The notes under the pieces: model-generated
Told to the model about the DNA's origin: nothing
Seen by the model: only the letters and a program-made list of their open reading frames with translations
Databases searched by the model: none
Position numbers and translations under genes: made by a program
NCBI GenBank assembly: GCA_045837725.1
Contig: JBEWZL010000012.1
Span: forward strand, 124,001-188,000
Reading direction: 5' to 3'
Source: Vermamoeba vermiformis
Lineage: Eukaryota
Length of the DNA stretch: 64,000 bases
Shown here: positions 1 to 64,000 of the stretch, piece by piece
Layout of the letters: the number at the start of each line of letters is the position of its first letter
Position numbering within the stretch: position 1 is the stretch's first letter

Positions 1-50
1 GAGCCGAGTACTCTATTTTATATTGAAAGGAACCCAAAATACTCAACTCA

Positions 51-3000
51 ATGGACATTCCTAAGCGTAACGTGCGGTACTCACGAGATCAACTTGATGC
101 CAACCGTAATGGTTACTCCAAATACACTAGGTAAGTCGTAGTAGCTAGCCAACAAGTAATTCGACAGTATTTGGACAGTAATTCATCGTTTGTTGCTGAC
201 TACGGTTTTACTTCATTTTTAAAAAACGGGATCTCGTTATAATAAAGTTGTATTCATAGGGAAGAAGAAGAAGACGCTAACAAGGGTATAAAAATGCCAC
301 GGAATAAGGGTTTGATGTATATACTAAATTTAACTCTCATTTACAGCTGAAAACTACGATTTCACCCCAGATGACGAGAAAGTTGCCTTGTTGTGGGCCG
401 TCATGGCCTCCTATTTGCCTTCTGGTACGTTTACTACTAAATCAATATTATACCGCATATTTACAATTCGCTGACCGCTTCCCGCGTTAATTAGATGAGA
501 AGTCAATCCAAAAGCTTTTCGTCCAACATGTTGAATATTCAATGGCCCAAACCCGATCTGACCTCGAAAATAATAAGCGCAGCTCATTTCAAGGTCTTGC
601 CTATTCGTAAGTGAACTTTCAGACCTAGTACTGAAATCTGCTTCGCGCAATATCAAATTCAAACTATCTTCGGCATGCTTCGGAACATTAATTGCCCAAT
701 CATTTAAATTATTATTATTCGTGTTATTGCCCGGCGTCTGCGGAAAAAAAATATTTGAAAAAATTTTCAAAATGGTGGATGCATGGTTACGCGATGTTGT
801 GCAATCAATGTTGATCGTCAAATAAGTCGACAATATCATTTAATAATTAATTTATTCATTTCGCGCGATGTAAAAAAGATTATGACCCTTTATCAAACAC
901 GCGACCGCAGTATATTAACCCTCACTCCTGCAGCGCTCGTGATAGATTGATCGAGAGATGGAAGGACACTGAAATTTATTTCAATCAACAAGACGTGAAA
1001 AGAGTTAATTATCTTTCATTGGAATTTTTGTTGGGCAGATCCCTTCAAAACGCGTTGTCCAACTTGAACTTGGAAGAGAACTTTAGCCGCGCATTGAAGA
1101 ACCTTGGTATCAAGATGGAGGAGCTCGTCGATCAAGTACGTAATTACTGATATTTACTGCAATTCAAAATAACCGCACGAATTTTCTTTCGGATGCGCAA
1201 CTGCATTTTCTTGCCATAATAAGATTAACCTTGCAATTTCAGGAAAGTGACGCTGCTTTGGGTAACGGAGGTTTGGGCCGTTTGGCAGCCTGCTTCTTGG
1301 ACTCTTTGGCCACAATGAACTATCCTGCTTGGGGTTACGGCATCCGCTATACTTACGGCATGTTCCACCAAGAAATCAAGGACGGCTATCAAGTCGAGTT
1401 CCCTGACTACTGGCTCACCTACGGTAACCCTTGGGAAATTGAGCGCTTGGACGTTCAATACCCCGTGCGCTTCTACGGTCACGTTGTTGAAAAGACAGAC
1501 GCCCGTGGCAACGTGCGCTACGGTTGGGAAGGCGGTGAAACTATCATGGCCGTCGCCTACGACATGCCCATTCCTGGCTACAACACTTACAACACCATCA
1601 ACTTGCGTTTGTGGAGCTCCAAGCCCTCGAAGGAATTCGACTTGTTCCACTTCAACCAAGGAGACTACTTCCGCGCCATTGAAGAGAAACAACGCTCTGA
1701 GACTATCACTAGTGTCTTGTATCCCAACGACAACACTTCAGTCGGCAAAGAGTTGCGCTTGAAACAACAATTCTTCTTCGTCTCAGCCTCATTGCGCGAC
1801 ATTTTGAAGAGATTCAAGGCCCTCGGCCACCCCCTGACCAACTTGCCCGACAAGATCAGCATTCAACTCAACGACACTCACCCTACTCTCAGCATTGTCG
1901 AAATGATGCGCTTGTTGCTCGACGAAGAAGGTCTCGACTGGGAGACTGCTTGGTCCATCACCAACAGAGTGCACTCGTACACCAACCACACTGTCTTGCC
2001 TGAGGCCTTGGAGCACTGGAAGATCTCGTTGATGGAGAACTTGTTGCCTCGTCACATGAAGCTCGTCTACGACATCAACTTCCGCTTCTTGAAGGAAGTC
2101 GAGAAGAAGTGGCCCGGTGACGTCGAGAAGTTGGCTCGTTTGTCCTTGATCCAAGAAGGTCCCGAGAAGGCAGTGCGTATGGCTCACTTGGCCATCGTTG
2201 GCTCGCACAAAGTCAACGGTGTCGCTGAGCTCCACAGCGATTTGTTGAAGAACAAGGTCTTCCCTGACTTCTTCGAGCTCTACCCCGGCAAGTTCTTGAA
2301 CGTCACTAACGGTGTCACTCCTCGCCGTTGGTTGCACCAAGCCAACCCTGGTCTCAGCGCCTTGATCACTCAAGCCTTGAAGACTGACGAGTGGAAGTCC
2401 AACTTGGGCCTCGTGAGCGAATTGAAGAAGTTCGCTGAAGACGAGAAGTTCCAACGCAAGTGGCACAACGTCAAGAAAAAGAACAAGCAACGTGTTGCTG
2501 AATACGTCAAGGAGAAGTTTGGCATCACTATCTACCCTGAAGCTTTGTTCGATATTCAAATCAAGCGTTTCCACGAATACAAGAGACAATTGTTGAACAT
2601 TTTGGGGTAAGTTCAAGCGATCCACATCCGCTTTTGCAACACGAACTAATAATATTCTGTCGTATAGTGTTATGTACAGATACAGACAAATCAAGGGCAT
2701 GAGCGACGAAGAGAAGTCTGACGTCGTGCCTCGTGTGATTATCTTTGGTGGTAAAGCTGCTCCTGGTAAGTGAACTTTCAGAACTTGACTTTGCAACATT
2801 AGAATCGAGTCATTAATTCGTACCATAGGTTACTACATGGCCAAGTTGATCATTAAGCTTATCAACAACGTCGCTGAAGTTATTAACAACGATCCTGATG
2901 TTGGTGATCTGCTCAAGATCGTCTTCGTTCCTAACTACTGCGTCTCTTTGGCTGAATTGTTGATTCCTGCCTCTGATATCTCGCAACACATTTCAACTGC

Positions 3001-3807
3001 TGGTATGGAAGCCTCTGGTACTTCCAACATGAAGTTCACCATGAACGGAGGGCTCATCTTGGGTACTCTCGACGGTGCCAACATTGAAATTAAGGAAGAA
3101 GTTGGTGACGACAACATCTTCATCTTCGGTGCTCTTGCCTCCGAAGTTGAGAAGAAGCGCAAGGCTGTTTGGTAAGTACCGAATTTAATTAATTGCGGAT
3201 CTAACCGCCGGAATTTTTATTCTTTGAATAACGTACTAATTGAATGCTTTTAGGGAACAAAAGGAAACAGTTGATCCTCGCTTCCTCGAAGTGCTTGAGA
3301 TTATGCGCTCAGGTACTTTTGGCACCTTCGACGAGATGCACCACATTACCGAATCACTCATCAAGGGCCGCGACTACTACTTGTTGTCTGTTGACTTCCC
3401 TTCATGTAAGTAGAGCCATATTTACCGTTATCTAGCTCAGAGTACTGATTCTAACTTTTTTAGACTTGGATGCTCAAGCCAAGATCGACCAAACCTACAA
3501 GAACCAAAAGAAGTGGGTCAAGATGTCTATTCTCAACACTGCTGGCATGGGCAAGTTCTCCAGCGACAGATCCATCCAAGAATACGCCAACAACATTTGG
3601 AACTTGCAAGCTGCTCCTCGACCGGGCCCGATCACCGTCGAGTTGGACAAGATGAGCAGTGCTGGCTTGGTGCCTGACTTGGGTGCTACTTCGCCTATTC
3701 TCTCTGGCTCTCCGCTCGGCAATGAAATCTCTTTGGAGCGTCTCAGTCCCGTGTACACTCAAACTTTGCGCACGTTCTCACCTTCTTTCTCGCCTAACAA
3801 CTATTAA
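51..3807 (+). CDS. Glycogen/starch phosphorylase (GT35), multi-exon
   Basis: Spliced exons give MDIPKRN...[27 protein letters not shown]...[11 protein letters not shown], then [59 protein letters not shown], the PLP-lysine motif [10 protein letters not shown] and GKFSSDRSI. Introns are GT-AG. Confidence 0.97.
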
Positions 3808-4201
3808 GCGTGAAATAAGAGTTAATATGCGAGTATTGATGTGAATATTAGTAACAATATCAAAAAATTTTCCCTATTTAAATAAAACCAGCGTTATTTT
3901 ACAATTCTTTCGCGGTGCCAAATCCGGATGTGAAATCAACGATCGAAAAGTTATGTCAAGCTGTATATCTGTACACCATTTACAAGACATAACGCGGGTA
4001 TTTCGGTGGTTTACGTGGAACCGACAAAATGTCTAGTGAGCGGGATAAATAGTCAAAAAATTAATTTTTTCTTTTTAGTTGTGATTGCAAGCAGCGTGGA
4101 ACACTCAAATTGTATCTAATAATATTGGTTGCGTGCTTGCAAATTTGTATTATATTTATTTCTTAATTGCAACGAGTGTATTTGTATTATAAGGGACCCT
4201 T

Positions 4202-7200
4202 ATGACGAGTTTGTTCCCTCTGATTGAACAAGGAACGATAGATGCCATTGTTAGCGCAGTTTCGCGAGGTAAGTGAATTTATTTAATCACTATACAATAT
4301 TTGGGATGGTCACCCGCCATCAAAACTCAAAATTTAAGGTCTGCCATTTTAATTAATAAATGAATCTGAAAAAAAATTGTGTGAATCCGCACAGAAAAAC
4401 CTCGATAGTAGTTCAAAAATTACCCTTATGCACGATATATTGTTTTTTCATACCATTTTTGTTGCATAATGACGCCGTATCTAGAGTGACCAGCGAATCT
4501 CAAATTTTGGTTTATACCAACGTAAATTACTGGAATACACGGTTGATTAGACCATTTTATATTCATTTATTTGTTTTATCGGGTGGAGAAATAATTTCTT
4601 TCATTTCGATAATTGTTGCTGCTTTTTCATGCCAGATCTGCATCTCAGTCAACGTAAAATACCACGTTTTTCTTACCGTCATTTGATGCGATGATACATG
4701 ATTATAAATATGCTAGATAACAAATTAATACTGTAGCCTATTATTAAGAGGCTACACAACTAATTCTCTCATTTTCGAGTCGCCGAGCTAATTTTAGTTT
4801 TGCGACACGAAACGACTGCAAAATTATTTTAATAGCTCATCTATATATTATAGAACTGCTTCTATTATTTTAAAGCAATATTCATATTTTAAGTTTGATC
4901 CCAACGTGATCCGAAATTAATAAATTTTTTGGCGGGCCGAAATCACAACGAATCACCTCAAACTGTTGATCTTAGTTTATAATACTAACGTTCTATTATT
5001 CAAGCTGGCCCAGGAGCGGTCAACACACAGAACAATCGCCAAGAGTTCTTGTTGCATGTAGCCGCGCGACGAGGCACCAAGGAAGTCATGTCAGCGCTGC
5101 TCAAACACGGCGCCAAAGTGAACTGTCTCGACGGCATGGCACGCACGCCGCTGCACATTGTTTCTGAGGCTGGCAACGCTGACGCAGCCCAATTGTTAAT
5201 TAATTCAGGGGCACAGGTACGGGACTCTAGATCTCATTGTTTATTATAGGAATTGATTTTAATATGTGCCGTACATCACTTAAAAATACGGCCAATCAGC
5301 ACGCTTTAAAAACAAATTGTTTCAAATTTGGCAAAGGAAGATTTCGAACATCAATTTTCAGGACCTACCCGAGTGATTTTTGAACCAAAATATTTATAAA
5401 TAATATGATATTAATCGTATGGTATAATATTGCAAAAACAACCTTTCTTGCTATTTTAATGACCCTATTATTGTTGACATGAATATTAACGTGTTGTCGT
5501 TAGATGGACAATCAAGACAGGAAGTTCATGACAGCACTGCACTACGCAGCGAGCAACAATCACGTGGCCGTGGTCGATGTGTTGTGTCGCGCGGGTGCTA
5601 ATCTTGAAGAGACCGATATGCAGGGCGAGACGGCACTGCACATTGCGTGCACTCACGGACACTTAGATGTCGTCAAATTACTTGTGAATTACCGCGCAAA
5701 GTACGTGTGATATAGAAATGACAATAGGACTTATTATTGACGTGTTTGTGCTTAGTTATAACAAACCAGATCACGCCGGAGTTTATCCGCTGCAACGATT
5801 AACAGTGGATGGTACGCAGAATACGCGATGACTTTGCATCTAAGCATTGCAACTAATTCACTGTTCTATAAATAGCACTGCCGCAGGTAGAAACAGACGT
5901 CTTGGCGGCGTCATTTCGACAGGCGGCCAAAGAGCTGAAAGTTCTCGTGAACAATCCGAGTTCATTCCCCGATGTCAAGATCAGCGTCAATCGTAAAGAT
6001 TATGTCGCGCACAAAGCCATTTTATTCGCCAAATGTCCACAGCTGCTCAAAAAGATGGTCCGTAAAAATTTCGGATATTTTTTCCTAATATGGCAATGGA
6101 CCTAACCAAAAGATTTTTTACGCAGGTTAATGACAGAATCGTCATTGATGGCACACCAGAAAATGTTTTATTATATATATTGGAGTATATTTACACCGGC
6201 AATATTGAATTTGAGAACGGCGAACTAGATCTCAATTTTGCTTTTGAACTTGCCAAAAAAGGAATAGAACTGAATATCCTGAAGCTGAAGAACTTTTGCG
6301 AGAATTTGATCATATCGAATTTGGATCCAGACACAGTCAGCGCTATTTTTAGCGTCGCGAGCTACAACGGCAACGAGCGCGTGATGCAATATTGCGCCAA
6401 ATTCTTCTTCGCACATTACGCTGAAGTATTGAATAGGAATACTATGCCCTCACCAGAAGATATCGCCAAGATGGTATCAGTAGTCAGCCCATCCGAAGTA
6501 CGTCTACAAAATCATATCACATCCGATCAGATCAGGATCCAAAAAATCAACGAATAATTTTCCGTAGCAAAATTAGTATTAACACTGCTGCAATTTTTAG
6601 ATCCGTAGAATAGAAACACAACAGCCCCAAGTACCACCACGCAAACTCGAACCCTCACCCACACCAGCCCCCAAACCCCCTGTACATAATGATAGCCTCA
6701 ATTTACCCATCAATGCCGTCGATGACAAGAAAAGCAAAGCCAAATCAGTCGCAGATCGAAAAACCAAAAAAGTAAGAAAGATATTATATTTTTTCACGGT
6801 GTTCCCACGACAGATATTAACGTGCTGGTATTTTTCCCAGAGTCAAACCACACCCCCGCCAGTCACCCCGCCACCAGTTTCAGCACCCAAAAAGCAACAA
6901 ACGCCGCCGCAAGTCGCTGCTCCACCCACCGCCGCAGCCAAACAACAGACCCCTGCAGCTCAAAAGGGCAAACAGCCGTTCGATATTTTGGTACGTGCAT
7001 TTTTGATAGAACCAATCAACGCCGTTGATTTCATTCATGTCTAACGCGCACTGTGTTGCTAGACGGACCGAATAGAACAAGAATTCAAGTCCTTGTTGGG
7101 CGAGTTAATGGCCAACCCTGATGCCCCGCAGTTCAACGAACCTGTCACTGAAGAGGGTCTCAAAGAGATCGGGTATGTAGCACTCGATGCATATAATACT

Positions 7201-9112
7201 AGTATATAGACCACTGACTTATATTTCACTCGTAGCATAAACAACTATTTCATCATTGTACAGCACCCGATGGATCTGGGAACAGTTTGGGTAAGTCGAG
7301 TGGTATTATAGGCGAGTGATAGTATATTAATATAATATGATTGTTGTAGAGCAAGGCAGCGCGAGGTGAATATAAATTTGTGCGTCAAATCGCCGGTGAC
7401 ATTCGCTTGGTGTGGGACAATGCACGGACCTTCAATTTGCCCGATTCGGACATTTATCAACGCGCGGACAGGTATTTAAAGCACATCAAAACACATTATA
7501 GGACTCAATAGTAATACCTCTTTTATTATTGCCAGACTGTCCAAGTTGTTTGAACGAAGGTACAGCGAGTTGAAGCGCACGTTCCAGTTCCCAGACAATT
7601 ATGACTTGGTGAAGACCCCGCAGACCGGAGATTACTTCACTTCTGTATGTCCAACACGGGTCATATTCCATCTTTACTAATGTCATATTAGCTGTTCTCA
7701 CAACGGTTGAATGAATACTACGCGAAGAACCCTCAGGCCCTGCAACCACCACCACTGCCCGCAGCACACCCACAGCCCATCAAGCAGAGCAGCGGCAAGA
7801 CCACGCGCAACACTGGCGAGAAGGCCACAAAGAACAGCGTCAGGAAGTCAACAGGAGCCACTGGCACCAAGCGCAAGGCCGATCAAATCGCTGGGTACGT
7901 GCACTTTGTATTGTGTTTCGAATGACTTGCTAACCGTGCTGTTCAGCAACGGCACTAACGCACAAATCGATCTGACGTCGCAAATGCCGCCACAACAAGC
8001 AGCACCAGTGCGTCAAGCTCCACCTCCTCACGTGCCGCAACAAGCTGCGCCACCGCAACCACAGCCTGTACCGCGCCAAGCACCTCCGCCACAGCCCCAA
8101 CATCACCCTATGGCCCCGCAACCAGTGGCTCATCAACCACCGCCACGTCAAGCACCACCGCCACAGCCGATGATGCAGCCACAGCCAGTGGTACATCAAC
8201 CACCACCCATGCAACGCCAAGCCCCGCCGCCACAACCACCGCCACACCAACAGGCCCCACCACAACAGACACAGTATCAGAGCTTGATGGTGACACCGCT
8301 GTCAACGGAAGAACAGCTCGTTTTGTCGGAAAGATTGAACAACCTCGATCCCGATCAAATGGCGCACGTCGCTGAAATTATCGCGCTGCAGTCTAACACG
8401 AGTGACGTAAGTTTCATTTTGACTTTTGACACCTGTCACTACTCGTACTCACTTCGCCGTCTTTCTTTAAAACAGAGCGAGATTGAAATTGATATTGACT
8501 CGCTGGACATTAAGACACAACGAGCGCTACAGCAGTACGTCTTGAGTGTCACGGGCGGTGGCTCTATGGGCCCAGCAACGAACCCATTCAACGTGGCATC
8601 TGGTGCCCTGCCTCCAAGGCTACCAGAAGAGCCGCAAAACAAGCGCCAGAAAACACATCACGATTATGGCGTGAATGGCGGAGGATACATGGGTGTGCCA
8701 CCGCAGCAATTGAATTCGATGCAGTCACAACAGCAGCGAGGGGTATTATATTAATTTTTGAATTCGAAAATAATGAAATTTTGAAAATAAATATCCTTTT
8801 GAAACAAACAATATCACAATAATAACAAACAAATTATCCATATGAATATATATTCGAAACCAGCAAAGTTGTGTATCTATATAATATAACACAATTGGGA
8901 CTTGAGTGTAATTAATCATCATTTTAGTTCGTCGGATCTGGAGCACTGATCTCAAAAAGTAAGTCGATGGTGGTCCAATATCAAGAGGAGTCTAATATTA
9001 ACGTGTTATAGGAACAGACTTTATGGGCGATGAAGAAGAGTTCACGGACGATGAAGACGACGAGGACTTTGATTTCACCGGCAAAAAATCATCGGGCAAG
9101 CGACACAAATAA
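4202..9112 (+). CDS. Ankyrin repeat + BTB + bromodomain + ET-like domain protein (chromatin regulator)
   Basis: Ankyrin repeats (LLHVAARRG, TPLHIVS, TALHYAA, TALHIAC); BTB (FPDVKISV..AHKAIL, LEYIYTG); bromodomain pieces (FNEPV, YFIIVQHPMDLGTV, DIRLVWDNARTFN); Pro/Gln linker; ET-like EIEIDIDSLDIKTQRALQQYV; acidic tail. The same architecture is known from a Dictyostelium protein. Confidence 0.88.
7985..8265 (+). repeat. Imperfect coding repeats of RQAPPPQP / HQPPP
   Basis: RQAPPP occurs four times in the 7711..8754 reading frame. Confidence 0.75.
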
Positions 9113-9748
9113 CAATTACATTAATTCCATGAATTTATTACGCAAATAAAATGATAGCAGGCTAGTGCAGCTGTTTGTTCACACCAGACCGTGGATGCAG
9201 AATTTCCAAACAATTTCAGTTTGTCGCTCATCAATAATCTACCCTACCTTACCTATTCAAGGTATAGCCATCTAGCTTTGTGATAGTAATGTCGGAGGTA
9301 ATACTTTATCAAACTTATTTTTGTACTATAATTTTTAGTTTTGTTTGCAGCCGAACCAATTGAACAAACAAAACAGTTACAATACCACAATAGAAGGATT
9401 ATGTTAGTCTCGGTTTCTTTTAACCACGTAGGTATTATTGATTAAGCCACGCGAATGCAGTTGCTAGTTTTCGAAGGATTGAACCAGATTTACGAATTTG
9501 AACGGCTAATTTCGGCTTAAATTTTTAACTTGTAATATTTATTAAAATGTTATTAGGTCTCAGGAATAACATTTGGACCCACTAACTCCAGTTTGAGCAG
9601 TCCTTCAATTGCCTCCCTGAATAATGAAATTTCGCTGTTGCAGTCACGTGCTCGAAAAAAGGTTCATTTCGCACCTCTGCCAGACAAACACTTCGCTCCG
9701 ATTACTTTCAACAAGCGAAGAGCAAAACAGCAGAAGAAGAAGATAAAA

Positions 9749-10339
9749 ATGAACAACAGTAACAGTGGCCGATCGAACGGCACCGGCCATACCAATGGCA
9801 ATGGCCATGGACCAGTTATAAGTAAGTCCTAGGCATCTAACAAGTCAATTTATCGTTAAATATTCATCTCCTTCGCGCCGATCATCATATTATGCGGCTG
9901 CAGTCATGAAATTAATTTAAAACTAAGCTTCGAAATTGACAACCAAATCGTCGTTACATGAGCTTAGTCAGACAATTAAAACATTACTTAATGCCATTTT
10001 ATATTGAAAGCGATGTATACGAGCTAATTACCTCCTAACGGCGCAAAATGGCACTCGCGATAAATTTCTTTTTTGATCAGATCTGATCTGCTCTCGTGCT
10101 GTCAATCAATTATTAATACGACAATATAATTTGTAGTTTCGGATGTTGAGACGCTGTCCTCAGACTCCTCTTCGAGCTCAGGTTCTCCAGAGCGACTCAC
10201 AACGCAAGACGCTATTCAACGTATTTCGGTGGGCATTGAGGAAATAAAGGCCCTCCTTCGAGAAGTATTACAACTTCTCAGAGCCGCGCAACCTCCTCAA
10301 CCTCAAGCACCAATCGCAGCGCCTCATATTGAAAACTGA
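9749..10339 (+). CDS. Small hypothetical protein with a short amphipathic helix; 5' end uncertain and may extend upstream
   Basis: MNNSNSGRS...GPVI splices in frame across a GT-AG intron (~9822-10136) to SDVETLSSDS...IEEIKALLREVLQLL...HIEN*. Confidence 0.5.
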
Positions 10340-10420
10340 GCTATGTCATGACCGCCTATCAAAATAGGTCATTGTAAAAATTATAAAGATAAGATAAAGT
10401 AGTTTCGCTTTCAAATTGAA

Positions 10421-11622
10421 ATGTCGACCACAACAGATAGATTGAAGCAAATACTTCCCGCTGTGACTTCGACGCTATTACTCGCATCAGGTGGCGTCAT
10501 AGTCTCGTACATTTACAGAAAATTCGTCAAGAAACCAAAGCAGATCGCACCCTTGACTTCGTAAGCAGATCTCACCTAAAATAAGAGCAAAAAATTAATA
10601 CTATCGCAAACTTAATAGACGCTTATTGGAGCTGAAAGATTTTTCTGCTGATCCATTCGAACAACTAAAAAAATGGAAATCATTTCAAGATAACTTCGCT
10701 TTGCAGCAAAACAAAAACGGGTAAAGAGGATGAGATATTATAGCAATAATTTTAATAATAATTAAATTATTCAATTCAATCAGTCCTTGGTTTAAGCCCG
10801 AGATCTTTATCCTTTCAACTGTAAGCGAAAATTTGGAGCCTAATGCAAGATGTTTATGGGCCAGGGTACGTATCAATACTTATTCGTATCTTGACCTATT
10901 AATCGTCCATACGCGCACAGGAAATCGGATCTCGAGGCATCGTGTTTTTCAGCTCGAGCAACAGCGCTAAAGGCAGTGAATTAAACAGTAATCCGCACGC
11001 AACAGCAGTATTCTATTATCCTTCACATTACTGCGAGAGGTACATAATCTTGATCGCGTGACTCACAAGATGTAATCTCATCTTGGCGCTATTTTTAGGC
11101 AGATCCGCATGAAAGGAAAGGTGCTCAAACTCAGTGAAGAGGAGCGCATGGCTTGCTGGAACGCTATGCCTAGGTAGGTATCAACTCATGCAACTAATAG
11201 AAGCGAATAAACTAAGCTTAACGAATTCCAGAGACTGGCAGATCGCGTACCATGTAATTAAAGAGCAAGGAACGGTACGCATGCGCTTATTACTAACAAA
11301 ATAACATATTAATGAACCATCTATTAGCCTGCCACCAATGAAGAGCTGAGAAAAGAGTACAAAATCTTCGAACAAAATGCACCGGAGAAGATCGAGCCTC
11401 CTGCTTATTTCCAGGTAAAATATAAGAGGGTTGGGATTGTGATATGATATTTAACAGTTGTGATATGATATTTAACAGTTGTGGCGTTTATATTAGGGCT
11501 ATTTGTTCGTACCTAGCGAGTTTGACTTCTATCAAGGCGCTACAACGCTGATCGACAACAACAGATTTGTTTATAAGAAAACTGACGAAGGAAAATGGTC
11601 GTTAGCTCGAGTGACTCCTTAA
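10421..11622 (+). CDS. Pyridoxamine 5'-phosphate oxidase-like FMN-binding protein, divergent, with N-terminal hydrophobic anchor
   Basis: Spliced product contains DPFEQLKKW, FILSTV..PNAR, GIVFFSSSNSAKGSELNSNPHATAVFYY, RQIRMKGKV, PPAYFQGYLFVPSEFDFYQG and W...RVTP*, in PdxH/PNPOx motif order. Confidence 0.8.
11439..11483. repeat. 21-bp tandem duplication inside an intron
   Basis: GTGATATGATATTTAACAGTT occurs twice, followed by GTG. Confidence 0.85.
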
Positions 11623-11929
11623 ATGTGCGGTATATTGTACTGTTAGCCACCTTATGGTATTCACTGGGGTTGAAATTCAACCTTGTACACGATACGCGGA
11701 TGCACTCCGAATAAACAAAGGACGAGCTTAATACGCCGATGCTCGTATAATAATCTACTAGTGGTATCAATATTCGAAAGGAGCTTCGTTTGCTTTGCTG
11801 AGAGGATCCGAAGCGAAAGGTCATAAGTAACGAGTCTAAGAATACACTTTTATGTTCTAAATGCCATAGCTGGTACTTATCTATTGCTAGTACTCATATA
11901 TATCTAAAGATATAAGCACGATGACGAGC

Positions 11930-13155
11930 TTATTTCTTGTTTAATTCGTCCAAAGCCTTCTTGAAACGACCGGCGTGAGATCTCTCAGCGCGAGCAAGAG
12001 TCTGGATAGGAATATTAGTTAATATGGGCACACATTGCATAGTATAATATAATTAGAATGTTTAGAATAAAAGGTAAGGCTGGATCCTAGCGAACGCTTA
12101 TTAATGCTCGTTACACAAGCTTTGTCAATAGAGTATTGAGCTAAAAGTATTATAATATATTCATTTAAATAGGAAGGCAAAAGAATAGACCTCAAATTTA
12201 ACTAAAGACATTGATAGAAGAAATTAAGTTGGGATTGCTGGATCGAGCGATGTTTTGAGAGTTCATTAAATAGTCGTATAGTATTATATATACACTCACC
12301 TCGAACCAATCAGCAATGTCGTCAAAGCCCTCTTCGCGTGCAGTGCGTGCATAGCCAGGGTACATGTCGGTGTACTCGTGGGTCTCGCCAGCAATAGCGG
12401 ACTTGAGGTTCAATTCGGTGGCGCCTGAAGGTAATATATGGTTAGTATTATAGTAAGTGATGTCAGTGGTGGTATTGTTAATCGAACGCAGATCAAGCAA
12501 CGTACCAAAAGGTTGATCGGTAGCGGGATCGCCAGCAGGAGCCAAGAAGTCCCTGCAAAGCTGTCAGTCGACGACATAGTATATTATATTTAATAGGCTT
12601 ACATATGACCAAAGGCGTGGCCGGTTTCACCTGTTCAAGTTAAATTTCAGCTACTTTGTCCAGATCTGGAAATAATAATTATAATTTGATACCAACCTTC
12701 AGCTGTAGCACGGAAAATGGAGGCAACGTCAGGGAGACCTTCAACGTCGGCTTTTTGGGCAAAGTAGTTGTATCTGGTAACACATCCGTCAATTTTAGGT
12801 CAGATTTCAAAAAAGAATCTTTTCAATATTCTATCAATCCCATAATATTATTAATAATATAGCACATCTATGTCTAACATAGTCGTCGGTCGCGCGATGT
12901 CACATTACCTTCTGTTAGCCTACAAAAAATTTTCAATTAATTACGTAATTGTTGTGGACGACTACAGCCCTATTAATTATCAATACATACCATAGACTCG
13001 CCAGCAAAAGCAGCGCGCAAATTTTCGTGGGTCTTGGAGCCCTTCAATTTAGTGGCATAGCTCTTCTTGCCTACCAAGGAGATAGAAGCAGATGTGGTCA
13101 AGAGAGTCTTCTTGCAAGCGAGCTTAGTCAATGAGGTAGCGACTTTAGCGAACAT
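11930..13155 (-). CDS. Short rubrerythrin (no rubredoxin domain) with predicted mitochondrial presequence; 7 exons
   Basis: Spliced: MFAKVATSLTKLACKK...YATKLKGSKTHENLRAAFAGESMANRRYNYFAQKADVEG...TAEGETGHAFGH...NLKSAIAGETHEYTDMYPGYARTAREEGFDDIADWFETLARAERSHAGRF. Two ExxH diiron motifs. Confidence 0.93.
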
Positions 13156-13551
13156 TGTGGTGGTGTTTTGAAGCCGATCTGAAAGATGAATGAAGCGACG
13201 ACCAAATTTTCCTTTTCTGCGCATGGGCTGCCAGCAATGGTACGAAAAATTCCTATGGACGAGCACATAATGTTCAATAATAGCATTAACATGTATGTAC
13301 TATTTCCTTCCCATACAAAGGAGACGTTCGATCGTAGTTCCGAATCTCTAACACTTGCCAAGGATAATGAGATGACCACGTTATCGTGTTTATCATTACA
13401 ATTACTACGCTTCAGACAATGTGTTGAATGTCAACGCATTGCGCAGCACGAGTAATTGGATCTGTTTTCTGTTTCATTCACCAAAGCACTCAAACAACGA
13501 ATAGTGCTATTTATACAAGATATTTCATATATACAACCATATTCATCGGTT

Positions 13552-15029
13552 CTAAAAGTCGTAACTCCTCGTGATGACTTTGTGTTCCTCATTCTCCGAG
13601 CCACTGCTCTCCGCGTTGCGCTTCAGTTGCACTTTCATTGTAATTTTGTCCTGTTCATTCAGCATATTGATTTTTTTACTCTCTGCGCTGAGCGAACCGC
13701 TGATATAATTCGCATTCCAGTGAATTAGATCTTTGGCGTTCTTTGCAACACTAACCTTTGTCACCCAAGGTTTATGGCCCTTTAAAAACCTCCAAACACC
13801 AATGTCTGTTTTGCGCTTTCCTTGTGCAAAATATTTGCATTGAAACACACTTTAAGTTGTTAGTGTCATCGTCCTCGAATGAAAAATTAATATCACACTT
13901 ACACTATTCCAGTTTCAAATTCCAATTCCACAGTTCGGTTTCGAGCAGTCGAAATAAGATAAATGACTTCCCTGCTGAGGGATTCGCGTCCTCCGTCTGA
14001 TTTGGCCTTCATTTGCAGCTGTTGCAGCATGTAATCTGCCGGGAAAGCCTCAGAAGCGGATAGCAACGCGATGCTGCGTAGTGTGAGCTGTTGCAAGTTA
14101 ATTTTTTTGATTAATTTTGCTGCTAGCTCTTTTCGTTCTTTTTTCTCAGCATCACTGAGTTCTAGACCTGCTGCTAAAGTCCATTCAGACAAGAGCTCTG
14201 TCGATATATAAGGATGCGTATTGCCCCAGTATTTGATTATAAATTCAATGAAGGCACTGAATTCCTCTCCAATATTGAAGTCTGTTAATATTTCGGGCAA
14301 CACCAATCTGTAAAGTTAGTATTAGCTATAACAACATGTATTATTAGGACTTCGATCGACTAGGGTTGGTTTTTACGTACTCCATGACTTCCCACCAAGT
14401 ATGATCTGCCTGCATCCGTGATCTTTCAACGAACATACGAAACTGTTCAATCGTTTCGCTTGAATCACTTGCATTGATCACCAAGTGCTTCCACTCATCG
14501 ACTGCAATAGTCTTCAGGTCGTCTAGTTGCAGATAATCTGCGGCAGCCAGGAGGTCGATCGCTTCTTCAGCGGTGATGGCTGGTAACTCTTCAGTGTAGA
14601 GATATAGTAACACGAGCTCTAAGGTAGCTTTTGGTATGTTGTGAATGGTAACACATCCTTCCACGGCTTCTTTTCCACGCATATCTAGCATCTGAAATTG
14701 TTCCGGATCGTGAGTTTCATTTTGCCGAGGGTGGTTTCATTTCTTACCGCTTTCAAAAATAAGGATGCCTTATTATAAATTTGTGAACCTTCTTTTCGTG
14801 CTTCACGCCCTCTCCATCAAAAACAAAAATCGAGAAGTCTGAATTTGATGTTATTTAAAATCAATTCTTTTGCGAATGAGTTATTAAGTAAACTGAAGGA
14901 ACAGAAATTATTACTAAACTTACCGCTGCCATCTCCAGTAAGCAGCGCATTTTTGGAATGCTCTAATAGAAATTACTCAGTAAATCTATACACCGCGCCC
15001 CATGGTACCTTCTTACCTACAAGGCTCAT
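13552..15029 (-). CDS. BTB/POZ domain protein (probable Cullin3 adaptor); apparent 1-nt frameshift near 14757
   Basis: SDFSIFV...VHKFIIRHPYF/(L)KAMLD...LELVLLYLYTEE..DLLAAADYLQLDDLK, followed by a BACK-like helical region. Confidence 0.75.
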
Positions 15030-15603
15030 GGCCAATAGGAATTTTTATTGGTTTAAATTAAGAATGTGATGTAACGAATAAATTGCGAAGTTCGTCTGGG
15101 CAGATGCAAAAAATTTGGCGCGGAATCAGCCTGGGCCGAGCCTGACTCCCCATTCAATTTTGTGCCAAAGATCGCGAACAGATCTTCTTATTTAACGTCT
15201 ATATTAAGAAAGAAGTAAATTTGAATCGCTCGCTTGACCTAGCTCGCTTGCTACGAAAAACAGGCAAATACAGATGAGCCAAGCTCAAACGAATCATGCT
15301 ACAAGTCGCTAGTTATTACGATCGTTGTCGTACAAATGCACGCTCATGTTAACAACGCACAGTGTTTGAAAGAGAATCCAGATGTAAGATTAATGCTAAA
15401 AAATCAGGAAAAATCTTGAGCAGATAATAATGCAACCGTTGCAATTCAATAAATTATGCGTAATTAAAGTGAATTATAGCAAAATTGTCAGGAAACGGAC
15501 GAGAACGGATGTGGTTTCCGGGATCTCACGGATCGACATAAAAACGAAAAAACTCAATAATGGACCAGCATACTAACAAACGCGTAACACTTCAAGTTGT
15601 ATC

Positions 15604-20626
<5,023 letters not shown>

Positions 20627-20975
20627 TTTTATAAAGAACTACTTGATTTATTGAAGAGTACTATATATCGTTGCATTACAACATAAGATCCAAACCAGAT
20701 GTAGTGACACTCAACGAACGCATGCAAAGCTTCGGTTAGAGGTGGAGTTATTGAGAAGCTTCTTTTCGTGTGTGCACAGCATACTCCTTCCTAATTAGGC
20801 AAAGAACCTGCGCTGATTCACACTTCGATCACGTGCCGGAATGTCAATGGAAGAATCGTACCCACGTGCCTGAAGCTACTCGAAGAATCGTCCCTATCAC
20901 TTTAAATAGAACCAACTTGCTTTTAATATCATTACAATACTCAGGAATATATTGGAAAGATATTACTACGCCCTA

Positions 20976-21684
20976 ATGTCTCAATTGAAGCTGTTTGGAC
21001 TTCGCGGATCGACTTGCACCCGACGAGTGTTGGCTACTCTCGAAGAGATTAATATGCCCTATGAATTCGAGGCAGTATTCTTGGACACTATAAAGAGTCC
21101 TGAATATATAGCCAACAGACATCCATTGGGCAAGATCCCGGCCTTGCAAGATGGCAACGACTACCGCATCTACGAGTCTCGCGCAATAGTTCGTTATATT
21201 GCCTCGGCGTATGACAGGACAGGCACATTATATCCTAGTGACCCGAAAGTGCGAGGCATTATCGAGCAATGGATCTCCGTGGAACAGTGCTATTACAACG
21301 CGGCGGAAGATCTTGCGATTAACCTCATTTTTGCCAAAAGACGCGGCTTCCCCAGCGATGAAGCGAAGATAAAGGAAGCAGAAAAGCGTTTGGAACAAGT
21401 CCTGGCTGTCCTCGATGCTCATTTGGCTAAATCCAAATTTCTGGCGGGCGATACCTTCACTGTGGCTGGTAAGTCCATTAATAATTGCGTCAGTATATAA
21501 TAGTCTTTAACCAGTTCATATTTAATGCTCAGACATCGTCTACTTGCCTTACACGCACTTGGTACTTTCGGATCTTCCTCAATACGCGGAAGTATACGCC
21601 AAGCACGCGAATTTCATGCGTTGGTGGCAAGAGGTGTCGAGCAGACCTTCTTGGAAGAGGGCTTCTTCGCAGTCTGAATTCTAA
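20976..21684 (+). CDS. Glutathione S-transferase (phi/theta-like), 2 exons
   Basis: STCTRRVLATLEE, HPLGKIPALQDG, IYESRAIVRYI and LDAHLAKSKFLAGDTFTVAD; one intron at ~21469-21532. Confidence 0.93.
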
Positions 21685-22737
21685 ATCTCATTTCAGAGCT
21701 CGATTGCATCCATATCACTTGCTGTCAAAGAATAAACGTTTGTTCTCCGTAATGTTTCAAAATTCTGTTGAGACAACTTATTCTGTCATTAGGTTATTTT
21801 TGGGCCTGAATCAGGATTACATCTTGGGAAGGGTTAATTCTGGCGTCAAGTGTCCGGTATTAATCCAACTTCGTAACTGACGGACGAGTCGAATTCGCCA
21901 AATTTATTACTGCCTTCGTAATTTATCGAGAATGAATCAGTAATCGAAACTCTCAAATCCAGGTGAAGATCGGATCTCTGACCAGTCAGTTATCTCTCGA
22001 TAACTATCGTAGAGACTTTGTAAACGATAAGAATTTAACAGCTTGTCGATAAATTTCCAATTTTAACGTTACTTCACACTAAAATTGGAATTTTCAAGCG
22101 TTGATTAAAAATTAAATATCTTGCGCGTTATATATTCAAGGTGTTGATTCTCTTGTAACCGTTAATCGGCCGTGGTGCTTGCATTACATCCTAAACAGCA
22201 CAGAATTTCAGTCAGTTTACTGTTTTTGGAATTTCTCCATCCGTACATAGGAAAAGACAGTTCTCTCAGAGGACCTGAATACCACAAAAATGCAAAAAAA
22301 GTGAAACTAGTATGGATTCTCTCCTTAATTCTATCTCGAAACCGTCTGAAGCAGAACTCGAATCGACGTGTCAGTGGCAGCAAGTTTGGTGTATTAATGC
22401 TAATAAGCCATTAATTACAGCGTTCAGATAGAAAGAGTCTGGCGTGCATGCGCTGGTTCACAACTATAAACTTTCTAGCTATTTTTAGGCTTAAACTGAA
22501 ATGTTTGTTGTGGATTTGACTTGTCAAAAAAACTCTATTTTATGCGCGACCGCCTAATAACGTTTCAGCGCATTATAAAGACTACATCTTGCTGTGACCG
22601 ATCATATTTCAAATGGACTGAAAGTGTCAGCGGAGAGTTTCTCCGACACGCAACTATTTATTGGCCGCCAACAACTTTTTTCATTCATTGTATTTGCGTT
22701 GAATATCAACACCACACTTCTCTAGTCAACAGCAGAC

Positions 22738-23583
22738 ATGAAAGCCATTGCTTTGATTCTCTTCGCTGCTCTCCTCGCCACTGCATCTGCTCAAGCAGGC
22801 GTTTTTGTTTACTCCATCTACTCCGAGTCAACTTGTCAACAAGCTAACTTGATTGGTATGGTTAGCGACATTGTTGCTGTAAGTATTTTGGCATTTCCAA
22901 GCCACATCCGTTCGTTTTCGGTAATATAAAGAATTTAAATTGACTCGATCCCCGTTCAGGATGCACCTTGCACTGCTTACTTGTGCGAACAGATTGGTAC
23001 TACCGGCCAATATAGAACTCTTGCGTGCTTGTCCGAGCCTGGCACTCCTCCCGCCAACTTCATCCAATGGAACCTGTTCAGCGACAACAATTGCACTACT
23101 TACACTAACTACTCTGCTGGTACGTCGACCAATCCATCCGTTGTTGCAATTCGAATGATTAACCTGTTGGACGTTCATGTCACGATTTACTAATTTCCTT
23201 TTTTAGTTATCCCCAACACTTGCGTTCAAGTCCGCGACGTTGGTGCAGTCAAGTTCCAAGCTTGCTCTGGCGGCAGCTTCACCCAGATCCAAGCCGCATC
23301 TGTCGCTGACTGCAACAGCAACACCAACACTGCTACTGTGAACGTCGACACTTCGCAGTGCGTGGATATGCAAGACGGCAAGACCTTTACCAAGGGTGTG
23401 TGCCCTGCTGGCAGCAACACTCCGACTGCTGCTCCTACATCCGGCAACACTCCATCTGCTGCTCCCACCAGCACTACTCCCTCGAGCACCACTCCTACTA
23501 AGGCCCCTACTAAGGCTAGCAGCGCTGCCACGACTGCTTTGAGCGTGTTGTCTCTCGCTGCCGGACTCGTTATCGCTCTCTAA
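22738..23583 (+). CDS. Cys-rich secreted, probably GPI-anchored surface protein (tandem copy 1), 4 exons
   Basis: Signal peptide MKAIALILFAALLATASA, Cys-rich domain, Thr/Pro stalk and hydrophobic C-terminus SSAATTALSVLSLAAGLVIAL. Confidence 0.85.
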
Positions 23584-23953
23584 GTCCTCCAGCTTTTTCA
23601 GTTGGATGCGATTCCTACTTCAACTGACGAGTTAATAAAAAGAACCATCGTTCATCAATAGTATATATTTTTCTAGATATAATATTGTTCGGCAGGCAGT
23701 TAGTTAATGGCTACCTACAGTACGCAAAATTTTAATGTTAGTCTAAAAATAGCTGCAATATGTACCGGTGATATTTACCTTCGTTTGTCCACGCATAGGG
23801 TAGCTATCTGCCTTAGCGATTGGTCCTGTCTGTTTTGGCTCACCACCTTATCGGACTTACTTGCCGACCAACGCTTAAAATTGTCGGTTAAAAAATTTTC
23901 AATCATTGTTTTGCCGTTGAATATCAACACCACACCTCAAGTTACCCTACAAC

Positions 23954-24785
23954 ATGAAGGTCTCTGCTATCATCGTCTTCGCTGCTATCATTGCTTCTGC
24001 TTACGCCGCTGCTGGTATTGTCGAGTACACCATCTTCTCCGAGAGCACTTGCGCTCAAGGCAACTTGATTGGTATCGTTTCTGACATCGTAGCGGTAAGA
24101 CCTATATTTTTAACGTGTACCTCTGCTGTTTAAAATATTTTTTCTCATTTTTTTAATCTGATCAGGATGTTACCAACTGCGTTGGCGCTTACTGCGAGCA
24201 AATTGGTACTACCGGCCAATATAGAACCACTGCCTGCCTTACTACTCGCACTACTCCCCCCACCAACTTCATTCAATGGAACGTCTTCAGCGATAACACT
24301 TGCGCTACTGCTTCTAACTACTCCGCAAGTAAGTTGGCGCATCTGCAACGAATATTTTAATATTATAGATTTCTTAGCATTTTATATCCATTTCGTTTTA
24401 ATAAACCACTGCCACTCACCTTTCTTTTATTTAGTTGTCCCCAACACTTGCGTTCAAGTCCGCGACGTTGGTGCAGTCAAGTTCCAAACTTGCGCTAGCG
24501 GCAGCTTCACTTCAGACCCAAGCCGCGACTGTCGCTGACTGCAACAGCAACACCAACAGCATTACCTTGACCACCGACACTTCCAAGTGCGTGGATATGC
24601 AAGACGGCAAGACCTTCACCCAGGGTGTGTGCCCCGCTACCACCACTCCTGTTGCTGCTCCTACTGCTGGCTCTACTCCCACTAGTGCCAACACTCCTGT
24701 CAGAGCCCCTGCTAGAGCTAGCTCTGCTGCCTCCGCTGCTTTGAGCGTGTTGTCTCTCGCTGCTGGATTCGTTCTCGCTTTCTAA
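23954..24785 (+). CDS. Cys-rich GPI-anchored surface protein (tandem copy 2) with a +1 frameshift at ~24512
   Basis: Same exon structure as copy 1 and high similarity (PNTCVQVRDVGAVKFQ, CVDMQDGKTFT). There is one extra T in ttcact-t-cag relative to copy 1. Confidence 0.8.
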
Positions 24786-25055
24786 GCACTCAGAAGATAA
24801 TTACTGGTGTTCTTTATAATAGTATTCTTGTCTCATCGTCATATATAAAGCTGTATCGTTTGATTCGGCGAAAAACGTGCGTAACAGAGTGTTTGTACTG
24901 GATGTGGATTCGTTGATAATGAGTGCCAGTGTATTGCTACACCAACCGTACTTTAGCAAAGAGTTGATATGGTACGCCACGGCCTTGACTAATTTCAAGC
25001 AAGAATTGATGTGCGTCCGTTCGTTCATTTTTAAATCTCGATCAAACACTAAACG

Positions 25056-25894
25056 ATGCATCAACGGATTAATTTAGCATTAGTTGCGTTCATAGCACTT
25101 ATATTATATTGTTCCTCGGTCAAGTAAGTTACCTGCGGAATTGGAACTGCGGATTCGGAGATGGAATTGCTAATCCAACGTTGTAACTAGGGCGAGTGAT
25201 TACAGACAATATGAAAGAGATGGTATGTTATGTAATGTCACTAGATGCATTCCGTGCTTCGACACTGAAAAGGTAAGAATCAGTCAAATAGTGTGCAATC
25301 TGTCAAGAAAATTTCTGCTTCGTTGTTTATGCAATATAATCTATTATATAATTATACTAATATTATTACTATTTTTTGAAAACTAAGTAGTAATTTTTAA
25401 TTGACTTACAGCGAGAATCATTTTGTCAAGACACTGGATTTCGTGAGCAAGTCTCGTGCGTTGTGATAGACACTAAGAGATTAAACAATATGCCCATTGG
25501 ACAGCCTATTATCGCGGGCAAAGAAAGTTTGGACCACATGGTGCGCATCCACTATCAATCGTGTTCTATTGCTGCCGAGCAAGCAAAAACATTCATTTCA
25601 TTCGAAGTAAGTCTGAAAAATAGGTTCTATATTAATATAATAACAATACGACCCCAAAAATATTCATTAGTATCGATCATTCTACGTCAGATCTGATTTT
25701 ACTAGATCTCGCGTACTTCTAGATTTGTTATTAGACATTCTTTGTTCTTCCTATTACTAACACTTAATGCACCTTATTAGTTTGTCATGATGATCATCAT
25801 GGGCGGTGCGTTGTACATGGTCGTCAGTCGCAAGCGCAGCATTCAACGCCGAGCCGCTGAAGATCTGCAAAAACGATCCGAAGACATTGTGTAA
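25056..25894 (+). CDS. JTB: JTB (jumping translocation breakpoint)-like small type I membrane protein
   Basis: Spliced: signal peptide, then CNVTRCIPCFDTEKRESFCQDTGFREQVSC...YQSC...FISFEFVMMIIMGGALYMVVSRKRSIQRRAAEDLQKR. The Cys spacing, CxxTGxxE and FxxFE-TM-basic tail match the JTB pattern as I recall it. Confidence 0.72.
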
Positions 25895-26354
25895 CAAGAC
25901 TAGGACACTAATAACTATGATGCCCATCGAAATGAAGCACTAACGCGTGATACAATTACATGTAAGCTCAATGAACAGTTGGCAGGTGCATTGAAGTGTC
26001 TAATGTAAATTAACTTGTAAATAAATCAAAAATTTTCCTGTAAATAAATTTGATAATTTTTTTGGCTATTAACGCCGCTAGTTGTATTTCCATTTGATGC
26101 ACTAGTACATTTATTATTCATTACCAGTATGAACTCGTCCGTTGTTTCTTGATATATTCCACGAGTACTGCACGCTGTCGACACAGCCACTCAACTGCCT
26201 CTTGCGTACTCAAAATTGAATAGGAACTCAATCGCTTAGCGCCTTCCCATTCCCAGCCATACGCGTGTGCTCGGTGTGGTGAGTGCTTCGTTAAAAAAAG
26301 GTTCTTGCGCGGACACCAAATGAGTGAATCAGAAGCTATATATTATAAGGATTG

Positions 26355-26880
26355 TTATTCAATTGGCTTGTCGGATCCAAAATGAGACTCACAACCGGAA
26401 GGGAACACAGTGACAGGATACTCCTTGCAACGACGACAAGCCCGCTTAAGATTACTCGACACTATGTGTACTGGGAAATGATAGCGTGCGAAGTGTTCGG
26501 TTAGACGTAGTTTTAGCTGTGTTGGATCTTGTTCTGCCAAAATAATAGCAGCAATATCCGATTTAAAGGTATTAAAAGACGTGCCTATAATTATAAGGAA
26601 TATATTAATTAATTAACAAAGAATATCGACTGAACAGACATCGGAATTTAATTTTTGACATTTTCTAAAAATTGTATTTTAGGGAGCGAAGATCCAGTGA
26701 TGATTGGTACTTACGGGTTATTCGATGTTTAAATAAATATTTTACATTTAAATATGCGCCGTAGAATTTCTTATTTACGAGAGCAACTCGCCATAGATCC
26801 CAATCGACAGTGATATTTGGTTTGAATAGCGTTATTACGTGTAATATAAGCTCTATAGGCAAATCATTTAACGAAGCCAT
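26355..26880 (-). CDS. Small F-box-like protein
   Basis: N-terminal SLNDLPIELILHVITL...LWRVALVNKKFY; second exon contains CxxC (ACRRCKE). Confidence 0.6.
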
Positions 26881-27005
26881 TAATTGATTGTGTTCGCACA
26901 AACTTTGCAACTATTTTTCAGATTCGTTTTGTTTTGTCTTAGACATTTTACTTTGGCCTAAAAGGGAGGCAATAAGCTCCCATAACAGTAATAATTAGAG
27001 TAATA

Positions 27006-28658
27006 TTAATCTATAGAGACAGTAATTTCAGCAATGCCAATCACACTGTCAGCTGCACCGTAGAAGCCAATGAAAGTATTCAAATAGCCTGGCTTCTTTC
27101 TCCAGCCTTCCAAGAACACGACATTAGGTGTAAGACCTAAATAAGGAGCTGATCCTTTCTCCCAAGCCAATTCTGGGGACAATAAAGGTACATCAGATCG
27201 AGCCAAAACTTTAGTCGGATCCTGCAAGAAAAATTCATTAGAAAGGAGGTATTACGGGTCAGATAGTATAGAACGTACATCCTTATCTAAGACGACCCAT
27301 CCGACGTTATATTCGTATTGATAGCCTGGCTTTTTGCTTGGGAAGCAGCATCTAGCTGAATTGTAAATGAAGAGATAATTGCCGTCGGACAAAGTTAATG
27401 GCAAAGGACCTGCTTCAACAAGCGTAGAGTCGAAGGAGTCATTGCGCACTTCAATTAAGAAGCCTGGTTGCAAGGTCCAAGTCAACAAATCCGTCGAAGT
27501 TGCGATCTGAAGGCCAGGAACTATTCGTAGGTGTAAAGATGATATTAATATATTTGATATGCTTATATTTACCAAGAGTAGAGTCGCCAAAGAACATGTA
27601 GTGAGGTCCAGGCTTGCCATCTCGGATCAACATGGCGCCAGACTTAGACCAGCCAAGTTGAGGGAATACTGGGCCGTGTCTCTTCCACGAATTTCTATCA
27701 GTGGGCTTTTTGCTCGTCGCGAGTGCAAGGCTGCATATTTAAGCGAGTATTAGTATTTTAAAATCGAAATCGCTAATCGCATCTGCCTTACCGAGAGATG
27801 ACAGTATTGTTATTCGGGTACGATTGTACAGCTGAGTATAAGAGATAGTATGTTTGATCCTGCATATATTTAAACGGTTAATTAAGGTGTTTTGGCAGTT
27901 GGATTTTTCGATCGGATCCAACATGCAAAGAAATTTCGGCTACCAATTCGAAAACAAGGATAAAAATATTACTTACAGCTTGTCTATATACTATACGAGG
28001 GTCTTCAGTACCATATTCATCGCTTTCTGATTCGGGAGCAAAAACAACACTCTCGGGAGTGATCTCGCTGAAAGTGAAGTTGTGATCGTTCCAATGGCGA
28101 TCTAATTTACTAAAATAATATTACATTAGCTTTGTAAAAAATATCGAGCAGTTTTTCGAGGTTTTTCGAGATCTGATTCAACAAAGAGCGCGAACATTTT
28201 ACGATTAAAAAAAGATATTTTCTTAATTTGCAATCACATTTTTGACTTACGTCCATGCGAGGACTGAAGGAGTAGTGTCATATGGATCATTTGGGCTCTT
28301 TAAATTTTGGCATCTAACCAACAAACCGCCTTCTCCATCCTACGAAATTCGATAAATTACATAAATTGGTAAAATAATAGCGATAAGTACCCTTTGTGGA
28401 ACCCAAGCAGCATTGTAGTTATATACAAATGAAGATTGACCCTTTTGGCTAGAGAAAATAATTAGATGCGTTTTTGATAATAATTATCGCAGCACAAGCT
28501 CGTATAATTTAACGAAATTATACCATAAAATAATAAATATAATACCTGCTAAGCACGGGAATGTGGTTGTTAATTACACGTGCCTTAACTGTATAGGCAT
28601 CCACGACGCTCAAACAAAAAATGCTTGCAATAACAGCAACGAGGATTAAACACTTCAT
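27006..28658 (-). CDS. Secreted glycoside hydrolase, GH130-like (beta-propeller mannosidase/phosphorylase)
   Basis: Signal peptide MKCLILVAVIASIFCLSVVDA; motifs YNYNAA, EDPRIVY, KSGA, VEAGPLP, LFIYNSA, PNVVFLEG and FYGAADSVIG. Confidence 0.82.
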
Positions 28659-28895
28659 AATGTGCTCTGATACACTCGACAAAAGACAACAATGAATAGG
28701 AACACGAAGATTCTGCCGTATTGAGGACACGTCAGGTTGAATTTTATGTCCGGAGTGAATTGCTCAGTCCCGATCTGGACTCACATTTAGCGAAAACTTT
28801 AACCGCCTTAAATGCTATACTATCAACCTATAGTTTATTGAAAAGACAAACAATGAAAATATGAACAAGTGAGCCAAGTGTCAATTTGACAGGCG

Positions 28896-30104
28896 TTAAA
28901 ACAAAGCAGCGACAGCCAACACGGCAGCGGATCCAGCTGACAAAGCAACAGCACCGCTGACAGTGTTGCCATCAGGGGAGGTACGACCAGCATCGGTGTC
29001 AAGGCTGATGGACGTGTTGCATTCCCCGACCTTGCCGTTAACAGCCACTGCCAGACCGCCATTGAATGCCTGATTGAAGTCAGTCAAGCACGACAGAATT
29101 TGAATCTGAGTCAGCGAGCACAGAGCAGCAGACAAGCCCTTAGACGTGCAGCTGTCAGCACAGCCTCCAATGATGCATTGAGCTGCTTGGATCGTTTGAC
29201 CAATCGTGTAACCTGCGCACACATTGGCTTGGGCCGTGAAGCACAAGTCCACGAGCTTCTTGTTGCACGATGAAAAGTCCTCGTCACAGCTGTCAAAGCC
29301 GACGTTCAATTGAGCAGCGATGAGTTGAGCTGACAGAGCACCGCGGACTTCAGAGAAAGCCAAGCCAGAGAGGAGGCCGCCGAGGTCAACAGAGAGGGCA
29401 ATGTTGGGCAACAAATTGCGAATGGCGAGGGCAGTGGTCAAGTTGAGGTAGCTGCAGCCAGGCAAGCCAATCACTAGTCCAAGGTCGAAGCACGTGTCAA
29501 AGTGATAGTCGCGATAACAGGCAGCGTTGACACCATCGCAATCACCTTGCCATCCCTCCTTAGTAAAGGTGCGGTACTGGCAGCTCGTGGGAGGTTGAAC
29601 GGGAGCAGCAACGGGAGCAATAACAGCGACTGGCGTGCCAACAGGAACACAATCTGAGCGTCAACAGTGTTAGCTCGAGCGTCAATACAAAGTTTCAAAT
29701 GACACGTTGACGCGTACCTTTCGAAGGCGGATTGGTCGGGACGAAGCCATTGCGGCACTGGCACCCGCAGCAGCCAACACCGCCGTCACATTGTTCACTG
29801 CCCACGACAATCTTATCACCACACACTAGCCAAAGAATCAATACATAGAAAATAAGACAGTATCTTTAGTCTTACCAGGCTCGCAGTTGTTTGAGATCGG
29901 GAAAGTAGATCTCCAACCAGGCAAACACAGACAGTCATCATATTGACAGCCAATAGCGCCTTTAGCACATTGGAACAAGCCAGGATCACACCCTAATATA
30001 GTAAGTATTAGAATTGTAAGGTGGCGCTAAAGTTAGTTGTGCGTACATCCGTAAGCAAGCGAGATCAAGCAGGCCGAAATAACAATGATAGTCGTACGCA
30101 TCAT
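28896..30104 (-). CDS. Cys-rich GPI-anchored surface protein with a CGDxxxxxxEQCD repeat unit and an uncharacterised C-terminal domain
   Basis: Signal MMRTTIIVISACLISLAYG; VCGDKIVVGSEQCDGG; YRTFTKEGWQG...SAQLIAAQLNVGFD; hydrophobic tail SAGSAAVLAVAALF. Confidence 0.82.
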
Positions 30105-30449
30105 TAGATATTCAATGAATACGAGTTATTGAAATGAGTTGTAGTTGTTCTTGTTTGGTTGTTGTTGATTGAATTAAAACAATGCAAGCGCATCACTTTC
30201 ACTTTTATAGCCTCTTAGGCACGCTCAAATTTTAAAATTTCAATCGAATTCTGAAACGAACAAACCAGTAATTGAATTCATTATGTAAATTTTGTCTTTA
30301 ATTTACGAGTTTGAACGGATCTCGTACTGACATAAATAGTACCTCGCTGAAATTTCACTTCAACAGAAAAATAATTCGTTTAATTATTCCGAAATCAAAC
30401 TAAACAATACTATATGCGATATATAACATAAGGCCTTACAATAATGACC

Positions 30450-32474
30450 TCAATTCGAGTTCTGTTGGATCACGGCACGGGGCATGAACTTTTCAACGGA
30501 CGTTTCAATGAGCTGTTGAAGAGCGGGACGAAGAGCTAAAAAAACAACATTAGGCCTGGTATATATATACATTTAATACTACTTACATTCTATATTATCA
30601 ATCTCTAGTCTCTCCATGCACTTCTGCACGAACTCAGCATTCGTCGAGATCTCGATAACTGGAGCAGAAAGATTATTAAGCACTATATATTATAGTATTA
30701 TACTTACTGTTAGAAATACTTTCAGTTAGTTCATCGGTCGCTACTTGAAAGTCCTGTAATTTCTGAAGTCGCATTAGTTGACACGTGTCAAACTTGGATC
30801 CGCGTCACTTACCGCCATCTCTCGCTTTGACACGAGCTCAATCTTACTCTCTTTGAGCTCTTTCAACGAGTCAATGAGTGCATTGACCAGTGTCGAGCCC
30901 ACGACGATCTGCTTGTCCACATCAAACGCCTCTGAAATGATACAGGAGAAGTTAGATCTAGGTGCCGTTCATGAAAATGAGACTTACTGCAGGATTGATT
31001 GTGCTCGATAATAACGAGAATGTTTGATATTGTCGAGGCCTCACCAGCGCTAGTGCGAAAGTAGTACCCGATCGGCACATCCGCAACGATCATTTCATCT
31101 GCAAGACGCAGATCAGACCTATGTGACCGTAACTAGCGTTCCTATATATACCAACCCAGCTCAATGCCAATGCCGTGGTCTCCGTTCCAATTCTTGTTCA
31201 AGAGTTGCTCAACAATCTGTTGTGTGGGTAAGGCAACAATCCCGTCTTGAATGACCTTGACCTGGCAACAAGAATAAGTTAAGACTTAAAGACTAGTAAT
31301 AGCTATTATATATTACCTCTATGAATGGTCTATTAGTAGGGGCGTCGCTATGACAATTGACGAGCACGTGCATGCTATTCTTGCCTTTTTTGCCACACAT
31401 GCGGTCGATGGTCTTCTCAGGCCTGTAGTACGCAGTCACATTCGAAGAAATCGTCGAATTGAACGTTCTAGGCTTGTACTCGACGGCTGCATTCAAAGTC
31501 ACTGCAGGTTGATTGTCTAATTGATAGTCGAACGCGATGAATGGATTGAACAACAAGCACTCTTCGAGTACCGGTTCAATCGTGTAGAACTCGCCGTAAA
31601 CATCACCGCAGAGCTTGAAAATAGATAGCGTTAATTTATATATGGCTATTATGATAGAATAGAACGTACGAAAAGGGTAACTGACGAAAGCAGATCCGTC
31701 TTTCTCGGCTCCAACGGAGATCGAGTTTGCTTGGCTTGCCATACTGAAGTGATGCTCTCTTCGGTAAGAATCCACTCTCGTTGAATACCGCCTATATATG
31801 GTTAGTCTAAATATAAAGCAGAGTCCAATAGCTTACTGCTTTGTTCAGCGGTTTGGATTTGAATCGTTTGATCCAAGGTTGCGAAAGCAGTCTCGTTGGT
31901 ATTAAAGCTTAATAATTCGGCCAAGCGATCTGCGTCATCTTGGTACATTTCTGCCGAGGTTGAGACTGTTCAGAAAACGTTAGGTCAGATCGAGGCAGAT
32001 TTGTAAAGGTCAAAAACAGACTTACTTTCGATTTTAAAATATGATGCATAAGTAGAATGAGGCATTCTAGTAAGCTTCATCGATATGGCCGAGGTCTTTT
32101 TTGCCTCGCGTCTATCCTGACGGCACTTTCGAATTAAGCCAAAGAGAATCTGACAAAAGAGGCATTAATGTAGCCGAGTAGTGACAATTCTAAACAATAC
32201 TTACTAGTAGTAAAGGACTATGATTAGATTTTGCTATCTCGACTTCAACTTTCTTTTTCTGACGCGCAATCTGCTTCTTCTTTTTCGGGATCTTCTCTTT
32301 GTTGCTCGGCGGCTCGGTGGCTATCGCTTCATCCAACGCTTCGTAAGCATTGAGGTCAGGTATATCATACTCAGCTGAAGAAGGCTTGAACCGCTTGGCA
32401 GGAGTGCCCTCATCCGCATCTTTGTAGACGGCTTTCTTTCTCTTCTTCGAAGACTCTGGCACCAATGTCGACAT
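30450..32474 (-). CDS. Hypothetical protein, possibly Topo VIB-like (TOP6BL/MTOPVIB-like); paralog 1 of 3
   Basis: NLS-like KKRKK; LEECLLFNPFIAFDYQL; HVLVN..PFIE|VKVIQDG; NWNGDHGI; C-terminal LIDSLKELK...ESISNIIEISTNAEFVQKCMERL. Confidence 0.5.
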
Positions 32475-32722
32475 AATGGATCGTTGCTTACAGTAGAAAG
32501 GCTTTGAAAACAATTCCTAAAATTTGGCACTAAAAGGCGTGGCGCGTCGGTCTTAAAATTGAAGAAATTTCCAGCGGGGCAAAACATGCTTTATTTCGCA
32601 GCTTTATGTGAAATGAAAGCTCTACTCTGAGTCCAGCGAACAAATAGTGACCTGATTAGTTCGCTTCAAACAACATCTGAGAAATTAATGAGCTTTTCAA
32701 ATGGACAAATTGTTCGATCTAC

Positions 32723-34089
32723 CTAAACTCGAAGCTCGCTGCTCTTGTAGGCCTGATATTGGTAAAAACCGTATCAATACGAGTGATCTTGTATAATCTT
32801 GCTTGATTACCTCGTATCGGATATTTAACTGCTTAACAGCCGCCAATACGTTCTCCACAATCGTACTGGGAACGATTTTACTTTCATATTCAAATAAGCC
32901 TGCGTACGTATTAGTAATCGATGTGACGGAGTAAATATAATGGCAACCTTGTGATGAAGAGACCTCAATGAATATGACCAAGTTTTGCAACTGCAGCGGA
33001 TGTGGTCTGAGTTGAAAACCGGATATTGCGTCTTCTAGCAATAAATATGTTATAGATTACATTAGACAGTATACTACTTACGTATCGTAAGCGGTTCAGA
33101 GCCCTCGATTGGCCACGGTTCGCTGACTAAGCGAGTGATGAGTGGCGCGGGAATTGATTTGATGACACCATTAACGGCAATGTAGAGCTATAAGAAAGTG
33201 CTCTATAAGACATATATCATAGTATATTGTTAGGTACCGATCTCACCTCGGCTACGGATGTTGATTTAACAGCCTTGCAGTTCACCAAGACGTGTGTAAC
33301 GGCAGATCCAGCCTCGAGCACGTAATCAAATTCAGATCTGAACTGCAGCCTTAACTTATCGTCTACTGATAATGCCCCGTCTTCGTTGACTATATTGATA
33401 ATAGGATGGCAACCGATGACGTTAAGCTGGGCTACGAATTGAAGCGACGGATGCAGAAGGCAACTTCTCGCGCACATCGTGCTGACTGCGTCCAACTCTT
33501 GAGGCAAATCGCCAATGGCCTGTCAAAGTTATATTTATATCAATACGGATTGAATAACTTACGCAAACTTGCAAGAGAGTGCCTTGCGGCGAGTTCACTA
33601 TATCCAGATCGATCTGTTGGACGAGCTTAGGTCTCCAAACATTTTGTTGTTCCCATTGTAGCACCCAAACGGATTTATCCATCGCTAATTACTGTTAGTA
33701 AAACACTTTGAGTACCCTAGTACTTACCACTAATGGTTTCAAGACAAAATGTACTTAGTTGCAACTCGCAGAAATGCGAAAATGGCCCTCTGGTACTTAA
33801 TAACTGTCCTAAAGACTCTATCTCGTCGAATGAGAATTGTTTTGAAACAAACACTATAAACAGAATATTAATTTTCGAAATATATATTGAATACGTCAAT
33901 TTGTAACGAACCGCAGACTTGAAAGTAGGAGGGGTAGTCTTTATGGATGACCTGAGTTGCTTTGACATACATCTCTTGGTTTTGACTACGATAACATTTC
34001 CGAAGAAAGCCATTAACGAGCTACAAACAAGTTCCGTTCAGTTTACATCCGCGCTTAAAGGTATCACTTACTAACGGAACAATGCTCAT
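32723..34089 (-). CDS. Hypothetical protein, paralog 2 of 3 (start uncertain)
   Basis: CLLHPSLQFVAQL; THVLVNC..AE|LYIAVNG; EPWP; QNLVIFIE. The blocks are in the same order as in both neighbours. Confidence 0.45.
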
Positions 34090-34499
34090 TTGATTAGGAT
34101 CTGTACTATGGTTGGTGTTCTTGGCAATAATAATACTCTTCTATGAGATACAAGAACATGACGACAAAACTTGACTGAGCCAAGGAAATTTCGCTTCCCG
34201 CCACTTTTCCATGAAGTCTTGGTGGACGATTGTAGAACGTGCACCTTCGTAATTTATTACATCCTACCCGATGATATTAGAATTTTTATGCAACTAAAAC
34301 GTGCGCTCTAACAAAAAAACAATAATTAATAATTTATAAATTCTCATTTCACTTATTAAAAGATTCAACTAGTATGAACGATATATAATATAGTAATATT
34401 ACCTAACTTGAGTATGAAGGCGCACGATAAATGGGTAGATCCTCAGTTCTTAACTGCTTAAAAGGATTCGCTCCATTTGGATAAAGGCAGCTCGCAGTA

Positions 34500-36433
34500 T
34501 TATGAATATTCCTTTAAAGCTTCATAATCAATTGTTACATAAATATAGATGCATCGTTCAACTGTGGTGTTGCATAAATTGGTCTGAGATCAAAACTGAC
34601 CCGCGATCAACATTGCTAGTTCGTTCCCAAGCCAAGATAGTCAATACTGACGAAATAAGCGCTCGATGCATCGTAAACGAATGTAGTGTCGCTCATTACC
34701 ACCTCGCTAGGCACCACTGTCTTGTCCAGTTCAAATCCACTCACGTAGAAGTCGTGCAATGAGTCTGCCGCTGCGGCCACTTGAGCGTCACAACGTGGCA
34801 CTGAAACCGCTCTGTATTCCTCGCCAGCAACACTATCATTTGAATGAAGGCTGTTGTCTGATCTAGAAGCCCCAGGCTCATTTACAGACGGGCCAGACTT
34901 GTTCCTGGATCTGAGTGATCTGACGCGAGGAGCGAAGTCTGGACGCGGATGAAGTTCCGGGTAAGAACTGCGCAACTTCTCAAAGCCTAACGAGACCCAT
35001 TTGGACAGAACAGAAGGCAACTTAGTCACCGGTTCATCGCCAAACGGTCGGGCTAAAAGTGGGATTAACAATCGCTTAGTTACTAGTCTAAGACTACGTA
35101 CGAGGAATAGACGGCACCCACTCGATGATAATCAGCAAGTTCTTGATGCGAGACTCTTGGATTGGTCCGCTCGTGTGGTAGTAAAAGCCCACTGGCACAT
35201 CATTGGCCTTGTACACGTCATCTGAAAATCAGTTAGGAATCAACTTAATATGCATTACACCAATAACCATGACGTACCTATAACGATACTAGTCTCGGGC
35301 CAATCAGTCTTCATAAATGCAGTCAGTGCTTCGAGCGTTGGCTCCACGAAGAAACCGTTCTGCAGCACTTTGAGCTAGAATTTGCTGTTACACCACTTGT
35401 CCACAACAATAAATCAGTCCTTACCTCGATAAAATGTCTCTCGTGTGCGGAAGTAGTTGGATTAACAAGCATATACATTTTGTACTGACGCACTTTCTGT
35501 CCCTCCATCACATCCACTAACTCCGTCGCGCCATAAAAGTGAAGTAACGATGCTCGTTTATAGGCCTTGCTGGTAATTGGGTAGCCCATATCTGCCGCTC
35601 TTAGAGTAGAGGCGAACGACATGGTCGGATCCGTCGCTTTGAACTCAAGATTTATAGAGATGTAAGGCGAGTAAAGCAAGATCTCAGCCAGAACTCCTTG
35701 CCACGGGATCAGGTCGGCCTTGAGGTCGCCTTTGACCTAACATATTAATATTAATATACTGGATAACTAACTATATTTAGTGCTAACTTACAGTAAAGAA
35801 CAAAACACTCTTGACATCCGCAGGCTGAATAAGGATAGTTTCTTCCGTCGCTATACGAAGTTGATAGTCATCCGGCGTCATTGTTATTGTTTTAATCTTA
35901 TGTTCTGACAAAATGAATAAGAAGATAAACACAAAGCCTTTTTTGGATGGATTACCAGTCCAGATCCGGAGTGTAACGGGCGTGTCCAAAGATGCTCGAA
36001 CACCCTCGTTAGTAAAGAATGATTCGAAGAGCTCCCTAAGAGCCCCTATATAGCCAGAGTCGTCCAGAGCAACATTCGTCATTACTAACCAAATTTAGAA
36101 TTTCTTTGGATTTGGATCGACCTACCTCCGACAACAAAATCCGAACTATCGCGTCGTTCTAATATAGACATATTGATAAGAGGCATGACACACGCATTTT
36201 TGGCAAATTCCTTATTACATTTCATAATAAAGCCTTTCAAAACCTGCAGACGTTTGGTGTCAATAAAATAATAAGTAAGTACGCTTAATTATTACCTGAA
36301 GCATCAGTCGATCATATCTCGAGAACGTAGTAATCGTTTTAGCGCTCGGTGGCTTGTCTTGTCGTCTCCTATTTTGAAGCCTCTTCGCGAACAATTTGTC
36401 GAGAGCTTCGGTGCTAGTCTCTTGGCGGCTCAT
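34500..36433 (-). CDS. Hypothetical protein, paralog 3 of 3
   Basis: GALRELFES; LAEILLYSPYISINL; YMLVN..HFIE|LKVLQNG; TDWP; DVPVGFYY; KNLLIIIEW. Confidence 0.5.
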
Positions 36434-36965
36434 ATTGATTATGCACCGTCTTCAACAACTAATACGAAGCAAATAAAAATGAAAGAAATTTGCCTCGAGC
36501 CGCTACAAAGAGGCCATATCTCGTCTTTTTTTTGGTGAGATTTCTGGCGATATGTCCTATGTAATGCGCATACGGTTGCAATGAAATTGTGATAATAATT
36601 TAGAATAATAGAACAAAATGGAATGTCTATAATGCTGGTATTACTCTTGGATGCAGTTAAACAGTTTAATTTTTAAAAAAAAATTACGGAATATTCAAGC
36701 CCGGAATAGGAGAGTTTCCCAAGCCAGTAAAAAAACGTATCAATATAAGTAGTATCTAATTAATATAGAATTCGTTTAAAAGACTCATTAAGACTGTCTA
36801 GTTGGATCGGGCTAGTTACCGTTATGATTGCAAACGCGATTATCAATTCATTCAGTGCAGTTCTATGCCAGAATATCACATCTAGATTTGAACCCGCACT
36901 GTGGTGATATTGTAGATTGACAGATAATAAGTAAACAAGATATTTTTTGATTGATACGGAACACA

Positions 36966-39900
36966 ATGCTCCGCAAGGGTCTGCAAGTAGCGCTCAGTAG
37001 CAGCAAAAGAATTCCTCATGTGCACACGGCTAATTGTCCGTGCGCTATGATGGCCGACAAAGCGTTTTATTTGCGTGGATGGGATAGCATCACGAAATTT
37101 AGTGAAGAAAATAAAGAACAATTATTCAAGGTATGGATACATTATATACTTATGATGGGCTTATTTAATTTCCTGTTAGTATTAAATTGCGATTTATTTA
37201 TTTTGTCTTTTCAAAGATCTAATTTCAGGTGCCTCAAAAAATACCTTCTAATCACTTCATAACAATATAAACTGTATTAACGTAATTATTAATACCATTT
37301 TAATAGGGCCAAATTAAGCCGAAGCACGTCCGTTACCATTCTACTGAGCCTCCTCAATCCACTGACTACGCCTTTGAAATGGCGACTTCAAATGTTAGGT
37401 ACGTGTATTTATTATTCATTAATAATTATATTCATATTTTCTAACTTATTATAACGCTAGATATGGTCCAGGTGTCACGCGAGAAATCGGATGGGACGTA
37501 AAAGACTTAAAGGCAAATACAGTGGCTGTATTTACGGACCCAGTAAGTATAAAGAGATTGATTGTATTATTTTACGCAGCTTTAATAATTATTCTATTGT
37601 AAGAACTTGAAAAAGATCAAGAATTCGCCGGTGGATGTCGTTTTGCAATCTTTAGTTGATAATGGCGTTAAATACGAGCTCTATAGGTACTATAATATTA
37701 ATATATTATAATCATATGCACTAATCAATTCGTAGCAATGTCCGTGTGGAGCCTACAGATGAGTCGTTCAAAGAAGCAATTCGATTCGCTTCTCAAAAGA
37801 ATTTCGACGCATTTATTGCAGTAGGGTACGTTAATATATTACTATAGTTATTACATATCAATATTTTAATACTGAACTTATCCTTTTAGAGGCGGATCAG
37901 TCATGGACACGTGCAAAGCAGCCAATTTGTATTCGACGTACAAAACGGATAATTTTCTCGATTATGTTAATCCTCCTATTGGTAAATATACTACAATAAT
38001 ATAGCATATAGCCTTCATTGAGCATTAATTGAATGATCATCAAATTCAACGGATGTGTTTCTAATACTAGATCAGGCAAAGGCTTGCCTCCACCGGGTCC
38101 CTTAAAACCTCTTATTGCAGTACCTACTACAGTAAGTATTCTTCTTATATTTTAATATTAATTGCTATTTACCAAATCGTGTATTGTAGGCTGGTACTGG
38201 CAGTGAGACTACAGGTGTTGCAATCTTCGATTTGCTTGAAATGAACGTTAAGACTGGCATTGCTCATCGCTTGCTCAAACCTACATTAGCTGTAAGTACA
38301 ATAATATCAATAAGAACTTCGTGTAACGGCAGATTAGATCCGTATTAAAATTTTATTAGCTTACTAATCGTATTTTAACAGATTGTGGATCCCCATAATA
38401 CTCGTACCGCGCCTGCTACAGTAGCCACTGCATCGGGCTTCGATGTCTTGTGCCACGCTTTAGAGTAAGTCGAGATCCGATCCAAACTGAGAATTGCTGA
38501 AAAAAAATTAACCTATTGTCTTATTGTAGATCTTACACTGCTACACCATACAATCATCGCTCTCCACGACCTCCTAATCCGAAGATGAGACCTGCTTATC
38601 AAGGCGCTAATCGTATCCTTTCAATTCAGAAATTTAAGCACAAGATCTAGCTCGGAAATTATATTATTTGACCCATAAGGAGTGAGGCGCACCTCCCTCT
38701 CGGGCACGACCACACTAACAAGAATGCACCGCTTCCCGTCCGATCAGCGAAGTTAAGCTTGTTCAGGCCTTCTTAGTACTGGGGTAGGAGACTACCTGGG
38801 AATCGGAGGTGTTGTGCTCTTTACTTTTTTTTTCCTTTTTGCTCTAGGTTGGTAATTTCCCGGTAGGGCAAATTTCTTGGGCTAATGATCTACTCCAGCA
38901 TTCAGGGCTATCCATTTTTATTTTTCGTACCGGATCTGATCTGGAGCATTTTTTTTGTTTTGTTTTGTTTTACCTTGACGCACTTACCATAGCTATCTCC
39001 GATGTCTGGTCATTAAAGGCACTGGAGATGTTGTCGCAGTACTTTGTTCGCGCCGTTGAAAATCCTGCTGATGAAGAGGCCAGATCTAACATGATGCTCG
39101 GTAAGATCCGTCAATAATGCCAAAAATACTCTTTAATAATCTTACCATCCCTTATACAATGGTACTTATATTTATTTTCAGCTGCCACTTATGCCGGCAT
39201 CGGATTTGGTAACGCAGGAGTTCATTTATGCGTAAGTCTGCTTTGATTGGTCATATCGCCTGATACTCACGTCATATGTCCTATTCTCAGCACGGCATGT
39301 CCTATCCAGTCAGCGGCATGGTGCGCTCTTATCAGCCAGAAGGTTATCCGAAAGACCATCCGATTATTCCGCACGGATGTGAGTACTGATTTAGAGAATA
39401 TACTCTTAGTGATCGTATTATATTCATATCAACATTTCCTATTAGTATCCGTCGCTCTTCATGCTCCTGCTGTTTTCAGATTTACTGCCTCGGCAAATCC
39501 ACAAAGGTACCGTTACACTCCTTTCTTTCCATAACATATTGTGCGCCTATCTATTTGATAAATATACAGCATAATAGACTCACAATATAATATCAATCGA
39601 TCACTGAAGCCATTATATGCTACCCTATTGAAATTTACATCCACGACCAATTCCATTAATTTTATTTCCATTTTTAGACATTTGCAAGCAGCACGTGCTC
39701 TCGGAGTAAACACCACCAACCTCCGCGAAGAAGATGCCGCTAAAGCCCTGGTCGATCGATTGCTGCAGATCATGAACAGACTCAAAGTCCCGAACGGTCT
39801 CAAAGCCCTCGGATTCACTGAAAATGACATTCCTGAACTCGTGCAAGGTACTACTAAATATAGAGCACGTGATTTTAACGAAATTTCATTAACTTTTGAT

Positions 39901-40095
39901 TTGCAGGCACATTGCCACAACACCGTGTGATTAAATTGTCACCGAGACCTGTTGGTACGTCATTAATAGGAAATATTAATAATATACTCCTCACTATTGT
40001 AATTTAATAATATAATTAAGCTCTGATCTGACTAATTCTTTGTAGGCGAACAAGAACTGACTGCGCTGTTCAAAGCATCGATGAACATTTACTAG
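36966..40095 (+). CDS. ADHFE1: Hydroxyacid-oxoacid transhydrogenase (iron-containing ADH family), mitochondrial, highly intron-rich
   Basis: [104 protein letters not shown] and IPHG. Confidence 0.96.
38613..38992 (+). other. U12-type (minor spliceosome) GT-AG intron
   Basis: 5' site GTATCCTTT; branch site TACCTTGAC (38971-38979) lies 11 nt before the AG. Splicing restores the conserved QGAN|PISD. Confidence 0.85.
38702..38820 (+). rRNA. 5S rRNA gene, intronic
   Basis: 119 nt; terminal helix GGGCACGAC/GTTGTGCTC; CCCGTCCGATC, GAAGTTAAGC (box A), TTAGTACT and GGGAAT; oligo-T Pol III terminator directly after. Confidence 0.95.
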
Positions 40096-40445
40096 ACAGA
40101 TGTGTCGTTGTATTGTAATAATAAATCCTATAATCCAATCCAACAATCCATGCTAACTGCTTGTGCTTCATTGCCTAACTTCATCAATGCTGGAATAGCA
40201 CTGTGTTTGACTCAACAAAGGATGGTTTGTGGTCACTCATCGACGGATCGGAATACGTTGTGACACGTGTCAAACGTACCATTAATGAGCCGCGAGTAAG
40301 AGATGCTGAGCAGTCACTTCGGCACAATATTCGTGCGCTGTGCTGTAACTACTAGCCGAAAGTATTGAGTAGTTGTGTTACGTGGAATCGAATGATAGTT
40401 ATTTGTGGTAGTACTAACAAGTCTATTTGTTTTGAAGGACTAAAA

Positions 40446-42771
40446 TTACAAGGGTTTATTTACATTAATATTCGCAAGGTTGTTATTGTTGTTATTATTA
40501 TTGCCACTAGCCTCTAACAGCGCCAAACACTTCTTTTTCCAATCTTCAACTAGATCTTCGAGCTCTTTAATTCTATTGCCTTTTTTCTTCAATTTTTTCT
40601 TCGCTTTACGATACTTCTCGCTCTTTTCTTTCAATTGGAACTCTATTAGCTCTTTATAACTCGCTGTACTATTAAAAGTCTGATTTGTATTCGAAATTTG
40701 ATTATTTTGATGCAGATCCGCTAAAATAACGCTATATCCACTAGAGCTCATCTTATCGTACTTAGAATATATATCCGTGACTGATAGCTTAGTATTATCA
40801 TTTTCATCTTGTTTTTTGGCTCGTTTCAGCGTTCTAAATTAAAAACTATTAGTCGCGGATTCGATCCGAAAAATTATTTTCGCTTCATTAATGATTATAA
40901 GCGTGTTAATTACATATAATTCGCATACATACCCTTTTCGAGATGAAGAAGATGTATTTGCATTGTTTTCTTCTTCTGCAAAGTTGATTTTTTTCTTTGG
41001 CGACTCTTTGCTCTTTTTTGAACTAACAGATCCATAATTATTGTCTTTAATATGATCCTTATTACTGCTATTTCGTTTAATTTTCTTCTTTTGATTCTTT
41101 TGTACTGCTTCTCGTAATTCTTGTACTTCTTTAAGCAAATTTTCATTGGCTATTTTTTCGTTGATCAGATCGCGCATTTCTTGACGCATTTTATTGAACT
41201 CTAAATGCATTTCTGCCTTGAACGATGTAAAATTTTGCTCTAAATACAGTATTAGTAATTTATTCAAGGCAAACAGAACAGATCTAATTCATGAAAAAAA
41301 AAACTATTTTTAGATCTTGCTTGAACTTACGTAATTCTTCTTTTAATGATGCACTATTATTAGTAGACGATGTATAACTATCGATCCTATCGCTCGTATC
41401 GCTAAATCGTTTCCTCATATTATTGAGATCGAGATTCGGATCCAAACTCAAACTCATAGCTGCACCAGTAGTTCTCTCGCTCAAGGTAATATTATTTTCA
41501 TTTTTTCTAGGACTAGTTCGCGTCATTAATGACATTACGCCATTAGTTCGGTGCTTTGGCCGAGTACTTTTAATTGCAACTTTTCTATTCTCGGCAAGTT
41601 CCGACGCTAAAATAAAAATAATGAGTAATCGTGCGTATAATATGTTTATATATGATGTATATAATGTTTATAGTATTTAGTTAATGATTTTGAAGCGGAT
41701 CTAAGAGTTTCCGAAGAATGTACCGGATCCAACTAAAAAAATTTAGATTTGCTAAGCGAGATTTATCGACATTAAATATCGCTTCGTCATATATACTTCA
41801 TCGTTTAATAATATATCGCATTACATATTGCAAAATGTCATTAAAGTTGTAGAATTTTTTAACGGTTGAAAAACAACGGAGAATTGCAATTACAACAATT
41901 AAATTTTGAGCTACAAAATAGGGATAATAGCGTGATATTATTGCCCATATTACATGTATCTTATATGAACTTTAATATCAAGCATTTCATTATCGCGCCT
42001 TTTCAGATTTGCATTCAATCGAAAGATTTTGTACCAAATAAAGATTGAGCTCCATTAATATGGTCTTTACATTATTATATAAACATATTATCATCTCATG
42101 TTATTTTTTTAATGTTTGTTTTGTTTTCAAACGAGATCGAGCGGAGAAATTGTGTTTCAATTCTCGATCAAGGATTGTATTAACGTCGAATGGCATAATG
42201 AAGCCATATATATTCTAGAGTATATATATTTACTTACATTCTAAAAATTCCGCGTCCCAATTCAGCGCTGGTAAATGAACGGATTTGCGTTCTTGTCTTG
42301 GCGTGTTGGAAGGTATTTTGTACTCTTCAATATCAGGCAAAGAACTCGTGCGCCTTATTAACCTAGTAGTATATAAGATATGATTAATATCGCGCTCGAT
42401 AAAGAATCAGGTCTTTGCGAAGATCGAGCCGGTAAAGAAATCTGCTAACAAAAAAACTTGGCTTGCATTAATACTAAAAATATTATGCTCATATTTTAAT
42501 ACAGTATTGCTATTATATATTCATACAGTCAATCATATTAATTTCTTTATATAAAGCTGTATAATTTTTAATGTGAGACTTTGAGGTGCATCCGCTTAAT
42601 TCCTAATGCAATAATTACTTACTTCCTACTAGCAGCAACACTTTCAACTTGCTTATTAATTTCTTTACGAACTCTTTTTTTGTGTTTTGAGTCGGAGGCA
42701 GATCCGCTATCGGAACGGCCAGATCTCGCTGTATTCTTACTCTTCGTTGGCGATTGTGTTGTACTGCTCAT
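40446..42771 (-). CDS. Low-complexity Ser/Lys/Asn-rich coiled-coil protein of unknown function
   Basis: Collinear minus-strand exons with splice sites; heptad-like segments LKEELRKFKQDLK, LLKEVQELREAVQ and RIKELEDLVEDWKKK. Confidence 0.6.
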
Positions 42772-43275
42772 TATATATGGAGGTCTATCTAATCCGCATG
42801 ACGTGGAGCAGCTTTTATTGTTGTGTTCGGTGGAATTCGGAATGGTAAAATGGTGAAATGTCGTTCTGTTAGTCATTCGTCGTACAAACGGCTTTCAAAC
42901 GACAGAAATTCGACACCAATATTAGATGAATGCTGCATAATGACCATATAAAGTATAGACTGCCAAGCAACAAAATCTGTTTTCGAATCTATTGGCCAAT
43001 CGATTTTATTTGCTTGAAATTGCCTCTTAAGTACATATTAGATGATAAATTATAGTAGATCGAGCCTACATTATATAAAAATCCGTAATTAATGTTTAAA
43101 CGGAGATAGGTTTTTTGCTCTTGCAACAGAAACGGATGGAGGCATTAGTTAGATTTTTAAAATCATTTATTATTAGAACAAAAGCAAAAACGGATATTTT
43201 ACAAGAAAATTTGACAAGACAAAGAATTATTTGGCTGGATTCGCTAACTTTCTATTATAATTCTCTTCAAGCCCT

Positions 43276-46200
43276 CTAGTTATTTGTTTCGACCTTAATA
43301 GGCGATCCAATGCCATTAACAACTGCTTGTAGTCTTTCATAAGCATCAGAATCCAAGTGCTCCTTGATGCGCGGCAAGCTGTAGTAGATGTGACGGTGCA
43401 ACTCGACCATACTCAGCAACAAAATGTTTTCGGGGATTTCAACTGGCTGTATGCTAGACTCACTGGTGCCGCCGGGGAGGGTCTATTCAACATAAAATCA
43501 GTACATTGTACGCGCTAGACACGTGTCAAAATGTCTCGCAACACGAGTACGTACCGCGCAATCATCGAAGAACTGATTGATCTCGTTCTGATTCTCATCG
43601 ATAAAGTCATTCAGCTTGGCCATGTGTTGTTCTTTGCCTCCGAGCTTGATGTTGTTGGCAAGGGACTGCAGTGTTTTTGTGATCAACACGAAGACTCTTC
43701 GTGCTTCTTTGCTGGGAACCTCTGAACAAAAGTGAAAAAAAACACTCGTTAGTCATCCATTCAAATAAAAAAAACAATCAAAAACGACCAAATAAAATGA
43801 CGTTGAAATGATATGAAGATGTTCTGCGTGTCAAAGATATTTGTTTTGTGTGCGATTGCTTACTTCTTGTCAAACCGTATGCTTCAGGCAAGTTGATTGC
43901 AGGGTTCAAGAATCGCAAGAAAATGAAGCCACCAATCGCGGTGTGTCTGGCGCTCGGGTACTTCTCGTTAACTTTCTCTTGCAAGTAGTGGCAGATCATG
44001 TTCAAAGGTCTATTTAGGATTAGTCAATATGACTTACAGTACTATAGAATTACGAGCAAATACTTACAAAGGAATGTGCTCGACTGACTTGAGAATCTTA
44101 GACAAGATCTGTTGAGCAGTCAAAAGCAATTGATATTTGTTGACTTTGACGTCTTCTTCTTCTCCCAAAAGTACTGGATCCATCTGAACAAACACAAGTT
44201 AGTTATCAGTCTCAAAAAAAAAGTGACCCGTGTCAACAAGGACGAGATCGCGAGATGACTTACTTCAGTTGAGATTTCACCAGCTGAGGTCTTTTCAACG
44301 AGCAAGAAAATGTCGTCGCTGAGCGTGTTCCACAAGTACTCCAATCCGACCAACTTGCTGTAGAACTTCCAAGCAGTAGTCGTGACGGTGTTGCCACGGA
44401 ACAAGGTACCTTCGTTGGTGTTGTGTTCGCTCAACTCCCTGTCAATCAACGAGTACATGAGGGGCAAGAATCGGCCTTGAGACTCGAACACGTAAGTGAT
44501 GGCTTGTGACACGCGGTCAATGTCAGTGGCACTGGTCACATCTTCATGCACAAGCGCCGTCAAAATGCGCATGTCCTTCTCAGTGATCAACTAAAAACAC
44601 ATCCAAAGTTAGTTCCTCGAGCTTGTCAAATGTTAATAAGGGTCTTATTATACTGACCTCCTTAAGCTTCTGCAAGCCCGGGACGTAAGTGTCACGATCT
44701 TTACGCGGGAGTTTGGACTCAGTCATGGACTTTCCGAAGGCGATGGGCAAGAACTCAGGAGGACCAGGCTTGCGCTTCAACAAAGTAGCGTCGTTAACCC
44801 CACCGCGAGCTCTGCGGCGCAAGAAAATGACGAGCAAGACAACACCACCGATGATGATCAGACCGGCGGGAATGAACAACAAGTACAAGAGTGGATCTGC
44901 TTGGTAGTCCGGGCATTGGTTCTGTTACATCACAAATCGTTAGTAAAGCCAATAGTACTACATCCTATGATATTATTTGGGTATGATCAAGTGAAAATTG
45001 AGCAAGATTTTCGCCGTCGTTATGGATTCGTTTCTCGTCTTAGCGAGATAACGTCATCTATTGCTAAGTGAACGGCGTAATTAATCCTCTCATTATGACT
45101 ACTTACAGCTTGACCGGATGAAATAGCGACACTATTGCCGCTAGGACAGCTTTCGGGAGCACGGCAAGCCCCAACATCGCGACACCACACGCAGCCTGAA
45201 GGGAACGAGGATCCGGTTTGTTTGATGCAAGCCACGCAGCTAGTCTTCTCGTTATGACAACCTACGCATTGCGAAAAGATTGAGTCAAATTTACTCTGAA
45301 AATTCGCACGTGAAAGAGTGGATTTGAAAATGGACTGGAAACACAAATTATCCATTGACCGGAGTTTGGGAATTATAATTAATTATCCATGGATCGATTA
45401 TAAAAGGAATAATGTTAAATTACGATTAATTCAAGAAACGTACCGACAAATTCCCATTGTGCACCGGTGTTCAAGTACACCAACTTGCCATCACCAATAA
45501 AGCCAGGGGTGCTGACCGTTCCGAATGGAGTATTGTAGGCTGTTTTAATATGATTAGTATTGTCACGCGTAACAATTTACTCCGAAACTAAAAATTACTA
45601 GTTTTGACTTGGTGACAGGTGTCATAAAGTGTCACACAGATTGCAATCAATTTAAAAATTAAGTAATGTTGTGGCTGCGCGTGGAATTCGATTTAAGCAG
45701 CTGTAAGGTTATTATATGCGAAGAATCTGTATAGTACTTACAATAGTAAGTCAAAACAGGCCAAGAAGTTAACGGATCAATTCCGCTCGTGGAGAAATTG
45801 AAGTTCAAAGTGAGCTTGCCGTTAAAGTAACCAGTGCCGTTAATCACCATAGAATCGGTATCTACATTGTTGGTACCAGCTATGTAAAACAACAAATCAG
45901 AAAGTAAATTCGCAATCTTGGCCAGAATCTTCGTGACATCAACTTTGAAATTATTCCAGAACTTTGAAATTTAACTAAACTTGATCTTTTGATATATATA
46001 ACGTACCGATAGAGAAGATAAGTTCACCAGTGTTAGCATTTTGATTGAAATCGCCGATCAGTTGGAAAGTACGGGCATTGTTCTTCGAGGGGGCAGTGGC
46101 ATTGCCGATGTAAATAGCGCCGTTGTTATTGATTGTACCAGTCATAATGCCTTGCAACTCCAAGACACCGTCGTTCTGAAGATTTTGTACGGTCAATGAG

Positions 46201-49200
46201 CCTCCAGGATTGACTGCCACATAAGTGGATGGGGCATCTTGGTAGATGGCTCGCTTGCCCGAAGCTTTTGTTTGAATAAAACGACCAGATGAAGCACCGA
46301 GAGTACCACTAACTGTAATGATACCCTTGTTGATGAAATCAACGTTGCCAGAGTCAACAATGACATTCTAAATAAATTTTTGTTAGAAACCGGATCTCGA
46401 TCAAAGAAATATTTGTGGGGATTAATTTTTTGACCTTCAACCAATTAAATATATCTCCATATACATATATGTTATATTGGCAGTCTTACCTTGGGAATGG
46501 TCACATCACCGACGAAGGTAAAGGTCGATCCTTGTCCGTTGAACTGTAAATCGTCTCCGTTACCGCCAACAATGATGGTGTTAACGATAACATTGATGTT
46601 AGACAAGTATTTGCCAGAACCAGATTGGAAGAGAAGATTGTTGACGGTCAAACTGTTGCTTCCAGTTCCGCTAAATCCACCGCTGATCCAGGTAACTGTA
46701 TCGAGAGTGGAGAGACTTGGAGGAATGTTGAAATAACCGCCGTTGAGATTAATAGCGGTAAATATTTGGGTAACATTAGGCTCAGGTTGGAACTCGATCT
46801 GACCACCAGCAGTTGTAACGGATCCGTTGAATTCGCAGGTGATAATCAGCTTGCCAGAAACTACTTCAACAGTGCCTTCGGAAACGTCCAAGCTACCAGC
46901 TACATTCAAAACAATTATTAGATCAAACTAATTCTAAAACCATAATGCCGCGAAAGCGCGATCTGTAGAGGCCTCAAATAATTGAATAAAGCTGCCTTAT
47001 TATAGATTATAGCCATATATTGTTACTTACGTCCGCTAATGTAACCAACACTGCCTTCAGGCAAGAGCACTCTCAACTTGCTAACAACTTTCAAGTTCGT
47101 ACTAGCATCAAGAATGAAGGTTAAACCACCATTCGGACCAGCGTTTTTGCTAAATAAGACGATGTTAGCACCTAGTTGTTATTTACACGCTTAAACGACA
47201 AATTCGTTCGTGGATCGCATCCACAAAATTCAAATACGTACAATTCAAGAGTAGTAACGCGAAGGTTAGGGCCAACTAAAGTAGAGTTCATGCTGAGCGC
47301 AACAGTCAAGCCAGAAAGGCTGGTTCCATCAGCAAACTGCAATTGACCACCGTAAATACCAAGGTTGCGATTGAGAGTGGTCAAAGTGTAACTAAGAATG
47401 GATCCGGGACCCGAAGCAAGACGAACATAATCTGCATATGAATCTCCAACCAAACTAAGAAGAAATCAGTGAGTACACCATAAAAAAGTTGGATGCGGAT
47501 GCACTTACTTTGTGTCCACTACTTGAACGAAGCCGTTATCATAAATGCTGAATGTCTGCATAATGTTAACACCGGTCGTCTTGACACCAACTATAGCTCT
47601 AGTATCCTCAGGAATGACGGTACCAGTGGCGCTACCAGACAAAATAACACGAGCTCCAGCAGCGATGTTCAAGTAATTGCCAGTGACTCCGTCGTCCGTC
47701 AAGTCTGTAGCTAAGACGGTGCCTGACACGATAGTTCCGTTGGCTTGGATCAGCTTGCCGATATGGAAGTCAATGTCGGCAACAACTTTATCGACCACTC
47801 GCAACCAGCTGGTTGAAATCAGATCCGTTTGAATGACGGTGGTACCCGACAAAGCTTCAATATGGCAACCACTCATCGTAGTAGCTGAAATAATTCGTCA
47901 TTAGTAAAAATTGTGGAGGGTTTTTAATCTAAATATGGACTATCGAATCAACTGTTCTAATCATGATCTGATTGATTTTGAAACTTTACAACAGAAAAAT
48001 AAAGAATTAAATTTCGATAGATTGATTTAAAGAGCATCGTGGCTGTTTGAAAAAAAGATGATACTTACTTGACTTAAAGTAACAGAAGTTGGCTTGGCAG
48101 GAAACATAGCCGTTGGAACTTGAAGTAAAAGAACCTTCAACATCGGCTGTACTGATACCCCCGTTCAAGGGAATAGGAACGCCGACGAGACTCAGGCTAA
48201 GAGAGCAATTAGGTCATGCATTCGTATCGTGGCCAGATCCAGATCCGGATCCAGCATAAGCATTTTACTTACGCTGCGCCAGCCGATGAATCAGAGTTAG
48301 AAATATCCCAGGTGCCCTTAATATCAGCGTAATTTGCGGAGATGATGAAACGACTGACGGCGTTGTTGGTAGAAGGAGTGGTAAAAACATTCAAGTACAC
48401 CTTCTCACTGTACAAGCTCCCTGAAACTCCTTTGCCGGGGAAAACGACGTTTCCACTATCAGACAACGAGATTAGGCACGTTATATATGATAGGGCTCTA
48501 CTTACGTAAGAGTAACGTTCATGACGCAGCAGTCAGTGTCGTAAGCAGTGCACGTGTTGCAAGTTCGATCGTCGGTCGTGAGTGAAGTTTCATTGAAGGT
48601 CGACACAACGACAGAACGACCAGAAAGACTGCCGGTCAAATCGATCGTGCCAAGAGTCCAAGTTTTTTCGGTAAAACTGGCGCCGACTGACTTAGACCAC
48701 TCACTTCTGTACAGCAAGCTCAGACCCCTACAACGCATTTAGTAATTGACCATGTTTCGCCTAACAACGCTTAATCTGACTTACTTTCCGACCCTAGTAG
48801 CACCTGAGATAGTGCTGCGAAGCTCGAGCGTAGTTTGGGAACTTTCAATCTGGCTGTACACTACCGAGAAGAGCGTAAGTTTCGATAACAATAAGCGCTC
48901 GAGCAAGTTGTTTTGACTTACCGCTTGCAACTGGCCATGCAATACCACCAACGGGCTGTAGTGCATTGGTAATACTAGCACCACCACCAACGACCAGGTT
49001 TAAAAGAGATCCAGAGTCGAATCTCGGAGCGGGTGAAGCAGCAGTCAGGGACAATCGTCCTTGCAAGTTAAAGGTGATATTGGCATTGCTTTGCAGCCAT
49101 ATAGTACCCCAATTTGTATCGGCAAAAATACCCACACGGCCAGTAGTAGCACTAAATTGCAATAATTAGAATCCGGAATCTAGATCGAATAAAAAAAACC

Positions 49201-49774
49201 TCGATTTAAAGGTAGCAACCGAATCTTAGGATAATTAACAAGTATAATAACTTACGAAGTAAAGATTGCTCGATCTGCAACACCTGGCACTCCACTGGGC
49301 GACCAGCTGGTCGCTACACCTACAGAAGCGTCGTCTAACAATTTGTTAGCTCTTAGTAATTACGCAATAGTTAACTATATATTAATTTAACGAGGTACGT
49401 ACTACCGCCAATGAAGGTGTAGTCTGTTTGCGCTGAGACGTAAGAGCAAAACCCTGCGAGAAAACGTTAGCGTAGAGCTCAAATAGCATTAGAAATATAA
49501 GGTCATATTTAAAATTCGCTAATACTTCGAGTCCAACACCGGACACGTGTAAATGAAACAGATGCAGCTAAATTAAGCGCAGGTAGAAAATTAACATATT
49601 TAAAGGCTGCTCGCAAGAATTGTAGGACTTATGATGGTTAATTATATTGACAAGGTGATTTTCCAAAATTGTCAGAAGAGCGTTGAGTTGGATGTGACTG
49701 GGTAAGTAACGATTACAGTTAAAATACATACCAGCAATTGCGAGGATAAGAATTAATAAACCTCTGCTATTCAT
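43276..49774 (-). CDS. Single-pass receptor-like RasGAP A: signal peptide, beta-solenoid-like ectodomain, PSI-like module, TM, RasGAP
   Basis: MNSRGLLILILAIA; WSPSGVPGVADRAIF; G/T/N-rich strand repeats; CHNEKTSCVACI...GCVWCRDVGAC; TM LFIPAGLIIIGGVVLLVIFL-RRR; TLFRGN, GGFIFLRFLNPAI and KTLQSLAN. Confidence 0.88.
43548..44372. repeat. Left arm of a near-identical inverted repeat (two tracts) shared with 57908-58676
   Basis: Reverse complement matches the plus-strand paralog almost base for base, including two introns. Confidence 0.9.
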
Positions 49775-50472
49775 GATAATTATAGAATACAAATTTAGCG
49801 AAACTGATCTCGGGTTGCAAAATCTAGTCCGTTTTGATTAATTGTTGACTTCTGTTCTTCAGGGACTGTCGAAAAACAAAAGAAAACACTGTCTAACTAA
49901 TAAATAAAGTAGAGTTCGCAATTGTGTTCGCGACTCGAAGCGTAGAATAAAAAAATTGGTAAAGATTTTGTTTTCGGTTGATTCTGTCACGTTTTGGAGA
50001 CCGTAGGATGACCATATATTATCGTATAATAGTTCTCCTAGCAAATAGAATCATGAAGGAGGCATTGCCGGGTAAACAACAGCAAGAGTAAAAGTTTGAA
50101 TCGCACAAGATCCTGTCACGCGCATCTGTCATTGTTAACCGCAATTTATGGTTCTCCTAATCCGCAATAGTTAATTGATTCGTAACACCGCCAAGTAGAA
50201 ATAACAATTTCTATTGTGACATCCGGGGGCAACCCGAAAAAAACCTCAAAAATGGAATCCCGCGCAAGATCCAGATTCAATCGTGAATAAGCCGGAACTA
50301 TCTAGCAACTTATACTCCTCGTATTCTTATGGAAATCCACTTGCTAGCTCGAAAATAAAGACTGCCAGTAAGTCAGGTTCGTTCACCGAATATATTTGAT
50401 TGCCACATAAAGTAAAAGACATACTATGACGTATACGAACATACAATTGAATTGGAGCTGTTTACGAGGCAC

Positions 50473-51601
50473 TTAGCAGCCGAGAGGGAAGCCTTGAATC
50501 GGCGACTAATGTTTTGAAATCTCGTTAGATGGTTTGTCATTGCAATTTTTCGATGCCCGAAACACTTACGCTGAGAATCGCGTTTTCAACCTTCTGGCCG
50601 TAAATTCCATCTTCGTCCAAAGTCGACTCGGGGTTATTTCTGTTCCACAGCTTTTGGAAAGCAAGAACTGACAATTTTCTACCGATAATATCATTAGTAA
50701 ATCAAGAAATAATTCTTCCGCAGTTCCGATAACGAATTATGTGTGTATATTCATATAAGCATTCTTACTTTACGTCTTCGCCGCCAGCAACGTAATCAAA
50801 GTGTACGGGATCAGATGAACCAAAATATTTCCATCCATTACTCTCAAGAGTAGATTTCCAAGCAGCAGCGTTGTCGATATCAATAGAAAGACCACCGTTA
50901 TGGTTGCTAGCGCCTATTGTCATGATTGAAGGTTAGATCGCGAACTAGGAATCACGATTTAGACTTACCAGGCTTTCCGGCCAAAGGAATACCGCATTTT
51001 CCCTTTAGAAACCATTTATAGAGCATAAGCTGTTGCGGGAGAGTTCTCAAAGCGCTGTTAATCTTCATTTTCATGTCAGATTTCGCATTCAAGGCAGCAG
51101 CAAGGGCTTCGGCAGCGGGGTTTTGAAGGAAAGGAACTACTTTAACTAATAAAAAGCCGTTAGACTAGCTAGTCGACATATTTATACATTAAAAATTAAT
51201 TTTTGAAAGCGGGCTAGAAATGCGTACCTGCAGGCCCGAGATCCAGATTGCTTGCCAAGTAGCTGATATCTGCAAAAAGATCCGTTTGAAGGCAATTTAA
51301 CTCTGTTACCAATTGTCTAGCAAGCCCTTCGAGCACTCCAGTGTTGCATCCGGCATCAGTTATAGCTACAGAAAATTCTGATCAGTACATTTTACCTCAA
51401 AATTGCTGAGCTATTAGCAGGCTGCCGAATATTATTTTATGCGATACTTACCATCATTAACCGTTTGGCTAACAGCGGCTCCGCAAACTGTAACCAGAAT
51501 CTGGAAACAATTAGAAGGTATTCTCGCACCTTGTGAACAGTACTGCAACGCGAATAAATATGCGATGTACTTACAAAAACAGCGAGTTGCAGCTTGTTCA
51601 T
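50473..51601 (-). CDS. Secreted M15-family (D-Ala-D-Ala type) zinc metallopeptidase with C-terminal peptidoglycan-binding-like segment; 7 exons
   Basis: Spliced: signal MNKLQLAVFILVTVCGAAVS; INSALRTLPQQLMLY; PGASNHNGGLSIDI (SxHxxGxxxD); DPVHFDY; VLAFQKLWN...DEDGIYG; SPIQGFPLGC*. Confidence 0.88.
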
Positions 51602-52654
51602 GTTGTTGTGTTTGTGTTGTACTGCGATGTATCAAGAAAAGGATCGAACCAACAACCGGTCCTTGTTGCCAAGCCAAGACATAGCCAGGAACAACAGCTT
51701 GCAAGATGACTTAATATATGCATCGTAGACTGGGAATCAGTCGAGAAGAGGCAACTTAGGTCCGTTGGCTCTGTGAACGAGATCAGCCACTGGTACGTAC
51801 TTTATGCAAAGGTCATGCAATTCAAATAGTATACCAACTGAACCTAAGTTGAATAGTTATAATTATTTCCATAAGAGATAATATTTACAAGAATGGCGAA
51901 AGAAATTTTCAATTGGAACGGTCAGATTTGTTTGCTTGCAACTTAATTAGGTTAAAAAAAAATTGAACGTTGAATTTATGAGGCAAATATAATTTTTGTT
52001 TTGTTGTTTGAATATTTTTCATTGTTTTTTGAATTTTGTTCACCCGTGCAGAGCTAAATCAAGATGAGCGCTATTTATGGAGCAGTTTCAATAAGTAATA
52101 TAAGTATGCTTTAATTAAAAACATGCTACCTATATTCTCGAATAGCAAAACTGCAATAGGTCCGTTTGCCATTTTGCAGATTGCAAAACCAACGCATTTG
52201 CAACGGCCACGGTCTTAAATTGTTACTCAGTATGGTCATGTTATCCTACGTACGACTTGGCATCATTGTGATGCCTTCATGTTTTCGAACGAGTCACAAT
52301 AAATGCATCTGCATGAAATCCTGTCTGCAGCAGAAACTGACAGGATGACATCTGGCTTCAGAAAACGAACAAAAAAACTCTTTTGCATTTATTTTTCCTC
52401 TGTAAACGACACACAAGCAAGACCTAGCGAGTAGTATCATTATATTTTGTGATACTTTGTGTGGCTCGATATTCGTTTGTACATAGTTATTTAGCGCACG
52501 GTATGTCGTTGGCGATCGGATTCAATTAAATGACGCGGAATATGCATGCGTTAAGCGACATTATTCCGCTCATGCTATAGTCTTTGATAATATACTTCAA
52601 TTCGTATCAACTAACCTGAGTTCAATGTTGCAGAATAACGATCAAAAAAAGAGG

Positions 52655-55600
52655 ATGCGCCGTTTTTTATTTTTGGCTCTATTTATTACACTGGCCTTCG
52701 GTCAAAGTAAGTAATTAACGCATATATTGGTAGTATACAACGAACTGTATGCTATTTTCATTCACCTTATTGAAGGTAGTACTAATAAATTTTTTTTGCT
52801 AGCTATCGTGTCGTGGAACAGCCAAGGTAAGTTAATAATTGCTTAATTCAAATATTATACTCGAGGGAAAACACAATTTAAAAGAATTTAATAATGGAGA
52901 TTCACTTTAATGAAAATGACTGATTTTGCCGCGGTTCGCCACTCAAACCGTTGCAGATGTGACCAAATACATTACACACTTACGCGCAAATATACAATCA
53001 AGGCGATGCGCGATCACTTGTCACAAAAGAAATTAGAGAATCTTGTAATTTAATTTTATTTGACACGTGAAATTCCCAGCGTATTATTGCGTGTAACGAT
53101 TTTCTTTTGCAGGCACAGACCACCTTGTAACTAACACTGCGAATTGGTTTGGCGCCGGTATTCCTGGTGTAACCTCAGTGCCACTCTTCTCCGAAACGTA
53201 AGTCATACCTCCTTGAATCTGATTTGGTAACTAACTAAATCCGGCGCAGAACGGGCATCGTCGAGTTTCCACAAGGATACAATGCAAAATGGGCGTCTGT
53301 AGATTATTCCACAGGCTCGAATATGACATTATTGATGCACCCGAACTCATCTCTCAGTTTCGCTGGAACTTATAGTAAGTGCACTCCGTAAATGCTCAAT
53401 TTTGCATTTTTGTTTCATTTTTACCTAAGTCGGTTTTTGAAATTACCTAATTCATATTTATTGAACCGCGTACTTCGATCTGCGCCCAAACGAAGCGAGC
53501 CAAGTTCTTACGCTCGATTTCGCAAGGAATTTTATCCTGACTTTATATAAATGAAGCAATTTGTACGATTCTAATATTGCTCTTTAGCTGGTTTTATGAC
53601 TGGGCAGTGGAAATTGGATGCGACAGGTCCGGTGATTGTGGACATCACCAAACTACAGAATGGTGATCAATTCTTGATCCTTAACCTTGCTGAAGGTAAT
53701 GTATCTTAATTAGGAGATTTTAAGCCTTACAATAATTCTGGATCACGAAAGTGGCGCAATACCTGATAACTGCTCTTTTATCTAATCTATTATTTTAAGT
53801 CTCCATCCAAGATAATACCGCTACTGTATATTCCTTTGGTCCAATAAGAGCGAAAACTAATTTCAAGTTTGGGTAGGCATCGCGTTCCTTAACATGAATT
53901 GAAACAAAATTTTACTAAAAAAGGAAATCTAATTAATTATTTTAATTTTAGCGCTGGTACTTCCCCCGAGTTTATTTGGCACACGGACTTCCGTTACAAG
54001 ACTCCTGCTAACGTTACGCTCCCCGCTGAAGCGACTTGGACCATTGGCGATGTAGTTGTTCAAGCACCCGCATCTGGATTTGCTTCCGTGAATATCCTTG
54101 CCCTCCCGCTCGGCACTAGACAATTTGGCAAGACCTGCACGGCAAGCTGTACAGTATACGAAGATTGCTGCATTATGAACGCTACACTCAGGTAAGTTTT
54201 CAATGCCCGATCTGCTCTTCAAAGCTTAACTTTTCTATGAAGTGGTGTCACTACTATCAACGGCCAATTCCAGTTCTTGTACGACACAAGTGAAATTCGC
54301 ATCAACTTCGGCTCTTCAAACACGGCCAATGTCGTGCTCAACAAGAATTTGATCTTCCAATCAGCCTCGGTCTCTTTGGACGGCACTTGGCAGATTGACC
54401 CAAGCGCCTCTATTTCGGCGACCGCCCTGGCCATCGCCCCTCTCGGAACTACAGCTACACGCGCAGAGTTCCTTGGCACGATCACTGGTGGAACTGTGAG
54501 CTTGAATGGTTACGACCAGTTGCTCTTTCAGTCGACTGTAGATCTGGCTACCAACGTGCAATTCACCGGCAATCAAGTTGATTTTTACGGCACTGAGCTC
54601 TCCGCAGCTTCGTTGGAGCTCACTGCCTCGACTATGGCTACGCACCTCGATGAAACAAACGTCAACATTGGCAGTTTGACCATCATGACTGACATGACTT
54701 TGACTCAAGGATTTGTTCGTGCTGGTACTTTGAAGGGCTCAGGACAAACCTTTTACGTGTCTTCTGGTATGTGCTGTCAACTAGACATATCTTTAATTGA
54801 ATTGCTATCGCTTGAATTAGAATGACATTTTTGACATGTCGCGCGGGCATATCTTTAATACTTTAATTTATAGGTGCATCTTTAACGGTCGATACATTTG
54901 CAACTGCCCCCAGCATTGTTTTGGAGTCATTTTCTTCTATTTTGGCTATTACTTCACCAGACTACTCCTTTGATCCGTTGAATTCCGTTTCAGGCTCAGT
55001 TTCGCTGCTTTTAGTTAGCAACAACAAGTAAGTCCACGAGCTCGCCTTATATATGGTCAATACTAAATATTATGGTTTAGTTTCGTTGGTGAAAACGTGC
55101 CCGGAAACTTCCCGTTGAGAATTGGTGAGGACGCGACCTTGACTTACGCGAGCTCTTCAGTTAGTCGCCAACTTGAGATGTACGGAGGCACTTTGAAATT
55201 TAGTGCTCCAACCGTTACTCTCGACCACCTCATTGCCAAGTTCAGAAGCAATGCTACAATTTCAGGCAGCGTTATTAACGTGAGCTCCATGGAGATGTAA
55301 GTCGGCGTCAAGTGCACCTTGCGCACCACCTTGCTAACTTTCCTTGCAGTGTTGCCTCGAGGATTGTCAACAAGGTGCTCGTCATTGACACCAACACGAG
55401 ACTTAACATTGTTGGATCGCTTAACGTGTCTATTCCGACCGGATCTGTTGCCACACTTTCGGGAGGTAAGTCCGACCGGATCTAGAAGATATAGTTCCAA
55501 TTTTTAACGGTTGTAATAGCTGGCATATTGGACGCTTCGCAAGGATCAATTGAAGTGTGGTCAGGCAAGCTGATTATTCAAACTGATTTTGTCGGCTCCG

Positions 55601-58600
55601 TGACTGTTCGTGGCGGTTCTGTCGAGTTCCAAAAGTTGACTGACTCGACTTTCCACAACGTGACCTCAGTCGTCATGAACGGCGGTAACGTCGAATCTAC
55701 TCTCTCGGCGTACACCTTGCCAGTCTTGCAATGGAAGTCTGGTTCTATCAAAGCTACGAAGACTTTGACCATTGAACGATTGGTGATTTCGGGCACTGAC
55801 ACCAAGGCCATTGCCGATGGATCTGTGTTGAACATTTCTTCTATTGATATTTCCGACTCAACTGGCTTCGATGCTCCGAACACAGTCACTATTAACAACA
55901 TTGGCGAGTTCTATTTACCTACTGTAAGTCTTGACAAACGGATGTTGGATTTGGCTTCGTACTGACTTTCCTGTAGGGCATTTCTTTGAACGGTGGTCAA
56001 GCTAGATTCAACAACTATGGCTCAGTCACGATCTCGCAAGGTGCTTCGTTCACTTGCAGCAACTACTTGAATTCTCAAACGGCTCAATCCGGGTCTACCT
56101 TCGCTCGTCGATCTGTGGCCCAATCAGCCGGCGGCAGTGCTGTTACTATTATGAACGGCGGCACACTATCGGGAACCGTAACCAACTCTGGTTTCTTCCA
56201 AGCTACGGGCATTATAACCGGAGATTTTAGAAACCTTGGCCAGATTTACGTTGGCAACTTCTCTCAGAACAGCGTGGGCTTATTGAGACAACTCAATATT
56301 TCTGGCACCTTCGACAACACTGCAACCGTTACCATTACACCGGTAGTAACTTTGAAAATCGGTAAGTTTTATTTTAGTTGCCCTAAATTAGCGAATTACA
56401 ACGGGATCCTGCTGGAGCCAAAAAAAGCCGACAATGGTTTTAAATCCGGATTAATTAGCTAATTACATAATTTTAAACTTTTAAAACACAAAATACTTTA
56501 AAATTCTGTTCACTAATTTACATCTTTTGGATTCAGCCGGAACCACGATTGCGGATACGGATGTGCTTCAAGCCAATGTGATGAGCTTGGGCGGCATGCT
56601 CAACTTGAACTTCACCTTCTCGACCAAGACAGTAGACGTATTGACCTCTTGGTTCGTGATTGCAACTCCTTGTAAGTGCTATTTTTGATCAATCGCGTGT
56701 CAAAAAAATGTCAAATTGTTTTCGGCTTTATTTTCACTGAAAACGAATCAATCCCGCAATTGCATCAATACCATTAGCTTATTCATCGATAATGTTACAT
56801 TAATGATGGTACTAATTAATTCGTTTAGCTTACACCAGCCAATTCACTACGGTTGCCGCCGATACTTTTGAAGGCCAAGGCCGCTTAGTCTACACATCCA
56901 CTGGTGCTCAATGGGAGTTTGTTGGTAAGTAGTACTATAAGGCACATTAAATATATTGATTCAGCATTTCTATACTTGCCGACACAGATCTCGTAACACG
57001 TGGCAAGATATTTCGGCACGGAAGCGGAATACTCTTGCCCCGGGTTATTTTCATGAACGGAGATTTAATACGATCTATTTTTATAGGCTGCCATAACGAG
57101 AAGGTTAGCTGTACCTCGTGCATCAAGCAAACCGGAACTTCATTCCCGAACGGATGTGACTGGTGTAAAACTGCGGGAGTGTGTCGTGCTGCGGGTACTT
57201 GTGGCAGCTCTGACGCCATTGACGTGATTACGACCTCAGAAGAGGTAAGCGAATTATTGCGACACGTGATCAGATCCAGATCGGGACCACTAACAGTTCA
57301 CAATTTAGAATCAATGCCCTGATGCCCCCGAGAACAAACTGCTGTACCTCTTGTTCATCCCCGGCGCCCTCGTGCTCGGCGGTGGTATTGTCGTCTTAGT
57401 CGTGTTCTTGAAGCGAAGAAACAGAGTCGGTGGTAACGCGGATGCCGTCTTGTTGAAGAAAAAACCAGGCCCACCTGAGTTCTTGCCCATCGCTTTCGGT
57501 CCTAGCATGATGGAGTCCAAGTTGAGCAAGAAGGACAAAGATCTTGTGCCTGCTTTGGAGCGCTTGAAAGATGTACGTAGTGCCCACAACCCCGCGTCAC
57601 ACGAGCATTTGCTAACATGTTTTTTCACTAGCTTTTGCTCGAAGAGAACATGGAAGTCGTTATGGCCATCACCGACAACGATGTGATCAAGGCTGTAGAT
57701 CTCGACAAGGTGTGCCAAGCCTTGACTTACGTCTTCGAGTCTGTTGGTCGGTACCCTCACCTCTTGAACGCGCTTGTTGACCGTGAAGTCGAACAACACC
57801 ACAGCGACGAAGGTAAGCGATTAGATGAATGTTTTAACTGTTAGAATATCCCGCTGATCCATTGCTCACAGCGAGTCTTTTGCGTGGTAATACTGTCGCC
57901 ACCATCAGCTGGAAGTTCTACAGCAAGTTGGTCGGATTGGAGTACTTGTGGAACACTCTCAGCGACGCTATCTATTTGCTCGTCGAAAAGACCTCAGCTG
58001 GTGAAATCTCAACTGAAGTAAGTCATCTCGCAATCTCGATCTTGTTGACACGTGTCACTTTTTTTGAGACTGATGACTAACTTGTGTGTTTGTTCAGATG
58101 GATCCAGTACTTTTGGGAGAAGAAGAAGACGTCAAAGTCAACAAATACCAACTGATGTTAACAGCGCAACAGATCTTGTCTAAGATTGTCAAGTCCGTTG
58201 AGCACGTGCCTCTACCTATGAAGTTCATCTGCCATCACTTGCAAGAGCGTGTCATGGCCAAGTACCCTTCGATGCGCTACACTAGTGTTGGTGGCTTCAT
58301 TTTCTTGCGATTCTTGAACCCTGCAATCAACTTGCCTGAAGCATACGGTTTGACAAGAAGTAAGCAATCGCACACAAAACAAATATCTTTGACGCGTGAA
58401 CATTTTTTGATATCATTTTAACGTCATTTTATTTGCTCGTTTTTGATTGTTTTTTTTTATTTGAATGGATGACTAACGAGTGTTTTTTTTCACTTTTGTT
58501 CAGAGGTTCCCAGCAAAGAAGCACGAAGAGTCTTCGTTCTGTTGACCAAGACCCTGCAGTCACTCGCTAACGGCATCAAGCTCGGAGGCAAAGAACAACA

Positions 58601-59042
58601 CATGGCCAAGCTGAATGACTTTATCGATGAGAATCAGAACGAGATCAATCAGTTCTTCGATGATTGCGCGGTACGTACTTGGCGAGCACTTTCATACGTT
58701 CTATATTACTCGATACTAACGATTTATCGATTAGATCCTCCCCGAAGGCAGCTCCGAGGCTGATCTTAAGCCCATTGAAATCCCACATTACATCATGTTG
58801 GTCTGCATGGCCGAGATCCACCGTCACATCCACTACTCGATCCAACGAATTAAAGAAAAGCTTTCAAAGGTACGCAGCATAGAAAATTACATCGCTAGTA
58901 GTACTATATATTAATGTGTTAATTATAGGAAAAAATGGATCAGTTGACTGGTATAATGAACGAGATCGGAGGACCCATCAAGATCGAGAACGCAAGCTCT
59001 AAAGACAGCAAAATTGATCCTTTATTGGTTGGTCTTAAATAA
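52655..59042 (+). CDS. Single-pass receptor-like RasGAP B, paralog of A
   Basis: MRRFLFLALFITLAFG; NWFGAGIPG; beta-strand repeats; CHNEKVSCTSCI...GCDWCKTAGVC; TM LFIPGALVLGGGIVVLVVFL-KRR; SLLRGN, GGFIFLRFLNPAI and KTLQSLAN. Confidence 0.88.
57908..58676. repeat. Right arm of the inverted repeat (two tracts) shared with 43548-44372
   Basis: Introns 58018-58097 and 58360-58503 are near-identical to 44184-44263 and 43722-43863. Confidence 0.9.
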
Positions 59043-59355
59043 GGTCGTATTGAGACTACCAACATATGTACAGAATTATATATAGATTTCTTTTTGTCGG
59101 CGACAGTTTGGATCGGACGCCTCAAATCCGGTCCAATTTTCCAAGACTGTTAATGTAATATAGCTTATATAAATATCATAATCCATAATAGGCTAGAGCA
59201 ACTTATTATTAGTCTTGTGTTTGCGATATAGTGAAGTTGTAGTGCAGATCTACCAGGGCGATTTACCCTGGCACATCTGTGTTCGCCCTGCACGAGACCG
59301 AGCAATCCACGCACTTACTATTATCATTTTTTATTATTACAGCAACACTACAATC

Positions 59356-60362
59356 ATGTCGCAAATGAAGTGTGCGATCTGCGGCTCCCGAGGCGATCTT
59401 AAGCAGTGCTCGGGTTGCAAGAGCTTCTTTTACTGCGGTGTCGATCACCAAAAGGGTAAGTAAAGAGGACATATAAATATGTGATTATATTGTTAGAAAC
59501 AGCCAATATTGATTAATTTTAATGCGAGTAAGAGATTTGATCAAATTTTTTAATTAATCAAAATTATTATAGAGCACTGGGCTACTCACAAGGACCTTTG
59601 CAAGAAGATCCAAGAAGCCTTGAAGAAGGTAAAATAATTATTTAAAACTGAGAAAATGACAAAAATATTTTTAATCACGCGATCTGCCTTTGCGAAGCTG
59701 CTTGAATCTGTTTACAGCATCGATAATAATAGTACTAATATGTGTATTACTTGTAGGGTTTCCACAAGGAAATTGTCACCAAGGGTAACGAAACAACTTA
59801 TCCTAAAAAGGGATCGAAGGTGACAGTTCACTACACCGGCACTGTAAGCATTAAAAATCGATAGTATAAGCAGATACATATCTTAATACTCCTTATATAG
59901 TTGGTTAACGGCAAGAAGTTCGATTCTTCTCGCGATCGCGATGAGCCTTTCAGTTTCCGCGCTGGTGCTCAAGAAGTCATCAGAGGTCCGTAAATCGATT
60001 TAAAAATTAATATTATTATAAAATTAATGTATATTATCAGGTTGGGACGAAGGTGTTCCTACTATGAGCGTTGGTGAGAGAGCTACTTTCTACTTGGCTC
60101 CTTCGTAAGTCAAAAAAGGCCATTTTGAGCCTTTAAATTAATCTCTAACGTTAATATAATATTATAGTTATGCTTATGGCGCTGATGGTGCACCCCCAGA
60201 GTGAGTCCTAACAATAGATCTAACCTGCTAATTACTTTCGGTTTTTGACCGGCAAATTTCTTATTTTTGGGGGTCAAATTTCAGCTTTAACTAACTGTAA
60301 TTAACAGGATTCCTCCTAACGCTGTTTTGATCTTCGATGTTGAGTTGTTGAAGACCACTTAA
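59356..60362 (+). CDS. MYND zinc finger fused to an FKBP12-type peptidyl-prolyl isomerase
   Basis: CAICG...[23 protein letters not shown] splices in frame to [55 protein letters not shown]. Confidence 0.92.
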
Positions 60363-60431
60363 ACGAGCTGGATCTGGACGCACAACAGAATATGATGATA
60401 ATTTATTAGTGCTACATGGCAATAAAACAAA

Positions 60432-63400
60432 TTAGTCCCAATTGATTTCAACGTTGTTATTCGAAGGGCCTAGAGTCATCATAACGTTCTCCATCAACGA
60501 ATCAATGTCTTCGATCTCATTCGTCAGATCGAAAGTAGTCTTATTCGGATCTCTGAACGCCGAGTTCTTTTGCTTACTTCCAGCCTATATTACGGTATGT
60601 TAGTATATATGATAGCTGTATGATGCCATATCAATAACATACGTTAACGGTGAGATCCAGCTCAAATCGTGGATCAACTTCATCTTTCAGATCCGCCGAC
60701 AAATCATCGAGCTTGATGACTTCAGTATACACGTTTCCACTCTCTATATAGTTCAAGTGATTAGGAAGACGAGTGATAGAAAGTTACAGTATTAACGTAC
60801 CATCAACAATCGATGACTTTCTGTGCGAGGTCGGTGAAGTGACAGGTGAGCTCGTGTTCGAGCCAAGAGACGGAGCTGAAGTTGCTTTCAACGAGTCCAA
60901 ATTGCCACTGCCTCTACTACCCGACATGTACTTGGATGTCTGCGAGTGCATCATTAACATCTTGTGAGGGGGCAGTTTCGTGTTGCCAGGCTTCGGTGAG
61001 TTTCTGAACCTCGGAGAACCGACCGGATCTGCAACAACTTTAGGCTTGGAAGGAATTGCTATGGCGCCTGATGGCTCGTTTGGACTGCCGCGCTGACCAA
61101 TGAATGTCCGAGGACTGCCGCGCGGTGAAATTTTGGGAGAGTCAATGACAGATCCGCTGTGCTCAGGCGACTTAATGCCTTGCGGCTGACTGCGGATGAA
61201 CGAGCCCGTCTGGAACTTCGTCTCGGCTATCTGTTCCAATGACGGCGGGGTGCTGTCATCTGTCGAGTTATTCAGACTAAGGTTGTACATATCATCGTTG
61301 ACGGTGTTGTTGTTGCCGCCTATCATCAACGTTTCACCGAATTTAGTGTTGAACGTGTCCATGTACTGGTCATAGTAGTCAGCGTTGTTATAATCGACCT
61401 GTAGCTCTTCAGGTGCTTTAGGGCTCTCAAGCTGATCCAAGACATCTGCCTGACTGCCACCGTTGGCGAAGTCTTCTAATATCTTGTCCACTTCGCTCAC
61501 TGCATTGCTTAGCTTGGCCACGACATCTGAGCTGGCTGTGTTTGTCATAGTCCCGGTCAGATCTGTTGGTTTGACTGTCGGGTCAATGTTTTCAGGCTGC
61601 CCAACTTGTTCAACAACAGGCTGTTCCACTGCATCCACAACAGATTTCTGCTCTACGACTGGTTTCTCATCACGCTTGACTTGTTGTTTGTTGGCGTCAG
61701 GAACAGGAACAGGGACGGGCTTCTTCGGCATCACTTTGTCGCTAGTCTTGCGAGGCAATTGAGGAGTGCCTGGTCTCTTGGGCGCTGTTTTTGGCACGCC
61801 ACTTTTGACTCTGGCCGGTGGAGGCATTGTGAAGGCTGGTGCAGTGCCGTTTGTACGCGATGTTTTTCGTACAGGTGTAGTACTAGTATTTGCAGATGAA
61901 CCGGCGTTGCTTGTCTTTCGAGTCGGCGAACTCAAGTTTGGCGAGCTCGTTGCACCACTTGTTTTTCTCTTTGGTGTAGCACCAGTTGGTGTTGTGTTAG
62001 AGCCACTTGATGTCTTGCGAACAGGCGAGCTGTTGTTTGTTTGTGATGTGCTTGACTTTCTTGGCGGTGTGCTGCTGACTGAACTTCTGCTAGGTCTTCG
62101 GGCCGCTATAAGCATACGTTAGTCTATGTAACACTTGAAACGGCAGTCTTACGCTTAGGCACGGCTGCACCGTATTTTCGCAATACAACCAATAAAATTG
62201 CTAGTGTAAGGTTCTCATTACCAACGTACAGATCTGGTGTTCATAAACGATAAGCATAACGCACAATATTAGGTCAATCGATGATTACCTTCAGCACTGA
62301 CACCGTCAATGCGAATACCAAGAACGCGTAAGAAGCTCAAAAAGTGACCCAAATTGTCTAATTTTTGCATCATCATCTTTGGCACGCCATAGTACTTCTC
62401 CAACTTCTTCTCGGACAACACTTCCAACAACTTAATCAACGCAACGCCGTCTTGAATGTCCCCAGTCAAGTTGCGAATAGAAATGCCCCGACAAGCCAAT
62501 TGTGAATTGATCCAACTGATGACAATCTGTTTGTGCTGCTCGTGTCGTGATTTGGTTGCGTCTTCTGTCTTGTACAAGAACTACAAAGTATTAACAAGCA
62601 ATCGAAATATAACTTTTCATACCTTTCGTTGCGGCGGAGGAGACCCAGAGGGCGAGTTGGAAGTTGCCACGTTCTTTGGAACGGCCTTAGGTGGTGCTGC
62701 AAATTGAGCCGAGACAGGTCGTTGGCTGGCTGGAGGAGGCATCTTAAAGTGACCGGATTTTGCTCCACCAGGTGTCTTAGGATTGGATTTTGGAGACATC
62801 TTTGGAGCTGTTTTCGGTGACGATAGAGCCCGACTTGGTTCAGCACTAGTATTGTTTGTAGGAGATGCCGTAGCACCGGGACTAGTGATAATTTTCACGC
62901 TACTCTTGGCCGACTTGCGCAACGATGACGGTGGCGGCGGTCGTTTTGGTACAGTGTTGCCAATTCTTGGAGGAGTTGGGCCATTAATTGCGACTTGTGT
63001 ACTTTGTGCACGTGTAGGAGGCTTCGGTGCCGCCATTGTGGGCACTCGCATTGAGACTTGAGCTGAAGAGGTGCGGCTGATTCCTGGTGATATGACTTGT
63101 TTGGGCACATCTTCTTGTTGTGGCTTGTCAACGCTGGTTTGAGGCACATCTTCTTGCTGGGACAAGCCTACGTGTGGAAATTGAGCCAAGTCCGTCGGAT
63201 CAAGATCTGGTGTGAAGTCTTCGCTCTGTTGCTCCAAATTGCTGTAGAATTGGTCGTTGGAGTCTGATAGACCAGGCTCCTGATTAGCATCCATATGCGC
63301 GTACATATCCTCGTTAGATCCATTGACCTTCATGTACGTCAAGTCATACGCTGGCGTGCTCATCTCCAAGTTGTAGTCATAGCCCAAATCACTCTGATTA

Positions 63401-64000
63401 GGATCGCTCTGGACTACCGATGCATCCTTTGCCGTGTTGTAGCTAATCGTAGGATCGGGCGTAGTATTCAACGTGGGAGTACCGGTAATTTTTCGTCGGA
63501 AAATGCTTGGGGATCCAGGATCTCCGAACTTGGTCTTCGAATTTTGTGGAGAATGCGTTGTAATGCGGGTAGATATAACAGGGCCTGTAGAAGTTGGCGG
63601 CTCGACACCTGCAGCTGGCGTTGAGATTTCGGGAGTCTCTTCGACTGGATCTTCCTACGGATGGATGCACACAGTTACAATTTGCAAAATAATTAAGATT
63701 TCGTACAACTGATAAGAAAATAATTAGATGCTTACTGGTTCAGCAGGATATGGTTCGTCTACTCGTTTGAAAACAAAGCGCAAGTCGAATCCACTGTGGC
63801 GCCCCCATTTTTTATGTACATCGTATGGTTTATCAACAAGAGGACCCACTAAATTGTGATTATTAATAAAAAGGGTCTTAGCTTTGAAATTTTGTACCGG
63901 TGTAGGGTAAATTATTTGGGAATTTTAAAACATACGGAAGGTAATTTTCAGATTATAATGCGGAATGCGGCAATTTCAATATAAATATAATACTATAATA
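60432..64000 (-). CDS. Large Ser/Pro/Thr-rich protein with a calponin-homology (CH) domain; 5' end probably outside the window
   Basis: IVISWINSQL..IRNLTGDIQDGVALIKLLEVLS..QKLDNL..DLYVGNENLTLAILLVVLRKY, flanked by long disordered exons with repeated PxRKTS. Confidence 0.8.

Follow-up and report, generated by a model that had tools for sequence, protein, structure and literature searches.

Introns of the minor, or U12, type have a donor with the consensus [G/A]TATCCTT and a branch site with the consensus TTCCTT[G/A]AC (Larue et al., bioRxiv 10.1101/2020.10.12.336362; NAR 2023 PMC10639083), and in Physarum, as given in the same two papers, minor introns number more than 20,000 and the branch motif is altered to TTTGA. 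In the passages of these papers on which we draw, no Pol III gene inside a minor intron is mentioned. Here we analyse intron 10 of an ADHFE1-type gene, which holds a sense-oriented 5S rRNA gene and lies in a 64-kb stretch of DNA that is called the window throughout. Relative to the U12-type introns surveyed in those passages, intron 10 is alike in its donor GTATCCTTT, in having CCTTRAC near the 3' splice site, in not being of phase 0 and in its rarity (1 of the 16 introns of the gene). By contrast with what the passages give for Physarum, the branch site here is the classical one, and no second convincing minor intron was found in the 64 kb.

As for RNA genes nested in introns, it was described that in nematodes the nested tRNA and snRNA genes of large Pol III families turn over fast, with few orthologues surviving (Wang and Ruvinsky 2012, PMC3342880). 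As far as the Caenorhabditis genes are portrayed in the part of that paper used here, the present case is like them in that an RNA gene of a large family lies wholly inside an intron and can be traced via the orthology of its host, and unlike them in that the nested gene is a 5S gene, the intron is of the U12 type and the arrangement has survived across a synonymous divergence (dS) of 1.2-1.4. In the first intron of Polr3e, a MIR forms a conserved Pol III unit that lowers the host expression by transcriptional interference (Yeganeh et al. 2017, PMC5358760). Both cases have a Pol III unit inside the intron of a Pol II gene, but the Polr3e MIR, as characterised in the sections of that study drawn on here, is an antisense SINE relic in a major-type mammalian intron, whereas the unit in the window is a sense 5S gene known from its sequence. 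SnoRNAs have no promoter or terminator of their own and are trimmed from the spliced intron. The window 5S gene is like the intronic snoRNA genes in being a structured RNA oriented in the sense direction in a host intron, and unlike them in having its own T-run as a terminator and an internal-promoter region of the usual kind. As in the dispersed-5S systems, it is part of neither a tandem array nor the rDNA unit. In the open-access literature we found no description of a 5S gene in a U12-type or any other intron, and no paper in which ADHFE1 and a minor intron appear together.

Host gene, intron 10 and its splice signals

The host is an ADHFE1-type hydroxyacid-oxoacid transhydrogenase gene of the Fe-ADH family, having 17 coding exons and 16 introns. 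The gene model was built on P0124, a 473-aa database protein of a close relative, at least 446 of the 473 residues of which are identical to the window gene (tblastn and spliced model). The model lies between 37047 and 40098 and starts with MMADK at 37047, while an in-frame ATG at 36966, read from the sequence, would add 27 residues; the boundaries of intron 16 (39955-40045) were set by hand. The features of the host gene that are relevant here are as follows.

36966..40095, + strand: ADHFE1-type host gene, with the stop codon TAG at 40093-40095
38530..38612, + strand: exon 10, ending in ...CAAGGCGCTAATC, that is, ...YQGAN followed by base 1 of a Pro codon
38613..38992, + strand: intron 10, 380 nt, phase 1, GT-AG, U12-type by its signals
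38613..38621, + strand: U12-type 5' splice site GTATCCTTT, matching 9/9 U12 consensus positions
38973..38979, + strand: U12-type branch-point motif CCTTGAC, its branch A (38978) being 14 nt away from the final base of the intron
38990..38992, + strand: 3' splice site TAG, from the sequence, the junction alignment and the gene model
38993..39100, + strand: exon 11, from the P0124 spliced model

P0124 has the Pfam domains Fe-ADH (PF00465, 1.1e-41) and ADH_Fe_C (PF25137, 5.6e-35), and the host protein is 65% identical to a dictyostelid protein named iron-containing alcohol dehydrogenase and hydroxyacid-oxoacid transhydrogenase. The two domains and the name of the homologue support the preliminary description, in which the host was taken to be ADHFE1; an ADHFE1-like enzyme is thus supported, with its activity predicted. 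Joining 38612 to 38993 gives ...YQGAN-P-ISDVW..., and ...YQG[A/S]NPISDVWS... is present at the junction in P0124 and in three more distant homologues. With 380 nt vs 49-176 nt in the other 15 introns, intron 10 is the longest of the gene, in agreement with the earlier statement that it exceeds the neighbouring ADHFE1 introns.

Those 15 introns start with GTAAGT, GTACGT, GTAAAT, GTGAGT or similar. None of them has TATCC at +2 to +6 (0/15), and the GTATCC of intron 10 differs from the U2 donors of the gene at +4 to +6 in all the 15 comparisons. At the other end of intron 10, CCTTGAC stands 13-14 nt ahead of the TAG and is followed by GCACTTACCATAG, with no pyrimidine tract between the branch and the 3' splice site. 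Taken alone, the occurrence of the donor 9-mer is not significant: it is present once in the window vs 0.62 expected, and 47 of 100 shuffles contain it at least once. Similarly, CCTTRAC is present 14 times in the window vs 12.5 expected. Three features go beyond chance: the exact coincidence of the lone 9-mer with the verified donor, the spacing of 13-14 nt between the branch motif and the matching acceptor, and the retention of both motifs in a relative with saturated synonymous sites.

On both strands of the window there are 7 strict and about 20 relaxed donor-like matches, among which that at 38613 is the sole one that coincides with an exon end and has a suitable branch site and acceptor. 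The candidate at 54092 (ATATCCTTG) falls within an exon, and the one at 53701 is placed 4 nt into an ordinary GTAATG donor. At 8791, 47602, 63305, -53280 and -8688, the candidates either lack a suitable branch site and acceptor combined with open frames or run antisense to long ORFs. Both the minor-class signals noticed before, namely GTATCCTTT and the CCTTGAC near the AG, and the remark that this is the single minor-type intron in the window are therefore borne out, the latter within these donor-like matches. It is noted that no U11, U12, U4atac or U6atac gene and no gene of a minor-specific protein lies within the 64-kb window. In our best reading of the signals, intron 10 would be a genuine U12-type intron that is presumably removed by U11/U12, and the conserved signals provide indirect evidence that the lineage may have a working minor spliceosome.

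Conservation in a metagenomic relative

The orthologous gene of a relative is carried by the metagenome contigs L016, L009, L015 and L014, where L009 and L015 are taken as one species from their equal divergence and from their overlaps with L016 and L014 rather than from a joining contig. All 16 intron positions are shared, and each of the 17 exons has the same length in both genes, with ag/gt on its two sides. Between the window and the relative 447/475 residues of the host protein are identical, the coding-sequence identity is 0.83 and the third-position identity is 0.55, with dN of 0.03 and dS of 1.2-1.4, the latter being saturated. Next to intron 10, 74/83 bases are identical in exon 10 and 86/108 in exon 11.

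The global identities of the introns range from 0.26 to 0.77, and intron 10 outside its signals and the 5S gene is unalignable, with identities of 0.58 and 0.49 for the flanks of the intron. The donor of the orthologous intron is the identical GTATCCTTT (L009 1437-1445), after which the bases differ, and the intron ends with TCCTTAAC, 14 nt and then AG. The same intron holds a sense-oriented 5S gene, which scores 79.4 bits with RF00001, is truncated by the end of the contig and is identical to the window 5S at 102/103 comparable bases; a T-run TTCTTTTTTTTTTTT is present at the same place after it. The window 5S is thus conserved above its surroundings, with 102/103 vs 0.49-0.58 in the intron flanks and 0.83 in the coding sequence.

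The 5S rRNA gene and putative dispersed Pol III genes

The scan of the window with Rfam gives a full-length 5S rRNA (RF00001, 104.7 bits, E 6.6e-22, vs a gathering score of 38) that covers the model positions 1-120 of 120. The gene and the elements around it are as follows.

38669..38674, + strand: possible upstream promoter element TGACCC, at -33 to -28 of the 5S gene; tentative
38702..38820, + strand: 5S rRNA gene, on the same strand as the host gene, RF00001 full length
38820..38833, + strand: Pol III terminator-like T-run directly after the 5S gene, composed of TTT, AC and then nine T

A more permissive scan gave no second 5S piece in the 64-kb window, and no tandem 5S copies or rDNA are present within these 64 kb. 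TGACC[C/T] is present at about -30 both in the 5S upstream flanks of RNA reads from a related organism (the raw RNA runs X16-X18) and in the intron of the metagenomic relative, the match in the window being a post hoc one that is shifted by 3 nt. Around the gene, neither direct repeats nor target-site duplications were found. A mobile-element origin was rejected because there are no flanking repeats and the flanks are unlike those of the relative. Viral contigs, scanned with a 41-nt piece of the 5S, contained no match.

The RNA data come from X16-X18, the coverage of which is almost wholly the 5S body, and from the run X1 of a close relative, given as contigs. The 5S body at 38702-38820 equals in sequence the expressed 5S of the X16-X18 organism, with about 50x per run and with no variant at or above 10% of the reads; these reads match the gene body and are not assignable to the window locus. 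In the RNA reads and in one contig of relatives the same 5S continues into at least 4 different flanks, and in X16-X18 77-93% of the reads run from the 5S into unlike flanks. Most of the related 5S copies read TTTT at the place of 38823, where the first T-stretch of the window copy is TTT.

Concerning the host gene, 11/16 introns are seen spliced in the X1 contigs, intron 10 not being among them. One X1 contig (record 5) starts in intron 10 near 38900 and has the last 81 nt of the intron joined to five correctly spliced downstream junctions; it is a single contig with depth of about 6 from the RNA of the relative, and its start may be a coverage break. Genomic DNA is an unlikely source of this contig, because the depth is zero in the bins that are confined to introns 1 and 14. 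No spliced exon 10-exon 11 junction was seen in the RNA of X1, nor in X16-X18, the reads of which are almost only 5S body. It is P0124, reading across the junction, that indicates that a close relative would make fully spliced host mRNA.

The window contains another nested gene, a tRNA-Asn (65.6 bits), which is sense-oriented in a 249-nt intron (16834-17082) of an ABC-transporter gene. This intron is of the U2 type (GTAATA...CTAAC...TAG), which implies that Pol III nesting is not bound to the minor class, and the link between nesting and the minor class is probably coincidental. CGGATCTG is found near the window 5S, the 5S of the relative and the tRNA-Asn, but as a Pol III-linked motif it was rejected, since the word has 15 occurrences in the window, spread over exons as well as introns, and since GATCTG/CGGATC is over-represented throughout the window.

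From these data, the complete sense-strand 5S gene with its own T-run terminator that had been described before is recovered in full, with 104.7 bits to RF00001 and TTT-AC followed by nine T. The accompanying suggestion of dispersed 5S genes is upheld indirectly, by one copy in 64 kb with no tandem copies or rDNA and by at least 4 flanks in the RNA of relatives. Our best reading is that the window 5S looks like a working gene and would be an independently transcribed Pol III gene with an internal promoter, the transcription of this copy being predicted from its sequence.

Possible explanations of the arrangement

The direct results are the 5S gene, intron 10 with its junction, the signals and their conservation. 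The explanation that we consider probable is that a Pol III 5S gene has been inherited in its nested position inside a genuine U12-type intron, with the link between the nesting and the intron class being coincidental. The parts of it that we infer are that Pol III transcribes the window 5S, that U11/U12 remove the intron and that the two features are not functionally coupled. In this explanation, the 5S gene would be transcribed by Pol III from its internal promoter, possibly with the help of an upstream element near -30, and would end at its own T-run. The arrangement would be older than the split from the relative with saturated synonymous sites and would have been kept since, with the 5S sequence being maintained as part of its gene family and the splice signals being maintained for the host mRNA. 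The nesting would then be a side effect of a compact genome that is very rich in introns and has its Pol III genes dispersed, and the minor class of the host intron would be a coincidence.

Other explanations start from the 5S gene. The window copy might be silent, i.e., a passenger or pseudogene that is held identical to its family by gene conversion alone, which we regard as unlikely. It is true that no read is assignable to this copy, that its terminator is interrupted (TTT-AC, vs TTTT in most related copies) and that the upstream flank common to other copies is matched only in TGACCC, with a 3-nt offset. Against this, the structure is intact at 104.7 bits, the gene is identical to its orthologue at 102/103 bases amid a randomised intron, the T-run is retained in both species, and the nine T located 5 nt downstream would still terminate Pol III. 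Alternatively, the 5S RNA might be excised from the intron of the host pre-mRNA, as the intronic snoRNAs are from Pol II transcripts. Across the eukaryotes, 5S genes are known as Pol III genes of type 1, and this, together with the T-run directly after the gene in both species and the shared upstream motif near -30, makes the excision extremely improbable. The sense orientation inside an intron would agree with the excision, as would the flank-bearing 77-93% of the X16-X18 reads, which place the 5S within longer RNAs; but the size selection in RNA-seq drops the mature 120-nt RNA and hence gives an excess of flank-bearing reads.

Returning to the intron of the probable explanation, it might be argued that it is removed by the major spliceosome, with the U12-like motifs being relics or chance. 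Intron 10 is a GT-AG intron, the TTGAC of CCTTGAC fits a loose U2 branch consensus, and the donor 9-mer alone is not rare by chance. This is very unlikely in view of the donor, which has 9/9 U12 consensus positions, remains identical in the relative at dS above 1 with the following bases differing and has a GTATCC unlike the U2 donors of the gene, and in view of the branch motif, which lies at the optimal distance in both species. It might also be argued that the 5S gene and the intron are functionally coupled, with the Pol III complex, or the 5S fold in the pre-mRNA, slowing or gating the removal of the minor intron or blocking Pol II, so that the ADHFE1 output is tied to the 5S/ribosome demand and the arrangement is kept by selection. 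Both the presence and the orientation of the nested copy have been conserved over dS of 1.2-1.4, intronic Pol III units can interfere with a host gene, as outlined for the Polr3e MIR (PMC5358760), and the only hint of slow splicing is the X1 contig in which the last 81 nt of intron 10 precede spliced downstream exons. The interplay of Pol III occupancy with slow minor-intron splicing that was suggested before thus finds no support in the present data. We consider such coupling quite unlikely: the hint is one contig from a relative with depth of about 6, without quantification and with a start that may be a coverage break; descent plus separate selection on each part explains the conservation equally well; the tRNA-Asn in a U2-type intron indicates that nesting is unlinked to the minor class; and P0124 points to a fully spliced mRNA in a close relative. 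More doubtful still is the strong form of the coupling, in which the 5S gene and the minor intron would be one selected unit, Pol III/TFIIIA occupancy or the 5S fold would control the retention of the U12-type intron, and the output of the mitochondrial transhydrogenase would follow the 5S/ribosome demand, from which the survival of the nested copy would result. Note also that the survival of the nested 5S across dS above 1, as compared with the fast turnover in nematodes, could imply selection on the arrangement itself.

As matters stand, the locus is a well-documented curiosity assembled from known parts, and it offers, in a microbial eukaryote, a clean and conserved natural example of a minor intron that holds a sense-oriented Pol III gene. 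If the arrangement were functional, it would provide a simple system for studying the effects of Pol III complexes and minor splicing on a Pol II host. Indirectly, the locus suggests that the lineage keeps the classical U12 signals, not the transformed ones of the Physarum type, and that its 5S and tRNA genes are scattered inside introns. As to the lineage itself, a tree constructed with a quick method from 32 entries chosen from 120 listed places the window outside Dictyostelia and Fungi, in an unresolved position, and the best named matches of the glycogen phosphorylase and the ADHFE1 of the window are those of dictyostelids, at 65%.

Intron 10 and the 5S gene within it

The host gene, of the ADHFE1 type, was reconstructed from a tblastn search and a splice-aware model, both based on P0124, a 473-residue database protein of a close relative. 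The resulting model lies between 37047 and 40098 on the forward strand and has 17 coding exons separated by 16 introns. The position of the last intron, 39955-40045, was corrected manually against the sequence, and an in-frame ATG at 36966 could add a presequence of 27 residues. It is noted that P0124, which one source names hydroxyacid-oxoacid transhydrogenase, carries the Pfam domains Fe-ADH and ADH_Fe_C, and that, among named eukaryotic proteins, a dictyostelid one is closest to it, at 65% identity. Based on these domains and this relative, the ADHFE1 label used in the preliminary description is right at the family level. The interval of interest corresponds to exactly one intron of this gene, with the following features.

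Features of intron 10
38613-38992, + strand: intron 10, 380 nt, phase 1
38613-38621, + strand: donor, GTATCCTTT
38702-38820, + strand: 5S rRNA gene (RF00001 over model positions 1-120 of 120; 104.7 bits, gathering score 38)
after the 5S gene: T-run, consisting of TTT, AC and nine T
38973-38979, + strand: branch motif, CCTTGAC

The joining of 38612 to 38993 divides a Pro codon after its first base, the sequence of P0124 exactly matches the predicted join of exon 10 to exon 11, and YQGSNPISDVWS is found at this junction in three distant homologues. In the gene model against P0124, no other donor or acceptor near intron 10 preserves both the frame and the junction sequence. The presumed branch A lies 14 nt from the intron end, with GCACTTACCATAG following CCTTGAC. 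Both the donor and the branch motif agree with the minor-intron consensus given by Larue et al., [G/A]TATCCTT for the donor and TTCCTT[G/A]AC for the branch (bioRxiv 10.1101/2020.10.12.336362). The other 15 introns of the gene, 49-176 nt in length, have donors such as GTAAGT, GTACGT, GTAAAT, GTGAGT and similar, with CTAAC- or CTAAT-like branch sites in many of them and a U12-like donor in none of the 15.

Note also that the donor 9-mer alone is not rare, with one occurrence in the window against 0.62 expected and at least one in 47 of 100 shuffles, and that CCTTRAC has 14 matches where 12.5 are expected. The case for a minor intron rests instead on position and conservation, because both motifs are exactly where they are needed at a verified junction. 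As had been proposed, intron 10 is a real intron with classical minor-type signals, and these are conserved. The 5S gene is also real, and its description as a complete sense-strand copy with its own T-run holds; across all 64 kb, Rfam at relaxed settings gave no second 5S piece and no snRNA.

Conservation of the arrangement in a relative

The scan of metagenome contigs with P0124 gave 18 loci, among which four intron-bearing orthologues (L016, L009, L015 and L014) were used, while the remaining 14 were left out as more distant, most matching without interruption as in intron-less genes. L014 and L015 overlap with 99.95% identity over 2124 nt, and L009 and L016 with 99.7% over 350 nt. L009 and L015 probably represent one species, which we infer from their equal divergence and not from a joining contig. 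In this relative all 17 exons are present with identical lengths and with ag and gt on their flanks. The translated identity to the window is 447 of 475 positions, with dN of 0.03 and dS of 1.2-1.4, and the coding identity is 0.83 overall and 0.55 at third positions, implying that synonymous sites are saturated. The orthologous introns have global identities of 0.26-0.77, roughly the background level for AT-rich sequences of such short length.

At intron 10, the end of exon 10 in L009 is followed by GTATCCTTT, with divergence immediately after it. L015 starts within a 5S gene in sense orientation, which the contig end truncates (RF00001, 79.4 bits). This copy is identical to that of the window at 102 of 103 positions and is followed by TTC, twelve T, about 110 unalignable bases, TCCTTAAC, 14 nt, AG and exon 11. 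Since L009 and L015 agree with the window at these points while the flanks within intron 10 have identities of only 0.58 and 0.49, what has been kept amid randomised surroundings is the 5S gene with its orientation and T-run, together with the two U12 signals. With dS above 1, the arrangement of a 5S gene in this intron is old.

RNA of related organisms

Four RNA runs, all from related organisms, were compared: X1, RNA contigs of a close relative, and X16-X18, raw reads of a more distant one. In the X1 contigs, splicing is visible at 11 of the gene's 16 introns (2, 3, 4, 6, 7 and 11-16); intron 10 is absent from these, exons 9 and 10 being at no depth there. One contig (X1 record 5, 704 nt, depth 5.9) begins inside intron 10 near 38900, downstream of the 5S gene, includes the last 81 nt of the intron (38912-38992) with the branch motif, and continues through five correctly spliced junctions (introns 11-14 and 16). 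Genomic DNA is an unlikely source of this contig because bins wholly within introns 1 and 14 have zero depth. The contig fits retention of intron 10, and also a coverage break or an internal start, the hint of retention being one contig from another strain or species, with no count.

The coverage by X16-X18 is almost confined to the 5S body, with a depth in the first 5S bin of about 25 + 25 fold in X16 and X17. No variant position is listed within 38702-38820 in these reads, and therefore the copy in the window equals the expressed 5S of that relative. Moreover, 77-93% of the aligned reads continue from 5S into unlike flanks, of which there are at least three related versions upstream and several downstream, and one 5S contig of X1 differs in its downstream flank. 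These flanks point to many 5S copies that lie in different contexts. The proposal of dispersed 5S genes is in this way supported indirectly, by relatives rather than by the genome of the window.

The upstream flank in X16-X18 shares GTAGTGACC[C/T]GAACA with a 54-nt unit in intron 10 of the metagenomic relative, where two such units stand in tandem (L009 1510-1601, in the stretch 1502-1601). Each unit carries the 5S upstream motif AGTAGTG[A/C]CCTGAACAAC, which forms a mutual inverted repeat with GGGCACTATTT, and in both units GGGCAC follows about 30 nt after the motif, with no 5S sequence after it and with the contig end there. TGACC[C/T] starts about 30 nt before GGGCAC both in the X16-X18 flank and in the intron of the relative, and TGACCC is present at -33 to -28 of the window's 5S copy, a match noticed post hoc and offset by 3 nt. 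The motif may tentatively be taken as a hint of a 5S promoter.

Two further features of the reads concern the related organism. At 38818-38821, a few X16 and X17 reads pass from the 3' end of 5S directly into 19-25 A and from there back into 5S, which points to polyadenylation of 5S RNA or to an artefact of the library. At 38783 and 38808, some X16 and X18 reads exit 5S mid-gene into a shared sequence ending in ...GTGCCAAGAAACTTCAAGC, as if truncated copies of 5S were joined to a different repeat.

Nested Pol III genes, intron class and other features of the window

Introns are well-known locations of nested RNA genes, and protist 5S arrangements have reportedly been reviewed by Drouin and Tsang in 2012. 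In Caenorhabditis, tRNA and snRNA genes lie in introns, with rapid turnover of the nested genes that belong to large families (PMC3342880), and in a Polr3e intron a MIR occupied by Pol III reduces host expression via interference (PMC5358760). Searches of the open-access literature gave no report of a 5S gene in a U12-type intron and none of ADHFE1 with a minor intron. The window has just one further Pol III gene, which is also nested, in the sense direction, in an intron of an ABC-transporter gene.

The second nested gene
16834-17082, + strand: host intron, 249 nt, phase 1, GTAATA ... CTAAC ... TAG
16924-16998, + strand: tRNA-Asn(GTT), 65.6 bits

Here the frame across the intron comes from sequence reading; Pfam places ABC_membrane on the exon that follows and ABC_tran farther downstream. 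This intron is U2-type by its signals and, as with the 5S intron, has several times the length of a typical intron here. Each of the window's two Pol III genes thus lies in an intron, one of each class, which fits a scattering of Pol III genes through a compact, very intron-rich genome, and the minor class is probably not relevant to the nesting. An interplay of Pol III with minor splicing is speculation, with the intron sequence in the X1 contig as one weak hint. The preliminary observation is confirmed in every detail; added to it are the age of the arrangement and the likewise nested tRNA gene in a major-type intron.

Strict and relaxed donor scans of both strands gave no second convincing minor intron in the 64 kb, in agreement with the statement that intron 10 was the only one noticed. 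The organism is therefore unlike Physarum polycephalum, for which more than 20,000 minor introns with a branch motif altered to TTTGA are described (bioRxiv 10.1101/2020.10.12.336362), the single convincing minor intron here having the classical motif. In intron 15 (39848-39906), TTTGA stands 8 nt upstream of the 3' splice site and resembles the Physarum-type motif, but the donor of this intron is an ordinary GTACTA, and the TTTGA is taken as chance.

The best named matches, for two conserved enzymes, are dictyostelids at 64-65%, and a quick tree of 32 rows, chosen from 120 listed, leaves the window without resolution outside Dictyostelia and also outside Fungi. The word CGGATCTG is present 15 times where 1.3 are expected, a count reached in none of 100 shuffles, at sites including 8933, 16889, 38931, 48240 and 55440. 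By base composition, the most over-represented hexamers are GATCTG (97 against 28.7), CGGATC and TGGATC, in exons and introns alike. Finally, a 23-nt word, differing in its last base, is inverted at 43840 (- strand) and 58383 (+ strand), and the long ORFs at 45975-47897 (- strand) and 54241-56462 (+ strand) encode a similar repetitive type of protein with no Pfam match, which together look as if a gene pair had been duplicated in inverted orientation.
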